DNA from: a virus
Lineage: Duplodnaviria > Caudoviricetes
Length of the DNA stretch: 64,000 nucleotides
Strand: one strand, 5' to 3'
IMG/VR virus record: IMGVR_UViG_3300024264_000029
Coordinates: 664-64,663 of that record
Part shown: piece by piece, positions 1 to 64,000 of the stretch
Position numbering within the stretch: the stretch's first letter is position 1
How the letters are laid out: every line of letters begins with the position of its first letter
Translations under genes and position numbers: made by a program
Notes under the pieces: generated by a model
What the model saw: only the letters and a program-made list of their open reading frames with translations
Told to the model about the DNA's origin: nothing
Database searches by the model: none

Positions 1-885
1 AGCCAGAACAAACTGCCGCAAACTAACCATATCATCATCTGTGATATATTTTGAACGTCTTGTAAGCTCTGTTATCTTTTCAGATGTAAATTCTAATTCG
101 GATAAATCTGGCGCAATTACTAAATTACCCACATTTTCAGCAACAAATTTTTGTAAAATTTCTTTTACTTCTGTCACATCTTCTTCGAATGTGTTAATTC
201 TTTTAGCAACATTTGAATATAATTGTGACGTTGCCGCCGAAATAGTTTTCGCAGAAAAATCTTTTGATATATTATCAGAAATATTAGTTGTTTTTTGTGC
301 GTCTTGTACAACTTGATCAGAAATATTAGTTGTTTTTTGTGCGTCTTGTACAACTTGATCAGAAATATTAGTTGTTTTTTGTGCGTCTTGTACAACTTGA
401 TTGGCCACATTAATAATAGTATCCTGAACTTCTCTTTCAGGTTCGTCTGCGAAAGTTAAAGTTCTGGTAATTTCTACATCATAATTAGCAGTCTGTGGGT
501 CATTCAATTCTACATTAAATTCTAAAGTAGTTCCATCAACATCAAATGTATAATTATTTGTAGAATTTAATGTGGGATTTGTTACAGATAGTCTGACAAT
601 ATCTCCGTCTGAAACAGATACACTTGTACCACTATCTACACCGTTTTTTATAATCTTTCCAGAAGAAAATGTTACTGTAGATGGATCTGTTGTTAATCCG
701 CTAACAAATATTTGGTTTGTCTGAGTAGTTATATTCCAAGATGCAGTAGATGTATCATAAACATAAGTTAGACTACCCTCAGTGACGCTCTGCCCGTCTG
801 TGGGGTTGGTTACGCCAGCTGGCGAACCTATTCCAATCTTTACTTTGATTATATCTCTGAATAAGAATATGTTTATGACTGACAT
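1..885 (-). CDS. Virion structural protein, 5' part only (runs off the window edge); contains 3x QVVQDAQKTTNISD
   Basis: ATG at 885 opens a frame (MSVINIFLFRDIIKVKIGIGSPAGVTNP...) that appears to continue to position 1. It is missing from the ORF track because it has no stop in the window. It lies downstream of the structural gene block. Confidence 0.7.
   Translation of the reverse strand, partial: MSVINIFLFRDIIKVKIGIGSPAGVTNPTDGQSVTEGSLTYVYDTSTASWNITTQTNQIFVSGLTTDPSTVTFSSGKIIKNGVDSGTSVSVSDGDIVRLSVTNPTLNSTNNYTFDVDGTTLEFNVELNDPQTANYDVEITRTLTFADEPEREVQDTIINVANQVVQDAQKTTNISDQVVQDAQKTTNISDQVVQDAQKTTNISDNISKDFSAKTISAATSQLYSNVAKRINTFEEDVTEVKEILQKFVAENVGNLVIAPDLSELEFTSEKITELTRRSKYITDDDMVSLRQFVLA
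274..399. repeat. Perfect tandem repeat, 3 x 42 bp, in frame in the 885->1 ORF
   Basis: ATCAGAAATATTAGTTGTTTTTTGTGCGTCTTGTACAACTTG at 274, 316 and 358. Confidence 0.95.
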
Positions 886-896
886 CGTATCTCTAT

Positions 897-925
897 AAAA
901 AATAAGGGGAAGCTAATGCCTCCCC
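897..925 (-). terminator. Rho-independent terminator after the 960..5426 gene
   Basis: Minus strand reads GGGGAGGC-ATTA-GCTTCCCC followed by TTATTTTT. Confidence 0.7.
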
Positions 926-959
926 TATATTTATTTCAAATTTTAATCTTTAGAGATTA

Positions 960-3900
960 TCAAGAAAAAGTATTATCCGCAATCGCTGCAATATCTCTTG
1001 GAGTATAATCACTATATTGTGGTCTGATAGGCCCACCTCTGGTTAAGAGGAAGATTCTCATACCATTACCAAATGGTTTAGTTGACATCATACCAACATA
1101 TGTTCTATGTGTTGCATTTGTTGTCGTATCAAGTGCATCCGCGCCATCTCTAAATGCAGTAGATGCAGTTGCAGCCGCAGCGCCCTGTTTTGCATTATGC
1201 CAATCATATGGCTGACGGAAGTTGAGCTTATCTCCATTTGAAGATACATGTTCAGAGCCAGGCGTATGGCCCGTTTCTAATGTACTTTCTTGTGCAGAGT
1301 CTAAGTCATACTTAGTTGCAGATGTTTTAATAATACCACCTTGAGTAGAACTATCAGCACCAGCCACACAAATCAAATCCATTTCTGCATCACTGTAGAT
1401 AAATCTCTGTGATGCTAGTGGAGTTGGGAAGTTAAAGATAACTGTTTTATCTTGCGTGATTGATAGCTGTTCAACAGGGTTGATACATGCAGGGCTGTCA
1501 ACCTGTGGAATAACAGCAGAAACATGATAATCCCAAGGTTTAAACACATCATTCTCACGAACAACAAATCTATAGATACCTTTAGCAACTTTATGAATGT
1601 CATTCCAGATAGAAGGAATATCTCTATCTTCTGGAACTGATACTAAGTATGTTGATTTACCTGTATCTCTTTCTTCAACATCATTATAGTTTTCATAAGA
1701 AAGTTTTACAACTGTACCATTTTCTATCGGTTGGTTAAAGGTCCATGTATCGTCGGTGAGAGAATATGCATACATTGGTTTTTCAACACCAAAATATTCT
1801 AAACTGACATTTGTAGTACCAAACTCAACATTACCATCGGCATTAATAGTATAGTTCTGTCCAAGAACAGCAGCATCTGCTTCTGAACCATCCACGAATA
1901 CTTTAAGTCTGTTGATTTCAAACAATGGATTTGATGCGGTTCCGCTTCTTCCAAAGAAGTTTGTATATTGATTATCAAATCCAGCGCCATTCCAAGCATA
2001 TTCGTATACAAATGTATCGTCTTCTGGGAATGTATCAATAACTGCCTCAATTCTCATAGCCGTACAAGTTGCCGAAGCATTCAAAGCTCCAGAAGTTTCA
2101 ACAATCGCAGCCTGTGCTGCTGTGGTTACAATATCACCAACTTTCATGCTGATTGCACCAGTACCTGGCGTAGTCCACATTGTATATACAACAGCACTAC
2201 CTACTGTGTGCTGTTCAAACCCTTTTTTCGTGGCGGCAGCTGCGCCAGCTTGGTCGGCATAGTCAGTAAGAAATCCACTTGTAGCACCCCTTTGAGAATG
2301 TTGAGGTAGTCCTACGATTTCAGCATCTGCAGATGTTGATGGCACCGGCGTAAATGAAGCTGGAGTTGCTGCAACAGCACTTATAGAATTGCCAGCAGCA
2401 TCAACTGTTGCATCCATTAAAGTGTAATGGACAAGTTGAACTCTTCTTGAAGCAACTAAAGTTTGTGCTTCTGGTGATGTTGGAGTAAACAAAGCAACAC
2501 TTGATACGATAGGAAGTTCCCTTGCGTCACCAGTTGGACTTGCTGCTGGAGCTAGTTCAGTTTTATCTAGAATTTTTACATCAGTTCTAGGATCTAAGTA
2601 TGTATCAACTCCAGTAGAAGAACGATGTCTAACTCTATATACAGATAATCCAAGTCTTGCAGGGCCCTGCATTTGGTTTCTAGCAGCATTAAAGTTTGCT
2701 AACCCACCAGTAGTGAATGAACCGTCATCACCAAACGTTGTCGTATTAGAATGAGCATCTACAGTCGCAGTTCTTGATGCAACAGTATTATCAAAAGCAG
2801 TGATTCTCTGTCCAACAGGAACAAAAGAAGTTCCATATGCTGAACCATAATTTAAAGGAAATTCAGTTCTTTGTGAGATATCTGGCCCGCCTGTGGCCGC
2901 AAAAGTCGAAATCTGGTTTGATGCTGCGATTTCTGCATAGTTTGACGAAATCACTGATGGTAATTTTGCCTGATCGTTAATAACTGTATATCCAGTAGTT
3001 GAGTTTGTTCCAAGGCTACCAGCATCGTTTAAAGGAATACCCGCTGTTGCCGATGTATTTTTATATCCTGCCCCACCGCTATATGCCAAACCACTCTTAA
3101 CTTCAATTGGATTTGAGTCTGTTAAAATAGACTGTTCTACTGGAAGGCCTGCCTTCAGCTGTCTTCCATTCACATCAAACACTTGTAATTCGTCCAATGC
3201 TTTTGATGTGATTGTAGTTTGTCCTGTTGCAGTATCAAAGTCTTCGCTCACCTCTGCAAAGAAACCAACATTATAGTTAGATGTTTCTTCTGGGCGAGTT
3301 GATGGAGAATATAAACAATGAACAGGTGATTTACCATCTTCAAATTCAATTCTACCTGATACGTTATTAACGTGTCTCTGTACAACAAACCATGCGTAGT
3401 CATCGTCTTGATCTACTGATGCTTGGTCAAACAAGAACAATCCAGTACCGTGGTCAGTACATGTCAAACGATATGCAAGTGGATAACCACTTTCAATATC
3501 ATCTGTCGTTTTACCTTGTCTACGGAACCAACCAGATTTTGCTTTGTTTGTATCGTTAGAGAAGTTATAATAGATTTCGCTAAGTTCGCCAGGCTGTCTA
3601 AACACCGCCTGCTTAATACCGTCACGACCCTGTCCTTTTGTCAAATCTCCATTATCTTTGATTTGTAATGCAGTTGCGATATTAACATAAAGATACTCAT
3701 CTCTACGGTCATAGAAGAAGCGCATTCTCCATTTTTGTGGTTTCCGAGCATCTTTAACTGGTTGAGTTAATGAAACTGTTGATGGAATTGCCACAGTTGC
3801 AGAGTTTACATCCGCTTTAGATGACAAAAGATCTGTCGCTTTTTCAGATTCAACAACAAACATATCACCAATTCTATTAAGACATTCTTTTACTGCTCTA

Positions 3901-5426
3901 TGGTCTTGTTGTCCATTTACAGCAATTGGAATTGGCTCTGAGGCATCTGCATCTTGGAATGGATATATGATATTATATGGCTGAGATTCGAAATCAGACT
4001 TATTAATTGCTATTCTCCATTCACCCTTTACATATACTGTTTTAGTTGCATTATCAAAAGCATTTACATCTATTGAGTCTTCTGTTGCACTATCTAATTT
4101 AACAGTAACAACACCAGTAGCATCATCAACAGCAGAAATTAAGGCTGCACCTTTGCCATTAGGTTCAATAATACGTTTACCAACATCAGCAGTCGTTAAA
4201 CCACCCGCCACTGGATTTGCAGCAGTAGCATTGGCAAAATCTCCAACTAAAGTTTTTCCAGAGATATCTGTTAATGTGAAAGTTCCATCTGCAGCACCCG
4301 ATCCAACAGTCGGAGCAGCTGCCCATGTCAATGTTGCATTCTGTTGTTGTACAGATGTCCATGCAGAACTATAATAGTTTCCATATGGGTGTAAACATAA
4401 GTCTGTTGCGAGTGTTCTTAAAACACCATTTTGTGCTTTAGGGTCTTTAATAGTATCTACGAAATATTCTAATACGACTGTATCTCCAACTGAAAAAGAT
4501 TCACTTCTCCAAGTCACTGTTCCATAGTCCAGCGCAAGCTGGTCTGCATCAACGACTGAACTTACTTTGATAACTAGATCTGGAGCAGAACCACCAATAT
4601 TACCCAATTGTGCTTCGGCAATTGTGATTTCATTTCCTATTAGATAGTCTTGGCCAAATGTCAAAGGAACAACTTTGGTAACATTTCCTGTTAAATCGAC
4701 GAATACTTGAAAAGACCCACCAGTACCAGAAGTAGCGTTTGCCACACCGTCTGGATCATTTCCTACTGCAACAGATGTTGGAGTGACTAAATATACGCCC
4801 CCACGATGTCCAGCAGTTCCAGAATCTGTTTCTACACCAGTTACGGCTCCAACGCCATCATAAAAGGAGACAAAAAATTGATTTTTCGCCGGAGACTCAT
4901 CAACAACTGCAGTTGTAGGATTGGTAGAAGGATCATATCCTTGTCCAGAAATAGAAACATCTACAGAAACTACTCTACCACTACCGTCAGTAGTAGCAGT
5001 TGCAGTTGCCTGTTTAAATGTACCAGTTGCTGGTTGGCCACCTCTAATTGTGACGTTGAAAGAAGTAGACGGTGCATAACCCAATCCACCAGATAATACT
5101 GAGATGGATTCGATACCGCCAGTATTTGTATAAGTGATGCCACCCAAGGATGCTGGTTGGCTTCCGTTTCTATATGTCTGTGTTAATGGTGAAGTTACTG
5201 TGGTAACTGTTCCGCCAATAAACTGTCTTCTTTGCGAAGATAGAGAATATGGAGAAATTCTATCAAATTCTCCTTGCGCGGGGCGGCCGAGCCTTGTGAA
5301 TGTTTGGTTAAAACTATTCAAAAATTGAAATTTCTGTTGATGCTTTTGTTGTTGCATCGAAACCATTTCATTTCTCTGAATAGAGAATCCACCTGACATA
5401 AATTCTGTAGATAATGAAGTAGTCAT
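960..5426 (-). CDS. Large virion structural protein, paralog 1 of 3
   Basis: 1488 aa. Shares DDYAWF..QR, PVHC.YS, RF.VRE.D..KP.D.H, INP.EQLSIT and GNGMRI blocks with the two upstream genes. Has a late promoter and an AAAGGAG RBS. Confidence 0.75.
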   Translation of the reverse strand: MTTSLSTEFMSGGFSIQRNEMVSMQQQKHQQKFQFLNSFNQTFTRLGRPAQGEFDRISPYSLSSQRRQFIGGTVTTVTSPLTQTYRNGSQPASLGGITYTNTGGIESISVLSGGLGYAPSTSFNVTIRGGQPATGTFKQATATATTDGSGRVVSVDVSISGQGYDPSTNPTTAVVDESPAKNQFFVSFYDGVGAVTGVETDSGTAGHRGGVYLVTPTSVAVGNDPDGVANATSGTGGSFQVFVDLTGNVTKVVPLTFGQDYLIGNEITIAEAQLGNIGGSAPDLVIKVSSVVDADQLALDYGTVTWRSESFSVGDTVVLEYFVDTIKDPKAQNGVLRTLATDLCLHPYGNYYSSAWTSVQQQNATLTWAAAPTVGSGAADGTFTLTDISGKTLVGDFANATAANPVAGGLTTADVGKRIIEPNGKGAALISAVDDATGVVTVKLDSATEDSIDVNAFDNATKTVYVKGEWRIAINKSDFESQPYNIIYPFQDADASEPIPIAVNGQQDHRAVKECLNRIGDMFVVESEKATDLLSSKADVNSATVAIPSTVSLTQPVKDARKPQKWRMRFFYDRRDEYLYVNIATALQIKDNGDLTKGQGRDGIKQAVFRQPGELSEIYYNFSNDTNKAKSGWFRRQGKTTDDIESGYPLAYRLTCTDHGTGLFLFDQASVDQDDDYAWFVVQRHVNNVSGRIEFEDGKSPVHCLYSPSTRPEETSNYNVGFFAEVSEDFDTATGQTTITSKALDELQVFDVNGRQLKAGLPVEQSILTDSNPIEVKSGLAYSGGAGYKNTSATAGIPLNDAGSLGTNSTTGYTVINDQAKLPSVISSNYAEIAASNQISTFAATGGPDISQRTEFPLNYGSAYGTSFVPVGQRITAFDNTVASRTATVDAHSNTTTFGDDGSFTTGGLANFNAARNQMQGPARLGLSVYRVRHRSSTGVDTYLDPRTDVKILDKTELAPAASPTGDARELPIVSSVALFTPTSPEAQTLVASRRVQLVHYTLMDATVDAAGNSISAVAATPASFTPVPSTSADAEIVGLPQHSQRGATSGFLTDYADQAGAAAATKKGFEQHTVGSAVVYTMWTTPGTGAISMKVGDIVTTAAQAAIVETSGALNASATCTAMRIEAVIDTFPEDDTFVYEYAWNGAGFDNQYTNFFGRSGTASNPLFEINRLKVFVDGSEADAAVLGQNYTINADGNVEFGTTNVSLEYFGVEKPMYAYSLTDDTWTFNQPIENGTVVKLSYENYNDVEERDTGKSTYLVSVPEDRDIPSIWNDIHKVAKGIYRFVVRENDVFKPWDYHVSAVIPQVDSPACINPVEQLSITQDKTVIFNFPTPLASQRFIYSDAEMDLICVAGADSSTQGGIIKTSATKYDLDSAQESTLETGHTPGSEHVSSNGDKLNFRQPYDWHNAKQGAAAATASTAFRDGADALDTTTNATHRTYVGMMSTKPFGNGMRIFLLTRGGPIRPQYSDYTPRDIAAIADNTFS

Positions 5427-5468
5427 TTATTGATCTCCTTTAGATGTATTATAATTTTGTTTTCTTTT

Positions 5469-5476
5469 TATTTATA
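5469..5476 (-). promoter_or_regulatory. T4-type late promoter TATAAATA
   Basis: Exact match about 43 nt upstream of the ATG at 5426. Confidence 0.8.
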
Positions 5477-5494
5477 AAAACTTTTCTTTGTAAA

Positions 5495-8400
5495 TTATTC
5501 ACCAAGTACCGAGCCTGGAGCCTTTCCTTCAGTAACATCACTATATCTAATACTAGATCCTGTTACTTGCATGAAAATTCTCATACCGTTTCCATCTGGA
5601 AGAGTTGAAACCATACCTTCATATTTTCTGGCATCTTTTCTCCAAATATATTTTGTTTGATCGGGCCCATCATGTCCAGCATATCTAGTTGTTTGATTTG
5701 CTGCCATTGCTGGAGTGGTAGTTGGAATATATTCTCCATTACCAAAGCCACCTGCAGGCCCGTTGATGCCATCACTATCTCCGTATTTGTTGATTTCAAC
5801 ATGACCTGCTTGTGTAGAGAAGTCTGCTGAAGAAACACAAATCAAATCTAGTTCACTTTGAGGATAGTAAAATCTCTGAGATGTGATTTGAGTTGGGAAG
5901 GAGAAAACAAAATTTCTGTCTTGTGTAATTGATAACTGTTCTTGTGGGTTAATAATAGCATGAGAGTCTATTTCATGCATTGTTGCTGATACGTGATAAT
6001 CCCATGGTTTTAGAACATCCTGCTCACGAACAATAAATCTGTTAATAGTTTTAACTTCATTCATATTTGTCTCAGGGAAATTTCTATCTTCTGGTGTAGA
6101 AATTATATATGTATTTTGAGATGGATTTGAAGACGTATAATTAACTAAAGAAATAGAAAAGTTAGACATAGACCTTGGTGCATGTTTAAACACTAAAGTT
6201 TTATTCATGAAATCGTAAATATATTCTTGAGTTGTGCTATCTCCATCTGTCCATACTATATCGCCAGGCAATAAACTAGTATATGCTTGTTTATTCGAAG
6301 ATTTAGTAAGATTACTTGTCGTAATAGTATAGCTTCCTGCTGCTTTGTCCAAGAAAAATGCTCTTCCAGTTGCAGAGTTTACTACATTATTGTTAATAGT
6401 TCCTGATACAGCTTCTCCTAACAAATTAGGTACAACCGCCGCATCCTCTGCTGGAAGTTTGAAGTTAGAACCTAAAGTTTCTACTCCTGCTGCTTCGAGC
6501 ATTTCCAAGAATCTACCTGCAGTAGTTGGATCTCCATTGACTACCCAATCATCATATGTTAGAACATATGCGGCATTATCTCTTCTAACTTCCACATCAT
6601 CTAAAGTAACAACCATAGATTCCATTACCTTTGCAGCATTATTCTGTTGTGCATTATATAAAATATCTAACAGTGCAGAATCACCTTCGGTGTAGTCGGA
6701 TATAGAAATAGCATCTGGAACAGGCGGCACACCGCTTGTCTGAGAAGCTGCTTTGGCAAATGTTGAAACTCTATCTAAGAAGTTTTCTGGGAAAATTACA
6801 TTTCTAGATGGTGATGGAGCCATATCATTTTGTTGAACCCAACTCGCAATCGGAGCTGTAGTTGCAGTTTGTTCACTTCCATCAAGTGAAATCTCAACCA
6901 ACCCATCGGGTGCGGTTGTATCGCGATCAAGAGCATTTGGTGAATTGGATGCACCCATCGTGAATGCTGTTGCTCTTCTTCTTGGAAGACTATTAAATCC
7001 AGTGATTGCCAGATCAGTTGGCACTCTTGTTCTAGATGTAATCATATCGCCGCCGGTGCCGCCAGGCAGATCCATAATCTGCGCTGCGTTGGTTTGAGTA
7101 AAATCATTGTTTGTTGTCACATTTCCTGTTGGACTTGTTCCAATAAGAATTGGATCGCCTGCAGTTAGAGTGTTAAATCCTGCAGACGGATCTGCAGATG
7201 AAGTAAATACTAATTCGCCAGACACATTATTCCAACTCACCACACGGCCGCCGTTGTATACATAATTTGGAGATGATCCTGATTGCGCAGCAATAAACAT
7301 GCCGGGGATCAGTTCCAACGCGGTAACTGAAGTTGGATTTAAATATATCACATATACAGTTTGCGACCAAAGAGTTTCAGTTGCAGAACCCTGTGCGCCT
7401 GTAATACCTCTATAGAGGTCTGATTTTACATCCGTGTTATATACACCAGAACCATATCCAGATGCGCCAGCCGCATATCCAAAACTATTGAAGTCGATAG
7501 CATTTACCAATCCATTAAATATAGATTTACTCTTATCAATCCATACAGTTGGACCTTCTGTCTTGAAAATAGTTCCTAGTGAATTTGACACAGGAGCAGC
7601 AGGAGATAAATCAGCCAAATCATCAGTTGAATAGTAATTACTTATAGAACTGATATCGACAGGACGCTTTGCCGGAGAATACACACAGTGAACAGGCGCT
7701 TTCTCAGTAAATTCTGGTTGTCCTGTTGTCTGGTCAACATGTCTCTGTACAACAAACCATGCATAGTCATCATCTTGATCTACTGCACTCTGGCCATATA
7801 AAAACAACCCCATACCATGATCGGTACAAGTTATTCTATATGACATAGGATAAGTTTGCGTAATCTCATCAACAATTTGAGGTCTTCTAAACCATTGAGA
7901 TTTTGCAGTAGATATAGATAAATTTGCGCCTTTACCGATAGCCGGTTCTTTATATACATCACACAACTCTCCTGGCTCTCTATAAACTGGAGATTTGATA
8001 CCATCTCTACCCTGTGGTTGTGATATGGACATATCATCTTTCAATTGGTAATCTGTCGCAACGTTAACTTTAATTTCATTGCTATTTTCTAACCAATCAA
8101 AACGAATTCTCCATTTCTGAGGTTTTCTTGACGCTGCTGGAGATAGACTATTTAAGAAATTTAAATTAGTATCTGATAACAAATCTACGCCCTTTTCGGA
8201 TTCTACCAGAAAATTATTTGTAATTCTTCTAAGCGCTGCCTTTACATCATCTAAGTGGTTGCTTGCAGGCATTGGATGAATTAATCTAAAAGGTGTTGCA
8301 AACTCATCATTCTCTTGGAATGTTAAATTAAATACATCACCTTCTGATATTTTCGATAGTGTAGCTTTTCTTGCATCTGTAGGTAACTCTACATCACTTC

Positions 8401-9628
8401 CAACAAGTCCTTGTGCTTCAGTGATGTTTGGGTTTCCGCTGACCTGTGGCCAGATAATAAATCCATTTAATCCTGTAACGCCGTCCGATGCGAGTTGTGG
8501 AGTGCTATAATCCCAAATCTGATTTGCACCAAGAGAATCTGTTTTTGGCCAAGAATTTGTACCAGACTGGTCTGGGCCCAAGCCTTTTGGCCCTACTAGA
8601 GCTCCATATGGAACATCAATTGTTTTCCCCCAATGATATGCAATTACAACATTTACAACTGCCATGTCAGTAATCCATGTCATAGGTGTAGTAGAAGGGT
8701 TTCTTTTTAGTTTAAAAGTTGATTTTCTTGTAGCAACATCACTAGATACTACATAATCATCTTTTGGCAATACTCTACCATTCAAAGATACTCTGAATTC
8801 GCCACTACCTAAATCGCCTTCAATTAATGGAAAATCATCCATTAAAGTAATGTAGGTGGTATCGTCTGCTGGATCAATCGCCGAAAAGCCTGTTCCAGCA
8901 ACCGCGCCGCTCATATCTTTTGTAGCAGTTTCTCTATGCTCAGTAACAACCTTCCACAACTGATCTGCCTGTCTTTGTGTTGGAAGTACTGTAGAACCGT
9001 CATTGCCAAAATCGTGGTTATATCTTACTGAAACTGTATTTTTAAATCCTTCTCCTACATAATCTCCTTCGTTTATTTCTTGGTCACCAGTCGGACTTGC
9101 TGCAACAAAGTCAGTATTGTTAGAGAATTTTGATCTGAAGATTTCTGGAGTTTCAAATGGATGAATACACAAGTCGTGAGCTAATTGAAAAAATAATCCA
9201 CCATCATTACCAGTAAATTTTTCCATTGCCTCAATATAATTGATGTTTAAAGTTTCGCCAGTGATAGGTTTTGCGGTTTCACTAAACACTAAGGCACCAA
9301 ATTCACCAATACCAGAAACATATTTTATGCTCCCTTCTCCTGCTAAAGTTGAGCCTTCTTCATATGAGTTTGCAACCCATTCTTGAATTTCAGTAAATCC
9401 TGCAGTCAAATTATTTTTGAGTATGTTTTTACCTTGGGTTCTGTCCAAAAACAGTCTCACACTACCCAATCTGATATCCCAATCCCAAGTCTTATCTGTG
9501 AAATCTGGTTTAGATCTCAACAAATATGTATCTGTGCCGGAATTGGCATTATGTATTTCTTTCTGTGATCTATGAATGACATCAACAATGTCATTTCTCT
9601 GAACACTAAATCCACTGGCAATAGGCAT
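5495..9628 (-). CDS. Large virion structural protein, paralog 2 of 3
   Basis: 1377 aa with the same conserved blocks as its neighbours. Has a late promoter and an AAAGGAG RBS. Confidence 0.75.
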   Translation of the reverse strand: MPIASGFSVQRNDIVDVIHRSQKEIHNANSGTDTYLLRSKPDFTDKTWDWDIRLGSVRLFLDRTQGKNILKNNLTAGFTEIQEWVANSYEEGSTLAGEGSIKYVSGIGEFGALVFSETAKPITGETLNINYIEAMEKFTGNDGGLFFQLAHDLCIHPFETPEIFRSKFSNNTDFVAASPTGDQEINEGDYVGEGFKNTVSVRYNHDFGNDGSTVLPTQRQADQLWKVVTEHRETATKDMSGAVAGTGFSAIDPADDTTYITLMDDFPLIEGDLGSGEFRVSLNGRVLPKDDYVVSSDVATRKSTFKLKRNPSTTPMTWITDMAVVNVVIAYHWGKTIDVPYGALVGPKGLGPDQSGTNSWPKTDSLGANQIWDYSTPQLASDGVTGLNGFIIWPQVSGNPNITEAQGLVGSDVELPTDARKATLSKISEGDVFNLTFQENDEFATPFRLIHPMPASNHLDDVKAALRRITNNFLVESEKGVDLLSDTNLNFLNSLSPAASRKPQKWRIRFDWLENSNEIKVNVATDYQLKDDMSISQPQGRDGIKSPVYREPGELCDVYKEPAIGKGANLSISTAKSQWFRRPQIVDEITQTYPMSYRITCTDHGMGLFLYGQSAVDQDDDYAWFVVQRHVDQTTGQPEFTEKAPVHCVYSPAKRPVDISSISNYYSTDDLADLSPAAPVSNSLGTIFKTEGPTVWIDKSKSIFNGLVNAIDFNSFGYAAGASGYGSGVYNTDVKSDLYRGITGAQGSATETLWSQTVYVIYLNPTSVTALELIPGMFIAAQSGSSPNYVYNGGRVVSWNNVSGELVFTSSADPSAGFNTLTAGDPILIGTSPTGNVTTNNDFTQTNAAQIMDLPGGTGGDMITSRTRVPTDLAITGFNSLPRRRATAFTMGASNSPNALDRDTTAPDGLVEISLDGSEQTATTAPIASWVQQNDMAPSPSRNVIFPENFLDRVSTFAKAASQTSGVPPVPDAISISDYTEGDSALLDILYNAQQNNAAKVMESMVVTLDDVEVRRDNAAYVLTYDDWVVNGDPTTAGRFLEMLEAAGVETLGSNFKLPAEDAAVVPNLLGEAVSGTINNNVVNSATGRAFFLDKAAGSYTITTSNLTKSSNKQAYTSLLPGDIVWTDGDSTTQEYIYDFMNKTLVFKHAPRSMSNFSISLVNYTSSNPSQNTYIISTPEDRNFPETNMNEVKTINRFIVREQDVLKPWDYHVSATMHEIDSHAIINPQEQLSITQDRNFVFSFPTQITSQRFYYPQSELDLICVSSADFSTQAGHVEINKYGDSDGINGPAGGFGNGEYIPTTTPAMAANQTTRYAGHDGPDQTKYIWRKDARKYEGMVSTLPDGNGMRIFMQVTGSSIRYSDVTEGKAPGSVLGE

Positions 9629-9656
9629 TAAAATCTCCTTTGTGTATTTTTCTTTA

Positions 9657-9664
9657 TATTTATA
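9657..9664 (-). promoter_or_regulatory. T4-type late promoter TATAAATA
   Basis: Exact match upstream of the ATG at 9628. Confidence 0.8.
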
Positions 9665-9697
9665 AAAAAAAATTAGTCTTTATTTGTTTATTTTTTA

Positions 9698-11749
9698 TTA
9701 TGTTCCAGAACCAACTGGATCATTTGAATCTATATTCGTGTCTGAATTAAAAATGTACTGGCCATTTACTAAAACCATTATACGCATACCATTACCAAAC
9801 GCAGCAGTTGATCGCATTCCCTGATATCTTCTCTTATCGTTGTTTACGCCATCGTACAGATATGTTGTCATAGGAATGTTGCTGCTCTCTGCAACCACTT
9901 CGGCAGAAGAGAAGCAAATTAAATCTGTTTCTTCTTTTGGATACATAAATCTTTGCGTTGTCAATCCAGTTGGAAACGTAATTACAAATCTATTTTCATC
10001 TGTAATAGATAATTGTTCAAGTGGATTTATAATTGCATTGCTATCTATTTGATGTCTTGTTGCAAACTTATGAACATCAGAAGGTTTTAAAATATCAAAT
10101 TCTCTAACAACAAATCTCCAAATATTTTTGGCAGCTGCCTCATCTCCTAAATAATCTTCTCTATCATGAGGACTTAAAATATAAAATGTTCTTGCATTAT
10201 CTACTGAGTTTATGTGATACGAGTTTCCCTGATCGTCAAATATTGTATCTATTTGATCAGCAGCAGTCTGTAAATTTGCAGCCTGACTAGAAAAATAAAC
10301 TCCAGCATCACTAGAATATGAAGATTCTCTGGAACATGAATATAAACAATGGACAGGAAATTTTGAACCTTCATCGGTTCTAGGCAATCCAGTTTCATTA
10401 TTTACAGTTCTTTGTAGCGCAAACCATGCATAATCATCTGCCTGATCTCCAGCGGCATCGTCATAAATGTAAAGAATTAATCCTCTTTCTGTCATCGTAA
10501 GTCTATATGAAAACGGATATGTTCCTTCTAGTGTCGGATCAGTTTTTGGATATCTCTTAAACCACCCACCACCTTTTCTCTTATTTCTGAATCTTATAGA
10601 ACGATTATTAATATATTTGGTATAATTAGAAACATCTGCTGGAGCAGTAGCTTGTGCAGTACTTCGTCCTGTTGTCGGCATATAAAATGTTGCTAGTGGA
10701 TATTCGACAAACGTAAATGATGTAGATGTACCCGAGCCGCCATTTGCAGTATCTCTTGTATTTGCAGCCGTTTGGTCGAGATAAAGAGGATAGTAAAACG
10801 CTGGCACAGTTCCGTAGGTGTTTGTATCTGTTTCGGTTCCATATACATAATATGGCCCACTATTTGCAGGGTCTGCAGAAATTACAATATCTTCAAAAGT
10901 CAAATCTACCATTTCGCCAGGATTTCTCACGACTGAAGTATCAACTGAAGCTCCATTTTCTAATGTTATAATTCCATCAGAAGAAAGTTGTGGAGATGTA
11001 ATACTACCATCATTTAAAATTTGAGATGATGTTCCAGCATTTACCTTTAACCATCCATACATTGGATTGGGGATTCCTGAACTATTTTCCCAGCCCGAAG
11101 ACAATATTCCATTAAAAGTATAGCCAGGATGATATTGATCAGGCACAAATGTAGTTTCATCAATTGTATTTCCTGCCGAATACTGCGTTCCGCCCCGAGC
11201 AGACATTCTTAAATTTAATTGATATAACTCTTGAGAAAATTCTTTATCTCCAGTATTACCGGCAACATCATAATACAATCTAGGACGCAAATCAAGTTCA
11301 AACCTAATTCTATAATTCTGATCAATACCTCTTGCTACTGCCCCACTTTTCGGAAGAATGTCATCAGAAGATTCAAACACCATAACGTGCTGTTCTGGAT
11401 CGATTCCTGCATTTTTTTGACTAAAATTAGCAACTCCAGAATATGGCCCAGAACCTGCTCCATTAGATGTAGATGGACGATTTAAAGAAACTTGTGTAAA
11501 AAATTGTTTATTAATATATGTAATAGGATTTGCAATTGTACTATCAACCAGTTCATTTCCAGCTATAGGATTTCCATTATACATTGTCCAACTTGAAGTT
11601 AAATCTTGGGCCAATGCCATCATCGCACCACCAGACACCACTTCACCACTGGATATCTCGCCAGCACCTTGCAGTGTGGTGAAAGAACTTCTTTGCCTCG
11701 ACATACCATAACTAGTAAGTGTCGATGGATCTACAAATCTTTGCGCCAT
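9698..11749 (-). CDS. Virion structural protein, paralog 3 of 3 (shortest)
   Basis: 683 aa with the same conserved blocks. Confidence 0.75.
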   Translation of the reverse strand: MAQRFVDPSTLTSYGMSRQRSSFTTLQGAGEISSGEVVSGGAMMALAQDLTSSWTMYNGNPIAGNELVDSTIANPITYINKQFFTQVSLNRPSTSNGAGSGPYSGVANFSQKNAGIDPEQHVMVFESSDDILPKSGAVARGIDQNYRIRFELDLRPRLYYDVAGNTGDKEFSQELYQLNLRMSARGGTQYSAGNTIDETTFVPDQYHPGYTFNGILSSGWENSSGIPNPMYGWLKVNAGTSSQILNDGSITSPQLSSDGIITLENGASVDTSVVRNPGEMVDLTFEDIVISADPANSGPYYVYGTETDTNTYGTVPAFYYPLYLDQTAANTRDTANGGSGTSTSFTFVEYPLATFYMPTTGRSTAQATAPADVSNYTKYINNRSIRFRNKRKGGGWFKRYPKTDPTLEGTYPFSYRLTMTERGLILYIYDDAAGDQADDYAWFALQRTVNNETGLPRTDEGSKFPVHCLYSCSRESSYSSDAGVYFSSQAANLQTAADQIDTIFDDQGNSYHINSVDNARTFYILSPHDREDYLGDEAAAKNIWRFVVREFDILKPSDVHKFATRHQIDSNAIINPLEQLSITDENRFVITFPTGLTTQRFMYPKEETDLICFSSAEVVAESSNIPMTTYLYDGVNNDKRRYQGMRSTAAFGNGMRIMVLVNGQYIFNSDTNIDSNDPVGSGT

Positions 11750-11752
11750 TAC

Positions 11753-14700
11753 CTATTCCTTTTCCAAATCTTTTAGCCAATCATTTTCCAAAACTCTAAC
11801 CATATTCTTATATGTTAGATATGCTTTTTCATCTTCTTGTCTATTTATATGAGAAATAGATAGGTCAATTTGTTCACCAATCCAATTCCACACGGCATGT
11901 GTCTTTGGAATTGCCGTAACGATTTTAGGAGCTATGTTGTAGTATTCTTCAATTTCATTAGGATAATTTTTCAACAAGAAATTATCTCTGTATATACGCA
12001 ATGTATTGAGAGTAGTTCCATCATCTGCCTCACCTCGCATTTCTACTACAGCAGTAGTCAAGAAACAACCGCCACCTTGAGATTGGCCGGACACTGATCC
12101 GCCAGTGCTTGCGTTTCCTTGATCGCTTATACTGTCACCGCTATGATGAGTGTTTGTAGAAAAAACACCGCCGGGCTGTTGTTTCCTAAGATCTTGTATC
12201 TGGTCATGAGTCATTCCTGTTGAGAAATTAGTTGTTGTGCCAGTAGAAGGTTCGTAGTGAGAATAAAACGAACCCGAGCTTCCCCCACCATCATTATCAT
12301 TATTACTTGCCGGTGGAGTAGTTGGAGTGGGTACTGCAACTGCAAAAGATGCTGATGTTCCTTCGGTAGTTCCACTTGAAGTTTCTTTAGAACAACTCCA
12401 ATATGTAATTCCGTCTTGAACATAAAAGTTTCCATGTCTCTCTGAAGAATTACTGGAACTAAAAGTAGTTGCTGAAAGTTTTATAGAACTAAAATTGTCA
12501 TGTCCAACTTGAAGCTTTCCGTCTTTTGATCTAGTTTTGATAGTAACTGTTTTATTTGGACTAATTCCAATTCCAGAAGTTACTAGTTTGTATACCTCAT
12601 CATAACCAACCTCGGCCGTTACAGAACCATTGCTAATAGAAATCTGGGCGGGCCCAATCTCTGCATCAGAAGATGCAACTTTTTTGAAAATTAATTGATG
12701 TGCGGTGCTGCCTGTTGTTGTAATATCAAATTTAACATTACATTTTCTGATGAACCAATTAGGAACATCTTCTAAGTCTGGGCCATCCCGCACACCCTTA
12801 GTTCCAATTGCAATCTCATCTGCAGAATGCCAATCAGGTTCGCGGTATAATGATTGCACTGGCAATTCGTTTGCAGTATCTACATAATTTGGTGTGATAT
12901 TGATATTTGCACCTGTGGATTTAAATCCCATTTTTGTTTGGAATTTTCCATTCTTTTTAATCCTTGCAGTATATCCAATATAATATCTTCTAGGATTTTC
13001 TGGGTCATCTGAGCCAGGCAATAAAACATTTAATGTATTAGTTCTGTTAGGTAAGTCTGTATTAGTACCCTTATCCGAAACTCCATTGGTGACTAGAGAT
13101 TTTAATACTCTTCCCGTATCATCCATTAAAACTATACCAGCATGAGACATCATAGAGAATGATGGGCCGTGCTGTCCATATATCTGCACAATTCCATCAC
13201 CGCCCCTATCTGACTTAGATACAAATCTTTCACCTTCGTTATTATATACATCTGTATATTCATTCCTAGAAGCTTTGCCTCCTTGAGGAACTTTGATAGT
13301 AATAATTTCGCCAGGCGCAGTTTCAAAATCTCCAAGATATGCAGTTGCAGCAGCATACCCCCCATATGTATTCGTCCATCCAAGAGAATTGCTTCCTCTA
13401 CCACCATGTTGGCCGGGCCCGCCACCAGCACCAAATGCAGGGGTTCCTGAAGGCCCAGAAAGGTTTGGATATTCCGCTGCTGCTTCTGTTCCTGAGCCAT
13501 ATAGAGAATGTCCACCGCGGCCGTTGCTTCCATCGGCACTATGAACCCTACCCTGTGCAAGGCCCCATCTAAAGAACATATTAATCGGATGTTTTCCTAC
13601 TCCAAAATCTGAAAGTGCCTCTTCGCCTCTTACAGTGCCCGCTGCATTAACCACCAATTGAGCAGCATATACTGCCTCGTCTGGAAATTCTGCGAGTCGT
13701 TTTGCCGCACCCTTTTCTGTTTTTTCTCCGCCGATAACTTTCATTATATCACTACGGTTAATAGTCCAGTTTGGATCGTTTGATAGCGAAACATGCTGTG
13801 TATCAGAATCTGCAGAAATAGGAGTTCTCAATACACCATAATACCGTATCCCATTTGCAGTTGAAATTTGACTTTGCGTTTCATACTGCCAATTAGTAGT
13901 TTCCAGTTCATGTTTACTAGATCCAGCATGGCGATTTGAAAAGAAACTTCCCTTAAGCGCGTTGTTCCAATAAAACTGAACATTAAAGTTTTTATTAGAA
14001 GCCATTTGAGATTTTACTTTTACATATCCATTTCCACCATTACCACCAGCACCTGCCTGAGTCGAACCACCATCTTTTGGGCCTCCAACACCACCTTGGC
14101 CAATACTAGTTACGTTTAATGTAACATTAGATTTTCCTGTTAGATCTATCACAAATGTATTTGATGCGCCTGCTTTACCACCTTCAGCGCCGTAACCAGT
14201 GCGCCAATTTACGGCACCAGAACCACCACCGCCGCCGGCTGCTCTTCCACCATTTCCGCCAGGCTTTCCATGGATACTACTGGCCAGTTTTACCCCTCCA
14301 GCTCCACCTGTTCCAACTGAACTATTTTCACCCTTTTGTCCATTTGGTCTATAACTTGCATTTTCGAACAATGTCGTAGAACCCCCATCGGACTTTCCTC
14401 TCTTACCCCCGCGGCCTCCAGCGCCGCCGGTTGCAGTTTTAGTATTACTGTTCCATTGTACTATAGTTCCAGTTCCTGCCGTGCCCGCTGTACCCTGACC
14501 TTTCCAGTCATCGCCGCCGGAGCCACCGCCGCCGCCGCCACCTATAATGGTGATGGTATGTTTCATATTACCTTGTAATGTAAAAGCAGTTTCGGATGTG
14601 ATTGCTGGATGGTCGACTTCAGTTGGAGTTATTTTTACGAAATCTCCTGTCACCGTTCCATTATTTCCAACAGTATGTTGACCCTGTTCTGGAACTATTT

Positions 14701-15433
14701 GTGCATCTGGAACCCCATCTGGATCTTGGCCGCCCGGCGCTCCATATAATTCGACAGTTCCGTTTTCTGAAATAATTCTTGCATCCCCACCCTTATATCC
14801 AGATTCTTCTGTAGCAGGCAATGTCTTATCCAATAAAAAGTCACCACTCAATTCAGTTTTCTGAACACTTCCAGAACCACCACCAGCTGTCGCAACAATT
14901 CTAAATCTTGTAAACTTAGCAGGAATTGTCAAAGACCATTCACCGAATTCAAAGTAATCTTTATTTTCTTGAGTATTTCTAAGAAGTTTTTCAAAATTAC
15001 TACTAGCACCAACTTCTGTTTCTAAATCAACTTCAACACCTTTTGTTGCGTTTCCGCTCCAAACTTCAACCAATGCAGCAGGAGAACGAATGTCAACTGC
15101 AACAGCATGTCTATCATTAATGCGTGTTACGTGTTGTCTCCAATTATCTTGAATATCTGTCCAATTATTTACTTCAGCAGTTTCTTGCCAAAAATCGTCA
15201 ACATCAATTGGAGGTAATGTAATACTAGTAGGACGAACTTGATCACTAGAACCATAGAAGTCGCTAAAGCAAATAGTTCCTCTTGTCGGAATTCCATCGT
15301 TTTCAACTATGTCGGGAACATTTACACCATCTCTATAATATTCACTAATACAGTGTGGTGCTGAATTGCTTCCTGGCCTGAATTCGCCTTGGATTTGTGC
15401 TAATGTTACTCTGCCCGTCTTAGGTATCGTCAT
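11753..15433 (-). CDS. Glycine-rich tail fibre/adhesin with C-terminal CFI-box-CTERM-like domain
   Basis: N-terminal 'ISEYY...IPT.G.I.FSDFYG' fibre-tip attachment-type motif; GGGG-rich repeats; C-terminal GGGCFLTTAV...LR.YRD..L...YY..AP. Confidence 0.65.
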   Translation of the reverse strand: MTIPKTGRVTLAQIQGEFRPGSNSAPHCISEYYRDGVNVPDIVENDGIPTRGTICFSDFYGSSDQVRPTSITLPPIDVDDFWQETAEVNNWTDIQDNWRQHVTRINDRHAVAVDIRSPAALVEVWSGNATKGVEVDLETEVGASSNFEKLLRNTQENKDYFEFGEWSLTIPAKFTRFRIVATAGGGSGSVQKTELSGDFLLDKTLPATEESGYKGGDARIISENGTVELYGAPGGQDPDGVPDAQIVPEQGQHTVGNNGTVTGDFVKITPTEVDHPAITSETAFTLQGNMKHTITIIGGGGGGGSGGDDWKGQGTAGTAGTGTIVQWNSNTKTATGGAGGRGGKRGKSDGGSTTLFENASYRPNGQKGENSSVGTGGAGGVKLASSIHGKPGGNGGRAAGGGGGSGAVNWRTGYGAEGGKAGASNTFVIDLTGKSNVTLNVTSIGQGGVGGPKDGGSTQAGAGGNGGNGYVKVKSQMASNKNFNVQFYWNNALKGSFFSNRHAGSSKHELETTNWQYETQSQISTANGIRYYGVLRTPISADSDTQHVSLSNDPNWTINRSDIMKVIGGEKTEKGAAKRLAEFPDEAVYAAQLVVNAAGTVRGEEALSDFGVGKHPINMFFRWGLAQGRVHSADGSNGRGGHSLYGSGTEAAAEYPNLSGPSGTPAFGAGGGPGQHGGRGSNSLGWTNTYGGYAAATAYLGDFETAPGEIITIKVPQGGKASRNEYTDVYNNEGERFVSKSDRGGDGIVQIYGQHGPSFSMMSHAGIVLMDDTGRVLKSLVTNGVSDKGTNTDLPNRTNTLNVLLPGSDDPENPRRYYIGYTARIKKNGKFQTKMGFKSTGANINITPNYVDTANELPVQSLYREPDWHSADEIAIGTKGVRDGPDLEDVPNWFIRKCNVKFDITTTGSTAHQLIFKKVASSDAEIGPAQISISNGSVTAEVGYDEVYKLVTSGIGISPNKTVTIKTRSKDGKLQVGHDNFSSIKLSATTFSSSNSSERHGNFYVQDGITYWSCSKETSSGTTEGTSASFAVAVPTPTTPPASNNDNDGGGSSGSFYSHYEPSTGTTTNFSTGMTHDQIQDLRKQQPGGVFSTNTHHSGDSISDQGNASTGGSVSGQSQGGGCFLTTAVVEMRGEADDGTTLNTLRIYRDNFLLKNYPNEIEEYYNIAPKIVTAIPKTHAVWNWIGEQIDLSISHINRQEDEKAYLTYKNMVRVLENDWLKDLEKE

Positions 15434-15455
15434 CGAAATACTCTTTTATTAAATG

Positions 15456-16619
15456 TTAAAATTGTACATATGCACAAACATCACCAGAACTTCTAATTGC
15501 ATTATTCTGAGAACCATTGACTTCCAAATCTCCACCATTGATAGATAGTGTTCCTGTCATTGTATCTCCATTTCTTCTAACAAATGGAGTCGAATCTGCG
15601 CCGGCAAGCAATGGAGCTAGTAATGAATATAAAGAATTTATCGCTGCAACAATATTAGAAATATCTCCAATATTACCGTCTAATGCTGATAAATTACCAA
15701 TGGTTACTTTATCTTCTTTAGTTGCAATGTCTGTCACTAGTGTTGCAATTTGTGTATCGATATCAGTTTCTAATTTAGAATCCAAAGATTTTATTTTATC
15801 ATCCAACAATTTAATATTGTATCTAACTTCAGTACCAACGGCATAATCATTTGCCAAGTCTGCGGCAAGAATACCCTGAGAATTTAATCCCACTGAATCT
15901 AAAATATTTCCAACTTTTATATTGATAGCATCAATAGAATTTACATTTACAACAATATTATCGCTGTTTACTTTTACTTGGCTATCTAATTCAATAAGAT
16001 TTGTTTTTACGGCAGCATTCCCATTGGTTGCTGACATATAATTTACATTATCTCCATTATAATTAAATGTACCATTTGCATTAGTTCCGATAGTAGCTCT
16101 AAGAGTATCTACCATGTCGGATTCATCTTTTAAGCCAGTGTCTAAAGCGTTTAATGCTTGCATCACTGTACTTGATGTATTGATATAAGTTGCTCCAGTT
16201 GGAAAAGATACCGTTCCGTTTGCTGCAAATCCTAATGTTGTTTGTGTTAAATCTAATTCTGATTGTAATGCATTGTCTTTAGTCAATCTAATTAATGCTT
16301 CAGCAGCTACTGCATCTGTAGTATATTTTTCGTGATATGCTACCGCAGCGTTCAAAGTATCCACGATGGTAGATCTTATAATCTTACCATCAATTTCTGT
16401 CATTGACCCAATATTTGCGGTATTGGTATCTGCATGAGTATCTACTTCATTGATTGCATCTACTATTGTTGATTGTCCGTCAGTGTTAAGAAAATTCAAA
16501 TTTCCTACATTCTGGGCAGCTGCCTCAGTATGTGCAATCATAGAGTTGGTTTTAACTCTCCACTCTTCGAATGTATCTGTTTGTATTACACTGACAAGTG
16601 TTGGATATTCTACTGCCAT
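15456..16619 (-). CDS. Coiled-coil fibre (fibritin/whisker-like) protein
   Basis: N-terminal 'TDTFEEWRVKTN' motif typical of T4-like fibres; heptad-rich middle; C-terminal GDTMTG.L...GDV.AY fibre motif. Confidence 0.6.
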   Translation of the reverse strand: MAVEYPTLVSVIQTDTFEEWRVKTNSMIAHTEAAAQNVGNLNFLNTDGQSTIVDAINEVDTHADTNTANIGSMTEIDGKIIRSTIVDTLNAAVAYHEKYTTDAVAAEALIRLTKDNALQSELDLTQTTLGFAANGTVSFPTGATYINTSSTVMQALNALDTGLKDESDMVDTLRATIGTNANGTFNYNGDNVNYMSATNGNAAVKTNLIELDSQVKVNSDNIVVNVNSIDAINIKVGNILDSVGLNSQGILAADLANDYAVGTEVRYNIKLLDDKIKSLDSKLETDIDTQIATLVTDIATKEDKVTIGNLSALDGNIGDISNIVAAINSLYSLLAPLLAGADSTPFVRRNGDTMTGTLSINGGDLEVNGSQNNAIRSSGDVCAYVQF

Positions 16620-16826
16620 TTAAATTCTCTCCAATATTACGTTTAATATTTTTTTAATTTCGTCCATTTCAGATTTAAGGTCTTTTATTTCTTCATCTCT
16701 TCTTTTGATAGAGTGCATTTTATTCATATAATCTCTGTATGCATTATTATCAGTATTTATTATAGCCTTAGAATGCATATCTCTCTGCAATGTTTTATTT
16801 TCTTTTACAATATGTCTGTTTGTCAT
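16620..16826 (-). CDS. Small conserved T4-like hypothetical protein (coiled-coil C-terminus)
   Basis: 68 aa, LQRD..SKAIINTD motif, abuts both neighbours. Confidence 0.7.
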   Translation of the reverse strand: MTNRHIVKENKTLQRDMHSKAIINTDNNAYRDYMNKMHSIKRRDEEIKDLKSEMDEIKKILNVILERI

Positions 16827-19800
16827 CTAACTCGCCAATGCAATCACTCTAAAATCTTTTACTTTTGGTACAATAGAAGAATTATTTGTTTTCAAAACAA
16901 TTTTGATAGAAACGGATGTAAATTCTGACAATCCTCTCAAATCAAAATCAAACTCTTTATAATCTTCTGGGCCGGTTGAAGCAATGTTATATGCAGCAGG
17001 ACGACTCATTAATGTATATGAAAGTTTAGAAAATAATTGATCTTCTGATGTTTTCACTCTATAATAAAAGTCAACATCGCATCCATCCTGTCTATTCACT
17101 GATGCTAATACTCTCAGAGATGTTGCTGGTTGGTCTAAAGTGACTTCTCTTGTCATATATTTAGTCGCAACAGAACCACCAGCTGCAGAAGTTTCATCAA
17201 CAAATCCAGTATTAACATGTCCAATAACTCCATCTGCTACATTAGCAGGACTGTTAGTTTGATTTGATATCAGGATTGCACTCATACGCTGTGTGTCGAT
17301 GATGGGAGATAAATTGTCAACCTCTGTTCTCATTCCTACTCTAAATACCAAAGATTTCTTATCTATAGGCGAAGACTCTGTATTGAATTCGTTTTCATTA
17401 AAGTATGTTGCAACCATCTTTGGAGATGTCAATTCATAATTTGTATTTGGAATAAATCCAGAATAAATTGGATCTTTTATGCCAGGAACCTGAGTAGAAT
17501 CTTGTGATGTTCCGCTCAATCCTCTCATACTGAATGTCATCGAAGTTTTTGGCAATTCAATATTTTGTATAATCGGTTTGATTAGATCATACTTAAAGTT
17601 TGAAGAGACAGTTGGACTCGATGCAGTGTTAGACTTCGGAGTAAATAAGTCATCCGTAGTTGGCAAGACACTGCCATTATATGCAACTTGAGATGTAGAA
17701 CTGCCAATTGGATAAAAAGGATTTCTCAAATCAATTGTAAAACTGTTATATGTCGTGTCTGTGACCAAATGCGTTCCGTTGAATGATTCTGATGGAAATA
17801 CTCCATAGGTTCCAAAGAAATTTTTCAAAGTAACATAATTATAGCCATTGGATTGCCAAAATTTAGTTGCAACCATCCCGCCGCTATCTGATATAGAAAA
17901 TGTTACTTTTGTGTCTCCATTGAAAACTTTTAAAGAGTTTCTATTGAGCTTTTCTGCCCATAGATCATTTCCATTATCATCTCTTTCATTATTTTGTAGA
18001 TAGATTTCTGCTTGAGTATTCGTATCAAACTTTGCTCGCGAAACTCTAAACTTCAAATCTTCCATTTGATCGGCAGTCCATGTAGATGCGTTCTGAGACT
18101 TAAAGAAGACGCCCGCATATGGCTGTTGTGATATCTTACCACTACCATCTAGAGAATCCTCTCCCATTCTTGCTACATGACATCTATATCCCTGTGTATC
18201 TGCCATAATTACGATACAATATTCTGTCTCATCTTGTACATATATCGGCGATGGGAAAACAAAAGATGTTGGAAGAGTACCATCATCAGAAACCGCAGCG
18301 TTTTCTGGATATACAATAGATTGTCCTAGTATTTTAGGGCCAGGATAACCATTAACAGTCTGTCTCAATTGAACTGTTACTGGTTTTGTGGCATCTTTAG
18401 TTGAGAAAAATAATTCAACTGCAGTGATAAAACATCCACCATCCTGATTAATCATGATAGTTTGTGCAAGAGGATCATACCATCCGCCGGCCGTAACTGT
18501 CGTGTTTATACTAGTATCTGTAATGGCTTCAGAATCACTAACCTCTCTGGTAGAGAAGTCTGGAAGTCTAGTGAGAATAATTTGATCTGCAACTGTTTCG
18601 ATTGTACCCGATGCAACATAAGTTGTCTGTGCTTCAGTATCAGTGTCCTGTGAATTATTAGGCTGGTCAGACATCTTAAAGATTCTTTCACCAGTTTTGA
18701 ATTTCATGTTGTCTGAATTTGGAATAGAGAAAATACCAGAAACAAATCCAGAGGAGTCTGAAATTATAGAATTGCTTCCAGACACAATTCCTGAAGCTTT
18801 CCACGTTCCAATATTTCTACTTTTTTCACCAGTTCCCTGATCTGGATCTGGATACACAATAAATATAGTTTCTCCTTCAGAAAAACCAAGAGAATCTGCG
18901 TTTGATTGTAAATGTAAGCGCAAACTTGTAGCAGCAAGATAATTTATATCATAAATTCTTGCCTCAGTATTAGTTGTTCCGCCACGTATAATTACCTGCC
19001 CTAGATTATCTCTAACCAGACTTGGATTTTCTCTTCTCCAAGTCGCAGTAACAGCTGGAGTGTCGGTAGTAGTAAGTTTTACAGTCGTTTTACAAAAATC
19101 AGAAACATTTACTCCATCAAAATATTGATATAGTTTTGTATTTGGTTTTAATTTTTCTCCGCTGAAATATACATCTCTGGCTCTAATAAATGGTATAATT
19201 TCTGTGCTTACAGTCCTAGTTCCAACACTCTCTCGATCATCTCGCATAGAAACTAGTTGCTCTGTACCAGTTCTAGTTTTTTGTCCTGTCAAAGTAGTTG
19301 TAGTGATTGTTGTAGTTTCTTGTCTTACCAAACCAGCAGAGGCAACAATTGGAGTAAAAATACTTGCAGTGGCATTGCTTCTATTTGCTCTTCTAGTAGA
19401 AGCTGTAGAAGAATCGTCGCGGCCTGTCCAATTTTCTTCCCAACCATTCCACATGGTTCCCATCACACCATCTTGTGGCAAAAGAGCTCCAAATATATTA
19501 TCATATTGTTCTCTTCTATCTGTAACAATATCTGGTGCCTGTTTTGTTTCTTTCCATTCGTCGGTTGAAGGGAACATAGAAATGCTTCCTCTAAATGTGA
19601 AGATTGCAAATGGGTTAACATTTACTGTTTTAGAAGATTTTTCTTGAGTAATCAAATATTCGCTAGTATATGGCAAATGGATTTTTTGTTCTTTGATGGC
19701 ATAACCACTAGAGCTTCTTGCATCTAATGTCATATTTACTAATTTTTCTGAGAAAAATGGACGCAGAACACCTTCAGTTTTACTGATTGAAACTTTGTAA

Positions 19801-22800
19801 TCTGGATCAAATACGTTACCAACTGTATGGTCTACAAATCTATCTACAATAAATCCATTTTTAAATCTATCATTTCCATTTTCATCTTTTACTGCTAAAT
19901 CCATGGTATCTTTTTCTAGCATGTTCAGAGATGTATAGTATTCTAGATTTTCAATTCTTTTTTCTAACTTACCGATATCCCGCATTGTATATCGTTTATT
20001 GTCGCGCATCTTAGTTGCAATTGCTTTAGGCCCGACAGTATATGGATCAGATTCTAATTCATATAATACCATACCCTCTGATGGATCTTCTGGCATAGAT
20101 GGATTTTCTGCTGGAGAACCATATTTCAATCTAACTCTTCCAAGCTTGTCCATGAATAGTTTATCTTTTCTTGCAAGGTAAACTCTGAGATCAGCACTCA
20201 CTGCAGTACCATCAATTGGATAATCCGTTGCCGAGGAAACCATACCTCTTCCAAATGGATATCCTGTAGTTTGTATATAGCTGGCAACAGGGCGGAAATC
20301 TAAGACATCTGAAAGTCTCTCAGAACCATAATATCCAATACTTGCATATCCATCAACATATGAGTCTACAGATGCATAATCTCCAACTCCATGGTTATAA
20401 TATGAATATATTGCTATCGGTCTACCACCACAAGGAAGACTTCCTGGCTTCAGATCCAATTCTCCCAATTGAATGATAGATGGTTTTTGTCCATCGAATA
20501 GATCATATCTGTCTGTGATATCATTAAGTTTGACAGGAACTTCTGTAGGATTTGTTATAAGATTTCCATTAGTCCAAGCATTAATAATTTCTGTATTAAA
20601 TGGATTTTCAATTCCATCAACAACAAGTAATACTGCTAATTCTGTAAGAGAAGTTGTTACAGAGTTGTCTAAATTTACATTAAATGGAGATTGTCCAGTT
20701 TGTTCATAAAATTCATAGGCCTTGAATGCAAAATCAAAATCTGCTGTAGTCATTTCATGAATAAATTTTTTGTTGTCTGAGACAACTCCAGTTCTATATG
20801 CAACATTATTTACATTACATGTGTCATATAATTTTATTAATTCTCTAACATCTGCGTTCTGTAGTTGCAAATTCGACAAACTCATACTAACATCACCACT
20901 TGCACCAACCGCAAAACTAGGATTGACAGTTCCTGTAGATGCGCTACTATTGATTCCCAACACATCTGCTTCATAGGAACTAGTCGTATCGTTAACGGCA
21001 CCAACAGTGTTGTCGTAATTTGCAGAATTGATAGCAGAGCCTTCAATTCCAACAAGACTTAATGGCAATTCGATGTAATTTTTTACTAGAGTTTTTGTTT
21101 TTTCTTTTGCATTAGTCTTTTTCATGGGAACTAATGCAGTAAATCCAGAAGTAATAGCACCAGTACCTGTCACATCAAAAGAAACCGTTCTCAAGTCTGC
21201 AGAAAACGCTAGGTTTTGTATATATCCAACAAGTCCAGAAGTATCGCTTGAATTAGCACTAGAAAATATGTTATATAGTGATGGAATATTTTCAAAATAT
21301 GTATCTGCCTCTGTGGCAATTAGAGTGACAGTACCAGCAGGAAATGAAACTGAATTGAATTGCTTCATCACAGAATATTGAGTGTCAATTGATGAAACAC
21401 CTGTCAATTCATTTATGTTTCTTGCAGTCCGTACCCATTTTTTTCCAGTATCAACTAAACTAGATCCGCTAGTGTTATGTAAAACAGATTTACTAAAAAT
21501 TCTGGCAAGGACATTTCCAGTATCGGCCGTTTGAGAATTATTCCATGAAGCTGCATTTGTAGTTGAAGTATCCGTAGAAGGTATTGCCTCGCTGATTAGT
21601 TCATTTGTTGTAAATGAGGCGGATGGTAATACTCCAGAACCTTCTGCTCCGGCAGTAATATTTCCAGAGTTTAAAGGTTTTATCAGCATGGTATTGGTTA
21701 TGTTATTATGATAATAATTAATACCTCTAAAGTTTACATTATATCTATCAAATATTAAACTTTTAGGAGTAAATCCACCCTGCACTTCAGTCAAATCTAA
21801 TTGTGTCAGAATATTTCCAGCATTTTCATATATGTCAGAACTAGAGTTGGAGACTGTTGTTTCGCTTACAATAGACCTTGCGTCGATCATTGTGTATGGT
21901 TGGGTTGTTCTAGGATTTAATTCATATTCAATGTCATATAGATATACTTTATAAATCGCAGATTCTTTTGATTGCTCAATATCATCTGTTGGTCTATAAT
22001 TAGATTGTAGATAGTTATTCAATCTTGCGCTATTAGAAGACTCTGAAAAATATTCTACAGCCTTTACTTTTGCTGTTGCAATCACATCAACACCATAAAT
22101 ATTTGTTCCTAGAGTGGTTCCCCCACCTTGAAAAAATATAGAAGTTGGATCATATGTTATTGTGTGAAGATAGTTCGATTCGCCAGAATCTATATTAGAA
22201 TCTATATTAATAAATTGAGAAGTTCCACTTTGCGACGAATGCACATTTACAAGATTGACAGATTCGTCAATTTTAAATAAACCTTTAGTATCTGTAACAT
22301 ATATAAATGAACCCAAATTTACTGGCATATACTTATTATTGATTTGATAATTACTTCTAGATTTATCAAATATTACATACTTAGATTGATTTGAAGATGG
22401 TTTTCTTTCAATTTCATATCCTCTTACATATGCCTTACCAGCTTCAACCCCTACTGCTAGTTTATCTCTAATCGCATCTAAAAGATTTTCGTGCGTCTGG
22501 CCAGGATAGTATAACAATCCAGTATTGTCTAAATTTTGATCTGCATATGTCGTTAAATCTATAGTAGAAATTGTATGGGCCTGTCCGTCACCATCAACAA
22601 CCATTCCTAAATCATCTGGAAAATTTTGTAATGCAAAATCTTTTGCAGCAACCTCAGTTTCAAAAACTAAATCCGACATCGTATATACGCCGCCGTTATT
22701 ATTTTCGCTGAAATATTCTCTGATATCTAATTTAAATGGACGAACTGTATAATCACCAGATTCGTCATATGTTCTTCTAGCTAACGTTTTCATCAATACA

Positions 22801-23768
22801 GAATAATCTGTAGAAGAAACATAGTTGCTAACAAATCCATTTCTAACTGCAATCAACTCAACAAAATTTGTAGTATCAATTGCGTCATAATCTCTCTTAG
22901 CAAGAGTTAATTGAACCTTGTATCTATCAGCGCCAGGAGAATTATAATTAGTTGTTCCTAATGAATTATCTAGAAGACTTGGGTCGTCATTATAATTAAC
23001 AACAGATTCCGATATTTCTAGGCCAATTTTATATGATGGTGTGTTTGAATATTTGTCAAGAATTAAACTCTGAGATGCAACTCTTACCAAATTTCCATTG
23101 ATGTAGTACACACCCTCTTCGATAAATGCTTGCGATCCAATTCCGATTGGATTTTGTACAGTTGAAGATGTTTGAACTGTACAAACTAAATTCACCCCAT
23201 CGGTTGTTGTTGCAACAAGTTCTTCTCCCTCAACGAAAGTAGAAGTCTGTCCTTCAGAAATTGTTACAGTTTCTCCATTTACGGTAAATGATGCTGTACC
23301 GCCATCTAGTATGTTTACTGTCGTTCCATCACTAAATGTTGTAGAACCAGATGTTGTACCATCCAAATACTTTAAGTATAATGTTGTAAACTCGTCATTG
23401 TCGCCGTCGATTACATCATCATTATTCAAATCAACTTCATCGGAGTAATTGACAACCAATGCACGTATGCCTGTGCTCTTACCCTGTACTATCTTTCCCA
23501 CGAAACCATTGGCAGTAGAAAGTGTTCCGTTAAGAGAAACTTTGACATAATTTGCCTTTAAGTCCAACGCGGCCTGGCCAGGAATTACCATTGCTCCTTC
23601 TTTGAAGAAATGGTCTGATAAATTTGATATTTGCCCCTGCAAAATACTTTGCAGTTGGGTCATCTCTCTTGCCTGAACAGAATTGCCGGGCTTGAATAGT
23701 ATTTTTAGATAACCCTTATTTACGTCAAAATCATCAAAATAGGGGGTGACATTAAGATTTAAGGCCAT
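16827..23768 (-). CDS. Giant virion/baseplate-associated protein, VrlC/DUF4815-like
   Basis: 2313 aa. Motifs NLNVTPYFDDF..KILFKPG..VQAREMTQLQS, LARRTYDESGDY, YTMRDIGKLEKRIENLEYYT, DPLAQT and FKSQNASTWT are typical of this marine myovirus family. Confidence 0.8.
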   Translation of the reverse strand: MALNLNVTPYFDDFDVNKGYLKILFKPGNSVQAREMTQLQSILQGQISNLSDHFFKEGAMVIPGQAALDLKANYVKVSLNGTLSTANGFVGKIVQGKSTGIRALVVNYSDEVDLNNDDVIDGDNDEFTTLYLKYLDGTTSGSTTFSDGTTVNILDGGTASFTVNGETVTISEGQTSTFVEGEELVATTTDGVNLVCTVQTSSTVQNPIGIGSQAFIEEGVYYINGNLVRVASQSLILDKYSNTPSYKIGLEISESVVNYNDDPSLLDNSLGTTNYNSPGADRYKVQLTLAKRDYDAIDTTNFVELIAVRNGFVSNYVSSTDYSVLMKTLARRTYDESGDYTVRPFKLDIREYFSENNNGGVYTMSDLVFETEVAAKDFALQNFPDDLGMVVDGDGQAHTISTIDLTTYADQNLDNTGLLYYPGQTHENLLDAIRDKLAVGVEAGKAYVRGYEIERKPSSNQSKYVIFDKSRSNYQINNKYMPVNLGSFIYVTDTKGLFKIDESVNLVNVHSSQSGTSQFINIDSNIDSGESNYLHTITYDPTSIFFQGGGTTLGTNIYGVDVIATAKVKAVEYFSESSNSARLNNYLQSNYRPTDDIEQSKESAIYKVYLYDIEYELNPRTTQPYTMIDARSIVSETTVSNSSSDIYENAGNILTQLDLTEVQGGFTPKSLIFDRYNVNFRGINYYHNNITNTMLIKPLNSGNITAGAEGSGVLPSASFTTNELISEAIPSTDTSTTNAASWNNSQTADTGNVLARIFSKSVLHNTSGSSLVDTGKKWVRTARNINELTGVSSIDTQYSVMKQFNSVSFPAGTVTLIATEADTYFENIPSLYNIFSSANSSDTSGLVGYIQNLAFSADLRTVSFDVTGTGAITSGFTALVPMKKTNAKEKTKTLVKNYIELPLSLVGIEGSAINSANYDNTVGAVNDTTSSYEADVLGINSSASTGTVNPSFAVGASGDVSMSLSNLQLQNADVRELIKLYDTCNVNNVAYRTGVVSDNKKFIHEMTTADFDFAFKAYEFYEQTGQSPFNVNLDNSVTTSLTELAVLLVVDGIENPFNTEIINAWTNGNLITNPTEVPVKLNDITDRYDLFDGQKPSIIQLGELDLKPGSLPCGGRPIAIYSYYNHGVGDYASVDSYVDGYASIGYYGSERLSDVLDFRPVASYIQTTGYPFGRGMVSSATDYPIDGTAVSADLRVYLARKDKLFMDKLGRVRLKYGSPAENPSMPEDPSEGMVLYELESDPYTVGPKAIATKMRDNKRYTMRDIGKLEKRIENLEYYTSLNMLEKDTMDLAVKDENGNDRFKNGFIVDRFVDHTVGNVFDPDYKVSISKTEGVLRPFFSEKLVNMTLDARSSSGYAIKEQKIHLPYTSEYLITQEKSSKTVNVNPFAIFTFRGSISMFPSTDEWKETKQAPDIVTDRREQYDNIFGALLPQDGVMGTMWNGWEENWTGRDDSSTASTRRANRSNATASIFTPIVASAGLVRQETTTITTTTLTGQKTRTGTEQLVSMRDDRESVGTRTVSTEIIPFIRARDVYFSGEKLKPNTKLYQYFDGVNVSDFCKTTVKLTTTDTPAVTATWRRENPSLVRDNLGQVIIRGGTTNTEARIYDINYLAATSLRLHLQSNADSLGFSEGETIFIVYPDPDQGTGEKSRNIGTWKASGIVSGSNSIISDSSGFVSGIFSIPNSDNMKFKTGERIFKMSDQPNNSQDTDTEAQTTYVASGTIETVADQIILTRLPDFSTREVSDSEAITDTSINTTVTAGGWYDPLAQTIMINQDGGCFITAVELFFSTKDATKPVTVQLRQTVNGYPGPKILGQSIVYPENAAVSDDGTLPTSFVFPSPIYVQDETEYCIVIMADTQGYRCHVARMGEDSLDGSGKISQQPYAGVFFKSQNASTWTADQMEDLKFRVSRAKFDTNTQAEIYLQNNERDDNGNDLWAEKLNRNSLKVFNGDTKVTFSISDSGGMVATKFWQSNGYNYVTLKNFFGTYGVFPSESFNGTHLVTDTTYNSFTIDLRNPFYPIGSSTSQVAYNGSVLPTTDDLFTPKSNTASSPTVSSNFKYDLIKPIIQNIELPKTSMTFSMRGLSGTSQDSTQVPGIKDPIYSGFIPNTNYELTSPKMVATYFNENEFNTESSPIDKKSLVFRVGMRTEVDNLSPIIDTQRMSAILISNQTNSPANVADGVIGHVNTGFVDETSAAGGSVATKYMTREVTLDQPATSLRVLASVNRQDGCDVDFYYRVKTSEDQLFSKLSYTLMSRPAAYNIASTGPEDYKEFDFDLRGLSEFTSVSIKIVLKTNNSSIVPKVKDFRVIALAS

Positions 23769-23789
23769 ATTTTCTTTCTCTCAATTTAA

Positions 23790-25460
23790 TTAAAATTCAA
23801 AGACAACTTTGATATCTTCGATCTGGTCGATTGCTCTAGCCACTGGCTGTCTGTTTTCTGTATAAAGTACTTTACCAGAACCAGTCAAAATATCAAATGG
23901 TTCTTCATCAGCAGTTCCAAAATCTGGGTGTTTTGGTCCTCTGTAAGATTCTTCCGTTGCCGGTGGATTATCAGACGTTGCCTCTTGAGGATCTGCCACA
24001 ATTGCGATTTGTCTGAACTGTGCCTCATCACCAGAAACAGGGAATATAACTTTAGTTTCAGAATTTCCTAAACTATTATCTCTGGTTGATTGTTCGTCAT
24101 ACTCCAATCGCATGGAAACCATAACATAATATCCAGCTAATTCTTCTATTGCATTGTACCCATGACCATAATCTGGAGAAATAATCGGTTTTACTTTACA
24201 TGCATTCACATTTTGATTTCCATTACCATCCACTGCAGGCACATTAGATGTATCAATCTCGGCAGAATCTACTGCACTCCAGTTTGCACCTTTAGCAGTA
24301 ATTACCATACTAGAAATTTTATCAATAGTAACAATACCATATGCCGAAAACCCTGCACCATTTCCGGCAACTGAAACGCCAGGCGCGATGATGAGGTTTC
24401 TATCAGCACCACCAGTAAAGGTGCCGTTGACTGTCACTGCAGCTGTGGTTCCTGTGACGTTCCACTGTGTGATTTCAAACTGTTCATTATTTCCCAAATC
24501 GATTATAAAATATTTTGTATAATCAAGAGATGTATTAGATATATTAGGAATAGATAAAGTATTTCCTGTTAATGCTATTCCAGTTTTATTAATATTCGGG
24601 TGATATCCAGACCCCCCAGATACAGCACCACCCACTTCATTTGGTTCGATTTTGATCCACTCAATTTCGCCATCTATGCCGGCAGCATTTTGTTGAATTT
24701 GCCACTGCACATATTCTGCACTAGAAACATCCACTGGCTCATATAAAATCGTATCAACTGGAATATAATCTTTTGTTAAAAACTTTAATGCATCCGACAG
24801 TTCAATTGAATACATGTACTTCCAAACATACCCATCAGAAGTTTCTTGAAATTCAGTAGTAGATGTTGAAGTAGGTTTGACAGTAGATGCGACCGTTTGC
24901 ACACCTACAGCATCATCTACATATGCTCTGTTATTAATACATTTATACACATTATATTGATTTCCAGAATCTGTTACAACATAATTGTTTGGAATGATTT
25001 CTTCTGGGGAATCATGTTCGAACATAGTATAAACTCTACCAGAAGTCCAATTAATTCTTGGAATTGCAAGAGTCATATCTGCATAGTTTACTTTTTTCAT
25101 AGCGATAGTATCTGCGTTCACACTATAACCATAGCCAATAGAATCTTGTGGAGTTGGTGGATTTGCATCATTAGTCCATGGAGTATGTTTTGCAACTGAC
25201 ATGTACAGATTATTGTACACCGCCAGTCCTTGATGTATCCATGTAACTGTGCCATCAGTCAATGAAGATGGCGTTGGGCCGGTTCCAGTTGCCGCTGATG
25301 TGCCTGTAGCCACTGCGACAAAGAGATTTCTATTGTTTACAACCGAATCGCCAGCACTATATGATTGGTTAGTATTCCAAACTGGGGCCGAACGATTTAT
25401 TGATTGCAAAAATTCTTGAGCGTTAAAAATTCTCAATTTATTTGTGATAATTGCTGCCAT
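23790..25460 (-). CDS. gp8: Baseplate wedge subunit gp8
   Basis: MAAIIT..LRIFNA..F start, VYKCINN, DGYVWKYMYSI, and C-terminal ILTGSGKVLYTENR.P..R..DQIEDIKVVFEF. Confidence 0.85.
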   Translation of the reverse strand: MAAIITNKLRIFNAQEFLQSINRSAPVWNTNQSYSAGDSVVNNRNLFVAVATGTSAATGTGPTPSSLTDGTVTWIHQGLAVYNNLYMSVAKHTPWTNDANPPTPQDSIGYGYSVNADTIAMKKVNYADMTLAIPRINWTSGRVYTMFEHDSPEEIIPNNYVVTDSGNQYNVYKCINNRAYVDDAVGVQTVASTVKPTSTSTTEFQETSDGYVWKYMYSIELSDALKFLTKDYIPVDTILYEPVDVSSAEYVQWQIQQNAAGIDGEIEWIKIEPNEVGGAVSGGSGYHPNINKTGIALTGNTLSIPNISNTSLDYTKYFIIDLGNNEQFEITQWNVTGTTAAVTVNGTFTGGADRNLIIAPGVSVAGNGAGFSAYGIVTIDKISSMVITAKGANWSAVDSAEIDTSNVPAVDGNGNQNVNACKVKPIISPDYGHGYNAIEELAGYYVMVSMRLEYDEQSTRDNSLGNSETKVIFPVSGDEAQFRQIAIVADPQEATSDNPPATEESYRGPKHPDFGTADEEPFDILTGSGKVLYTENRQPVARAIDQIEDIKVVFEF

Positions 25461-25493
25461 GTTTTTACCTTTTGAATCTTTGTAAGTTTGTAC

Positions 25494-25501
25494 TATTTAT
25501 A
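25494..25501 (-). promoter_or_regulatory. T4-type late promoter TATAAATA
   Basis: Exact match upstream of gp8. Confidence 0.8.
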
Positions 25502-25507
25502 ATCTTT

Positions 25508-28500
25508 TTAATCGACTAAAGTAGAACTTATTATAATATTTAATTCCTCTATACTAGAAGGAGATGAATTGTATGTTACAATATTGGATTCTGATGCAAA
25601 ATTAGATTTATCATGTAGTCCGCCAGGAACTGCATACTTCCCAAAAGTATTTAAATATAGTTCATTTTCGTCAAAATCTATTCTGTCAACATTATAATCC
25701 AACATCTGCACCTTTTCATTAAACTTTGCCCTTTCAACTGATAAGTTAGTTGGGCCCATTCTCTTTCTTGTACTAGAATTTGGTTCTTCTTCACTCATGA
25801 CCAAATAAACAGGATTTAAATCTACATGTGCATCTAATACTGCTCTGTATTTTCTATCCGATTTTTCAGTTATTTCTGCTATTCTAGTATTCGTCCATTT
25901 ATGATCTGTTCCATCCGTATTCGCAATCCATTCATCATCACCATCTACTTCTACTGGCAAGAAATACCACATATTATATTGTGTTGGTCTTCTTGCAACA
26001 TGTGTCAAAGTAGTACCTTGTATCAATTTTCTTCTATTTAGCCACGGAGATGTATACATTTCTGCCTGTGGACTGAACAAATATGGAGAAAGGTTTTGCC
26101 AAGGAAAAGATGCAGTAAAGTAAAACTTAAATCTTTCTAGAGAACGGTAAGTTGTGTGTAGAGTTGGAACATCTCCTTCTTTATTATTGTTATATCTTCC
26201 AGAAATATTTATGATCATTTTTTCATCTCTTGGATTGGCACCATCTGCTGTGGAACCTATCCAATGATTTGGTTGTCTATCAACATTTCCTCTAAATATA
26301 TTATCCCATCTGAACTCCACTCTATTTTCTGGAGATAGATTTGGCATAGTCTTATAATGACGCAAGTATTTAACGCTAAGAATTGCATATCTATCTTCAG
26401 CATCATCATCAAATTCTACAGAAGTAACTTCATATTTACCCCAAGGCCGAGTATTCAACCATTCATCACTTGTAATATTTGCATCTGAAGTATCATATAC
26501 AGTAAAGTTATTTCCAATGATTTCAGATTCATAATAATTTGCATTATCAGTGCCGAAAGCATCTTTATAATTCAATGCAATTTTTTCCACTAAATTCCAA
26601 TCTAGGGCATCTGCATTTGAGCTATCTAAAAGTGCATATCTACCCGAACCAGTATCAACAGATGCTGCCCCAATAGTATCATCGGATATTTCGCCAGTAC
26701 CAACACCGGCATATAATCCATCAATCATACTATCGATTGTTGGTTGTCTATTGTCATATGTAACTCGTATTCCATGCGAATTTAAATTGTTTGTATCTTG
26801 AACATCAGAGTGTCCATAAGTCCATCTTCCCAAACCATCCATATTTTTGACTTTAAGATTAATATTTTTAATAATCTCATAAATCAACTGACTCCATGCA
26901 GAGTTTGTAGTTCTTCTCAGGCCTGCCGTAGTGGTTATAGAATATTCACCAAACATCATCATACCAGCTGGGTGTAGAACCTTTTTAACTATTTTTCTCC
27001 ACTCATCAATATATCTTCCAACTTTTATAACATAAGAATAGTCTTGCCATAGATAACTATCCGTAATTCTATTATTATCGGATAAGAACCCTTGATCGTT
27101 TATATATGCACCCTCTCTTACACAAAGAGGGCCTGTCTTGACTGTTACTTGTGCATCTCCATTACCTATGCTTGAAAGGTCTATTGTGGGTGCTGTGTCA
27201 TATCCTACTCCAAAGCCATCATATTCATCTTGGATATCACTTTCAAATATCTTTACCTTACTAATTCCACCAATAGAACTTCCCATACCTTTGAAAAATG
27301 CTCCATCGCCTTGTGAGGAATAACTTAGAGTTTTATTCCTCACATAACCATATGGTTGTCTAATATAATTAGCACCTTTGCTTATAAGTCTTGTTCCAGA
27401 AACTCCAGCAGGAGGCCGCGCAGAATATTTAACTCTTAACGAATGGCCATCTGGTAAGTTGTATGTAGAATATATTCCAGTAGCATCAGCATGACGCAGT
27501 GAAATTTTATTACCAGCAGCTGCGTTTGTGTTGTCGTATATAATATATTCAACATCATCTTCAATATTAGAATACGAAGAAACTTTTACTATATCACCTT
27601 CAGATAGTCCACTATTAAAAATTATCTGCTCACCGTCTGTTGCAGTAAAGTTTGTATTTGATACATCATTAACTAATATATTGACTTGGAGTGATGCATC
27701 ATATTCAAGGGCGAATATGGTCTGGCCCTGATCTGCTGTAAAAGTATTTTGCTGTTGTGTAGAGTTTCTTATAGTTCTATAACTAGGAACAGGATTTACA
27801 TGAATAGGATTTAATCCGTTGCCACTTATTGGATTTTCTGTACCCCTATCTTCAACTAAGATATCTCCATCTACATTTATTGGTTGTTCTTCATATCTCT
27901 GCCCTGAGGTAAACCTCATACTACCAAAGAAACCTAACGTATAATCGAACATAATATAATCTGCACTCACCTCTTGTCTTGCACCAACATAAAAGTTAGT
28001 TCCAGATGAGTATTGCAACATATTAACACTTGAAATTGTATCTTCTTTTTTGCCATCTACATATAGTGTAGTGCTGGCATTTGAGAAATGAATAGCAATA
28101 TGATGCCATTTTCCAAATTCCAATTGAGCAGAAGTTAATTGATTGCCACCACCATCTTCCAATAATAATGTTCCATCTGGTCTTTGCCAAAGGATTGATT
28201 TTTGTTCGCCAGTATTTTCAACATTAAAAGAGAATAAAGTTCCGCCAGGAGATGAAAGATCAGTAACCGATATAGATTTTCTAAAATACCAAAAGTCTAA
28301 TGTCAATTCTCCAGAAGTTAATTTTTCGTCCAGTACTGCATCAATATCATTAGTTCTCGTATAGCCAAAATTAGTGAATAGTGCGTTATCGCCTACTTTA
28401 GATAATCCGGCTACAAAATTATCTTTAATCCACTGATATCCCAATCTTTGTCCAGAAATAGTTAGAGTTTGACCTACTTCATATCCAGAACCAGCAAAAC

Positions 28501-31366
28501 TAGGAGAAACTGTGGCAGAAAAGTTTCCAGAATTTATCGATACATCGAATTTTGCCCCACGACCCTTACCATTCATTACATTCAAATTTAAATAACTATC
28601 TGAATTTGCAGCAGTTCCATTCAACACAGACAGCTTTCGGACTTGGCCAGAAACAAAAGAACCATCAACGTTTCCGTCTACAGTTTCATCAATCCGTATC
28701 GTTAAATCATTAGTACCGTCGGCCCCGCCTAGTTTCGAGCCCAAAACAGTTATGATAGAACCAACTACATAATTGCTTCCCCTATCTTTGCCAAACGGAT
28801 CAACTGTTTCATAAGAATTACCAATCTTGTTTACAGAAAATCTCAAATCAGAACCACCAGATACATCTACAGAATATGTCGGTGAAAAGTAAGAATTTAC
28901 AGAATCCGGCATCGCCTTAGCTGGATCCATCAATTGGAATGCAGATATCTGTCCACCTTGTGGGCGGCCGATCGCGGCGAAATCATTAATTCTACCACTA
29001 TCGTCAACTTCTGTCACCTGTATCACCAAATCATGTTCTGGAGTACTTCCGCCAATCAAAGTGCCTGGAATTGTAAAAGTATCACCCACTACATATCCTG
29101 TAGTTGGGGATGGATTATTATTTGAATCTGCATCACTCAAAAGAAGAGAAATAAGTTTTGGATATGTCGCCTGTGTTGTGTCTATATCCCAAACAGCACC
29201 AGTGCCATTTTCAGATGTGGTAGTATATTGTGTATCCTCAATGTCTGTAACAACAACTCCACCAGTTACTGCAGTGATTTTTACAAACACATCGTGAGTA
29301 ATATCTTCGCCCTGTGGGGCAAAATTGCTACCCAATATTTTAACAACATCATTGACTGAATACAATTGGGAATTGTCTGTAGATGAAAGACTAATATTGC
29401 TAATGATATTATTTGTAATTACAACATCAAAATTAGCACCAAATCCCAATCCATTGTTCAACACTGCATCTTGTCTCAGTAGATCTACTGTTGCAGGGAA
29501 TATGGAAGTAGTATTAGCTGTGGTATTTACTACTGAAACTCCAGTAATCGCCCCATCCGCATCTACTGATGTAACTGTTAAATCTAAATCTTGTCTAACT
29601 CTTGTTTCTGTTGGATCCCCCTGATTTATATTGACAATATTTCCCAAAGGAAATTCTACAGGCATTAGTGAAGATTTGTGTCTATATGAAAGTGCATTTG
29701 CCTTTTTATCTAAAAAATAACCCTGATATTGATTATCATTTCTGAATAAGATCTGATCGGTTCCAAGAAATGCTTCATAATCATATAGGATGAAAACATC
29801 GTCATATTTTGTGTCTATATTTTCTATAGAAACTACAGTGTTTGTTGAATTTGCTGGATATATATCTCCGCTCAAAGAAATATCAAAAACAGTCATAGGA
29901 TATTCTAGAGACTCAGGGTTTTGATTAAATATAACTTCATAATTTGTTGTAGTTGAACTTATATCAGCAACTTCGCCAAGACCACCAGAACCCAATGTGC
30001 CAGTATCTGCAAATTCAATCTGTTCTCCAGTAATATATCCTTCACCAGCACCAACAATTTCAATTTCTTCTATGTGGCCAGGCGTAGTGTGTTCTATAAG
30101 AGCAGAGAACCCTGTGCCAGAACCGGCAGACGAAATATATGGGGTCAGTCCACGATTTCTTGGATAGTCTGTGCCTGGGCTTGTTATTTCAAATCCAACA
30201 ACACATTCATATAATTCTTCTTCATAGCTTGTATTATTTGTTTGAAAAATTTCAATTTTTTCTTTACTAGAGAATTCTCCAATAATATTAGTTATAAAAT
30301 ATTCTCTAACTAGATTATTGCCCAATTTAAAATCTTTATAGTATTCTACAATACCTTCTGCTTTGGAAGTTTTTCCAACGACTTTATATGGAGTTTCTAT
30401 TTTTGGATCTGTAGGAGCACTTCTAGTATATGGAATTGCTCTAAGACTCTTATTAGAATCCCAAACATTATTGCTCAATTTAAATATATTTGTTTTGGGG
30501 TAGTAAATATCAATATCTTCATTAAATATAGCACGAAATAAAAACTTAAAAGATGGTTCTGTACCTTTTGATTGGTAGAACTCTTTCATAAACTTTAAAA
30601 AATTCTTTTGATTCGTATAGCTCGTTTTTTTAACTGAGGCATCACTAACAATTTTCTTCACAGCATCTTCGGTGTCTGCAGTAGCAGTTGTTGCCAACAA
30701 AGACTGGATATAAAATCTAACTTTTATTAAGTCATTACTAGTTGGTTTTTGTGGGTCGCCATTACTGTCTATGAATTTTATTTGATTATTATCTAAAATA
30801 TAATCTACATTTTCTACTAACTCTACATAACTACCTAATGCCCCACCAGACTGCAGTTCTGGATCTGTAAGATGTTCAACGATTGCATCTAAAGTAGTTC
30901 CCGTACCTCTAGCAGACCCAGCCGCATTAGAAAAAACTCTAATATCGACAACAGAACTATCATCATTTGGATTGCCAAGATAATATATAGGACTGAAATA
31001 ATTTAATTTAAATGTATGGTTATTTCCATCTGCAAAAAAGTGTTGATCAGAAGTAGTTTCAGTTAAAGATTGAGTATCTGCTTCTACATTTTCATCTGAA
31101 AACTGTAAACCTTTTATTCTTGTAATATTTGGAAAACTATCGGCAAGTTCACTTTTAAACATCGAAACGAATAAATCAAGAGTTTGATCTAGGTCAGTAT
31201 AATCTACGATTTTATTAGTAACTTGTGATACATTACTCTCTTTAGCCATCCACTCATAATAAAGTTCTAAAAACTTAACAAACTTGCCATATTCTTCATC
31301 ACTAGAAATATAGAAAGGAAGTTGGTCTCTAATGTAGGCTGATATGTTTTTAATATTTTCTTGCAT
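25508..31366 (-). CDS. gp7: Baseplate wedge initiator gp7-like, with inserted LamG-like and repeat domains
   Basis: FVKFLELYYEW, FYQSKGTEPSFKFLFRAIFN and ITDSYLWQDYSYVIK...WRKIVKKVLHPAGM.MFGE motifs; lies between gp6 and gp8; WHHIAI..TLYVDG LamG-like segment. Confidence 0.75.
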   Translation of the reverse strand: MQENIKNISAYIRDQLPFYISSDEEYGKFVKFLELYYEWMAKESNVSQVTNKIVDYTDLDQTLDLFVSMFKSELADSFPNITRIKGLQFSDENVEADTQSLTETTSDQHFFADGNNHTFKLNYFSPIYYLGNPNDDSSVVDIRVFSNAAGSARGTGTTLDAIVEHLTDPELQSGGALGSYVELVENVDYILDNNQIKFIDSNGDPQKPTSNDLIKVRFYIQSLLATTATADTEDAVKKIVSDASVKKTSYTNQKNFLKFMKEFYQSKGTEPSFKFLFRAIFNEDIDIYYPKTNIFKLSNNVWDSNKSLRAIPYTRSAPTDPKIETPYKVVGKTSKAEGIVEYYKDFKLGNNLVREYFITNIIGEFSSKEKIEIFQTNNTSYEEELYECVVGFEITSPGTDYPRNRGLTPYISSAGSGTGFSALIEHTTPGHIEEIEIVGAGEGYITGEQIEFADTGTLGSGGLGEVADISSTTTNYEVIFNQNPESLEYPMTVFDISLSGDIYPANSTNTVVSIENIDTKYDDVFILYDYEAFLGTDQILFRNDNQYQGYFLDKKANALSYRHKSSLMPVEFPLGNIVNINQGDPTETRVRQDLDLTVTSVDADGAITGVSVVNTTANTTSIFPATVDLLRQDAVLNNGLGFGANFDVVITNNIISNISLSSTDNSQLYSVNDVVKILGSNFAPQGEDITHDVFVKITAVTGGVVVTDIEDTQYTTTSENGTGAVWDIDTTQATYPKLISLLLSDADSNNNPSPTTGYVVGDTFTIPGTLIGGSTPEHDLVIQVTEVDDSGRINDFAAIGRPQGGQISAFQLMDPAKAMPDSVNSYFSPTYSVDVSGGSDLRFSVNKIGNSYETVDPFGKDRGSNYVVGSIITVLGSKLGGADGTNDLTIRIDETVDGNVDGSFVSGQVRKLSVLNGTAANSDSYLNLNVMNGKGRGAKFDVSINSGNFSATVSPSFAGSGYEVGQTLTISGQRLGYQWIKDNFVAGLSKVGDNALFTNFGYTRTNDIDAVLDEKLTSGELTLDFWYFRKSISVTDLSSPGGTLFSFNVENTGEQKSILWQRPDGTLLLEDGGGNQLTSAQLEFGKWHHIAIHFSNASTTLYVDGKKEDTISSVNMLQYSSGTNFYVGARQEVSADYIMFDYTLGFFGSMRFTSGQRYEEQPINVDGDILVEDRGTENPISGNGLNPIHVNPVPSYRTIRNSTQQQNTFTADQGQTIFALEYDASLQVNILVNDVSNTNFTATDGEQIIFNSGLSEGDIVKVSSYSNIEDDVEYIIYDNTNAAAGNKISLRHADATGIYSTYNLPDGHSLRVKYSARPPAGVSGTRLISKGANYIRQPYGYVRNKTLSYSSQGDGAFFKGMGSSIGGISKVKIFESDIQDEYDGFGVGYDTAPTIDLSSIGNGDAQVTVKTGPLCVREGAYINDQGFLSDNNRITDSYLWQDYSYVIKVGRYIDEWRKIVKKVLHPAGMMMFGEYSITTTAGLRRTTNSAWSQLIYEIIKNINLKVKNMDGLGRWTYGHSDVQDTNNLNSHGIRVTYDNRQPTIDSMIDGLYAGVGTGEISDDTIGAASVDTGSGRYALLDSSNADALDWNLVEKIALNYKDAFGTDNANYYESEIIGNNFTVYDTSDANITSDEWLNTRPWGKYEVTSVEFDDDAEDRYAILSVKYLRHYKTMPNLSPENRVEFRWDNIFRGNVDRQPNHWIGSTADGANPRDEKMIINISGRYNNNKEGDVPTLHTTYRSLERFKFYFTASFPWQNLSPYLFSPQAEMYTSPWLNRRKLIQGTTLTHVARRPTQYNMWYFLPVEVDGDDEWIANTDGTDHKWTNTRIAEITEKSDRKYRAVLDAHVDLNPVYLVMSEEEPNSSTRKRMGPTNLSVERAKFNEKVQMLDYNVDRIDFDENELYLNTFGKYAVPGGLHDKSNFASESNIVTYNSSPSSIEELNIIISSTLVD

Positions 31367-31368
31367 TT

Positions 31369-33408
31369 TTAGTAACCACTACCACTGCTAGAGCTTGATC
31401 CGCTTGAACCAGCAGATGTTTGAGAACTATCTCCATATACTCTAGTTATTGAGCCACTACTTCCACTAGATATAGAAGCAGAGTTTGTATTATAAGAAGT
31501 AGAAACATTTCTAGAAACTACAACCCTCTGCGTTGAGATGTCATAGTTTTCATTAAATTCGTCCGTATCTTCAATAAGATTAACTTCCAACTCATCCATA
31601 TCAATATAAATTATTTGATTTCTAACAGGAAAAATATCATTTGATGCTGGAGTACATGCAATTCCTATCATATCGCCACCCAATACTCCTGTAACATTTA
31701 AGTCTGGAATATCGACCAGACCTGTTGTATAATTTACAGTACCAATAGCATTTAATGTATAAATTCTTGTTCCAAAATTATTGATATTATACATTCTGAT
31801 GCTTCCAAGCCCATTATCGTCTATATAAAATGGAAGTTCGTTTCCAGAAATATAAAATGCGTTTGAGTATATAGAATTTGGAGAAATATTATTACTAAAA
31901 TTAAAAGAATATTTGCTTGATGTATTTACTGTTGCGGATTGTTCATTTATCATTATAATTGTAGTTAAGTTATTGGTAATACTCTCATCTGTTTGGTCAA
32001 TCTTGGCAAGAAATTGAGAATACCTAAAATAACTGTTAAAATCATTCAAGAATTTACTATTATAATCTATGATAGAATTTTTAACAGCAGCTGTCAGATC
32101 TGCAGTTTCTAATAAGGTAGATTCGTTATCATATTTCACTTGAGTATTGATTTTTAATTTAATAAAATCTGGATCAACAATATCTGGAGTAAGTCCTAAA
32201 ACAGAATAATTTTTAACTAAAGAATTCTTTACAGAAACTTTTTCTTGCTCAGACAAATATAATCCACTATTTGGTTTAATAGAAATAAATATTCTACCAT
32301 ATTGTGGAGGGTCATTATCTTCACCACCCCAAACATTCATTGAAGCTGTTTGTGGATAAATTTTTGGAATAATTGTCATATAATCTCTAGAAGTTACTGC
32401 ACGATTTTGTCCTTCAAAAGTTCTTGGAGCATAAAATTTAATCGATTCTATACTCTCTTTATCAGAACCACCATAAGTTCTACCAATTATAGATAAATTG
32501 TTTGGGAAAACAGTAGGAGTTGCTGCCCGTATATTATCAGGAACATCTTTTCCCAACATTGTCATTTGGCCAGTAAGTCCATTTACTGCTGCACCGGCAG
32601 AAGTAACATATCTAATAGTAAGTTCATTTCCAGATACCAAATTTTTTCCAAGAACTCCATCTCCAAACAAAACCTCATAATTTCCATCAGCAGATTCTTG
32701 TAAAAAATATCTAGTGGAAACATCAGTCAATGCCATCGTATCGGTGTTTAATGTATACTCTTCTATGAAATCACTAAATTTATTTTCTTTAACAAAAACT
32801 TTTAACGTAGAAGTATCGACATTTGGGTTTGATATCAAAAATCTTTGATTTACATCAGAAGTGTCCACGATATAACTTTCAGTTACTAAACTACCTTGGA
32901 TTACTTCAAGGTCAAATATTTCGTAAATATGTCTAAACTGGCCATTGTCAATATCAATTGGATCTTGTGAACGATTGACTACTCTCGAAACTGACGGTAC
33001 AAATCTATAGTCAACTCCGTCAACTGATAACTTAAATACAAAATTACTATCAATTTTAATATTTGCAAACTTAGTATTTGATTTATCTCCAATTCTATTC
33101 TCGATCATAAAAACTGATGATAATGTTGCCTTTGCAGATCTTGTAGAGGTTGGGGTATATCCAAGCAATTTTGCTTTGGATACCACGTTGTCTCTAATTC
33201 TGGCGGTGTCCAAAAACATTTCATTTGCCATCATATTCAAATAGAATGAGTTATAATATGTGTTATATCCCAAGATATCAGTAAGAGTATCTAGTGCAGA
33301 ACCTTCAAAGTTATAATCTCTAAAAGTTTCATCCGATTTCATATAGTCTTTTATAGAGGACTTTATAGCCTCAAAATCTAATTCAGATATATTAATGTTT
33401 TTTGCCAT
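31369..33408 (-). CDS. gp6: Baseplate wedge subunit gp6
   Basis: ELDFE.IK..IK.Y, DYNFEGS.L..L.DILGYNTYYN, NEMFLDTA, QNRAVT..DY and VWGGEDNDPPQYGRIFISIKP. Confidence 0.92.
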   Translation of the reverse strand: MAKNINISELDFEAIKSSIKDYMKSDETFRDYNFEGSALDTLTDILGYNTYYNSFYLNMMANEMFLDTARIRDNVVSKAKLLGYTPTSTRSAKATLSSVFMIENRIGDKSNTKFANIKIDSNFVFKLSVDGVDYRFVPSVSRVVNRSQDPIDIDNGQFRHIYEIFDLEVIQGSLVTESYIVDTSDVNQRFLISNPNVDTSTLKVFVKENKFSDFIEEYTLNTDTMALTDVSTRYFLQESADGNYEVLFGDGVLGKNLVSGNELTIRYVTSAGAAVNGLTGQMTMLGKDVPDNIRAATPTVFPNNLSIIGRTYGGSDKESIESIKFYAPRTFEGQNRAVTSRDYMTIIPKIYPQTASMNVWGGEDNDPPQYGRIFISIKPNSGLYLSEQEKVSVKNSLVKNYSVLGLTPDIVDPDFIKLKINTQVKYDNESTLLETADLTAAVKNSIIDYNSKFLNDFNSYFRYSQFLAKIDQTDESITNNLTTIIMINEQSATVNTSSKYSFNFSNNISPNSIYSNAFYISGNELPFYIDDNGLGSIRMYNINNFGTRIYTLNAIGTVNYTTGLVDIPDLNVTGVLGGDMIGIACTPASNDIFPVRNQIIYIDMDELEVNLIEDTDEFNENYDISTQRVVVSRNVSTSYNTNSASISSGSSGSITRVYGDSSQTSAGSSGSSSSSGSGY

Positions 33409-33867
33409 CTATCTTACTCTTTTTACTTTTAAAGTATAGTCAAATACTTCTGTTGCCGGTGGTACTTTATATTTAATTTCAATATTCAACTGATTATTAT
33501 CAGTTGCCCTAGTCACAGAACCTTTTCCATATCTATTTTTCCCATCACCAACAAATTGAACGTCTGTCACTACAACTCTAGGCTCATATTCTGCTATAGT
33601 CAATCTTATAGTTTCTTTTATATTTATTTCGTCTGGAATGGACATATATTCAATGTCTGATATCAATTCAAAAAGATTTCCATACATATTACCACCAAAA
33701 TTCTGAAAGAAAGGTTTTTCACCTTTATTGGTAAGTAAAATATTCACAAGACTCTGTTCAATTGCAGGGAATTTATTTTGCTCGGGAATATCCTTTTTAA
33801 TCTTTATATCTCCAGAAGACATTCTGGTAAATTTTAAATCAAAATCTTTATTAGTTACTAGTGTCAT
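33409..33867 (-). CDS. gp25: Baseplate wedge subunit gp25
   Basis: AI.QSL.NILLT.KGEKPF...FG and I..YEPRV motifs. Confidence 0.85.
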   Translation of the reverse strand: MTLVTNKDFDLKFTRMSSGDIKIKKDIPEQNKFPAIEQSLVNILLTNKGEKPFFQNFGGNMYGNLFELISDIEYMSIPDEINIKETIRLTIAEYEPRVVVTDVQFVGDGKNRYGKGSVTRATDNNQLNIEIKYKVPPATEVFDYTLKVKRVR

Positions 33868-33875
33868 TTTTCTTC

Positions 33876-36152
33876 CTATGGATTTAAATCAATTTTCGGG
33901 GCTTTAATCGTAGTATTCCCACCAGATTCGGTATCTAGAGTTTTTCCTATTTTTGCGTCCACTGCACCAGTAACATTAATATTGACATCTTTATCTACAA
34001 CAATATTTAGGTTTCCTTTTACATAAATATTATTATCACCAAAAACAATTTCATAATTGTCTTTTACTATCTTAGTTACCATGCTGCCATCTGGATGCAT
34101 TTCTTGAAAAGTTCCCGATTTATGCATTACATTAATTCTTTCAGCCCCAGGCGTATCATCAAACTCTTGGACATGTCCAGACTCTGTAAATAATACTTTA
34201 TTGTGGGGATATTTCGCCGCGTATGGATTTTCTGGTTCTTCGAATAGGACAGTTGTGTCTCTAGTCTTTTCTTTTTGTTGTACTGAATATGGTTTATCCT
34301 CAGAGGCGACTCCAGACGCTCCAGAGCCCTTTGCGTTTGTGGTGTAACCATCTGTAGTGGTCGCAGCTGCTGCCTCTGCAGCATCCTTCTGTGCATTCAC
34401 AGAAGACTCTTGAACACTATCGGGTGCAATTTCCCACAACACCGTACCATCTGTCAAATTAGAAGTTCTGGGGCCACCATCAGTTCCAGAAGTTCCTGCT
34501 TTTTTTGCAATATAAACTTTTTGTTCTATAAAAGTAGATTCTCCAGCACCTTTAAGAAGTCTATTGGCGTTTACTTCATGTCCAGCCATTTGATTATTTA
34601 CTTTATCTCTGACTGTTCCGGCAGCACCACCATTATTTGCATCAGTTCTACCATAATACTTTTCACCAACGCCGCCAGCATTGATTGCAGAATAAACTTC
34701 CAATCTTCCCATGCCAGATCTAACACCAGCACCTTTGAGATATTTTACAACAGCACCATTAGGCCCAAGTTGGGAATCTAATGCAGTCTGTTCTGTTGAA
34801 AAATTTGCTCCATATTGTCTGGCTTGCGGTTCTCCAAATTGTATCAGTCCTCTATGCTGCCCCCATTGAGTAGTCGGGCCTTTCTTGCGTGGATCGAAAG
34901 TACCACCTGTTTCATATGATATCACTGTTGCTAAATCTGTTGCAGATATACCCAGAGAGGCAGCAGAAGAAATAATACCAGTTTTCAATGTGAAAGGCGG
35001 CCCTCCAACTGAGTTTTGTCCTTCTGGCAACTTTGGGCCCTTAACCAAGTCTCCAACTGCATATGATGTTTTTTCGTTCCAATCGCTAACATCTAATGTG
35101 GGTTTGGGTTGTGTTTTTGCGCCAGTTCCAGATGGAGTTGAATATGTAGAACCAGTAATTGGTGCTGAGTTACCAACAATTGCACTTTGATTTCCACTTG
35201 CATCTGGAACAATACCATTACGCTTTAGACGAACTGTTCCACGCTCTCCACTTGCCATACTGAAATGCATCGTATCTTTTTTAGAGCTCCAGTCACCACC
35301 CCAACCCAGACCATATTTCTTAGCGATTGCAGATGTGTTTGATGGCATGTCAGTGATAAACCTATCACTATAAGGATTTTCCGCTGGATTGATATCTATT
35401 GACGCACCAGATGCATGATAACTCCATTTACCATTTCCAGCTGCAGATTTTCTATAAACATAACCACCAATACTGTAGATAGTATATCCATTAGGATGAT
35501 TTGGAGAAGGTGTCTTTTCTAATTCATTAATGAATCCTTGAAAATTGTCCTTGAATACTGTAGCAACCCATGCACTCTTACCATTCTTAGTTGTAACTTT
35601 AGATATACGTTTTCTGTTCTCTTCGTCTGAAGATGTTCCAGATTGATCTACATCTTCGCTGTAATGCTTCCCATGTCCACCATCATCAGGTCCAGAAGAA
35701 TCTACGGCAGTTCCAGAAGAACCAGTATCTGGAGGAACGCCTTGAGCAAGTCTGTTAACATCTGTCTCATTAGTTGTAGATGCGCCAGGAACTCTTTCTT
35801 CAGTAGACGGATATGAACCATCCTCTGCTCCTGTAGATGTTTCATTTGGTCGTCCATAGACTGTTCCCCAAATGATAGGGTCTTGGCCGGATTGTCCATC
35901 TCTAAAGAACCCCATAACCCATGCGCCAGGCAATGCACCAGTTGGAGATTGTCCTACACCAGCAATTGCTGCAGATGTGATAGGCATTATCGGGGAGGCC
36001 CAAGGAAGTTTTGTTGTTGGTAGTAATGACCTGTCTTCATTATGAAATCCAAAGATTCTAACTCTAACTCTACCTAATGCTTCGGGGTCGTTTACATCTT
36101 CGACAATTCCTTGCCACCAAACTAAACCTTCTTTACCACTGAAAAAATCCAT
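33876..36152 (-). CDS. gp5: Baseplate hub/needle gp5 with M15 peptidase and lysozyme-like inserts
   Basis: OB-fold (WWQGIVEDVNDPE.LGRVRVRIFG.H, LPWA) and C-terminal YPHNKV..TESGHVQEFDDTPGAERI plus beta-helix; internal SYHASGASIDINP...WGGDW...MHF and ISYETGGTF...GLIQFG. Confidence 0.9.
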   Translation of the reverse strand: MDFFSGKEGLVWWQGIVEDVNDPEALGRVRVRIFGFHNEDRSLLPTTKLPWASPIMPITSAAIAGVGQSPTGALPGAWVMGFFRDGQSGQDPIIWGTVYGRPNETSTGAEDGSYPSTEERVPGASTTNETDVNRLAQGVPPDTGSSGTAVDSSGPDDGGHGKHYSEDVDQSGTSSDEENRKRISKVTTKNGKSAWVATVFKDNFQGFINELEKTPSPNHPNGYTIYSIGGYVYRKSAAGNGKWSYHASGASIDINPAENPYSDRFITDMPSNTSAIAKKYGLGWGGDWSSKKDTMHFSMASGERGTVRLKRNGIVPDASGNQSAIVGNSAPITGSTYSTPSGTGAKTQPKPTLDVSDWNEKTSYAVGDLVKGPKLPEGQNSVGGPPFTLKTGIISSAASLGISATDLATVISYETGGTFDPRKKGPTTQWGQHRGLIQFGEPQARQYGANFSTEQTALDSQLGPNGAVVKYLKGAGVRSGMGRLEVYSAINAGGVGEKYYGRTDANNGGAAGTVRDKVNNQMAGHEVNANRLLKGAGESTFIEQKVYIAKKAGTSGTDGGPRTSNLTDGTVLWEIAPDSVQESSVNAQKDAAEAAAATTTDGYTTNAKGSGASGVASEDKPYSVQQKEKTRDTTVLFEEPENPYAAKYPHNKVLFTESGHVQEFDDTPGAERINVMHKSGTFQEMHPDGSMVTKIVKDNYEIVFGDNNIYVKGNLNIVVDKDVNINVTGAVDAKIGKTLDTESGGNTTIKAPKIDLNP

Positions 36153-37453
36153 TATCTACCGCCTCCACCAAAGCCAACCGGCCCAACCAGCTGGGGAACT
36201 GGAGAAGGAAGAGTTTCGTTGAATGAATCTTTTACTAATTCTAAATCCATAATATATCTCCCACCCTGTATTCTATGTCTCAATGCGAATATTATATATT
36301 TCCCACTATAATATTCATCCTTTTTATCTGGATCAGTTGAACTAAACAAAGGAACATTTAATTCAAGACAATCGCCCGTAACCAAGTCACTATCTCCATA
36401 CACTGTAATTGTACATTTAATATTTTCCATCAATTGTTTATAAAACAGTCTACTTAAAAATATCTTCTCTTGGTTGTATAGCGGCTTGCCAGCAGTCAAT
36501 TCGACTTCTGGAAGGAGATAATAGGATTCTGGGCGATACTGTCTCCCCTGTCCGCTTACATCTTGGATAGGCCCATCATTCATATACTGATAGTCTGTAG
36601 AGTTATCCCAATATGAATGAGTGAAGGTTTTTGTATTTCTTGTAACCATATCTACCGTAGTGAGATTTCCAACATACATACCCTTTGCGATATTATCTAA
36701 AACAGAAAAGTTTGAGTTGAAAGAATATGTTATTACTTTTTTGTTTTCTGAATTTGGATCTAAAAAGGCATCAGGAGCTCCAGATCCAGTATTTTTTAAA
36801 TCTCCCAAAAAGAACTCATTTCTCTTTTCACCCTGTGCCATAGATTCTATAGATTTTAATTTATAACCTTTTGTTGTTTCGAAAAATACATAGGACGAAC
36901 TCTTATATGATTCTGAATATGCTCTATCACATAGAAAATTTATTGCTCGCATAGGAGTCATATTAGGAATTATAATTCCAGTTTCTTGATCATATCTATC
37001 GTCGCTCGGTTCTACATCAAATGTCTTAGATGAATTAATTCTTTCAAAACATTTTTGGGCTATTTCAGTAGCACTCCCTTCAAAGTGTTCAGATATTCTA
37101 GTTTCAAAATTAGAGATCATGTCTTCAGTAACCAATTCCAAATTATAACTTTGTGCTAAATTTTCATTAGATACCGATGATATTTTATGTATTACCATAT
37201 TAAGAGAAATTTGAGTATCACCGCCGCGTGTTTTAAATTGAATCTCAACCTTTTCCTGTCCTATAACTGGCAGGTAGTTCATCAAACCAACATCATCTAA
37301 TATAGTAATTCTTGCTGTAATACTAGAGGAAAATAAATCTTCATATATTTGAATAGAAGAAGCAAGCGTAACTACACTTTGTTTAAATCCATTATGAGAA
37401 GTTATTTCTAATTTAGATAACTCATAATCTCCTAGTTTAGTAAAATCAGACAT
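36152..37453 (-). CDS. Baseplate hub protein (gp27/VgrG-N-like)
   Basis: IYEDLFS..ITA, LP.IGQE, YVFFET..GY and YSGKYII.ALRH motifs; sits between gp53 and gp5. Confidence 0.6.
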   Translation of the reverse strand: MSDFTKLGDYELSKLEITSHNGFKQSVVTLASSIQIYEDLFSSSITARITILDDVGLMNYLPVIGQEKVEIQFKTRGGDTQISLNMVIHKISSVSNENLAQSYNLELVTEDMISNFETRISEHFEGSATEIAQKCFERINSSKTFDVEPSDDRYDQETGIIIPNMTPMRAINFLCDRAYSESYKSSSYVFFETTKGYKLKSIESMAQGEKRNEFFLGDLKNTGSGAPDAFLDPNSENKKVITYSFNSNFSVLDNIAKGMYVGNLTTVDMVTRNTKTFTHSYWDNSTDYQYMNDGPIQDVSGQGRQYRPESYYLLPEVELTAGKPLYNQEKIFLSRLFYKQLMENIKCTITVYGDSDLVTGDCLELNVPLFSSTDPDKKDEYYSGKYIIFALRHRIQGGRYIMDLELVKDSFNETLPSPVPQLVGPVGFGGGGR

Positions 37454-38202
37454 TATTTAGAAGCCTCTTCCCAATCTTTCAAAAAATCATTAATCAAATC
37501 TGTCCGTAATAGTTTTATTCTTCTATTCTTCTCATTATTATCAAAAGCATTATCCCAAACCGAATATAATTTATACTGTTTCTTTTTTTGTATATCTAGA
37601 TTTGCATAAGAACTATTTGAAATCTTATGAGTATCGTCAACAGACATATACCATATTGGAAGTTTTTTTGAAATATCCAATGCTATTATCTTATCGTCCG
37701 ATGTAAGTTTATCCCAAGAAGTTAAAAAATTATTCTGGTTCTCTTGTATTTCTCTACCATTCCAAATATAAAAATCTCCATCAACTCTAGCAAGTTGGCC
37801 AACAGTTCTTGCACTTCTTTGTTGCAGAGAATCCTTATCCAATTCATTATTTTCTTTTTGAGGAATTGCATTTTTTCTTTTTAAATCAAAATATGGAAGA
37901 ATTTCTGGATTATAAGTTTTCTTTATTGAATTGATAAGCTCTGTTTCTGTTCTTGGCCATTCCAAATACCTATCCTTTATATCATTTACCAACAAAATAA
38001 TCCAAGACAATTTAGAATCTTTGTAGTAATTATATGCAATTTTTTCTGGAGTTTCGGAGTCGTGAACTGTATGATCGAAAGTAGAAAGAGGATTGTTTCT
38101 ATATTCTTGCATTACATAAGAATATTTAAAAATATTCTTTACCTCTCTAGATTGTCCATTAAGGTTTATGTCATATTTTATATTGTTTAATCTATCGAAC
38201 AT
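37453..38202 (-). CDS. gp53: Baseplate wedge subunit gp53
   Basis: ETPEKIAYNYY.DS.LSWIILLVNDI.D.Y.EWP and NEKNRRIKLL. Confidence 0.85.
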   Translation of the reverse strand: MFDRLNNIKYDINLNGQSREVKNIFKYSYVMQEYRNNPLSTFDHTVHDSETPEKIAYNYYKDSKLSWIILLVNDIKDRYLEWPRTETELINSIKKTYNPEILPYFDLKRKNAIPQKENNELDKDSLQQRSARTVGQLARVDGDFYIWNGREIQENQNNFLTSWDKLTSDDKIIALDISKKLPIWYMSVDDTHKISNSSYANLDIQKKKQYKLYSVWDNAFDNNEKNRRIKLLRTDLINDFLKDWEEASK

Positions 38203-38203
38203 A

Positions 38204-38992
38204 TTAATATCCTGCCTTTACATCACTTCTGGTTATCAATTGTACTTCTTGGAAAGTCATACTAAGATTTACAACTGATGGAGCTCCACTAGATGCAAAC
38301 ATTCCAAACGAACCATTTCCGCCAAATTCAACATCAAAGTCAGTTAATACACATGGTTTTATTTTATTTAAATGTTTTGATTCTGTACCATCTATCATAT
38401 ATTTTAGTTCAAAGTAATTTGGGGGAGTAAAAAAGTTACCAGCGTTTCCAGATAATTCTGGAGACATATTCATTCTAAAAAATTCTATTATGTCGGTAAG
38501 TACATCCGATTCTTTTTCTGACTTGGGCATTAAATTATATGCATAAGAAAAACTTCTATATTCTGGGCCCTGATACAAAGTATGTCTATTTGCAGCTGCT
38601 GTCGATCTACCTAATGCTTGCGCAGCAAGTGTTGCAGATTCTCCGCCCGCGCCAAGACTAGCAGTTAGTGCATCACCGCCACCACCAATAATTCCTTTTA
38701 TTGTTTTTAATACACCAGACATTTCTGGTGGATTATCGGCATTTCCCTGTTCAAAAATATTTGCGATCCCTGATAATGCAGTACCATCGTTAGTATTTTG
38801 AAAATTTTGTTTTGTTGTATTTTTAATATTTTCTGGAAGGAACAACTGAACAGTACCGACCACTTCCTGTGAAGGTTGGTCATCTCTGGATTTAACTTTT
38901 GTATATCCAGCAACTCGCCCCGAATATGCAGTAAACAATAAATGATCTCCGGCGTTTGGGCCAGATTCAATTGGATAGGTGTAACCTGCCAT
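38204..38992 (-). CDS. gp48: Baseplate tail-tube cap gp48
   Basis: LYQGP.YRSFSY.YNLMPKSE.ES..L..II.FFR, PCVLT...V and LSMTFQEV.LITR. Confidence 0.85.
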   Translation of the reverse strand: MAGYTYPIESGPNAGDHLLFTAYSGRVAGYTKVKSRDDQPSQEVVGTVQLFLPENIKNTTKQNFQNTNDGTALSGIANIFEQGNADNPPEMSGVLKTIKGIIGGGGDALTASLGAGGESATLAAQALGRSTAAANRHTLYQGPEYRSFSYAYNLMPKSEKESDVLTDIIEFFRMNMSPELSGNAGNFFTPPNYFELKYMIDGTESKHLNKIKPCVLTDFDVEFGGNGSFGMFASSGAPSVVNLSMTFQEVQLITRSDVKAGY

Positions 38993-39020
38993 ATTAAAAA
39001 TTCTCCTAAATAGTTAAATA

Positions 39021-39028
39021 TATTTATA
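39021..39028 (-). promoter_or_regulatory. T4-type late promoter TATAAATA for the gp48 operon
   Basis: Exact match in the divergent gp48/gp4 intergenic region. Confidence 0.75.
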
Positions 39029-39046
39029 AAGGTTTTTTTGATTGAA

Positions 39047-39487
39047 ATGAGAAGATTTACATATAGAGGAAAATACAACCCAAAACACCCACAAAAATAT
39101 GTAGGCAATGTTAAAAATATTGTTTATCGATCCATGTGGGAAAGAAGGTTTATGAAATATTGTGACGATAATCCAGAAGTCCTTGTTTGGTCAAGTGAAG
39201 AGCTCGTAATACCCTATTTATCTCCAATCGATAGAAAGATGCACAGATATTATCCAGATTTCTTGATAAAGGTAAAAAGAAATGATTCGACACAGACAGT
39301 TGTAGTAGAAGTGAAACCAAAAAGAGAAACCAAACCACCAAAAAAGAAACAAAAAATTACACCTAGATATTTAAGTGAAATGAAAACATGGTCAGTAAAT
39401 GAAGCAAAATGGAAAGCTGCAAATGAATTTTGCAAAGACAGAAGATGGGAATTTAAAATTATGACAGAAGATCAGTTAGGAAGATAA
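39047..39487 (+). CDS. gp4: Head completion nuclease gp4
   Basis: YRGKYNPKHPQKYVG, IVYRSMWERRFM.YCD, WSSEE..IPY, HRYYPDF, EVKP and VNEAKW.AA. Confidence 0.92.
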   Translation: MRRFTYRGKYNPKHPQKYVGNVKNIVYRSMWERRFMKYCDDNPEVLVWSSEELVIPYLSPIDRKMHRYYPDFLIKVKRNDSTQTVVVEVKPKRETKPPKKKQKITPRYLSEMKTWSVNEAKWKAANEFCKDRRWEFKIMTEDQLGR

Positions 39488-39488
39488 T

Positions 39489-40061
39489 ATGGCAAACTTC
39501 GCACCACTCTTAGCAAGACTTGCACAAAGAGGAATACAACCAAATACCAATGCAGCCAGAGAATGGTTCAGAAAAAAGGTAAGAGAAACTAGAATTAGTA
39601 GAAATGCACTTTTATCTGATTCCGATAGAAAGGCTGGAGGACTACAAGTTGGACATATGTATTGTTACAACTACGATCCAAAATTTGCGAAAAAACTACC
39701 ATACTATGATGAGTTTCCTCTCATATTTGTGATAGAAAGAACCTCTAAAGGATTTGTAGGAATTAATTTGCATTATGTGTCTCCAAGAAACAGAGTTGCA
39801 ATTATGAACGCATTAGATAAGACAGTCCGTGGCAGAAACTATGATGAGAAAACAAAATTGGCAATTTCTTATAATATCCTAAAAGGTTTGTCTAAATATA
39901 ACATGATAAAACCCTGTGTAAAAAAATATCTATATGGACATGTTAAAGGTAATTTTGTTAAGATAGATGCAAACGAATGGGATATTGCATTATTTTTACC
40001 AGTGCAAAAATTTAGAAAAGCAGCTGCATCCAAAGTTTGGTCAGATTCTGCAAGAAGATAG
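39489..40061 (+). CDS. gp2: DNA end protector gp2
   Basis: GHMY.Y.YDPK...KLPYYDEFPLIF, GINLHY, KPCVKKYL.GHV and WDIA.FLP.QKF. Confidence 0.9.
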   Translation: MANFAPLLARLAQRGIQPNTNAAREWFRKKVRETRISRNALLSDSDRKAGGLQVGHMYCYNYDPKFAKKLPYYDEFPLIFVIERTSKGFVGINLHYVSPRNRVAIMNALDKTVRGRNYDEKTKLAISYNILKGLSKYNMIKPCVKKYLYGHVKGNFVKIDANEWDIALFLPVQKFRKAAASKVWSDSARR

Positions 40062-40068
40062 GATTAAA

Positions 40069-40629
40069 ATGGGAAGTATAACTGACTTTGTTTCCGAAAT
40101 TAATAGAACTGGATTTTCCAGAGCAAATCGTTATGAGATGGTGTTTGTAGTACCAACCGCAGTAAACGGATTGTCGCCAGGCCTAAGCAGATCTCTAACA
40201 TATAGAATAGCATCTGTCAACCTACCAAGTAAATCAATCGCAACTACAGAAACCAAAGTATATGGCCCAGTAAGACAGGCACCATATTCTACGACATATG
40301 ACCAATTAACTTTTAGTATGTATCTCAGTAAAGATTTGCGCGAGCGAAAATCTATGGAAAACTGGATGCATTATATTGTAGATTATGACAATCATAAAAT
40401 AAGATATTTGAATGAATATAAGGGATCGATATATTTGGCAGTTTTTGACGAACAGGAAAATCAAACAGCATCCTATCATTTCATGGAGGCATTTCCACTA
40501 TCAATTGGAGAAGTTGCGTTAGCATATGCAAATGAAGATGTGGCGCAATGTCAGATAACAATGTCATATAGAAAATATATAGAAACCGACTCAAAACAGT
40601 GGCAGGCTGCTAATGGAAGTTATTATTAA
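40069..40629 (+). CDS. Tail-tube-fold protein (gp54-like tube initiator)
   Basis: GFSRANRYEM, VNLPSKSI.T, WM..I and EAFP.SIGEV.L.Y motifs; ATG at 40069 preferred over the ORF-track start. Confidence 0.7.
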   Translation: MGSITDFVSEINRTGFSRANRYEMVFVVPTAVNGLSPGLSRSLTYRIASVNLPSKSIATTETKVYGPVRQAPYSTTYDQLTFSMYLSKDLRERKSMENWMHYIVDYDNHKIRYLNEYKGSIYLAVFDEQENQTASYHFMEAFPLSIGEVALAYANEDVAQCQITMSYRKYIETDSKQWQAANGSYY

Positions 40630-40677
40630 GAGATAAATAAACAGAAGTATTATAATATTAATTTATGAGGAATAATT

Positions 40678-41403
40678 ATGTTACCAAGAATTGATACACC
40701 CACGTATGAATTGACATTACCATCAACTAAGAAGAAACTAAAATTTAGGCCATTCTTAGTAAAAGAAGAAAAAATTCTTCTGATGGCACAAGAAGGAGAT
40801 ACATCAGAAGAAAAAATTGATGCTGTTAAACAGATTATAAGAAATTGTATTTTACAAGATATCGATGTAGATAAATTATCAACATTTGATATCGAATATA
40901 TTTTCATTCAATTAAGATCAAAATCTGTTGGAAATATTATACAGCTAAACTATAAAAGAGAAAATTGTGCAGATAAGGAAGATGGGGCAGGGGATTGTCA
41001 AATACCTTTTCTTTTAAACTTAGACGATACTAAGATTGAAAATATGACACAAGATCACTCAAATGAAATAGTTTTAACAGATGATATTTCAATTTTAATG
41101 AAATATCCAGATTTTTCTTTGATGAATCAGTTGGTAGATGCAGAATCATACGATGATTTGGTTGAATTGATTGCTAATTGTATAGAGTTTATAAAAGACT
41201 CTGACGAAATGCATAATGTATCTGACTACACTAGTCAAGATGTGAAAGATTTTATTGAGAACTTGACACAGAATCAATTTGAGAAAATTAATGAATTTTT
41301 TGAAAATATGCCAGAAACAACTTGTGATGTAAATATCACCTGTTCAAAATGTGGCTTTAAAAAAGAAATGAAAGTGAGGGGTATTTCCGATTTTTTTTCC
41401 TAA
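40678..41403 (+). CDS. gp26: Baseplate hub assembly chaperone gp26
   Basis: LP.I.TPTYELTLPS, FRPFLVKEEKILLMA, FDIEYIF.QLRSKSVG and FFE.MP; ends G..DFFS. Confidence 0.9.
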   Translation: MLPRIDTPTYELTLPSTKKKLKFRPFLVKEEKILLMAQEGDTSEEKIDAVKQIIRNCILQDIDVDKLSTFDIEYIFIQLRSKSVGNIIQLNYKRENCADKEDGAGDCQIPFLLNLDDTKIENMTQDHSNEIVLTDDISILMKYPDFSLMNQLVDAESYDDLVELIANCIEFIKDSDEMHNVSDYTSQDVKDFIENLTQNQFEKINEFFENMPETTCDVNITCSKCGFKKEMKVRGISDFFS

Positions 41404-41585
41404 GCTTAAATCATGAATCCCTGGCGTCTTTGTATAGGAATAATTTTGCGTTAATGCACCACCATAAATATAGTTTAACTGAGTTGAATGATATGATTCC
41501 TTGGGAGAGAGAAGTATATCTTAATTTATTGATTGGTTATTTAGAAGAAGAAAAAAGAAGAAAAGAACAACTTAAAAATCAATAA
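41391..41585 (+). CDS. gp51: gp51-like baseplate hub assembly protein, probably read as a -1 frameshift extension of gp26 (first in-frame ATG at 41454)
   Basis: The -1 frame is open from the T8 run: FFFLSLNHESLASLYRNNFALMHHHKYSLTELNDMIPWEREVYLNLLIGYLEEE. It is not in the ORF track. Confidence 0.75.
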   Translation, partial: FFFLSLNHESLASLYRNNFALMHHHKYSLTELNDMIPWEREVYLNLLIGYLEEEKRRKEQLKNQ

Positions 41586-41596
41586 GGAACTATAAC

Positions 41597-41920
41597 ATGA
41601 CCAAAACACTCGAAACCGACAGCGTATTAAATAATGCAGACGCGAATGGAGATAATGTTATAAGCAATGATGAATTGGCGAGACACGAAAGAATGTTGAA
41701 AATTGAAAATGAAGATAAAAAAGAAGATCAAATCAGATCCATGGCATGGTTTGCATTGGCAGGCATGTTGTTATATCCGTTTGCGGTGGTGATTGCAGAT
41801 TTAGTTGAATTAGATAATGCAGCAAAAATATTAGGTGACATGGCACCAACATATTTTGTATCAGTCGCAGCATTAGTTGCAGCATTCTTCGGCGCACAAG
41901 CATATACTAAAGGCAAATAA
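41597..41920 (+). CDS. Small membrane protein (EF-hand-like loop plus 2 TM segments; holin-like)
   Basis: DANGDNVISNDE loop followed by two hydrophobic segments. Confidence 0.55.
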   Translation: MTKTLETDSVLNNADANGDNVISNDELARHERMLKIENEDKKEDQIRSMAWFALAGMLLYPFAVVIADLVELDNAAKILGDMAPTYFVSVAALVAAFFGAQAYTKGK

Positions 41921-44374
41921 ATGGCAGATCTTGCACCAGTAACAGAAAAACTGATAAAACAAAATCAAGAAGAACTAGCAAAGTCTGTAAAGGATGCAAG
42001 TATATCATTGCAGTCTGCTGGTGCAAGACAAGCTCTTACAGAAATTGCATCTATTTTTGAAGAACAATCTGGAGTGTCAGTAAAAGAATTTAAACAGAGT
42101 AGAGATAAAATCACTGCACTGTCATCATCTTTGGATGAAATGGATACTGTATCAAATACTGAAAGAAAAATACTTGAAGATATTCTTAAAAATTCCCAGA
42201 CAAGTATAAAAGAAAACGCAAACTTCAAAAAAAGTGTTGGGGAATTAACATCCAATGCAGTTAAGTCTGGACTAGATGGTGTGGGTGGAATGTTAACTGG
42301 CGCACTTGCCCAAAGTCCTATTCTGGCTCTTGGTGCAAGTTTTCTTGGAGATCGTGTAAAACAATTTAGAGAAAGACGCGCGGCCGCCAAAGAAGAAGAA
42401 AATCAGAGAACAGAGAGAATAAAACAAGAAACCGAAATCGAGAAAAAAGAATTTGAGATTTTAAGAACCCAAATATCTAATGAAGATGCTATTTCTCGTT
42501 CTAATATGGATCAGCAAAAGATTCAAGAAGAAGCAAGATCCAGAGGTGTATCTGAACAAACTGTAATAGATGAAGTAAAAGATAATATTATCAGGACAGC
42601 TAAAAATGAAAAACTTTCAAATGATAAGAAAAAGGCAGAATTAGATACAATAGAAGATCTCAAAAAGAAATATGAAATTGAAACTGAAGTATCTAAACCA
42701 GAAAGTCCTACAGAAAACTTTAATGATAATATAAGTACACCAGAAACAACTGAAACGGATACAAATGCACTATTAGATATTGATGAAAAGTTGGGGCCCA
42801 ATCAAGCATACTTAGAAGAAATTAGAGACCTCTTGCAATGGATGAAAGATAATGATGGAAATCCTACTTCTCTAGAAATAGAAGAAGCAAGAGAATTGAG
42901 AAGAGAAAGAAAAAAGACACTTGAGATTGAAAAGGCACAACTCAAAGCAATGCAGGGAATGGGTGCCGGTGGTTTAGGTATATCATCTGGTAAGGCCGGT
43001 GGTAATGAAGGAAGTTTATTAGATACGGTTGGTGATATTGGTGGGGGAGTTGCCGCGTTGGGTGGTCTTGCTGCTGCATTTAAAGTATTTAAAAAGGGTG
43101 GGTTTAGAGGTTTAATCAAAGCGGTTCCAGCTCTAATGGGGTTATCTACTGCAATGGATGTTATCACACCAGATCTCGCTTCATCAATAGATGGGCCAGC
43201 TGGCCGCGATGCAGCAAAAACAAGAAAAGCAAAACCCAGAGGAAGATTTGGACGAATATTCGACTTTGCAAAAAGAAATTTAAAAAAAGTAAATCCAAAA
43301 TTATTACTTGGTGGAGCCGCTGTTGCAACAGCAGTAGGAGCGACTACAGCACTCACACCAAGTAACGATATAGACACGCCCAAATCTACAGCACTCACAC
43401 CAAGTAAAGATATAGACACACCCAAATCTGCAAAACCAAGATCTGGATCTGGTGGATTGGGTAAGGCAAAAGAACTGATATCTAAAAAAACTAAAACTGC
43501 TGTTGCGGCTACCAGTGCTGTTGCATCAAAGGCAGCAACTCCTGTCAAGTCTGCTGCTAGTGCAATTAATAAAAAACTTGCAAAAACTATTTTAGCAAAA
43601 AGGGGAGCAATGATGGCCGCGAAGGCGATCCCTGCTGTCGGAGCGATTGCAGGAGCAGGATTTGCATTGGGAAGATTATTTCGTGGTGATTTTGTAGGTG
43701 CTGCAGCCGAAGCCGGTGGTATATTAGTGCCGGGCCCAATTTCAGCTGCAGTAGACATTCCGATCATGGTCAGAGATACTTACAATGATATGTATGGAAC
43801 AGACGATAATAGATTTCCATTTGAAAGTGATGGAATCACTAAACCAGAAATATTTAAAGAAAGAACTGCCGCTTTGGGAAAAATGGCAAAAGAAATGATA
43901 ACTGGCACAGATGATAATATTGAGAAACATAACAAAAACGCTTCAGAAGTAGAAAGAAGTAATATAAGTTCAGAAATCACAGATATGGAAAGTGAACTGG
44001 AAACATTATCCAACAAAAGCAGACAAAACCGCGGCGACAGAAGAAGAATGGGCGAGTTAAAAAGAAATATAGAGGTCAAAAAAAATCGGCTGGCGGAAAT
44101 CACTCCAGCACCAACCGATAATAATATTGATAATTCTATACAAAATGTTGCATCTACGCAAGCAGAACAAAAACTTCAAGTTGCAAATGCAATGAACGGA
44201 AATGCATTAGATAATCAAGCTTCTGCAGCTGCTGCTAATGTGGTTGTCGCCCCTACTACAAATAATTCAACCAATGTAGTAAATAATAACAGCACAACAA
44301 ATACAGCAAAACCAGAAGTAAGACATACGGATATGTCTATAAGAAATATACATGCTGGAATTGGTGCATATTAA
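41921..44374 (+). CDS. Tail tape-measure-like protein (gp29 position)
   Basis: 817 aa, helical and Ala/Gly-rich; AIPAVGAIAGAGFALGRL..GDF.GA motif; N-rich C-terminus; follows gp26/gp51. Confidence 0.65.
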   Translation: MADLAPVTEKLIKQNQEELAKSVKDASISLQSAGARQALTEIASIFEEQSGVSVKEFKQSRDKITALSSSLDEMDTVSNTERKILEDILKNSQTSIKENANFKKSVGELTSNAVKSGLDGVGGMLTGALAQSPILALGASFLGDRVKQFRERRAAAKEEENQRTERIKQETEIEKKEFEILRTQISNEDAISRSNMDQQKIQEEARSRGVSEQTVIDEVKDNIIRTAKNEKLSNDKKKAELDTIEDLKKKYEIETEVSKPESPTENFNDNISTPETTETDTNALLDIDEKLGPNQAYLEEIRDLLQWMKDNDGNPTSLEIEEARELRRERKKTLEIEKAQLKAMQGMGAGGLGISSGKAGGNEGSLLDTVGDIGGGVAALGGLAAAFKVFKKGGFRGLIKAVPALMGLSTAMDVITPDLASSIDGPAGRDAAKTRKAKPRGRFGRIFDFAKRNLKKVNPKLLLGGAAVATAVGATTALTPSNDIDTPKSTALTPSKDIDTPKSAKPRSGSGGLGKAKELISKKTKTAVAATSAVASKAATPVKSAASAINKKLAKTILAKRGAMMAAKAIPAVGAIAGAGFALGRLFRGDFVGAAAEAGGILVPGPISAAVDIPIMVRDTYNDMYGTDDNRFPFESDGITKPEIFKERTAALGKMAKEMITGTDDNIEKHNKNASEVERSNISSEITDMESELETLSNKSRQNRGDRRRMGELKRNIEVKKNRLAEITPAPTDNNIDNSIQNVASTQAEQKLQVANAMNGNALDNQASAAAANVVVAPTTNNSTNVVNNNSTTNTAKPEVRHTDMSIRNIHAGIGAY
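43344..43429. repeat. Near-perfect 2 x 42 bp in-frame duplication (TALTPS[N/K]DIDTPKS)
   Basis: Copies start at 43344 and 43386 and differ at 2 positions. Confidence 0.85.
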
Positions 44375-44377
44375 AAC

Positions 44378-44566
44378 TTATATAGTTGGGGCGTATTGTT
44401 CTCCATTGTAGCCAGGATATGTCTGTCCATCATGAACACCAGAGTTGCACCCAACTACAACAACCAATAAAAAGAATACTGACCACAAAGCAACCCTTTT
44501 GCTCCACATCATAAATGCATCAAATGTTTTTTCTGCTTCTTGTTGGGCTTGTTCTCTAGGTGTCAT
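44378..44566 (-). CDS. aa3-type cytochrome c oxidase subunit IV-like small membrane protein
   Basis: QQEAEKTFDAFMMWSKRVALWSVFFLLVVV resembles the alphaproteobacterial CoxIV pattern E.TF.GF...+TM. Start at 44566 by ATGA overlap with the upstream ORF. Confidence 0.6.
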   Translation of the reverse strand: MTPREQAQQEAEKTFDAFMMWSKRVALWSVFFLLVVVVGCNSGVHDGQTYPGYNGEQYAPTI

Positions 44567-44736
44567 AGACTGATACCAAAACATGGCAACCAACTTTGAT
44601 TGCAGTACTGAGCATAGTCTTCAAGTCCTACCATTGCCATAAGTGCTAAAATTGGAACACCTATAATCATAAATGCGATAACTAGAAAGGCTTTGCCCAA
44701 GTCTTTAGTTGTACAATAATTTGTTTGTTCACTCAT
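44563..44736 (-). CDS. 57-aa single-TM protein
   Basis: MSEQTNYCTTKDLGKAFLVIAFMIIGVPILALMAMVGLEDYAQYCNQSWLPCFGISL; GAAGGA RBS; below the ORF-track cutoff. Confidence 0.7.
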   Translation of the reverse strand: MSEQTNYCTTKDLGKAFLVIAFMIIGVPILALMAMVGLEDYAQYCNQSWLPCFGISL

Positions 44737-44803
44737 TTTATAATTCCTTCATTACATACACAAATCTTCGTAATTAGTGGTATGGGATCTATGCAAGACC
44801 CCA

Positions 44804-45211
44804 TTACTCTTCTGTGGGTTCGCCCATAGTCTGTAGATACGCAATAATGTCTGCACGTTTTGCTTCCTTTTTCTCTTTAAAGTTCATCTTTGTACCTTTA
44901 ACTAATTTTTTAGAATTAGTCAACCAAGCATCCATCAATTCTGGCGTCCACTCTGGATTTTCTTCTGCCCATGCCAGAAACTTTTCGCTATATCTAAAGT
45001 CTGCTTGTGCAGTACCTCTTTGCATAATATTCCATAGATTGGGCCCAGTTTTATTCTTACCGCCTTCTTCAATGCTGTGACATGAGGCGCATTTTTTAAA
45101 ACCTTTTTTTCCCTTATCAGGATTTCCTTCTGCAGATGCAGTTGCAACATATAACATACTTACTAAAAAACCTAAAACAAAAGTCCAAATTAAAGCTTTA
45201 TTCATTTTCAT
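44804..45211 (-). CDS. Class I cytochrome c (c2/c550-like)
   Basis: Signal peptide; G...KGKK.FKKCASCH (CxxCH), KTGPNL, F.YS and GTKMNF (axial Met). Confidence 0.92.
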   Translation of the reverse strand: MKMNKALIWTFVLGFLVSMLYVATASAEGNPDKGKKGFKKCASCHSIEEGGKNKTGPNLWNIMQRGTAQADFRYSEKFLAWAEENPEWTPELMDAWLTNSKKLVKGTKMNFKEKKEAKRADIIAYLQTMGEPTEE

Positions 45212-45229
45212 TTCCCTTATATTAAAAAG

Positions 45230-45415
45230 TTATTTATCGTCAATCTTTCCAAGTTCTGTCATACACTTCTTGGCTTCCTCGTAATAACCCATTCTTGCGA
45301 GCTCCGCTGCCGCTCTCGCATATCCAATTGTCTGCGTATAACGATCTAGTGCCGACCACAATCCAGATAATGGTGAGAAGACATAATTGCTTACCAATGC
45401 TGTCATTATACCCAC
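45230..45415 (-). CDS. Small hypothetical protein
   Basis: 61 aa; GYARAAAELARMGYYEEAK; overlaps the end of the DUF1127 gene. Confidence 0.65.
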   Translation of the reverse strand: MGIMTALVSNYVFSPLSGLWSALDRYTQTIGYARAAAELARMGYYEEAKKCMTELGKIDDK

Positions 45416-45648
45416 CCCTTTAAATTTGTATTTGCATATCCGACAAGTTCTTTCTTGTCTCTGTTTTCTTCCATGATATCTTTATAATGCTTTTGTGCAA
45501 TATGTCTAATATCTCCACGACTAATTCCAATATCATTTAAATCGTAATCTGATAATCTTGATAATTCATTAATGGTGCTTTTTCTTGCCGATTTTGCTTC
45601 GTGGCGAGTTTGCCATGAACCATATAAGTTGATTAATACCCCTAACAT
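45406..45648 (-). CDS. DUF1127 (YjiS-like) small protein
   Basis: R.T..ELSRLSDYDLNDIGISRGDI signature. Confidence 0.85.
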   Translation of the reverse strand: MLGVLINLYGSWQTRHEAKSARKSTINELSRLSDYDLNDIGISRGDIRHIAQKHYKDIMEENRDKKELVGYANTNLKGWV

Positions 45649-45777
45649 TTTTTTTCCTTTCGTGTGATAAATGTGTGTATCCTATACATTAATATATAGT
45701 GTGCAGGAGCAGAAAAACAAGGGTTTAAGCAATCTAAAATAGGTATTCCCGATATGCATTTTGTGCAACTCTAGAAA

Positions 45778-45806
45778 TTAAAGGGGTAGAAATTTCTTCC
45801 TACCCC
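45778..45806 (-). terminator. Terminator hairpin downstream of gp32
   Basis: Minus strand reads GGGGTAGGA-AGAAAT-TTCTACCCC-TTT. Confidence 0.6.
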
Positions 45807-45889
45807 AACTCTAGTATTGTACCTAGTCTTTTCGATGCGAGTCTAACTCAGCCATCAGGGATATTCACCTAGTATACCCTTCTTATTTA

Positions 45890-46813
45890 TCACATCTCTT
45901 CAGCAAGACGTTCAAAGTAACCAATCGAATCGTCTTCATCATCTGAAGATGAACTCTGTGGTTCTGGAGAACTCTCAGCATAACTAGGTGCCACCTTCTC
46001 TTTAAAAGAAGGTTTACTGAATGTTTGAGTCGGTGTTGACTCATCCATATCATAGTCTGCATTTGTTGATGGAGCAGTTACTCCAAGAACACGATCCAAA
46101 CGTTCTTTAATCTGTTCATAAGATTTAAAGTTATTTGGACTTACAAACTCTTCAAGAGAGTGTTGTTGATTATAAATTGTTTCCAATTCAGCATCGTCTT
46201 GTGACAAAGCACTAGTTCTATCGAACTCTGATTTGTCATAGTTACCATATCCATCAACAGTACGATACTTCAGTTTGAAGTTTGCACCTTCCCAGAAATC
46301 AAATGGGTTGATTGGATCTTCATCTTCGAACTGTGGACGCATGATATCGTTCAGCTTGTCAAAGATTTTTTTACCAAATGAATAGAGGAATACTTTTCCA
46401 TCATTATCTGGATTTGCGGGATCTTTCACGACATAGATATTTGAAATATATTTCAATCTACGTTTACGATCCCGAGCAAGGTTTTGATTCTCTTGCGAAC
46501 CAGTTCCCCATAGTTCTGTATTACTTTCGCAGACAGGACATGGTTTACCAATAGTAGTAAGACAGTTATCAATCAACCATCCGCCAGGGCCTTTAAATCC
46601 ATGATTAAAGATACGAACCCATGGCAAATCCTCACCATCAGTTGGTGGAAGAAAACGAATTACTGCATAACTGTTACCAGTCTTATCAATAGTCGGTTTC
46701 CAAAAGCGATCATCTTGTGATGATGAATTTGATTGTGGTTGTGATGTTTTTTCTAACTCTTCAGCAAGTTTACTGAAATTGTTACGATTCTTTTTAAGCG
46801 ATGCAAAAGACAT
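45890..46813 (-). CDS. gp32: Single-stranded DNA-binding protein gp32
   Basis: DDRFWKP..DK.GN.YAVIRFLP, HGFKGPGGW.I.NCLTT.G..CPVCE, GKKIFDK, NYDKSEF and an acidic tail. Confidence 0.96.
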   Translation of the reverse strand: MSFASLKKNRNNFSKLAEELEKTSQPQSNSSSQDDRFWKPTIDKTGNSYAVIRFLPPTDGEDLPWVRIFNHGFKGPGGWLIDNCLTTIGKPCPVCESNTELWGTGSQENQNLARDRKRRLKYISNIYVVKDPANPDNDGKVFLYSFGKKIFDKLNDIMRPQFEDEDPINPFDFWEGANFKLKYRTVDGYGNYDKSEFDRTSALSQDDAELETIYNQQHSLEEFVSPNNFKSYEQIKERLDRVLGVTAPSTNADYDMDESTPTQTFSKPSFKEKVAPSYAESSPEPQSSSSDDEDDSIGYFERLAEEM

Positions 46814-46859
46814 ATTTTTTTCTCCTAATATACGTTGTATGCGTTTTTGTATTGTTTCT

Positions 46860-46888
46860 AATATAACATTTTATGCGTTGTATGTCAA
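46860..46888 (-). promoter_or_regulatory. Sigma70-type promoter of gp32
   Basis: TTGACA-N17-TATATT. Confidence 0.7.
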
Positions 46889-46896
46889 TAAGTAAA

Positions 46897-47577
46897 TTAA
46901 ATATATTTACCATAATTTTCATAATAATCCTCAATCAAAAGAGTCTTTACGACCCCAACATAATAATCAAGTTCCACATCCAAAAAGGACATGTACTTTT
47001 CTACCTTCTTACGATACTCAGGCCAATAGGTAGTATCGTTTATTTTAACTCGTTTTAAGAAACCAAAAATCTTCTCAAAGATTACTAAGGTTTCCAAGCA
47101 TATCTCACCTTTCTGTTCCAACTGGACAATGAAAGGATAATTGTTTCCAACCGATTTAAAAATGTTTGGAAATTCTATATCACCAGATGAAGCCTTGGCG
47201 AACAAAACCTCACAGTCAGACTTAAAAGTATACCTTATGCTATGTATACGTTTTTTCCACGCCTTATGGATTTCACTTGACTCAGAATCTAGAAGATACT
47301 TAGAATGCATATATTCATTACGATGTATTGCTAAATTTCCTTTATCTGTCACATTTACAAAGACAGAAAGAAGAAACTCTTCTAAAGATTTTTTATCATA
47401 TCTTCTAGATAATTCTTCAAAAGTTTTCTTATCTTTTCTATTAAGATAGGTTTCTTTTTTGGTGTTTGTAGTTCCATACTTTTTATAATCTAGTTTATCG
47501 GCAAAATGGTGTTTCATTGCCAAGTAAATCTTAAAGGCTTCAAAGTCATCTATTTTTCTACTAGACATGTATCTCAT
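46897..47577 (-). CDS. gp59: Helicase loader gp59
   Basis: FEAFKIYLAMKHHF...DY.KYG, F..LSRRY and I.LETLVI motifs; gp33-gp59-gp32 synteny. Confidence 0.85.
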   Translation of the reverse strand: MRYMSSRKIDDFEAFKIYLAMKHHFADKLDYKKYGTTNTKKETYLNRKDKKTFEELSRRYDKKSLEEFLLSVFVNVTDKGNLAIHRNEYMHSKYLLDSESSEIHKAWKKRIHSIRYTFKSDCEVLFAKASSGDIEFPNIFKSVGNNYPFIVQLEQKGEICLETLVIFEKIFGFLKRVKINDTTYWPEYRKKVEKYMSFLDVELDYYVGVVKTLLIEDYYENYGKYI

Positions 47578-47798
47578 AGGGGTAAACGTTCTGTAGACTT
47601 GCGTACTAAGTTTAATCCCTCTGCTTCAAATTTGATTTTTTCTTTGATAAACGAACTCAACAATGGAGTTACATTTTCTACTTCTAGTTTATTGATCTCG
47701 CAATAGTGCGTGATTGTTTCGATGTAAGACATTTTCATTTCGCTTACAGTCTTTTCTATTTCATCACAAAACTCTTTTGAACTTTTTAACTTTAACAT
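47574..47798 (-). CDS. gp33: Late transcription coactivator gp33
   Basis: F..EIE..V....MSYIE.I..YCE.N..E.E....L....KEKI..EA..LN; AAAGGAGA RBS before the ATG at 47798. Confidence 0.88.
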   Translation of the reverse strand: MLKLKSSKEFCDEIEKTVSEMKMSYIETITHYCEINKLEVENVTPLLSSFIKEKIKFEAEGLNLVRKSTERLPL

Positions 47799-47833
47799 AC
47801 TATCTCCTTTTACGTTATAGCGCATATTATTAG

Positions 47834-47862
47834 ATTATACGCTATAACGCAAGTTTTGTCAA
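47834..47862 (-). promoter_or_regulatory. Consensus sigma70 promoter of gp33
   Basis: TTGACA-N17-TATAAT. Confidence 0.85.
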
Positions 47863-47866
47863 GAGT

Positions 47867-48040
47867 TTATTCGGATTTCCAGAGTGTCAATGCACCCCAA
47901 GCAATAGCGGCCCACGCTGCTAGTTCGACAAATGGATTTCCCATCAGTACGACTACTCCCATGGCAATTAATAATGCGCCATCCCAAGATGTTCTTTCAC
48001 TCTTCCGAGCCATAACCCAATCTTTTAACTTAGTAATCAT
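47867..48040 (-). CDS. 57-aa membrane protein
   Basis: MITKLKDWVMARKSERTSWDGALLIAMGVVVLMGNPFVELAAWAAIAWGALTLWKSE; AAGGAGGT RBS. Confidence 0.75.
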   Translation of the reverse strand: MITKLKDWVMARKSERTSWDGALLIAMGVVVLMGNPFVELAAWAAIAWGALTLWKSE

Positions 48041-48079
48041 ATTACCTCCTTTCGTTAAGTTAGTTTCTAGTATAAAACA

Positions 48080-48883
48080 CTAAGAATTTAATGTTTCATT
48101 TAAATCTGCTTCTTTACATAAAAACCCAGATGCAGTTCCGTCTGGACTATACATATCAAAATGTACTAACATATCTGCTTTACTAAATCCATTCCGATTC
48201 CATCTATACGGAAACACTATGAATTTACTATCATTTGAACGAATATGAATTTTTGAATTTGCTTGTGTTTCGCCGCGCTGTTGTCCAAAAACAAAATTAC
48301 AAGTAACATTTTCAAACTTGGCAAGTTCCCATTCTGCAATCAATATTTTATTCGAAGGATAATTTGGAAACGGACTCGAAGATGAATACTCCACATTATG
48401 ACCCCATAATGGAGCTTTTCTATCTATCCAACCAGAGGCAGTTACAGATATATTGTTTGCTCTAGTTGCCGAGATGATCGCAACAAAAGTCTGTGGCTCC
48501 GCACTTTCATTTGTGTACTTTATGATACCCTTTGGATTGGAGACATTTATATCTGCTATACTATCATCGTCAAAGTCTATTCTAAGGTCTAAGTAATCTG
48601 CTGGTGTATAGTTACAATCTATTTTTATTTTCATTGTTGTGCCGGGGTCGATAGAAAACCTTTTTGAGATTATTGTATCTCCAGTGCTCATTTGGCCAGT
48701 TCTCTCAGACATCCAATACTTATTACTTTTTTCTGCAGATTTCCTCTGCACACCAAATACATATAACTGTCCAACTCCATAGGTTCGTTCAGAAGTACCA
48801 TAAAATGGAATGTATTCCAATCCTAAGTGGTCTTTAATACCCAAGCGAATTCTATCGCTCACTAATCTTATAGTTCTAGACAT
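48080..48883 (-). CDS. Hypothetical protein (beta-rich, possibly late/virion)
   Basis: 267-aa ORF; TATAAATA at 49011..49018 lies upstream, inside the exonuclease gene. Confidence 0.6.
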   Translation of the reverse strand: MSRTIRLVSDRIRLGIKDHLGLEYIPFYGTSERTYGVGQLYVFGVQRKSAEKSNKYWMSERTGQMSTGDTIISKRFSIDPGTTMKIKIDCNYTPADYLDLRIDFDDDSIADINVSNPKGIIKYTNESAEPQTFVAIISATRANNISVTASGWIDRKAPLWGHNVEYSSSSPFPNYPSNKILIAEWELAKFENVTCNFVFGQQRGETQANSKIHIRSNDSKFIVFPYRWNRNGFSKADMLVHFDMYSPDGTASGFLCKEADLNETLNS

Positions 48884-48891
48884 TTCTTTTC

Positions 48892-49566
48892 CTAAAATTG
48901 ATTCTTATATTCTTCTACCATATTTATCAGGTCGCCGATGTGTGCATCACGCTTTGAAATAAACACTTCTGGTTCATCCTTATCTGCGATTGCCGCAATA
49001 ATTACAAGACTATTTATAGGCATTTTATATCTCTCTTCAAACATAACTGCATATCCTGCAGCTTGACGGAAATATTTTTCTAACTTACCATATTTATCAC
49101 CGACCATAGGTTGCCTAGAAGTCTTAAAGTCGATTACGGACAACTTACCATCAAAATCTGCTACACAGTCTACAGTGCCTGCTAAACCAAGATGGTCAGA
49201 GTACATAGGTTTCTCTTGTGCATAGATATTATCAACACGATTATCAAGAACAGGTTTTATCTTCAAAAAAGTCTCTATGTCAAATGGCATAGTCTTTTCT
49301 GTTTTCCATTCTAGATTATTTAGGTGGTCTTCAGCCATTTGATGGACACTAGTTCCACTTCTTGCTGCTTGTGTTGTTATTTTGTTTGCAACTTCCGCAC
49401 CAACTCTTCTTCTCCACTCTGCAATACCCTTTGCGGAAAAATGTGAGAGAACAGTTGTGATAGATGGATACTTATTTCCATCTGGTGTTTCATAAAATCT
49501 TTTGCCATTTTCTGTAACCCTTTTTAAAGTGTGGGTTGGCAATTCAACATCTACATGATTAAACAT
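48892..49566 (-). CDS. Cas4-like PD-(D/E)XK exonuclease
   Basis: R.Y.TPDG.KYPSITTVL, GT.VH...E, E..MYS...LAGTVDC and IDFKTS...Y..Q..GYA. Confidence 0.88.
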   Translation of the reverse strand: MFNHVDVELPTHTLKRVTENGKRFYETPDGNKYPSITTVLSHFSAKGIAEWRRRVGAEVANKITTQAARSGTSVHQMAEDHLNNLEWKTEKTMPFDIETFLKIKPVLDNRVDNIYAQEKPMYSDHLGLAGTVDCVADFDGKLSVIDFKTSRQPMVGDKYGKLEKYFRQAAGYAVMFEERYKMPINSLVIIAAIADKDEPEVFISKRDAHIGDLINMVEEYKNQF

Positions 49567-49623
49567 TTTTAATTCCTATTTTAAGTTAAACCTCATCCTC
49601 CAGCTCAACTCTTCCTTTCTGTC
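49546..49623. repeat. 78-bp direct repeat, copy 1
   Basis: Identical to 50012..50089. Confidence 0.95.
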
Positions 49624-49790
49624 GATCCTAGTTCAGCCCCATCATAAAGACATTCTCATAAATGATACCATAGTATTAGTAAACCCTATTTTACGTCGAT
49701 TACTAATACTATGATGTTAGTTCAAATGTCCTTATGGTGGAGCTGTGGGGTACTGCCCCCCAGTCCAGTTCGTATTCGATTTGTTTCATC
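49619..49790 (-). ncRNA. Second permuted tmRNA-like element: tRNA-like domain plus intervening hairpin, with no tag reading frame
   Basis: Minus strand reads CTGGAC-TGGGG-GGCAGTA-CCCCA-CAGCTCC-A-CCA, then a 94-nt hairpin spacer, then GGGGCTG-AACTAGGATCGACAG. G3:U70 is present. The upper boundary is approximate. Confidence 0.8.
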
Positions 49791-49804
49791 GATTACATCT
49801 TTAC

Positions 49805-49993
49805 TTAGTCCATGTCCATGACTAAGAATTCTTTGTCTAACCATTTGCGTTCTTTTTTGTTATACGCTTTCTTGATCTTTTTGCAAACTTTAGATCTTTG
49901 TGTATAACAGTAGAACTCACGCGCATCAGTTAACACATCCCACTCATCACCAGAGTTCATAGGTTTTCTTGGCAGTCTACTATTTCTCTGCAT
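49805..49993 (-). CDS. Small basic hypothetical protein
   Basis: 62 aa; GDEWDVLT..R..Y.Y......KKIKK.YNKKER; GAAGGAAG RBS. Confidence 0.7.
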   Translation of the reverse strand: MQRNSRLPRKPMNSGDEWDVLTDAREFYCYTQRSKVCKKIKKAYNKKERKWLDKEFLVMDMD

Positions 49994-50011
49994 CTAATCT
50001 TCCTTCTATGA

Positions 50012-50089
50012 AACATCTACATGATTAAACATTTTTAATTCCTATTTTAAGTTAAACCTCATCCTCCAGCTCAACTCTTCCTTTCTGTC
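50012..50089. repeat. 78-bp direct repeat, copy 2
   Basis: Identical to 49546..49623; contains an abortive start of the exonuclease (MFNHVDVS*). Confidence 0.95.
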
Positions 50090-50219
50090 CACATTTCGGG
50101 CAATACCAATTGCCCCGATCAATTTTAAAATTACTTCTCATTACTGCATAAGTGAAGTAACACTTACACTGGGCACAAGTAATATGAAAAATATATTCCA
50201 AGTGCGCCGAGAAACTCAT
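50052..50219 (-). CDS. 55-aa zinc-ribbon protein
   Basis: MSFSAHLEYIFHITCAQCKCYFTY...WYCPKCGQKGRVELEDEV, two CxxC pairs. Confidence 0.7.
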   Translation of the reverse strand: MSFSAHLEYIFHITCAQCKCYFTYAVMRSNFKIDRGNWYCPKCGQKGRVELEDEV

Positions 50220-50220
50220 A

Positions 50221-50553
50221 TCATTCTTCTTCCTTGAAACCCATTTTCAGAAGTTTTATGTATTGAAACATATCTTCTGAAAATGGATTATCAATTCCTA
50301 ATTGTCTATCCACAATTGCTTCCAAAACCATATTCATAAAGGCCATTTCCTCATGTAGGCCTTCATCTGTAGATAAAGGAAACTCATAATCATTCGTAAG
50401 TTTATCAATAACATCAATCATAACATGATGACAGATTTGTTCAGTCTCAGAACCATTGGCCAAATAATCATTGATAGAATCAAGATCAATATGTCCACTT
50501 TCTTTCTTTGCACCAAATAATTCTGTTGCATCTATTACGACATTTGTTTCCAT
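50221..50553 (-). CDS. Hypothetical acidic protein
   Basis: 110-aa ORF overlapping the phoH stop codon. Confidence 0.65.
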   Translation of the reverse strand: METNVVIDATELFGAKKESGHIDLDSINDYLANGSETEQICHHVMIDVIDKLTNDYEFPLSTDEGLHEEMAFMNMVLEAIVDRQLGIDNPFSEDMFQYIKLLKMGFKEEE

Positions 50554-51275
50554 TAAGCTATTCCTAATTCCAACTTGTTGATTATATAGTCTTTAACCAA
50601 AGCACTTCTGACAATATCATCTTGGCCAAATTCAATGAATGCGAATTGTGGCATATTTTTAATAATTTTCATAAAATCTAAAACGCCGTCTTTTTCGTCT
50701 TTCCATCTGAAATCAGACTGTCTGAAATCTCCACAGAATAATATTAAACAGTTTTCTCCCATTCTGGTTATCACTGAATCCAATTCGTGAAAATTCATAT
50801 TTTGACATTCATCTACTATGATTATACTATCGTAAAAAGTTTGTCCTCGTATAAAAGATGTTGAAGTAAAGTTAATTAAGTTATTCTTTCTTAGACTTTC
50901 ATATGCAGTGCCACATTCTAATAATTCATTAACTATTGTCTTATATGGTGCTTCATATGATTCTATTTTTTGTTTTTCGGTGCCAGGCAAAAATCCCATA
51001 TCTCTAGTAGGAACTACACTTCTTATAATTTGTATTTCTCTGTACATAGATCTGGAAGACATTAATTCTCTCAGCGCAAGATACAGCGAAACGAATGTTT
51101 TTCCTGTTCCTGCTACTCCATGTAGAAATAGGTGGTGGCCATCTTCAAAAGCGTTAAATACTTCTTGTTGAGATGGTGTTGCCGGATAAATTCTTTTTAA
51201 ATCTGAACTCCTGTTATCTAAACCGATGAATCTTTTATTTCTATTAATTTTACTTTTTTTGGATCTTTTGCTCAC
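50553..51275 (-). CDS. phoH: PhoH-family ATPase
   Basis: GVAGTGKT, RSVVP.RDMGFLPG, FIRG.TF, IIVDECQN, GD..QSD and DIVRS.LVK. Confidence 0.95.
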   Translation of the reverse strand: MSKRSKKSKINRNKRFIGLDNRSSDLKRIYPATPSQQEVFNAFEDGHHLFLHGVAGTGKTFVSLYLALRELMSSRSMYREIQIIRSVVPTRDMGFLPGTEKQKIESYEAPYKTIVNELLECGTAYESLRKNNLINFTSTSFIRGQTFYDSIIIVDECQNMNFHELDSVITRMGENCLILFCGDFRQSDFRWKDEKDGVLDFMKIIKNMPQFAFIEFGQDDIVRSALVKDYIINKLELGIA

Positions 51276-51325
51276 GCCAGACTCCTTACTCTGTTAGGGG
51301 AAAAGACATGTGAACTTATACCTAT

Positions 51326-51610
51326 TTACGAACCGACCTCTCTTGTAAACTTAGTTTCATTATATGTTTTACCCATAGATTTATCGAAGGCTTTATCCAA
51401 AACCTTTTCTTTGAACTCTAGGGGAACTTTCGTGACGCCCATGGCGACAGGATCAGCAACCATAGGAGCTTTGGTGATAATCTGTTTTAATTTTTTGGGT
51501 TGAGAGCATTGTGGACAAGAACCTTGTAGGACCTCATCTCTTTCAGAAATTTTACACGAATGTTCATATTCGTGATTGCAATTTGTACATCTAAATGTGT
51601 ATAGTGGCAT
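51326..51610 (-). CDS. FmdB-family zinc-ribbon protein
   Basis: MPLYTFRC..C.HEYE...CP.C. Confidence 0.8.
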   Translation of the reverse strand: MPLYTFRCTNCNHEYEHSCKISERDEVLQGSCPQCSQPKKLKQIITKAPMVADPVAMGVTKVPLEFKEKVLDKAFDKSMGKTYNETKFTREVGS

Positions 51611-51756
51611 TATAACCTCATTTCACTATTATAGATGTTAGGCATAAATTTATATTCAAATATACTTTTCCGTTTTTGATTACTCAATATAGAAATACAT
51701 AACGATACTAATATATATGAAACATTAATACCTAACATCCGTGTTTCACGCTAGTT

Positions 51757-51978
51757 TTAATCTTTATTAGAAACAAAAGAATACAATTCTTTAGCCTTAA
51801 CCATAAGTTCTTCCATAGAGTACATTTTATATGCATCTTGGACTTCTTCATAAGTTTTATTACCCTGCTCGTACATATCGTTCATCAACTGAACATTCAT
51901 ATGATATTGACTATCCATATAGTCTTTAGCAAGTTTAAGCATATCTGCTCTTATTTCAAATGGGTTCTTATTAGACAT
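51757..51978 (-). CDS. Conserved phage hypothetical protein
   Basis: NPFEIR.DMLKLAKDY...KAKELY.FVS; translationally coupled to the upstream gene. Confidence 0.7.
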   Translation of the reverse strand: MSNKNPFEIRADMLKLAKDYMDSQYHMNVQLMNDMYEQGNKTYEEVQDAYKMYSMEELMVKAKELYSFVSNKD

Positions 51979-52187
51979 TATTTCATTCCCTTCACAAACG
52001 CATCACCAGTTGCATTTGCAAAATCATTCATAGATTTTACTGCAATTTTTGTGAATGTTGTTTGGGCTTCAATAAAGGCCTTTAGTGGCGCAGACAAAGT
52101 TTCGTCTTTTACTAAAGTGTCAACCATTGTTTTCTTTGTAGTCTGGATATGGTCAATCCAGTAGTTTGTTGTCCAATCATTAATCAT
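51978..52187 (-). CDS. Small helical (phasin-like) protein
   Basis: ID.IQ..KK..V.T.V....L...L..FI.AQT.F.K; CAGGAG RBS. Confidence 0.55.
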   Translation of the reverse strand: MINDWTTNYWIDHIQTTKKTMVDTLVKDETLSAPLKAFIEAQTTFTKIAVKSMNDFANATGDAFVKGMK

Positions 52188-52213
52188 ATTTTTCTCCTGT
52201 GTGTTTGTGTAAA

Positions 52214-52258
52214 TTCCCCCTAACCATGGGGGGAAGCGTGCTGATTAAGGAGCAACCC
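52214..52258 (-). ncRNA. Unnamed two-hairpin RNA motif, copy A
   Basis: GGGT-TGCT-CCTTAATC-AGCA-CGC-TTCCCCC-CATGGTTA-GGGGGAA; covaries with 57202..57248. Confidence 0.75.
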
Positions 52259-52267
52259 TACAACTAT

Positions 52268-52621
52268 TTAGAAGCTGAATGATGCACCAATGCTAATATC
52301 ACCCATTCCCCACTCATCGTCTGTAGTGGTTTTTGTATATACTTCCAAGCCAGTTACTGAAGTTACTGGTAGTGTTACTTGATATTCCATACCTGTAAAT
52401 TCAATATCTTCTAGATCCATAATATTTGGGCCAACTTCTACGTTAGCAATACCAAAATTCCATGTCAAATCAGTTTCAAATGTCAAAGCATTTGTTTCTG
52501 TTTCCATGTTTCTTTCTGCTTTAAATTCACTGTCTAATGATAGACCATTTCCTAATTCAATCGCTGCGGCCGAACTTGCCAAACCAAGTGCAACAACACT
52601 TGCTGTAATAAGAGTTTTCAT
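52268..52621 (-). CDS. Small outer-membrane beta-barrel/porin-like protein
   Basis: Signal peptide MKTLITASVVALGLASSAAA, alternating beta strands, C-terminal IGASFSF (BAM-type terminal Phe). Confidence 0.65.
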   Translation of the reverse strand: MKTLITASVVALGLASSAAAIELGNGLSLDSEFKAERNMETETNALTFETDLTWNFGIANVEVGPNIMDLEDIEFTGMEYQVTLPVTSVTGLEVYTKTTTDDEWGMGDISIGASFSF

Positions 52622-52659
52622 TTCTGTATTTCCTTTGTTAAAATTCTTATAAATTAAAA

Positions 52660-52980
52660 TGTCACTACTTCTGTTGCTAGGTGAGTGACCAACCCCCTGT
52701 GGTTATGCTGCTAGAGCAAACTCAGATGGTGCAAAATTATCGTTTGCATTTGTAGTTTGTGGCTGAATAACGTAGGCCAACACGGTAATCTACTCTCATC
52801 TCTACACACCTGTCGATCCTAGTTCGCCCCCATCATAAATGCACTAACTTCGACTACCCATTCGGGCCATCTATGTTCTGCAAAACTTCCTGTTGCAGCA
52901 GGACGCAGTGCATTTATGGTGGAGGCGTTGGGTACTGCCCCCAAGTCCAGTATGTATGTTGAATCGTATCAACAATTACA
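52660..52980 (-). ncRNA. ssrA: Circularly permuted two-piece tmRNA (alphaproteobacterial type); tag ANDNFAPSEFALAA*
   Basis: The acceptor piece ends TTGGG-GGCAGTA-CCCAA-CGCCTCC-A-CCA at 52917. Intervening hairpin 52832..52916. The coding piece starts GGGGGCGAACTAGGATCGAC at 52831. Tag ORF 52747..52703. G3:U70 is present. Outer ends are approximate. Confidence 0.95.
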
Positions 52981-52986
52981 AGTATA

Positions 52987-53015
52987 CTTATAACATAGTT
53001 TTCCATGTGCGTCAA
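52987..53015 (-). promoter_or_regulatory. Sigma70-type promoter of the tmRNA
   Basis: TTGACG-N17-TATAAG just upstream of the acceptor piece. Confidence 0.75.
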
Positions 53016-53051
53016 TAGTTTTTCAACTTTTTAATACACATGGTATTTTTA

Positions 53052-53522
53052 TCACACTATCAGTTCGAAGTGTGGGCCATCAATAAATGGTCTGCGATTT
53101 TGAGAACGGCGCAAATCAATATATGCATTCATTGCATCTTCTGCTGTACCCTCATAAGAACGGATATCACCTTCTGACCATGCTGCTCCCCACTTGACTG
53201 CAACACCCTTTTCTTCTGCTGCCTGCTTGAATGCATCGCAGATGTTATCGTATACATTAATTTCCCACACAACATCTGATCCATCGTAAGCTACGACATC
53301 AACTGCATGTGAATATCCACTATCTTGAATAAGGTGTTTTGACTTCATAGTTTGAGAACGTCCAGATGCTACTAATTTTTCTTGCTCTTCGACCGTCCGA
53401 ACACCATATGTGACTCCGAAATCAACCGAAGTCAATTCGATAGCACGTTCTACGACTGCGACCATATCTGGATGGACACCTTCTAATTTAACCTTTGATC
53501 TATTTGATAATTTAAATGCCAT
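53052..53522 (-). CDS. Peptidase M15 family endolysin (L-Ala-D-Glu peptidase-like)
   Basis: LSNRS..KLEGVHPD, DF.V..GVRT.EEQ, SKHL..HAVD, WG..W and DGPHFEL. Confidence 0.9.
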   Translation of the reverse strand: MAFKLSNRSKVKLEGVHPDMVAVVERAIELTSVDFGVTYGVRTVEEQEKLVASGRSQTMKSKHLIQDSGYSHAVDVVAYDGSDVVWEINVYDNICDAFKQAAEEKGVAVKWGAAWSEGDIRSYEGTAEDAMNAYIDLRRSQNRRPFIDGPHFELIV

Positions 53523-53524
53523 AT

Positions 53525-54148
53525 CTAATCCTTTTCTGTTTCTATAATATTATCATCTTCATCAACTTCTAATTCATGTTTTGCAAAATCCATACTTATA
53601 TCTTCAATAGTAACACTAACATCATAATCATTCCAATTTGGAGTTTCCCCGCCGGGGCTTATATGTTCGTATTCTGTAGATATAGCAAATAGGATATCTT
53701 CTTCGTCTTTCTTTTCTTGATATTTTCCAAGATCAACTACCTTTGCAGTTCTATCTATACCAGACATTCTTTCTGCAATATCAATATTATCTTTCCGTTT
53801 TAGTTCTTCTAAAACACTCTTTAAAACGTTTTGTTCTTGGCTAACTTTTTTTAGAGATGTTACGCCCTCAACATCTTCTGGAAATAAGTCTGTTTCTCCA
53901 GAAAACCAACCAACATCTTCGCTTGAAAATGTCTTACCGTTATGATTATCTAATCGTAATGTTCCTCTCTTAATAAAATCATAACCAGAACTAATTAAAA
54001 ATTGTTCAACTCGTTCTAAAACATCGCTGATGACCATATCAGAAGCATCAACTGACATGCTCACTCGCATTCCTTCTCTACCATTTTCTCCTTCTACATA
54101 AGAAAACTCGAAATCTGCTTCAAAGGTATCTTCAATATCCATTATCAT
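53525..54148 (-). CDS. Hypothetical acidic protein
   Basis: 207-aa ORF with a GGAGG RBS. Confidence 0.65.
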   Translation of the reverse strand: MIMDIEDTFEADFEFSYVEGENGREGMRVSMSVDASDMVISDVLERVEQFLISSGYDFIKRGTLRLDNHNGKTFSSEDVGWFSGETDLFPEDVEGVTSLKKVSQEQNVLKSVLEELKRKDNIDIAERMSGIDRTAKVVDLGKYQEKKDEEDILFAISTEYEHISPGGETPNWNDYDVSVTIEDISMDFAKHELEVDEDDNIIETEKD

Positions 54149-54151
54149 CTC

Positions 54152-54958
54152 CTATAAATAATTATCTAAACTATTTTCTGCTTTATATCTTGCGATATTG
54201 TTTTTATTGTGTTCCACATCCTTACTATGTATAAAAGGCATTTCAGAACTAATAGTATAACTAGTTTCGCCTGGGCGTTTGATCTTCCATTCTAGATCGG
54301 CATCTTTGGGATAATTCATATCCCATTCACAAGTGGAATTTCTATTCATATACTTTCTATCTTTTTTGGTTATTGGATAGATATACCTAAATTGTTTTCC
54401 CCATACTCTAGAAAAACCCAACTCGCCCATTTTTTCATCATTTGGCCTTGGCCCATACTTCAAATCATCACGGCCCATTTCCTTTTTCATTTTTCTTTGT
54501 ATAGTTCTGAAATGAACTTTTTCGCCCTTATCAGTGACATATACATCGCTCCATATAAATCCCCCATGTAAAAAATTAGCAGATTGATAGACATAGCCAG
54601 GCTTGCCTACAATACCATCTGCCCAAGTATACAGAAATTTTATATCTGGAGTATTATCTCTCATCCATTTTACTGTTTGAGACAACATCTGACTCTCTGA
54701 ATTTCTTGGCATAGATTCGTCCATACACATTTTGCCAATTTCAAAATAATCTTTTGTAGTCAATTCTGGAAACATTTTCTTAATTGTTCCCATAGGATTT
54801 GTTCCCCATCCTAATGTCAGCACACCAACTAATACATCTTTATCAAAAAACCCAAGATAGTGTTTAGTCAATCTAGGCATAACAGCAGAATAATGCCTCT
54901 CTGCAACAAACAGAGAGGCTGTATTCTTATGAAGTTTTTTGATATTGAAAGTTACCAT
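54152..54958 (-). CDS. Mom-like (GNAT-fold) DNA modification protein
   Basis: A..FV...HYS, LVGV.TLG, FEI.KM......RN.ES..LS and LYTWAD...G..G.VYQSANF. Confidence 0.7.
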   Translation of the reverse strand: MVTFNIKKLHKNTASLFVAERHYSAVMPRLTKHYLGFFDKDVLVGVLTLGWGTNPMGTIKKMFPELTTKDYFEIGKMCMDESMPRNSESQMLSQTVKWMRDNTPDIKFLYTWADGIVGKPGYVYQSANFLHGGFIWSDVYVTDKGEKVHFRTIQRKMKKEMGRDDLKYGPRPNDEKMGELGFSRVWGKQFRYIYPITKKDRKYMNRNSTCEWDMNYPKDADLEWKIKRPGETSYTISSEMPFIHSKDVEHNKNNIARYKAENSLDNYL

Positions 54959-55221
54959 CAGGCATCCTTCATCATGAATGAACGTTGTTTCTTTGGATCG
55001 CCCCAGACTTCACGAGCATTAATTTTAATCTTTCTACGATTAGTTTCATTCTTGTTTGGATTGTCGATAGTCAAAACAACATTCCTACCTTTTGACCACG
55101 CTTGGCGCTGTCTTAGTGCATGTTCCAAAGTACCCTTTGCACGTTTAGTACATCCAGACTTTGCAACATTTCTACGTTCACCTTTAGAAACGTATTGATC
55201 TCTTGATTTTTTACCAGCCAT
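54958..55221 (-). CDS. Basic hypothetical protein
   Basis: 87 aa; YVSKGER.NV and LTIDNPNK.ETNR; coupled to its neighbours. Confidence 0.7.
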   Translation of the reverse strand: MAGKKSRDQYVSKGERRNVAKSGCTKRAKGTLEHALRQRQAWSKGRNVVLTIDNPNKNETNRRKIKINAREVWGDPKKQRSFMMKDA

Positions 55222-55517
55222 TAACCTAATCCTCTCGCCCAGCTTTGAAGACGTTCAAATCTAAATGAGCGCCATCCTTCTTTTTCTAAATCCCAAACTA
55301 CAATAAGATTATCATCTTTTTCTTTTGGAATATCACCTTCTGCCTCAGTTGGATTATCAGGATATGGAATCATACGTGGATTTGTAGTACACATCATATC
55401 ACGAATAGTTCCATCAGCCTTTTCAAACTTTACAAGGCACTTTCTTTTTGACAGATCTTCCTTTAGTTGACTTCGCTTTGCTTCGTCCACTACTACTTCG
55501 TTTTCGTTTTCCGACAT
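55221..55517 (-). CDS. WYL_2/SH3-like fold protein
   Basis: V.FEK.DG.IR.M.CT...VWD.EK.GWRSFR. Confidence 0.75.
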   Translation of the reverse strand: MSENENEVVVDEAKRSQLKEDLSKRKCLVKFEKADGTIRDMMCTTNPRMIPYPDNPTEAEGDIPKEKDDNLIVVWDLEKEGWRSFRFERLQSWARGLG

Positions 55518-56046
55518 CTTTAGTTTCCTTTTTACTTTCTATAACATCATCTCTAATTTTTTCAAAGTGTTTCCAATGTTTGGGTGTATCATTGTAACGT
55601 CCATTATACAATATATTCCAGTCTTTGTCAATAGAATTCCAATACATCAAATGAAAGTTTTCTGCTTTGGTTTTTGCCTTTGCATATATCATATCGCCAG
55701 GAAATTCTAATTTTTCATAAATTAAAGAATCATCAAACTTTGCCTTGGGTGTTGGTTTTGGATATTTTTTTAAAACTGGTTGTGCGGCCTTGGTTTTGGG
55801 TGGGCGGTCATAATACACAGTTTTATTCTGTGGAATAGTCCACTTTTCATCTTCCTGTTCCAGCGCCTTTTTCTTATCGGCCTCAATTTGTGCCTTTGTT
55901 CTGCGCTTGCGTTTCTTCTTCACTGGAGATTTTTTTGGCGTGTCTTCTTCCAAATGGTCAAAGATATCACGAAACTTTGGTGTCGCTGCTCGAGCGGCTT
56001 CCATTTCTGCTTTAGTTCTGCGTTTTCGTTTAGGTTTCTGAGTCAT
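55423..56046 (-). CDS. Lys/Arg-rich hypothetical protein with two KRKRRTKA(E/Q) motifs
   Basis: 207-aa ORF; its 3' end overlaps the WYL_2 gene. Confidence 0.6.
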   Translation of the reverse strand: MTQKPKRKRRTKAEMEAARAATPKFRDIFDHLEEDTPKKSPVKKKRKRRTKAQIEADKKKALEQEDEKWTIPQNKTVYYDRPPKTKAAQPVLKKYPKPTPKAKFDDSLIYEKLEFPGDMIYAKAKTKAENFHLMYWNSIDKDWNILYNGRYNDTPKHWKHFEKIRDDVIESKKETKDVGKRKRSSSGRSKAKSTKGRSVKKKVPCKV

Positions 56047-56290
56047 CTTTTTTTCTTCCTAACAGATTTTGTTGCTGTTTTTCCAACAACTGGTCACGAA
56101 TATCAACAACACTTTCGTTGTTAACCATATCAATTATTAAATTAGTAAGATTTATTTCTTGATTCAGATAGTATACTTTTTGTTTCAACTTGTCAAGTTG
56201 TTTTAAGTAATATTCCAATTCTTTTTCTTTTCTGACTTTTTGTTCAATATAGTCAGTAAGCAAAATTAATTTTTTTTCTTTTTCGGTCAT
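56030..56290 (-). CDS. Coiled-coil hypothetical protein
   Basis: LILL.D.IEQK.RKEKEL.YY. Confidence 0.7.
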   Translation of the reverse strand: MTEKEKKLILLTDYIEQKVRKEKELEYYLKQLDKLKQKVYYLNQEINLTNLIIDMVNNESVVDIRDQLLEKQQQNLLGRKKDDSET

Positions 56291-56308
56291 TACAATTCCA
56301 ATATTAAA

Positions 56309-56384
56309 TGGTGCCCGTCGAGAGACTTGAACTCCCGACCTACTGATTACAAATCAGTTGCTCTACCAACTGAGCTAGACGGGC
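56309..56384 (-). tRNA. tRNA-Thr(UGU)
   Basis: Cloverleaf; anticodon loop TTTGTAA; GTTCAAG T-loop; encoded CCA. Confidence 0.95.
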
Positions 56385-56561
56385 CTATTTAAGTGTCATC
56401 TCAATTTTAACCAGTACTACACTACCATCAATTTCCATTGCAGCAAAAGTGTCTGCTTGTTGAATTCCCATTTCTTTAAAATTTTTAGTAGTTGATAAAC
56501 GAATGTTGCCGTCACTATCAGTGTTCCATGTATCTTTATTTGCTGTCACTTGATTTCTCAT
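56385..56561 (-). CDS. 58-aa hypothetical protein
   Basis: MRNQVTANKDTWNTDSDGNIRL...VKIEMTLK; fills the gap between the SET gene and tRNA-Thr. Confidence 0.55.
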   Translation of the reverse strand: MRNQVTANKDTWNTDSDGNIRLSTTKNFKEMGIQQADTFAAMEIDGSVVLVKIEMTLK

Positions 56562-56564
56562 TAT

Positions 56565-56849
56565 TTACTCCATATTATAAAAAGTATATTCACATGTTAT
56601 TTCTTCACCCGACCTAATGTCTCTGGTCGCCACGATAAAGTATCTACTGTCTCTTCTAACCTTTTCTATGTTAGGTTCGCTAGAATGGTTGTAGAATGCG
56701 CCTATAGGGGTTCGTATTAGTTCTTCCCCCCAATGAAAGTGAGACATACCTAATTCAGTACCCTTTGCAATTGGTTTACATGCAAACAGTCCTAGTCCTT
56801 CAATATCAGAATTATGAATTGTTAAAAAGTCTGGTAAAGGTTTATACAT
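56565..56849 (-). CDS. Minimal SET-domain methyltransferase
   Basis: S.IEGLGLFA...I.KG, FYNHS.EPN and ATRDI.SGEEIT.EY. Confidence 0.88.
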   Translation of the reverse strand: MYKPLPDFLTIHNSDIEGLGLFACKPIAKGTELGMSHFHWGEELIRTPIGAFYNHSSEPNIEKVRRDSRYFIVATRDIRSGEEITCEYTFYNME

Positions 56850-56861
56850 CTTTTTCTTTCT

Positions 56862-56936
56862 TGGCTCCGGCGGTAGGGGTCGAACCTACGACCAATTGAT
56901 TAACAGTCAACTGCTCTACCACTGAGCTACGCCGGA
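56862..56936 (-). tRNA. tRNA-Asn(GUU)
   Basis: Cloverleaf; anticodon loop CTGTTAA; encoded CCA. Confidence 0.95.
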
Positions 56937-56943
56937 ATGTTTT

Positions 56944-57020
56944 TGGTCGGAGTTAGAGGATTCGAACCTCTGACCCTCTGCTCCCAAAGCAGATGCGCTA
57001 CCAGACTGCGCTAAACTCCG
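56944..57020 (-). tRNA. tRNA-Pro(UGG)
   Basis: Cloverleaf; anticodon loop TTTGGGA; encoded CCA. Confidence 0.95.
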
Positions 57021-57178
57021 TTTCTTGTTAAAAGATCGAGAACAACATTTAATTCATAAATTGCTTTATCTAAAACTAAATGTGCAGTTTGATTATCATT
57101 CTTTTTCTTTTCTTCGTGAAGAAACTCTAATCTTACCTTTATATAGTCTTCTGCTTCAGGTTTGCTTCCTCTACGCAT
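57011..57178 (-). CDS. 55-aa hypothetical protein whose stop codon lies inside tRNA-Pro
   Basis: MRRGSKPEAEDYIKVRLEFLHEEKKK...LTRNGV*; TGAGGA RBS. Confidence 0.6.
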   Translation of the reverse strand: MRRGSKPEAEDYIKVRLEFLHEEKKKNDNQTAHLVLDKAIYELNVVLDLLTRNGV

Positions 57179-57201
57179 AATATATCCTCATTTTATTGGT
57201 T

Positions 57202-57248
57202 GTGGGATTAACCATGATCCCACGCGCACTTATTAAGTTCAGTGACCC
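57202..57248 (-). ncRNA. Unnamed two-hairpin RNA motif, copy B
   Basis: GGGT-CACT-GAACTTAATA-AGTG-CGC-GTGGGAT-CATGGTTA-ATCCCAC. Confidence 0.75.
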
Positions 57249-57301
57249 TTTTGTGTGTCTTCTGCGACATTGCAAGGTAACAACACTTGACCTTTATTAA
57301 T

Positions 57302-57515
57302 GTGTAGGTGGGATTTAGGAATACCCACAATTCCAGAATGATACATCCTCTATCAAACTATCTGAAAAGCCTCATATCAAACTAGTTAGGTTTGAAATCT
57401 AGCACTCCCTGTCTCCAGAGTCTACCAGTGTCACTACAACTATGAGCCAAGTTAGGGGCTGTATTACCCCCATTTCCTTGCACTACAATCCCTACTCCGT
57501 CGAGTTTGGATTTTT
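57302..57515 (-). ncRNA. Structured ncRNA resembling the manA RNA motif
   Basis: ORF-free, multi-hairpin region directly 3' of tRNA-Gly. Blocks AAUCC, GUGCAAGGAAA, GAGGC and UUGUGGGUA...AAUCCCACCU resemble manA as I recall it. Confidence 0.55.
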
Positions 57516-57519
57516 TATT

Positions 57520-57593
57520 TGGAGCGGATGGAGAGAATCGAACTCTCGGCTTTAGATTGGAAATCTAAGGTATTACCATTATACGACATCCGC
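57520..57593 (-). tRNA. tRNA-Gly(UCC)
   Basis: Cloverleaf; anticodon loop TTTCCAA; encoded CCA. Confidence 0.93.
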
Positions 57594-57594
57594 A

Positions 57595-57906
57595 TTAAAC
57601 TTCTATATCTACAAATTCACCTTCCGTATAGGCAGCTGGAACACTAGTTCCATAAGCATCATATCTTGCCTTTGCTTGGTCTCTCAACGATTGAATTTCT
57701 TTCATACGTTCTTCAACTTGTCGAGTTTGTTGCAGTTTAAGATCAGTACGTGTAGATGCTTCAACAACACGAATACGTTCCTTTTCCATAGGAGGCATAA
57801 TATGCTCACTATTTGGATAGACATTAGGATGTCCATAAATTTGCGCTTGTATTTTTTGATGCATATCAAATGGCATTCCATTAGTCGGTAGCGTTTTCAT
57901 TTTCAT
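57595..57906 (-). CDS. Hypothetical protein
   Basis: 103 aa; GAAAGGA RBS; ends GEFVDIEV. Confidence 0.65.
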   Translation of the reverse strand: MKMKTLPTNGMPFDMHQKIQAQIYGHPNVYPNSEHIMPPMEKERIRVVEASTRTDLKLQQTRQVEERMKEIQSLRDQAKARYDAYGTSVPAAYTEGEFVDIEV

Positions 57907-57917
57907 CCTTTCCTAAT

Positions 57918-57994
57918 TGGCCTCCACTAGAGGATTCGAACCTCTGACCTAGTGCTTAGAAGGCACTTGCTCTATCCAGCTGAGCTAAGTGGAG
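57918..57994 (-). tRNA. tRNA-Arg(UCU)
   Basis: Cloverleaf; anticodon loop CTTCTAA; encoded CCA. Confidence 0.95.
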
Positions 57995-58014
57995 TTTTGT
58001 TTCTTACTTAATAT

Positions 58015-58043
58015 AATCTATCATATAAAATATGATTCGTCAA
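58015..58043 (-). promoter_or_regulatory. Sigma70-type promoter of the tRNA cluster
   Basis: TTGACG-N17-TAGATT with an overlapping GANTC site. Confidence 0.65.
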
Positions 58044-58049
58044 TAGTTT

Positions 58050-58235
58050 TTATCCACTTAAAGCTTTAGCAATTTGTCTTTTTTTATGATCCCGGCCCAT
58101 TATATATGCTAGTTCAAATAATCTGGCCAGTTTTGGATCGTTTTCAATATAATTTTCATTTCCAACAATAACAGTTCCTGTATTAGTATCTACAGAAACG
58201 TTATAAATTCCATCTTCTTGATATTCAATACTCAA
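58050..58235 (-). CDS. Hypothetical early protein
   Basis: 61-aa ORF in a co-oriented run. Confidence 0.5.
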   Translation of the reverse strand: MSIEYQEDGIYNVSVDTNTGTVIVGNENYIENDPKLARLFELAYIMGRDHKKRQIAKALSG

Positions 58236-58239
58236 AAGA

Positions 58240-58431
58240 TTAACCCTTCATAAATTGTAAGGCAGAAAAGCGCATATGTTCATAATTGCTCCATGCTTTA
58301 TCAAAAAGTTCTTGATTTTCTTCTGAGTTTGGTGTAGAAAACTCACTCAAAAATTGAACTTGGGCCTCATTATATTCTAATCCTCTAGAATACAATTCAC
58401 CAACTCTCATTGATACTCGATCTTCTGCCAT
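58240..58431 (-). CDS. Hypothetical early protein
   Basis: 63 aa; AAGGAG RBS. Confidence 0.65.
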   Translation of the reverse strand: MAEDRVSMRVGELYSRGLEYNEAQVQFLSEFSTPNSEENQELFDKAWSNYEHMRFSALQFMKG

Positions 58432-58579
58432 CTTCGAACTCCTTTTCTATTTCTGTTATCATATTATGCAATTTAAAAAACGACATATCTATATGTATAT
58501 CAGGCGTTTCACTTTTTCTATAGAATTTTAAGAAATTGCTACGAATTTCTAATAAATCCACTAAATATTTTTGTTCCAT
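58397..58579 (-). CDS. Hypothetical early protein
   Basis: 60 aa; GAGGAAGG upstream. Confidence 0.55.
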   Translation of the reverse strand: MEQKYLVDLLEIRSNFLKFYRKSETPDIHIDMSFFKLHNMITEIEKEFEDGRRSSINESW

Positions 58580-58773
58580 ATCCGGCCTTCCTCGACCACA
58601 TCTTGAACAGCATGTAAATAATCACGATCTTCGTCGCTCATATGTGCAAAATATATGCTAACACTATCCATAAGAGAAAAAACCTTGTCAGGTTCCTTTA
58701 AATGCTCATTGTTTTCCATCATCCATTGAATTTGATCCATCAATGGTAAAATTTTTGCTTGTATTCGGTTCAT
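58561..58773 (-). CDS. Hypothetical early protein
   Basis: 70 aa; TAATG coupling to the upstream gene. Confidence 0.65.
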   Translation of the reverse strand: MNRIQAKILPLMDQIQWMMENNEHLKEPDKVFSLMDSVSIYFAHMSDEDRDYLHAVQDVVEEGRIWNKNI

Positions 58774-58937
58774 TATCCAGTATCCATTTTTCCAGACCGA
58801 ATCATTGCAGTAGAATTGCCAGAAAAATGTTCTTGAGATAACTCAGAATGTAATGAACGAGATTGCTCCTGCGTCAATCCCACCCACATTTCTTTTTCTT
58901 GAGTTTGCCAATTTACTATTCGTTCAACATACCACAT
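58773..58937 (-). CDS. Hypothetical early protein
   Basis: MWYVERIVNWQ...; GGAGG RBS and TAATG coupling favour the start at 58937. Confidence 0.6.
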   Translation of the reverse strand: MWYVERIVNWQTQEKEMWVGLTQEQSRSLHSELSQEHFSGNSTAMIRSGKMDTG

Positions 58938-59365
58938 TATGCGGCCTCCATTTCTTGTGTTGCAGTACAAACATAAGGTTTGTTCCATTTACCAACGTTA
59001 ATATCGATATAATACGCAGTATCAAAATAATCAATTTGTGCGTTAGTGTTATTATACCATATTGTACCTTTCATTGCAGCAACCAGTTCTTCAAAAAACT
59101 GAGAAGCTTCACCGTATGTCTCAGGATAATAAGTGTTAACTTGAATATATCCTTCATTCGCGTAGTAAGATGTACCCCGCCGTTCAGAGATTTCTTTGTT
59201 TTTCTCATTGGCGATACCAATAAAATCAAAGACACCTTCTTTGATGTTCACAACGAGAGAAGAGTGATTGTTAATAGCAATTGAACCCTTCACACCGAAC
59301 TTTTGCAACACCGATTTGATAGCGGGAGCAAGTTCTTTTTTCATCTTTTGCGAAATATAAGCCAT
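58937..59365 (-). CDS. Conserved phage hypothetical early protein ending in -AA
   Basis: MAYISQ..KK.LAP.IK.VL.KFGVKGSI...DYFDTAYYIDINVGKWNKPY; GAGGAA RBS. Confidence 0.75.
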   Translation of the reverse strand: MAYISQKMKKELAPAIKSVLQKFGVKGSIAINNHSSLVVNIKEGVFDFIGIANEKNKEISERRGTSYYANEGYIQVNTYYPETYGEASQFFEELVAAMKGTIWYNNTNAQIDYFDTAYYIDINVGKWNKPYVCTATQEMEAA

Positions 59366-59403
59366 AATATAAAGTTCCTCAGTTTTTTTCACGTTACTCA
59401 TAC

Positions 59404-59432
59404 AGTATAGTGTATGATTCTCTATTTGTCAA
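59404..59432 (-). promoter_or_regulatory. Early sigma70-type promoter
   Basis: TTGACA-N17-TATACT with GANTC in the spacer. Confidence 0.75.
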
Positions 59433-59767
59433 GGGCTAAAAAAGAATTTATTGCAGATTTCTTCAATTTTTTCTGCTGCTAAATCCCATTTATATAACCA
59501 ATGTTCTAATTTTTGATAACAATATGCGTCTGCTGTCAAATCAAACATTTCATAATCGTCTTCTTCTTGCTGATATAATTTTCTAACTGCCTGTCTCCAA
59601 GTATTCTGGCCATTTTCCATAATATCAGTAACACAATGGTCGAATCTATTAAATTGTTCTTCGTAATATTCGTCAAAATTAGGCTCTCGGTTCTCATCAA
59701 ATTCCCAAAGGCCTTTTTCTTGTAGTTCTACTACATAACTTCCTATTCTAGACATATTATTCTCCAT
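59429..59767 (-). CDS. Hypothetical acidic protein
   Basis: 112-aa ORF. Confidence 0.65.
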   Translation of the reverse strand: MENNMSRIGSYVVELQEKGLWEFDENREPNFDEYYEEQFNRFDHCVTDIMENGQNTWRQAVRKLYQQEEDDYEMFDLTADAYCYQKLEHWLYKWDLAAEKIEEICNKFFFSP

Positions 59768-60194
59768 TTATTTGTAAAAATTGTGACGCAAGAACGTCTT
59801 CTAATTCGTATGCCTCCTTTTCATGTGGACGTTTCATGTAATCAGTATCAGTTGAGAAGGTTTTACCTTTGAAACTCATTCGATCTGATCGCGATTGACG
59901 CAATTCGTTCTTTGCGTACTGTTTAACATGCACCAATTCGTGGCACAATGTTTTTATAAAAGCTGTATCGTTCTGTAAACTATCGACACGCACAGTGAAC
60001 TCCCGATCATCTTCATCAAGACAATCGCCAAGTACACCTTCTTTTCCTGATAAGTTTTGAATTAGCTCAACATTTAGTAAAACTCTCTGAGTTTTAGGAA
60101 ATATTTGAGACTTTACAAAGGAACATACCTTTGCAGCGAGTTTTCTTCTATTTTTTCCAGAACCAGAAATGTCTAGAAATTCAAAGTCAACCAT
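59757..60194 (-). CDS. Zincin-type metallopeptidase-like protein
   Basis: TLCHELVHVKQY (HExxH) and Y..RP.E.EAY. Confidence 0.75.
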   Translation of the reverse strand: MVDFEFLDISGSGKNRRKLAAKVCSFVKSQIFPKTQRVLLNVELIQNLSGKEGVLGDCLDEDDREFTVRVDSLQNDTAFIKTLCHELVHVKQYAKNELRQSRSDRMSFKGKTFSTDTDYMKRPHEKEAYELEDVLASQFLQINGE

Positions 60195-60223
60195 TTATTC
60201 ACCTATAATTACGATTCGTATAT

Positions 60224-60252
60224 AGTTTACGATATTTTAATCACAATGTCAA
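60224..60252 (-). promoter_or_regulatory. Early sigma70-type promoter
   Basis: TTGACA-N17-TAAACT with CGAATCG near +1. Confidence 0.7.
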
Positions 60253-60254
60253 GT

Positions 60255-60473
60255 CTATTCTTCGGTAATTGTGATCCTAATACCATGATTTTTGGCCATT
60301 TTTTCATATAGGCCATCTATTGTTTCTTTATCATGATTTAATGCCTCTTCAACACTAGTTAGTGCATCTTCGACACCCTGCCTATACCCTTCTGTTTGTG
60401 ATTTTTTACCACTAAAGTATAGGGCGACTAACAAAAAGGTTCCAAAAAAACCAGCTGTAGTATAATCAATCAT
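60255..60473 (-). CDS. Hypothetical protein with N-terminal TM segment
   Basis: MIDYTTAGFFGTFLLVALYFSG...; start re-assigned from the ORF track. Confidence 0.6.
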   Translation of the reverse strand: MIDYTTAGFFGTFLLVALYFSGKKSQTEGYRQGVEDALTSVEEALNHDKETIDGLYEKMAKNHGIRITITEE

Positions 60474-60577
60474 TATTTCTCTTTCTATTTTTTCTATTGT
60501 GTAACCAAACATCCAAAAATTCAATACCGAATACAAAAACTGTCAAAACCAGTACTGAAATGCCAATTATAACATAA

Positions 60578-60784
60578 TCATTCATTGTTAAAATATGAAT
60601 CTATGTCTGCAATCAAATTATGACACCGTTCTCTATCATATGGTGTTAAAAAATCTGCTTGCAAAAGCTGTTTCATATCCAACCCAACTTTGGTTAGTAT
60701 TTCTTCAGAGTATTTTAGCTTATGCTCTGCGTCATACATTCTTTCTTTTAAGTATGTGTCAAAATCTAATTGTCCATCCATCAT
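60578..60784 (-). CDS. Hypothetical protein
   Basis: 68 aa; AGGAG RBS. Confidence 0.65.
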   Translation of the reverse strand: MMDGQLDFDTYLKERMYDAEHKLKYSEEILTKVGLDMKQLLQADFLTPYDRERCHNLIADIDSYFNNE

Positions 60785-60797
60785 AATCTCCTAATAT

Positions 60798-60974
60798 TTA
60801 TTCCTTACTTTCGATCAAACGATAGAAAGTTAAATCACCACGCATCGCTGCGGATGATGTTTCGGAAAGTTCTTCTTCTCTCCAGAGTGCTTTCTCAGCA
60901 TCTGATTTAAGTATGAAAGTTTGAGTGCTGTTCCACTCACCGTTATTAATTCTTTTCTGTAAAATCCAAGCCAT
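60798..60974 (-). CDS. 58-aa hypothetical protein
   Basis: MAWILQKRINNGEWNS...; AAGGAG RBS; TAATG coupling. Confidence 0.65.
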   Translation of the reverse strand: MAWILQKRINNGEWNSTQTFILKSDAEKALWREEELSETSSAAMRGDLTFYRLIESKE

Positions 60975-61186
60975 TAATACTCCTTATGAAAACCACCGTC
61001 TTCATTTTGTTCATAACCAGCCCAGTAATCAGCAATTTCATCTTCATTCATATCTTCTACGCCGATGCGTTCAGATTGATATGTAGAACCAACATAATAA
61101 TGTGGGTCAGGAGTCCTAAGATAGTAACTATCCGCACTCCCACGATCATAAGGGCCGCCGTGTCGCTCTCTATATTTATGTGTCAT
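60974..61186 (-). CDS. Conserved phage hypothetical protein
   Basis: RHGGPYDRGSADSYY.R..DPHYY...EI..Y.AGY. Confidence 0.75.
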   Translation of the reverse strand: MTHKYRERHGGPYDRGSADSYYLRTPDPHYYVGSTYQSERIGVEDMNEDEIADYWAGYEQNEDGGFHKEY

Positions 61187-61374
61187 GAGAACTCCACCCC
61201 ACTTTCGAACATATCAAAAGCAGAAACAAAATTCAATTCACCATCGGAAAGTTCGACAGTGAACTGAATGTCTGGAGTTCCACCATAACAGACACGACGA
61301 TCTACCACAGGATTCCCCATGATTTGTGTAGCAGTCCACACGGTTTCCATAAAAGTTTTCAATTGAGAATTCAT
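61183..61374 (-). CDS. Hypothetical early protein
   Basis: 63 aa, directly downstream of an early promoter; ATGA coupling. Confidence 0.65.
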   Translation of the reverse strand: MNSQLKTFMETVWTATQIMGNPVVDRRVCYGGTPDIQFTVELSDGELNFVSAFDMFESGVEFS

Positions 61375-61406
61375 AACGAATCACTTTCCTTTTTGAGTAC
61401 TCTTAT

Positions 61407-61435
61407 ATAATATCAAATGATAACCTGCGTGTCAA
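61407..61435 (-). promoter_or_regulatory. Early sigma70-type promoter with ATAAGAGTA...GTGATTCG leader
   Basis: TTGACA-N17-TATTAT. Confidence 0.7.
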
Positions 61436-61443
61436 GGGCCCTG

Positions 61444-61923
61444 CTAAAATTTATTTAAATATTTTGCAATATGGCCAACAAATGGCAATAACATAATGGC
61501 CATTAGAAGGTTAGCGCCCGTATGTGCCAATGCGATTCTAAACGTGTCTCCTTTTGGCATGCCATCTGAGACTAAAATCCCTGCAAGCCAGATGGTTCCT
61601 GTCGTTCCTATATTCGCCCCTAGAACAGCACCAATCGCAGCAGGGAGCGGCAAAGCACCAGACGCAACTAATGCAATGATTGCGGTTGTACTTAAACTTG
61701 ATGATTGCCATAACAAAGTCATGATGATTCCACCAAAGAACATGTATAGCGGATTTCCTAAGAAAAACGAAAGATGTTCCATGTTCCCCATAGACTTCAT
61801 GCCTCCAGAGAATGTCTTTAATCCGATATAGAATATTACCAGACCTACTAGTGCCGTAATGACAGGGTTTCCTAAATCCATTTTCTTTACCTTTTTCCAA
61901 AGTTTCTTATTTTGTTTTTTCAT
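61444..61923 (-). CDS. Na+/Pi cotransporter family protein (single-repeat, half size)
   Basis: G...T.LWQSSS.ST..II.LV.SG.L....AI..VLGANIGTT.T signature of NptA/SLC34. Confidence 0.85.
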   Translation of the reverse strand: MKKQNKKLWKKVKKMDLGNPVITALVGLVIFYIGLKTFSGGMKSMGNMEHLSFFLGNPLYMFFGGIIMTLLWQSSSLSTTAIIALVASGALPLPAAIGAVLGANIGTTGTIWLAGILVSDGMPKGDTFRIALAHTGANLLMAIMLLPFVGHIAKYLNKF

Positions 61924-61997
61924 AGAGTATTTCCTTCTAATACCTCACACAATAATTTATATTTGTTTTCTTGCCCATGACCCGCTAATTTTTGCCC

Positions 61998-62059
61998 TTG
62001 ACTTTCTCAACAGTTTCAGTTACATTATAAGAGTAATAAGAAAGGTGATTCGAAATGAT
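61998..62059 (+). promoter_or_regulatory. Early promoter plus leader cassette, copy 1
   Basis: TTGACT-N17-TACATT; the 41-bp block 62019..62059 is repeated at 62305..62345. Confidence 0.75.
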
Positions 62060-62300
62060 TAAGAACAACTCAGAAATTCTTCGTGAAGCGCTTCTCACTC
62101 TCTCCCCCAGAGAAGAACGTGTCATTCGAATGCGCTATGGAATTAACGGTGTCGGGGAGCACACTCTCGGCGAAATCGGATATATTTTCAACTTGTCTGT
62201 TGAACGCATTCGTCAAATCCAAGCCAGAGCCGAACGGAAACTGAAACATCCTTCGCGTTCTGTGGATCTTCGCTCGATTTTAGTTGACATTGCTGCATAA
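62055..62300 (+). CDS. Stand-alone RpoD (sigma70) region 4 domain protein
   Basis: L.TLSPREERVIRMRYGI....HTL.EIG..F.LS.ERIRQI.A.A.RKLKHPSRS..LRS closely follows the RpoD C-terminus. Confidence 0.88.
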   Translation: MIKNNSEILREALLTLSPREERVIRMRYGINGVGEHTLGEIGYIFNLSVERIRQIQARAERKLKHPSRSVDLRSILVDIAA

Positions 62301-62345
62301 GTCTGTTACATTATAAGAGTAATAAGAAAGGTGATTCGAAATGAT
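62284..62345 (+). promoter_or_regulatory. Early promoter plus leader cassette, copy 2
   Basis: TTGACA-N17-TACATT followed by the identical leader and RBS. Confidence 0.75.
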
Positions 62346-62505
62346 ACAATATCTTCCTAGAAAACTTCAATACGCTGCGGGCTATTCAGTCTCAGTGATG
62401 TCCAGAGTTTCAGCGATGCTGACATCTCACGCAACAATAACGACTGTCTCGTTTCTTCTGAACGTTGCATTCCTTGTTTCAATTCTTCTGATGGTGAAAG
62501 GTTAA
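62341..62505 (+). CDS. 54-aa protein with C-terminal TM segment
   Basis: MIQYLPRKLQYAAG...FLLNVAFLVSILLMVKG; starts at the cassette ATG. Confidence 0.65.
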   Translation: MIQYLPRKLQYAAGYSVSVMSRVSAMLTSHATITTVSFLLNVAFLVSILLMVKG

Positions 62506-62509
62506 ACCC

Positions 62510-62656
62510 ATGTACATTGTGAAATACACACTCTACCGCAAATACCACCACGAAAAGACCTTTGATGACTACGAGTCTGCAAGAGGTTTCTTCTATGGCA
62601 TCTCACGCAAATGCCGTGGTTCAAAATGCACGAAGGCAGAACTCATCTGCCTCTAA
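62510..62656 (+). CDS. 48-aa hypothetical protein
   Basis: MYIVKYTLYRKYHHEKTFDDYESARGFFYGISRK...; GAAAGGT upstream. Confidence 0.55.
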   Translation: MYIVKYTLYRKYHHEKTFDDYESARGFFYGISRKCRGSKCTKAELICL

Positions 62657-63081
62657 TACGGTGGATCAGTTTCTTCCAAAAGAAATCCACCTGTAATATA
62701 AATCTCAGGGTCTTCTTCAAGGAAACCCTGTTCATCTAAATGATTCACACCCTCATCCAAATAACCATCGATGAGGCTTTGTGTATATTCATTCCCCTCA
62801 ATCTCTTCAAAGGAATTTAAATCATGGAAACTATATTCTTCATGACCATCTGTTACATGATCCAAGTGACATTCTTCAAACCCATCATAGAGGTTCAGCC
62901 CATCTTGGTTCCAGTTCGGAATCAATCCGTCAGGAGATTCTAAAACGTGAAACAAACCCCTCTTCCAATTAATATCAATTTTCATTAAAATCTTTTTCTC
63001 AATATTCACAAAGTTAAGTATTTCATTAATGCCATACTTCTCTCTTGGTGTCAATTCATACCACTGCATTTTCTCTTCCAT
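62653..63081 (-). CDS. Hypothetical acidic protein
   Basis: 142-aa ORF. Confidence 0.6.
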   Translation of the reverse strand: MEEKMQWYELTPREKYGINEILNFVNIEKKILMKIDINWKRGLFHVLESPDGLIPNWNQDGLNLYDGFEECHLDHVTDGHEEYSFHDLNSFEEIEGNEYTQSLIDGYLDEGVNHLDEQGFLEEDPEIYITGGFLLEETDPPY

Positions 63082-63248
63082 GCTAATTCAAATCCTTCTT
63101 CATAATCCGACAGAGGAGCTCCATTGCTTCCATCGATCCACAATCTCTTAAAATAACCATTATAACAATCCAATGCAGTCTGATCACTTTCTGCAATATG
63201 TCCTTTGACAATCCAGAACAATCTATATGCTTCCTTTAGACTACACAT
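63051..63248 (-). CDS. Hypothetical protein
   Basis: 65 aa, immediately after the promoter at 63254..63282 (near-leaderless). Confidence 0.6.
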   Translation of the reverse strand: MCSLKEAYRLFWIVKGHIAESDQTALDCYNGYFKRLWIDGSNGAPLSDYEEGFELAWKRKCSGMN

Positions 63249-63253
63249 AGATC

Positions 63254-63282
63254 ATTCTAACAGAAATATTCAAAGATGTCAA
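63254..63282 (-). promoter_or_regulatory. Early sigma70-type promoter
   Basis: TTGACA-N17-TAGAAT. Confidence 0.75.
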
Positions 63283-63287
63283 GAGAT

Positions 63288-63770
63288 TTACCACCAACCA
63301 GCTCCAAGTCCTACAGAAAAAAGAATACCCCCAACAATAGCAATACCAGCAAACAATAAAAACAAAACAATAAGAATTTCAAAAAACGCCTTACGTCTTT
63401 CCTCTTGCTTATATAAAGTCTCTTCTCTTTCCTTCCTTATCTTTCTACGCAACTCAACCATCTCTTTCCATGTACCAAAACCAAATCTAATATTCAGCAT
63501 GTCTTGAAGTTGCTTCTCCTGTTCTTCCAATTTCTTCTTATGTGTGATGATTGCTAAGGCTTCTTCCTCTACAGAACCACTCATAAACAACTTAGTAAAA
63601 ATAGGGGGGTTCTTTCTCTGACTCTCTGCACGATTCAAATCTGCAGCTGCTCCATACCACTTCCCTAATTGTCCAACAACATCCTCAATTTCTCTCCCTG
63701 CCGCCACAAGTTTCTTAACTCCATTGAATGCAGCAGTTGCCGCTGAAATTGCTGTGATAGGATCTATCAT
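63288..63770 (-). CDS. Conserved phage protein with C-terminal TM segment
   Basis: MIDPITAISAATAAF..VKK.V.AGREIED...QLGKW.GA...SVEEEAL; GGAG RBS. Confidence 0.75.
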   Translation of the reverse strand: MIDPITAISAATAAFNGVKKLVAAGREIEDVVGQLGKWYGAAADLNRAESQRKNPPIFTKLFMSGSVEEEALAIITHKKKLEEQEKQLQDMLNIRFGFGTWKEMVELRRKIRKEREETLYKQEERRKAFFEILIVLFLLFAGIAIVGGILFSVGLGAGWW

Positions 63771-64000
63771 ATTACTTCTCCGTTTTCTGCATATACAAAA
63801 CATATTGAAAAACGAATAATACCAATTCTACTCAGAGATATTTATGAAAAGGGGCTGAGAAGATTTGCCCCCCGAAAAAAAAAATTTTAAAAAACGCTTT
63901 TGGAAAATACTTTGAAAATCTCTTAGGGATCTTGGGGATTGCTGCTATAGCACCTTGACATCTCAGAATATGGGACCCACTCATTTAAACATACGGCTCA

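Follow-up and report, generated by a model that had tools for sequence, protein, structure and literature searches.

Background

The intervening segment of a permuted tmRNA gene is excised on maturation. Two-piece tmRNA genes of this kind are present in marine myophages, including the Methylophilales phage Melnitz and the pelagimyophages (PMC9004378). A different phage-borne form is the TLD-only tmRNA of mycobacteriophage DS6A, which consists of the tRNA-like domain alone; according to PMC4131195 and PMC11915505, a similar molecule is reported to inhibit tmRNA, and DS6A, whose RNA is one-piece and stand-alone, is not listed there with a full tmRNA. Fragments of ssrA, in the form of a duplicate tmRNA call that lacks one gene end and lies beside a complete copy, have been described as well, either in bacteria or as products of genomic-island integration. 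As for the transfer of small genes between phages, the study of recombination in T4-type co-infection by Arbiol et al. 2010 (PMC2839356) describes a small accessory gene inserted between conserved genes, with the insert and no-insert states both found in close relatives, and recombination at short homologies is the subject of the MMBIR model (PMC2621351).

Here, we describe a truncated permuted tmRNA gene in a marine phage that also encodes a complete tmRNA, a combination for which no report was found in the literature searched. The fragment has the same gene order as the permuted tmRNAs of marine myophages and shares with those of the Melnitz and pelagimyophage type the T-loop, G3:U70, ACCA and the D-loop analogue; its stems recur letter for letter in many such genes. 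Nothing is left, however, of the tag frame with its resume codon, of the pseudoknots or of the 3' strand of helix 2. Like the described ssrA fragments, it lacks one end of the gene and accompanies a complete copy but, unlike them, it resides in a phage of the lytic type and derives from a permuted gene that is cut mid-gene, with microhomology joints and a 78-nt target duplication. Like the RNA of DS6A, it is a tRNA-like domain that is encoded by a phage and has no tag frame; in contrast to that RNA, it is two-piece, lacks a recognisable promoter, abuts an mRNA leader and has a complete tmRNA alongside. As in the T4-like insertions, the insert and no-insert states both occur in close relatives, but the joints are microhomologies of 5 and 8 nt rather than promoter-stem-loop cassettes, and their stagger left the 78-nt duplication. 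The description that fits this element is that of a tmRNA pseudogene which is DS6A-like in content although not in context or conservation.

The phage and its two tmRNA sequences

The window, that is, the whole stretch of 64,000 nucleotides that was analysed, makes up most of a 64.7-kb IMG/VR record of a T4-like marine phage, with an estimated completeness of about 32%. All genes around the tmRNA fragment are on the minus strand, and among the proteins encoded nearby are a gp32-type ssDNA-binding protein, a helicase loader, PhoH, an endolysin and a Mom-like protein; the same region contains a cluster of five tRNA genes (ARAGORN). The exonuclease gene, with its ATG at 49566, lies directly downstream of the fragment, whereas relatives that lack the insert have ORF55 immediately before the exonuclease (Table 1). 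A nucleotide search of named phage records with 48500-53500 found no close relative, only short matches to endolysin, PhoH and, at 76.6%, the SsrA of Melnitz.

The resident tmRNA, located 3.2 kb from the fragment, is the sole tmRNA called by ARAGORN (range 52612-53010) and carries the tag ANDNFAPSEFALAA. The glutamine riboswitch that has been reported for Melnitz has no Rfam match (E <= 1) in 48800-53300, around the resident gene.

Table 1. Coordinates of the features of the locus in the window
Feature	Position	Strand	Remarks
PD-(D/E)XK exonuclease gene, intact	48892..49566	-	224 aa; PF12705; phrog_298, 2.6e-67
Repeat copy 1	49546..49623		orphan ORF55 tail, ribosome-binding site, first 7 codons of the intact exonuclease
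Start of the tmRNA coding piece, first 22 nt	49619..49640	-	exact 20-mer in 127 fetched viral loci
Foreign insert, 388 bp	49624..50011	-	absent from L003, L005, L006, L007, L008, L019
Intervening segment with long hairpin, 94 nt	49641..49734	-	inverted repeat; 91/94 identical to L324
Acceptor piece	49735..49796	-	61/62 identical to L112, 57/62 to L062
ORF62, 62-aa basic protein	49805..49993	-	own AAGGAAG ribosome-binding site
Repeat copy 2	50012..50089		true ORF55 3' end, duplicated exonuclease leader and first 7 codons
ORF55, small Cys-rich protein, intact	50052..50219	-	last 38 nt within repeat copy 2
Complete permuted (two-piece) tmRNA gene, alphaproteobacterial type	52660..53030	-	RF01849 126.9 bits, model 1-355

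A tRNA-like domain cut within helix 2

A preliminary description of the window had reported a second, tag-less tRNA-like domain of a tmRNA next to the exonuclease gene. This domain is real: at 49619-49769/49768 on the minus strand, the Rfam models alpha_tmRNA (RF01849; 62.5 bits, cut-off 50, E 8.8e-15, model positions 85-169 of 355) and tmRNA_permuted (RF04321; 61.6 bits, cut-off 47, model positions 30-108 of 213) both match above their cut-offs. ARAGORN, which had been named as a check alongside Rfam, makes no tmRNA call at 49619-49769. The Rfam matches span the tRNA-like domain only, from the T-arm to the first three pairs of helix 2, in the order T-arm, 3' acceptor strand, CCA, intervening segment, 5' acceptor strand and D-loop analogue, and both alignments end after the third helix-2 pair, CUG/CAG. 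Homology to tmRNA extends further in the 5' direction than the range given by Rfam or in the preliminary description, to about 49796-49805, and includes the orphaned 5' strand of helix 2 (49796 to 49766), which is followed by the T-arm (49762 to 49746), the strand CAGCUCC (49745 to 49739) and ACCA (49738 to 49735). On the other side of the intervening segment, the 5' acceptor strand GGGGCUG (49640 to 49634) leads into the D-loop analogue AACUAGGAUCGAC and then into AG, which completes GACAG (49623 to 49619), a pentamer common to the tmRNA and the recipient sequence; at 49619, the tmRNA homology stops.

As read with regular expressions, the fragment has the acceptor stem GGGGCUG/CAGCUCC and the T-stem UGGGG/CCCCA, compared with GGGGGCG/CGCCUCC and UUGGG/CCCAA in the resident tmRNA, in which the intervening segment is 85 nt long; the T-loop GGCAGUA, ACCA and the element AACUAGGAUCGAC, also printed as AACUAGGAUCGACAG, are shared. 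Two base pairs of the acceptor stem and one of the T-stem, three in all, are changed on both sides relative to the resident tmRNA, and G3:U70 is retained in both molecules. There is no disabling change in the tRNA-like domain of the fragment: the acceptor stem has 7/7 pairs and the T-arm 5/5, A73 and CCA are present, and many functional genes have the very same D-loop analogue. The intervening segment forms the hairpin CATAGTATTAGTAA/TTACTAATACTATG (0/100 shuffles reach 2 matches), and 49600-49805 on the minus strand folds at -71 kcal/mol (z = -7.7). In the preliminary description, the sequence details had all been given correctly, namely, the stems with their paired changes, the T-loop, ACCA, the 94-nt hairpin spacer, the spacing of 52 nt from the exonuclease ATG and the point at which the pairing stops.

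After GACAG, the sequence consists of the tail of the upstream 55-aa ORF and the leader of the exonuclease gene, with the ATG 52 nt on. The permuted tRNA-like domain with its intervening segment is in place, but the 3' strand of helix 2, and with it the helix that joins the two pieces, is gone, and so are the pseudoknots, the resume codon and the tag frame ending in ..AA-stop. Because it is without helix 2 and without a tag, the fragment does not belong with the functional tmRNAs and cannot act as one. An identical copy of the fragment on another contig (L166, see below) also has no tag frame detectable with the regular expression.

Two ways of reading a tag after GACAG were considered, namely, the exonuclease gene as a giant tag and the short tag QKGRVELEDEV*, the in-frame tail of ORF55. 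In both cases, helix 2, a pseudoknot and the resume-codon context are missing, and both readings were rejected because these letters are explained as duplicated recipient sequence. A comparison of RNAcofold dimers of the fragment and the resident tmRNA (ddG -7.4 against -4.9 kcal/mol) is silent on stability and was dropped, since the consensus helix 2 was not reproduced even for the resident gene.

Complete genes with the same parts

Each part of the fragment recurs in complete tmRNA genes of other viruses. The acceptor piece has a near-identical match in L112, a complete tmRNA (RF04321, 123.1 bits) with the same tag as the resident gene, ANDNFAPSEFALAA, in which a TTGACA-17-TATAAT promoter occupies the place that the end of ORF62 takes in the window; the intervening segment has one in L324, again a complete tmRNA (RF04321, 121.5 bits). 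An exact 27-mer that covers the T-arm and the acceptor strand occurs in 46 viral contigs, and the exact 20-mer of the coding-piece start in at least 119 viral stretches; the fetched loci with this 20-mer number 127. ARAGORN identifies 87 of these 127 loci as tmRNA, 31 more have a tag frame by the regular expression (AN..-...AA-stop), and tag frames were found by reading in four others (L119, L133, L136 and L181); with four loci too near the contig end to be judged, 122 of the 123 assessable contigs continue into a tag-bearing tmRNA. The sole truncated locus, L166, is on the same contig as L004 (see below), and its sequence is identical to that of the window. The stem type of the fragment was read by regular expression in 120 of 135 loci, a count that holds by construction because they had been retrieved by means of letters of the fragment itself; the informative figure is the number of fetched loci that continue into a full gene.

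The compensatory changes noted in the preliminary description are real, but their value as evidence of selection on this copy is lost, because the same stems are found in many complete, tag-bearing tmRNA genes. The intact stems and the paired differences appear to have been inherited from a functional parent lineage, in which they would reflect selection, and they are silent on the present copy.

In bacterial genomes, the 20-mer has 113 matches, and the 80 listed are mostly from Sphingorhabdus and other Sphingomonadales. As a marker of the host or the donor, it is too conserved and identifies neither.

The insert, the repeat and the empty site

The insert that contains the fragment is bracketed by an exact 78-nt direct repeat (100% identity; copies 466 nt apart, start to start), which is absent from the preliminary description and is the key to the origin of the fragment. 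Along the minus strand, the order is ORF55, the remainder of repeat copy 2, ORF62, the acceptor piece, the intervening segment, the 22-nt coding start and repeat copy 1; in the insert itself, the end of a donor gene (TCATAG) and an intergenic spacer precede ORF62, after which comes the 5' part of the tmRNA. The last 38 nt of ORF55 fall within copy 2, and the exonuclease start in this copy runs into TCATAG, resulting in an 8-codon mini-ORF, MFNHVDVS* (50032 to 50006). In relatives, the 78-nt sequence is single-copy.

For the comparison with related phages that had been suggested in the preliminary description, 59 viral loci with relatives of the exonuclease were used, nine of which encode a 99-100% identical protein. 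Two of the nine (L009 and L021) stop inside the exonuclease gene and are uninformative. Of the remaining seven, six have the empty site, which consists of ORF55, one copy of the 78-nt sequence and the exonuclease, with neither ORF62 nor the tmRNA piece there. The seventh, L004, begins inside the fragment and, with an identity of 100%, crosses the repeat and enters the exonuclease gene. The distance between the resident tmRNA and the exonuclease start is 2999 nt in L005, one of the empty-site relatives, and 3464 nt in the window, and the difference of 465-466 nt therefore corresponds to the 466-nt unit.

The counterpart of the insert was found in contigs of a different phage type, L062 and L063, which were detected in the search with ORF62. 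In L062, ORF62 (95.8% nucleotide identity; seven synonymous and no non-synonymous codon differences) is followed by a complete tmRNA (RF04321, 116.5 bits, model positions 1-213; tag ANDNFAPSELRLAA); in L063, ORF62 is 97.9% identical at the nucleotide level and is followed by the same CAGCUCC strand, with the contig ending at CCA. A sigma-70-like site was not found on the minus strand in 49770-50260. However, the apparent lack of a promoter of the fragment is a weak argument, because the tmRNA of the donor-type L062 is also without an obvious promoter.

Both joints can be read from these sequences. At the upstream joint, the recipient ...AATCATGTAGATGTTGAATTG... and the donor ...CCCTGTTTAGATGTTTCATAG... 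have in common the 8-nt sequence TAGATGTT, which corresponds to exonuclease codons 5-7, and at the downstream joint, the donor ...GGATCGACAGGCGGG... and the recipient ...AAATGTGGACAGAAAGG... have in common GACAG, the 5 nt at the start of helix 2; the 78-nt repeat starts with GACAG and finishes with TAGATGTT. Given that both junctions are within microhomologies, the tmRNA appears to have been cut at GACAG by illegitimate recombination. All the marks of a microhomology insertion are present here, namely, an empty site, a donor-like sequence, short joints shared between the two and a target duplication. Whereas the relationships between the sequences at the joints are a matter of observation, the microhomology-mediated mechanism is what we infer from them.

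Origin of the fragment

The most probable explanation, which we hold with considerable confidence, is that the fragment is a recombination remnant, a pseudogene without a selected function, one of the possibilities raised in the preliminary description and the one borne out by the empty site, the donor-like loci, the microhomologies and the 78-nt duplication. Under this scenario, a foreign permuted tmRNA gene would have supplied its 5' portion, which consists of the acceptor piece and intervening segment together with the first 22 nt of the coding piece. The segment probably came, together with ORF62, from a co-infecting, more distant marine phage of the type in which ORF62 is directly upstream of the tmRNA gene, an arrangement that is complete in L062. 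Two illegitimate microhomology joints would have placed the segment between ORF55 and the exonuclease gene, and the simplest history seems to be that, in a co-infected cell, templates were switched twice, or ends joined twice, at such microhomologies. The second recipient joint, the return point, would be 78 nt upstream of the first, the exit point, and it is for this reason that 78 nt would be duplicated and both flanking genes would remain intact. The tag frame with its resume codon, as well as helix 2 and the pseudoknots, would have stayed behind, which would make this copy the remnant of a gene. Apparently lacking a promoter of its own, the fragment might be read through from the ORF55/ORF62 transcript, and RNase P could incidentally cut the tRNA-like fold at 49640.

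The case for a remnant is based on the cut, which is fixed by a 5-nt coincidence, on the single allele, on the absence of the fragment from six of the seven informative relatives, on the lack of a promoter-like site and on the complete tmRNA of the same genome, which would be in competition with a decoy that titrates SmpB. On the other side of the ledger are the precedent of DS6A and the undamaged tRNA-like domain, which could still be processed, charged and bound by SmpB. The allele also recurs, in three studies and in another IMG/VR contig, and is, therefore, at least tolerated. Recency explains the intactness of the fragment, as selection also would, and there is a single allele to go by. 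If anything in the insert is under selection, ORF62 is the likelier part.

The locus is best regarded as an unusually clean natural record of small-gene exchange in T4-like marine phages: the empty site, the donor-like arrangement and the product are all found in environmental contigs, and the joints resolve to 5 and 8 nt. It also holds a caution for annotation, in that a covariance-model match above the cut-off, with intact and compensated stems, can be a truncated pseudogene that has inherited these features.

Possible functions of the fragment

The other possibility raised in the preliminary description, a functional element fused to the exonuclease mRNA, takes two forms. One is RNA processing of the tRNA-punctuation kind, whereby cleavage by RNase P at 49640 and trimming to the CCA end at 49735 would separate the ORF62 and exonuclease messages or define stable message ends; on this reading, genes of the ORF62 family would habitually travel with tRNA-like structures. 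We consider this unlikely. The tRNA-like fold is intact, and homologues of ORF62 often lie beside or inside tRNA-like genes (L064, L065-L068 and L183); among the best 80 loci of the family, 17 have a tRNA or tmRNA on the same strand within 150 nt (ARAGORN). In 12 of these 17, however, the nearest tRNA is upstream of the ORF, not downstream like the tRNA-like fold in the window, for at least 56 of the best 80 loci ARAGORN calls neither a tRNA nor a tmRNA within 1.5 kb, and in L069-L072 none was found by ARAGORN or by Rfam. Moreover, plain adjacency in the donor accounts for the co-transfer. The one RNA-library run examined (X15) yielded a 709-nt contig that joins 49545 to 50012 and so represents the insert-free form; the X15 contigs cover the flanks and are uninformative on transcription of the fragment.

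A more inclusive version, in which ORF62 and the tag-less domain would together make up a working cassette under selection, with the domain serving either as a processing signal or as a two-piece, alanine-chargeable decoy that binds SmpB of the host, seems unlikely to us as well. Were it correct, cutting of the transcript at the domain would free the ORF62 message and the exonuclease message, the acceptor strand would become the 5' end of the latter, and the genes of the ORF62 family would be passengers riding on tRNA-like processing sites, including the excised intervening segments of tmRNAs.

The second form is that of a decoy. After processing, the two-piece domain would be charged with alanine and bind SmpB or EF-Tu, thereby damping trans-translation in the host, a role that has been proposed for the RNA of DS6A. 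The identity elements for this are all there (G3:U70, A73, CCA, the T-loop and the D-loop analogue), the RNA of DS6A is a precedent, with the inhibition reported by Mao et al. 2009 as cited in PMC4131195 and PMC11915505, and no SmpB gene was found in the 64.6-kb record (about 32% complete), so that the effect would be on the host protein. We nevertheless regard a decoy as quite improbable. The same phage encodes a complete tmRNA, with which the decoy would compete; with helix 2 gone, the two pieces would be joined by only 7 + 3 base pairs; and what fixes the point of the cut is a microhomology of 5 nt rather than the boundary of a gene. Besides, an RNA of the DS6A type would be expected to be retained among relatives or to originate repeatedly, whereas the fragment is a single allele, absent from six of the seven informative close relatives, and the only truncated locus of 123 is that same allele. 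If this minority reading were true, the fragment would be a two-piece example beside the single known TLD-only RNA of a phage and would suggest that phages tune ribosome rescue in their hosts.

The junction in independent sequences

The preliminary description voiced the worry that the junction could be an assembly chimera. In that case, the insert would not be truly linked to the exonuclease locus, for instance because of a wrong assembly path across the 78-nt repeat. The allele is present in DNA runs of three studies (2016, 2018 and 2020), at 0.90-0.96 of the sampled words. In the Logan unitigs of the runs X1, X2 and X3, pieces tile the whole region, and, among those listed, pieces from the insert enter the repeat for 30 nt, across the left junction in each of these runs and across the right one in X1 and X2; this reach is one short of the 31 nt that we took as the criterion for bridging, as expected for unitigs that break at a repeat. 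Such unitigs alone cannot order the segments, and the order rests on two IMG/VR contigs. The second of these, which comes from another sample (L004 = L166), connects the insert to the exonuclease by way of the repeat, with an identity of 100%, and a 29-mer across the junction is found in one IMG/VR contig besides the window's own record (0 matches in the JGI metagenome contigs, a result that applies to that collection). Insert and flanks have similar unitig depths in the three studies (insert against flanks, 11.9 against 8.6-10.0 in X1, 92.2 against 86.7-88.4 in X2 and 36.8 against 25.9-28.8 in X3), and the depth of the repeat is about the sum of the two. Finally, a chimera does not require joints at microhomologies between donor and recipient. 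The worry is thus largely answered, and a chimera is very improbable. Loose ends in X3 match the upstream gene of the L062 type and the complete tmRNA of the L324 type, indicating that donor-like phages were present in the same water.

The notion that the fragment is the relic of an attachment site, a piece of host ssrA acquired through integrase-mediated integration and imprecise excision, draws on the frequent use of tmRNA genes as integration sites and on the ssrA fragments in prophages (PMC9004378 and PMC4131195), but has almost no likelihood, given that the fragment is the 5' part of the gene and not its 3' end, that the record (about 32% complete) has no match to tyrosine integrases (PF00589), that the nearest relatives are phage tmRNA genes and that the sequence on either side comes from a phage and includes a duplicated phage segment.

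ORF62 and small ORFs inside tmRNA genes

ORF62 has no Pfam or PHROG match and falls into five unnamed clusters, the Atlas giving viral hypothetical-protein clusters only; at least 326 relatives were found in IMG/VR. In five loci of the family (L065-L068 and L183), the homologue of ORF62 is inside the intervening segment of a complete tmRNA gene and terminates on the 5' acceptor strand of the tmRNA itself (...MMGLN-stop), and in L064 the homologue lies between tRNA-Glu and tRNA-Ser. A tRNA-Ala inside one intervening segment has been reported (PMC11915505), and no mention of protein-coding ORFs inside intervening segments of tmRNA genes was found in the literature searched. These nested small ORFs and the clustering of the ORF62 family with tRNA and tmRNA genes may outlast the fragment itself in interest. 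An unrelated 47-aa ORF is located within the intervening segment in L073 and L095, and five further loci have a conserved 27-29-aa ORF in this position.

Small ORFs associated with tRNA and tmRNA genes

The family of ORF62, the 62-aa basic protein encoded directly upstream of the truncated tmRNA piece in the window (49805-49993, minus strand), is common across IMG/VR, with at least 326 relatives detected by tblastn; ORF62 itself has no match in Pfam or PHROG. When the neighborhoods of the best 80 of these relatives (loci L325-L404) were searched with ARAGORN, a tRNA or tmRNA on the same strand was identified within 150 nt of the ORF62-family ORF in 17 loci. In 12 of these 17, the nearest neighbor is a tRNA located 17-120 nt upstream of the ORF, and in 10 of the 12, the spacing narrows to 26-47 nt. 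In the viral locus L064, the ORF62-family ORF overlaps the 5' end of a tRNA-Ser.

In several viral loci, small ORFs are housed inside complete permuted tmRNA genes, namely, in the intervening segment that is excised on maturation. Some of these are ORF62 homologs, of 61 and 48 aa, that end in the 5' acceptor strand of the tmRNA; another is unrelated to ORF62, and a third kind, found in five loci, conforms to the conserved pattern MIKWI..SY..W.AKKEA..PKYL. Conceivably, the excised intervening segment of phage tmRNA genes might have a second role as a small mRNA. Directly upstream of the complete tmRNA of L324, there is a lysine-rich ORF containing a stretch (..SKAWKKKLKQLSNKKIRQKINKEL) that, judged by eye, is like the basic C-terminal half of ORF62.

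Coordinates and loci of ORFs, genes and tmRNAs in the window and in the compared viral contigs
Feature	Location	Strand	Remark
ORF62 homologs within tmRNA intervening segment	L065-L068, about 2885-3378; L183, 1317-1460
47-aa ORF within tmRNA intervening segment	L073/L095
27-29-aa ORF within tmRNA intervening segment	L082/L088/L094/L097/L103
39-aa ORF	L324, 7410-7526	-
Long-tag phage tmRNAs	for example, L150 and four loci with ANDNFKPELSFDFDGVLEAA
117-aa protein	window, 52268-52621	-	signal-peptide-like N-terminus; just downstream of resident tmRNA
Mom-like DNA modification protein	window, 54152-54958	-	phrog_1384, 1e-38

Unusual tmRNA forms and neighboring genes

Around position 2599 of L190, we observed a tmRNA coding piece that carries the tag frame ANENFAPSGFALAA, directly downstream of a 200-aa reverse-strand gene. 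An acceptor piece was not found anywhere in this 8.2-kb locus, nor did the locus yield any Rfam match; the coding piece may be a tmRNA remnant of the kind opposite to the truncated copy in the window.

The permuted tmRNAs of L119, L133, L136 and L198 are very compact, with about 27 nt between GAUCGAC and the start of the tag frame, compared to 59-69 nt in the other tmRNA loci scored alongside them; the L119 form still scores above the cut-off in both RF01849 and RF04321. Whereas the usual tag has 9-14 residues, a number of the phage tmRNAs specify tags of unusual length (20-25 residues).

The 117-aa protein encoded next to the resident (complete) tmRNA of the window has no Pfam match, and the Mom-like protein is encoded two genes upstream of the paired endolysin and tmRNA genes. 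In Melnitz, curli-pore genes are located near ssrA (PMC9004378).

What the first reader, a model, noticed from the sequence alone, without database searches (positions are those of the whole stretch)
52214..57248. Unnamed two-hairpin RNA motif present twice, with covarying stems and conserved loops
Seen: minus-strand copy A (52258->52214) is GGGT|TGCT|CCTTAATC|AGCA|CGC|TTCCCCC|CATGGTTA|GGGGGAA. Copy B (57248->57202) is GGGT|CACT|GAACTTAATA|AGTG|CGC|GTGGGAT|CATGGTTA|ATCCCAC. Two of 4 pairs in stem 1 and 6 of 7 pairs in stem 2 differ, yet all remain Watson-Crick. The unpaired GGGU, CUUAAU, CGC and the 8-nt loop CAUGGUUA are identical. Loop 1 UAAU(CA) can pair with loop 2 (UG)GUUA, giving a possible kissing pseudoknot. 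Each copy ends about 25 nt upstream of the ATG of a small gene (52187 and 57178). Inference: this pattern points to a selected RNA fold rather than a DNA duplication. It could be a riboswitch, a small ribozyme/processing signal or a protein-binding operator. I do not recognise it as a named family.
Basis: partly seen in the sequence, partly recalled or inferred. Interest (0 to 1): 0.88.

Follow-up and report, generated by a model that had tools for sequence, protein, structure and literature searches.

The report
New tmRNA-like phage RNA module
The two look-alike stretches are copies of a widespread, uncatalogued small folded RNA of marine T4-like phages whose first half has the same fold as a pseudoknot of the phages' own ribosome-rescue RNA (tmRNA); its job is still unknown.

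Summary
They belong to a large RNA family. Five pattern scans of viral contigs gave at least 190 loci carrying both stems and 122 distinct motif sequences. A scan of 185,579 prokaryote genomes for one loop variant gave 0 of 27 matches with both stems. No Rfam family matches.

The fold is more than two hairpins. The base just 5' of GGGU pairs with loop-1 position 3 in 116 of 119 sequences, using all four Watson-Crick types. This makes an H-type pseudoknot built like PK1 of these phages' own two-piece tmRNAs.

The proposed loop-loop kiss is not supported, and neither is a 5'-leader role for the small downstream genes. The element sits just 3' of tmRNA, tRNAs, gp32 or a small secreted-protein gene, always on the same strand. 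It is present once or twice per record. Hairpin 2 looks like a terminator in 42 of 117 cases.

The cultured phage Melnitz carries one copy. Function is unproven. My best guess is a 3'-end RNA module recognised through its invariant loops. A by-sequence look-up of earlier scan notes found nothing.

The parts
52214..52259 (-). Copy A of the motif. Pseudoknot 5' strand A52259-G52258; linker GGU 52257-52255; stem 1 52254-52251 with 52242-52239; loop 1 52250-52243, whose C52249 and T52248 pair with G52258 and A52259; linker CGC 52238-52236; stem 2 52235-52229 with 52220-52214; loop 2 CATGGTTA 52228-52221.
   Evidence: Read. R1 scores 61.9 bits and R2 scores 54.1 bits. The pseudoknot pair is inferred from family covariation.
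57202..57249 (-). Copy B of the motif. Pseudoknot 5' strand A57249-G57248; GGU 57247-57245; stem 1 57244-57241 with 57230-57227; 10-nt loop 1 57240-57231 (two extra bases at its 5' side; C57237 and T57236 pair with G57248 and A57249); CGC 57226-57224; stem 2 57223-57217 with 57208-57202; loop 2 57216-57209.
   Evidence: Read. R1 scores 62.7 bits and R2 scores 58.7 bits.
52612..53030 (-). Two-piece (permuted) tmRNA gene, tag ANDNFAPSEFALAA. It lies about 350 nt upstream of copy A on the same strand. Its pseudoknot PK1 (52784-52760: CG UGU UGGC CUA CG UUAUUCA GCCA) has the same architecture as the 5' half of the motif.
   Evidence: Rfam RF01849 at 126.9 bits and RF04321 at 118.8 bits. ARAGORN. 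Sequence. PK1 parse (row L023, a near-identical relative).
52268..52621 (-). Gene between the tmRNA and copy A. It encodes a 117-aa protein with a signal-peptide-like start and a C-terminal G.SF.F ending. Its stop codon lies 9 nt before GGGU of copy A. The same family lies directly upstream of the motif in 19 of the 75 instances that have a same-strand stop within 60 nt.
   Evidence: No Pfam or PHROG family.
57253..57292 (-). Pseudoknot-like element directly upstream of copy B. It resembles the terminal pseudoknot of these tmRNAs (ACCU..GCA..CAGAAG) and is conserved with compensatory changes in locus L057, where a complete tmRNA precedes it.
   Evidence: Only two lineages were compared, so this is tentative.
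51978..52187 (-). 69-aa ORF that starts 26 nt after copy A. The family as a whole shows no consistent link to this kind of downstream gene.
57011..57178 (-). 55-aa ORF that starts 23 nt after copy B. It overlaps the tRNA-Pro gene at 56944-57020 by 10 bases and may not be a real gene.

Best explanation
The two copies are members of an uncatalogued family of about 48-nt structured RNAs found in marine T4-like phages (Kyanoviridae type, often carrying tmRNA and tRNA genes).

Shown:
- The RNA of the strand as read folds into an H-type pseudoknot. The order is [N G], then GGU, GUU or UGU, then a 4-bp stem, one base, [C N'], UAAUA, and the return strand of the stem.
- After the pseudoknot come CG(C/U) and a 7-bp hairpin with the 8-nt loop CA(C/U)GGU(U/A)A.
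- The pseudoknot half has the architecture, and often nearly the sequence, of PK1 of these phages' own two-piece tmRNAs.
- The element is present once or twice per record. It points the same way as its neighbours. It sits directly 3' of a tmRNA, a tRNA or a few protein genes.

Inferred: it is a self-contained module transcribed as the 3' tail of the preceding RNA, probably descended from the tmRNA pseudoknot set. It marks and stabilises that 3' end. Hairpin 2 itself is the intrinsic terminator in about a third of cases, or a terminator follows it. Its invariant loops are read by a conserved partner that is not yet identified. It is not a leader that controls the small downstream genes.
For: Family and fold:
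- Unselected pattern matches in viral contigs carry both stems in 31 of 32, 110 of 120 and 4 of 4 loci. In prokaryote genomes the figure is 0 of 27.
- There are 122 distinct sequences, 28 stem-1 types and 77 stem-2 types.
- All 11 stem pairs covary, 98.6% of cells pair, and 0 of 500 shuffles reach the score.
- G.U outnumbers A.C 57 to 9.

Pseudoknot: column 6 pairs with column 17 as A-U 55, C-G 39, G-C 19, G.U 2, U-A 1 and non-pair 3, out of 119. The mutual information of 1.28 bits is the third highest of all column pairs. Neither column was in any search pattern or selection rule. The pair also holds in 21 of 22 further loci found without GGGT in the pattern.

tmRNA link:
- 25 of 30 distinct tmRNA PK1 regions parse to the same architecture, for example CG GGU GACU G CG UAAUU GGUC. 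Shuffled sequences do so in 696 of 6000 cases.
- A permuted tmRNA is present in 44 of 190 motif loci against 1 of 66 control loci.
- In all 32 unique cases the tmRNA is on the same strand. In 30 of 32 it lies upstream of, or abuts, the motif. In L057, L292 and L331 the motif begins within about 20 nt of the tmRNA's last pseudoknot.

3' position:
- A tRNA lies within 20 nt in 14 of 122 cases, always on the same strand.
- A same-strand stop codon lies within 30 nt upstream in 65 of 122.
- A terminator-like signal sits at or after hairpin 2 in 49 of 117 cases, against 4 of 117 in the 112 nt upstream.
- gp32 relatives without the motif have a plain terminator in the same slot.
- The gp32 subgroup with a weak stem 2 has its own terminator directly after the motif.

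Copy number: one copy in each of 10 records of 5-141 kb, including the complete Melnitz genome.
Against: - No experiment and no read-level RNA ends were available.
- About 20 invariant unpaired bases and a pseudoknot are far more than a terminator or a simple exonuclease block needs. That pattern is typical of aptamers, ribozymes or specific protein or RNA docking sites.
- Only 42 of 117 hairpin-2 stems are followed by a U-run. The window's copies have UUU (A) or none (B).
- RNA-library contigs run through both window copies (X9 records 25 and 32; contigs of X1, X2 and X5 cross copy A). So at least here the RNA does not simply end at the motif.
- A same-strand start codon follows within 30 nt in 59 of 122 cases. 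Position alone therefore cannot exclude a 5' role.
- Four motifs lie 6-7 nt in front of a tRNA.
- Most motif loci (146 of 190) show no tmRNA within the DNA fetched.
- The likeness to PK1 could be convergence on a small stable fold.
Confidence: 0.4

Rival explanations
1. The element binds the 3' ends of tRNA or tmRNA. The invariant GGU of loop 2 would pair with the ACC of an RCCA end, as loop L15 of RNase P RNA and the T-box bulge do. The pseudoknot would provide a second contact. The RNA would then sense, protect or sequester tmRNA or tRNA ends, in cis or in trans.
For: - G4, G5 and U6 of loop 2 are invariant in 119 of 119 sequences, but every search pattern fixed them.
- The loop variant CACGGUAA is the same 8-mer as in the L15 region of E. 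coli rnpB, GGCACGGUAAACUCC.
- In L15, G292 and G293 pair with C75 and C74 of tRNA. In type B RNase P RNA, L15 is an apical loop (PMC1874595, passages read).
- The window's own UGGU is the exact complement of the tmRNA end ACCA.
- The motif sits 4-5 nt behind an encoded RCCA in 11 of 122 cases. It is enriched next to tmRNA genes.
- An earlier scan note on another phage RNA gave this lead (e1-5380924). That note is a lead, not evidence.
Against: - The match is a post-hoc 8-mer likeness.
- GGU cannot be tested by covariation here because the patterns fixed it.
- Position 3 of the loop is C in 90 of 119 sequences, so A76 would be unpaired.
- No consistent complementarity between loop 2 and the cognate tmRNA body was found.
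- Many copies follow protein genes with no tRNA nearby.
Confidence: 0.17
2. The element is a small riboswitch. The pseudoknot and loop 2 form a ligand pocket, and hairpin 2 is the expression platform (a terminator, or control of the following ribosome-binding site).
For: - The element is about 48 nt with about 20 invariant unpaired bases and a pseudoknot.
- Hairpin 2 plus a U-run occurs in 42 of 117 cases.
- A start codon follows within 30 nt in 59 of 122 cases.
- These phages do use riboswitches: Melnitz has a glnA-type glutamine riboswitch 110 nt upstream of its motif copy (PMC9004378, section 8 read).
Against: - Downstream genes are heterogeneous and not metabolic: a gp33-like family 12, an Hsp20-like family 6 (both names are my reading of the printed sequences; neither cluster was searched against a family library), and 44 clusters among 88 in all.
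- Some copies lie between tRNA genes, next to an opposite-strand ORF, or after gp32 with a separate terminator.
- The pseudoknot half is shared with tmRNA PK1, which is not known to bind ligands.
- There is no Rfam hit, including both glutamine classes, preQ1, SAM-II/V and guanidine-III.
Confidence: 0.13
3. The element is a new small self-cleaving ribozyme, or an RNase processing signal, that frees the 3' end of the upstream tRNA, tmRNA or mRNA.
For: - Its size and conservation pattern fit small ribozymes.
- It lies 5-8 nt after tRNA 3' ends and shortly after the tmRNA's last pseudoknot.
- From recall: HDV-like 'theta' ribozymes occupy such a position behind tRNA genes in gut phages.
Against: - RNA-library contigs bridge both window copies with at least 43 nt on each side. 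Contigs cannot exclude partial cleavage.
- No Rfam ribozyme model matches.
- The pseudoknot half is a tmRNA-type structural pseudoknot.
Confidence: 0.08
4. The element is only an ornate intrinsic terminator or a repeated extragenic palindrome, with no further function. Alternatively it is a DNA-level site such as an origin or a recombination site.
For: - It occupies the slot held by plain terminators in relatives.
- A U-run follows in 44 of 122 cases.
Against: - The invariant loops, the linker and a covarying pseudoknot pair are not needed for termination.
- 75 of 117 have no U-run after hairpin 2.
- It is present in one or two copies per record, not repeated.
- The G.U to A.C ratio of 57 to 9 and the pseudoknot argue for a single-stranded RNA of one strand, not duplex DNA.
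Confidence: 0.05

Closest known systems
Pseudoknot PK1 of two-piece (permuted) tmRNA, alphaproteobacterial and phage type (Rfam RF01849, RF04321)
   Same: The H-type architecture and spacing are the same: [N G], 3 nt, a 4-bp stem, 1-3 nt, [C N'], an AU-rich 5-7 nt loop (often UAAUA), then the return strand. N and N' covary in both. PK1 occurs in the same phages, often within a few hundred nt and on the same strand.
   Different: The motif has no tRNA-like domain, no resume codon and no tag frame. It is followed by CGY and a hairpin with an invariant loop, where tmRNA has the single-stranded tag template. Its linker and loop are much more conserved than in PK1. Rfam's tmRNA models do not match it.
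Glutamine-II riboswitch (Downstream-peptide motif, RF01704) and glnA glutamine riboswitch (RF01739)
   Same: These are small marine and phage RNAs with two hairpins and a pseudoknot that involves the 5' tail. The hairpin-2 loop of the RF01704 consensus begins CAUGG (consensus printed). A glnA-type copy follows the tmRNA in Melnitz.
   Different: There is no hit to either model on the window copies or on L277 at E <= 10. In Melnitz the riboswitch (L401 1337-1385) and the motif (L401 1495-1552) are separate elements. The pseudoknot partners differ: here the 5' flank pairs with loop 1, while there the 5' tail pairs with loop 2. A loose three-part glnA-like pattern found no copy in 122 motif loci.
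Intrinsic (Rho-independent) terminator
   Same: Hairpin 2 is a GC-rich 7-bp stem, followed by a U-run in 42 of 117 cases. It holds the place of ordinary terminators in related phages.
   Different: It has an 8-nt invariant loop, an upstream pseudoknot and conserved linkers. Most copies, including both in the window, have no U-run.
RCCA-binding GG(U) loops: L15 of RNase P RNA and the T-box antiterminator bulge
   Same: There is an invariant GGU in an accessible loop. One loop variant equals the E. coli L15 8-mer. L15 is an apical loop in type B RNase P RNA (PMC1874595).
   Different: This is a likeness of a short loop only. There is no other RNase P or T-box feature and no binding data. The T-box part is recalled, not tested.
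wcaG RNA motif and other orphan marine-phage RNA motifs (Rfam RF01761; named in an earlier scan note)
   Same: Orphan pseudoknotted RNAs of marine phages with unknown function.
   Different: No Rfam family, wcaG included, reached E <= 10 on the motif.

Membership tests
Any Rfam 15 family (4227 models) | Covariance-model score at or near the family's gathering threshold | tested here: not met
   Copy A gave 0 hits at E <= 10. Copy B's region gave only Yar_2 at 9.7 bits against a threshold of 50, lying mostly outside the motif. The L277 representative gave best hits of 18.3 bits or less, against thresholds of 34 or more.
tmRNA (RF01849 / RF04321) | tRNA-like domain with an acceptor stem ending in CCA and a T-arm | tested here: not met
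   The motif is 46-48 nt and holds only a pseudoknot and a hairpin. ARAGORN and Rfam place the tmRNA elsewhere.
tmRNA (RF01849 / RF04321) | Resume codon and tag reading frame ending in ..ALAA plus a stop | tested here: not met
   There is no such frame in or after the motif. An in-frame UAA or UAG in loop 1 is present in 117 of 119 sequences. However, 11 of 119 have another stop within the 5 codons upstream, no tag-like peptide appears, and the dependence test is weak (p = 0.03, not corrected for relatedness).
tmRNA (RF01849 / RF04321) | PK1-type H pseudoknot | tested here: met
   The same architecture is found in 25 of 30 phage tmRNA PK1 regions, against 696 of 6000 shuffles. The -1 base and loop position 3 covary in the motif.
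Glutamine riboswitches (RF01739, RF01704) | Model match, with the CGUUC / GGAACG pairing and the GGAAGUA core | tested here: not met
   No hit on the motif. In Melnitz the riboswitch is a separate element 110 nt upstream.
Intrinsic terminator | GC-rich hairpin immediately followed by a U-run | tested here: inconclusive
   Met by hairpin 2 in 42 of 117 family members. Not met by window copy B. Copy A has only UUU.
Known small self-cleaving ribozymes (hammerhead, twister, twister-sister, pistol, hatchet, HDV-like) | Match to the family's covariance model; site-specific self-cleavage | tested here: not met
   No model match. Cleavage itself cannot be tested with these tools. RNA-library contigs bridge both copies.
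RCCA-binding loop (RNase P L15 type) | GG that base-pairs with C74 and C75 of a tRNA 3' end | not testable with these tools
   An invariant GGU is present, and one variant equals the E. coli L15 8-mer. No binding or covariation test was possible because the patterns fixed GGU.

The most novel reading that the evidence does not exclude
The motif is a minimal, phage-encoded reader of RCCA 3' ends. A tmRNA-PK1-type pseudoknot is fused to an RNase-P-L15-like or T-box-like GGU loop. The RNA docks on the free ACCA end of the phage's two-piece tmRNA or of tRNAs. That would let the phage sense or shield their charging and processing state and, where hairpin 2 is the terminator, couple this state to read-through. 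It would be a new class of RNA-RNA sensor much smaller than a T-box.
Probability: 0.15. Interest if true: 0.9.

Novelty: new variant of a known kind. Interest (0 to 1): 0.75.

Why it matters
A roughly 48-nt RNA with about 20 invariant unpaired bases, a proven pseudoknot pair and hundreds of divergent members is the profile of RNAs that later turned out to be riboswitches, ribozymes or specific docking modules.

This one is abundant in marine T4-like phage contigs (relatives of Pelagibacter and OM43 myophages), and it is absent from Rfam. It shows that a tmRNA pseudoknot fold is also used as a free-standing module next to tmRNA and tRNA genes. That gives a new handle on why these phages carry their own ribosome-rescue RNA.

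A cultured host-phage pair has one copy: Melnitz on Methylophilales strain H5P1. The function is therefore directly testable.

It also corrects annotation. The 33-aa CDS MelnitzEXVC044M_89 lies antisense over the motif and is probably not a gene.

Tried and rejected
Rejected. Loop-2 position 7 changes U to A in 19 of 119 sequences with no change at the invariant loop-1 A19 and A20. There is also no strict linkage between loop-2 positions 3 and 7: the four combinations number 74, 26, 16 and 3.
- **Closing helix between GGGU and the 3' tail (AAC.. / ACC..).** Considered from the listing. Not pursued: the tail is U-rich in the terminator class, and GGGU was fixed by the patterns.
- **Loop 2 complementary to the cognate tmRNA.** There were only 2 perfect 8-of-8 sites in 32 loci. 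The recurrent 7-of-8 sites lean on G.U pairs in conserved tag codons. No convincing site.
- **Loop-1 UAA as a functional stop codon, like the end of a tmRNA tag.** Weak (p = 0.03, uncorrected). The tmRNA PK1 loops carry the same AU-rich letters upstream of the resume codon.
- **Identity with the Melnitz 'glutamine riboswitch'.** Rejected.
- **glnA-like pattern near the motif.** 0 of 122 loci. The three-part pattern may miss variants.
- **BLAST of 61-76-nt motif stretches against 50,697 phage records.** No match, 17 mostly spurious matches (the Melnitz rows were real) and 2 spurious matches. BLAST is poorly suited to this motif.
- **Fetching relatives of the small secreted protein by alignment.** This failed because there was no conserved stretch. 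The single protein found only 9 close loci.
- **gp32 route.** Of the 80 closest gp32 loci only 2 carry the motif, so it is sporadic even among close relatives.
- **RNA runs.** All four runs laid (3 studies) are Logan contigs, so no starts, ends, strand or level can be read. The stretches without cover in X9 and the depth figures are not used as evidence.
- **Cellular genomes.** 'Virus-only' is therefore shown for that variant alone.
- **Prior catalogue.** PMC10690425 lists 8,495 candidate structured RNAs from IMG/VR. Its passages mention candidates upstream of GP32 but nothing recognisable as this motif. Its supplementary tables, which I could not open, may list it anonymously.
- **Other literature searches.** The loop 8-mer and phage structured-RNA surveys gave no description of it. 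led to the Melnitz paper.

Full report
**Observation.** Two of 4 pairs in stem 1 and 6 of 7 in stem 2 differ and all stay paired. GGGU, CUUAAU, CGC and the loop CAUGGUUA are identical. The next ATGs follow after 26 and 23 nt.

The window alone proves little. The loop 8-mer occurs 3 times against 2.67 expected. Single-sequence folding gives z-scores of -1.2 and -1.7, and for copy A the minimum-energy fold does not use hairpin 1.

The window is 64,000 of the 64,663 bases of an IMG/VR virus record that CheckV rates as about 32% complete. It carries a permuted tmRNA at 52612-53030(-), five tRNA genes at 56309-57994(-) and a second, tag-less tmRNA-like tRNA domain at 49619-49769(-).

**Is it a family?** I scanned the viral contig collection with exact IUPAC patterns that specify only the unpaired letters.
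Of these, 45 had 3-4 of 4 and 6-7 of 7 pairs. A further 7 are members with a bulge or a one-base shift. The rest looked like chance.
- With tighter patterns no selection was needed.
- As a control, the CATGGTTA pattern over one genome for each of 185,579 prokaryote species gave 27 matches and none with both stems. The commoner variants could not be scanned there.

In all there are 192 hits in 190 loci, 122 distinct motif sequences, 28 stem-1 types and 77 stem-2 types. On the gap-free alignment A6 (119 distinct sequences), 98.6% of cells pair and every stem pair shows changes on both sides. None of 500 shuffles, and no slid register, comes near the observed score (A1 gave the same picture). These alignments were selected on stem pairing, so the unselected counts above are the fair test. 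G.U pairs number 57 and A.C pairs 9, with 8 of the 9 at the outermost pair of stem 2. The structure therefore belongs to the RNA, or single strand, as read. No Rfam 15 family reaches E <= 10 on either copy or on a representative of the commonest subfamily.

**The fold is a pseudoknot plus a hairpin.** Mutual information over all column pairs of A6 put one non-stem pair among the stems. This is the base immediately 5' of GGGU (column 6) with the third base of loop 1 (column 17), at 1.28 bits, third highest overall. The pair counts are A-U 55, C-G 39, G-C 19, G.U 2, U-A 1 and unpaired 3, out of 119. Neither column was part of any pattern or filter.

The neighbouring invariant G (first G of GGGU) and C (loop-1 position 2) extend this to a two-pair helix. 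That step is inference, since the pair never varies. A scan without GGGT in the pattern added 22 new loci. In them the 5' segment is GGGU, GGUU or GUGU, and the covarying pair holds in 21 of 22.

The consensus is: N G (G/U)(G/U) U, a 4-bp stem, (A/C/G) C N' U A A U A, the return strand, C G (C/U/a), a 7-bp stem around CA(C/U)GGU(U/A)A, then usually A. Both window copies obey it: A52259 with T52248 and A57249 with T57236. Copy B has two extra bases at the 5' side of loop 1.

Loop-2 position 7 is A in 19 of 119 sequences while its proposed partners never change. The first base of loop 1 correlates with the closing pair of stem 1 and with the GGGU/GGUU/GUGU variant. I cannot explain this.

**Relation to tmRNA.** Model R2 gave a weak partial hit inside the Melnitz tmRNA (11.7 bits, E 0.06). 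Following this up, I extracted the 62 nt before the resume codon of the 30 distinct permuted tmRNAs that lie in motif loci. Twenty-five of the 30 parse as [N G], 3 nt, a 4-bp stem, 1-3 nt, [C N'], 5-7 nt, then the return strand, with N pairing N'. Shuffles of the same sequences do so in 696 of 6000 cases. Typical forms are CG GAU GACU G CG UAAUA GGUC and CG GGU GACU G CG UAAUU GGUC, almost the motif's consensus. The window's own tmRNA PK1 (52784-52760) is a longer-looped version.

So the 5' half of the motif has the fold of tmRNA PK1. In tmRNA the fold is followed by the single-stranded tag template. In the motif it is followed by CGY and hairpin 2. Whether this is descent or convergence is not shown.

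**Where it sits.** The element runs the same way as every tRNA within 300 nt and every tmRNA found in its locus.
- *tmRNA.* ARAGORN finds a permuted tmRNA in 44 of 190 motif loci against 1 of 66 control loci, the chance hits. Among the 32 unique cases all are on the same strand. In 30 the tmRNA lies upstream of, or abuts, the motif. In L057, L292 and L331 the motif begins within about 20 nt of the tmRNA's last pseudoknot. About 350 nt separates them when the small secreted-protein gene is inserted, as in the window.
- *tRNA.* A tRNA gene lies within 20 nt in 14 of 122 cases, always on the same strand. It is upstream in 10 and downstream in 4. An encoded RCCA ends 4-5 nt before GGGU in 11 of 122.
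- *Protein genes.* A same-strand stop codon lies within 30 nt upstream in 65 of 122, and a same-strand start within 30 nt downstream in 59 of 122. These are mechanical ORFs of 45 aa or more.
- *Upstream families.* The small secreted protein that ends in G.SF.F accounts for 19 of 75, gp32 single-stranded-DNA-binding protein for 14, and an 85-94-aa protein for 9.
- *Downstream families.* They are more scattered: 44 clusters among 88, the largest a gp33-like coactivator family with 12. The names gp33-like and Hsp20-like are my reading of the printed sequences; neither cluster was searched against a family library.
- *Terminators and promoters.* A terminator-like hairpin plus U-run is found at hairpin 2 (42) or shortly after it (7) in 49 of 117 cases. 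It is found in only 4 of 117 within the 112 nt before the motif. The T4 late-promoter word TATAAATA lies within 80 nt downstream in 15 of 117 and upstream in 6 of 117.
- *Relatives without the motif.* Of the 80 closest gp32 loci only 2 carry the motif. A sample of the others, and Pelagibacter phage Mosig, have an ordinary terminator in the same slot. In the gp32 subgroup whose stem 2 is weak (an A.A mismatch), a separate terminator follows at once.
- *Copy number.* One copy in each of 10 records of 5-141 kb, and two in the window and its close relatives.

**Cultured phages.** Methylophilales phage Melnitz (MZ577097.1) has one copy at 46556-46613(+). It scores 41.8 bits with R2 and has a 6-bp stem 2 and a 9-nt loop. 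The copy lies between the tmRNA and the late-transcription coactivator gene. It overlaps an annotated 33-aa antisense CDS.

The Melnitz paper reports a glutamine riboswitch at the 3' end of ssrA (PMC9004378; abstract, passages and section 8 read). Rfam places that riboswitch at L401 1337-1385 (RF01739, 52.8 bits), 110 nt before the motif. The two are therefore different elements. Mosig, phage C48C1 and Syn33 have no copy.

**Expression.** Twenty listed runs from 9 studies hold part of the 5.5-kb stretch, and 12 are on record as RNA. I laid four runs from three studies; all are contigs. Contigs bridge copy A (X1, X2, X5, and X9 record 25 at 52158-52721) and copy B (X9 record 32 at 57159-57325). 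This shows RNA-library molecules that run through the motifs. It shows nothing about ends or strand.

**How it most likely works.**
- *Shown:* a conserved pseudoknot-plus-hairpin RNA of one strand; low copy number; attached 3' of tmRNA, tRNA and some mRNAs; often ending in or followed by a terminator.
- *Inferred, about 0.4:* it is a 3'-end module of tmRNA-pseudoknot ancestry that is co-transcribed with the upstream RNA. It defines and stabilises that RNA's 3' end and is recognised through its invariant loops.
- *What weighs against this:* the amount of conservation exceeds what a terminator needs. Most copies lack a U-run. The window copies are read through.
- *Rivals:* RCCA-end binding through the invariant GGU of loop 2 (0.17), a small riboswitch (0.13), a ribozyme or processing signal (0.08), and a mere terminator or DNA site (0.05).

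On the RCCA-binding rival: one loop variant equals the 8-mer in loop L15 of E. coli RNase P RNA. The two G's of that loop pair with C74 and C75 of tRNA (PMC1874595, passages read). This remains a lead, not a test.

**Novelty.** The family is not in Rfam. I found no description in the searches, or in the passages of PMC10690425 read. The fold type and the tmRNA likeness make it a new variant of a known kind, namely a free-standing relative of a tmRNA pseudoknot. Its function is unknown.

Noticed in passing
window 49619-49769 (-): A second permuted tmRNA-like tRNA domain (T-arm, CCA end, intervening stretch, 5' acceptor strand; RF01849 positions 85-169, 62.5 bits). It has no recognisable tag template and is followed directly by the ribosome-binding site and start of a 224-aa ORF (48892-49566).
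   Followed up: partly
window 52268-52621 (-); loci L014, L020, L031, L042, L060, L083, L098, L102, L111: A family of small (110-153 aa) phage proteins with a signal-peptide-like N-terminus, alternating beta-like segments and a C-terminal G.(S/T)F.F, like the last strand of outer-membrane barrels. No Pfam or PHROG family matches. It often sits between the tmRNA and the motif.
   Followed up: partly
window 57253-57292 (-); L057; L334: Copy B is preceded by an element that resembles the terminal pseudoknot of these tmRNAs. In L057 and L334 the same unit (this element plus the motif) follows a complete tmRNA. In the window it stands apart from the tmRNA, about 270 nt downstream of tRNA-Gly.
   Followed up: partly
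L401 1431-1532 (MZ577097.1 46492-46593, minus strand): The annotated 33-aa hypothetical CDS MelnitzEXVC044M_89 lies antisense across the motif and is probably spurious. On the sense strand, a 32-codon ORF that starts after the glutamine riboswitch ends with UGA inside GGGUGA at the start of the motif.
   Followed up: no
alignment A6 column 15 with columns 8-9 and 14/23; loci L407-L424: The first base of loop 1 tracks the 5' segment (GGGU with A or C, GGUU mostly with G, GUGU with A) and the closing pair of stem 1 (C with G-C, A with U-A or U.G). This may be a further tertiary contact. It is unexplained.
   Followed up: partly
window 53052-53522 (-): A 156-aa endolysin-like protein (phrog_465, E 3e-56) lies immediately upstream of the tmRNA promoter region.
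   Followed up: no
loci L299, L392, L319, L335: Some motif-bearing contigs carry very large tRNA arrays (36, 22, 15 and 13 tRNA genes within the DNA fetched). The motif is spaced 5-14 nt behind the nearest tRNA, as if it were one more array unit.
   Followed up: partly
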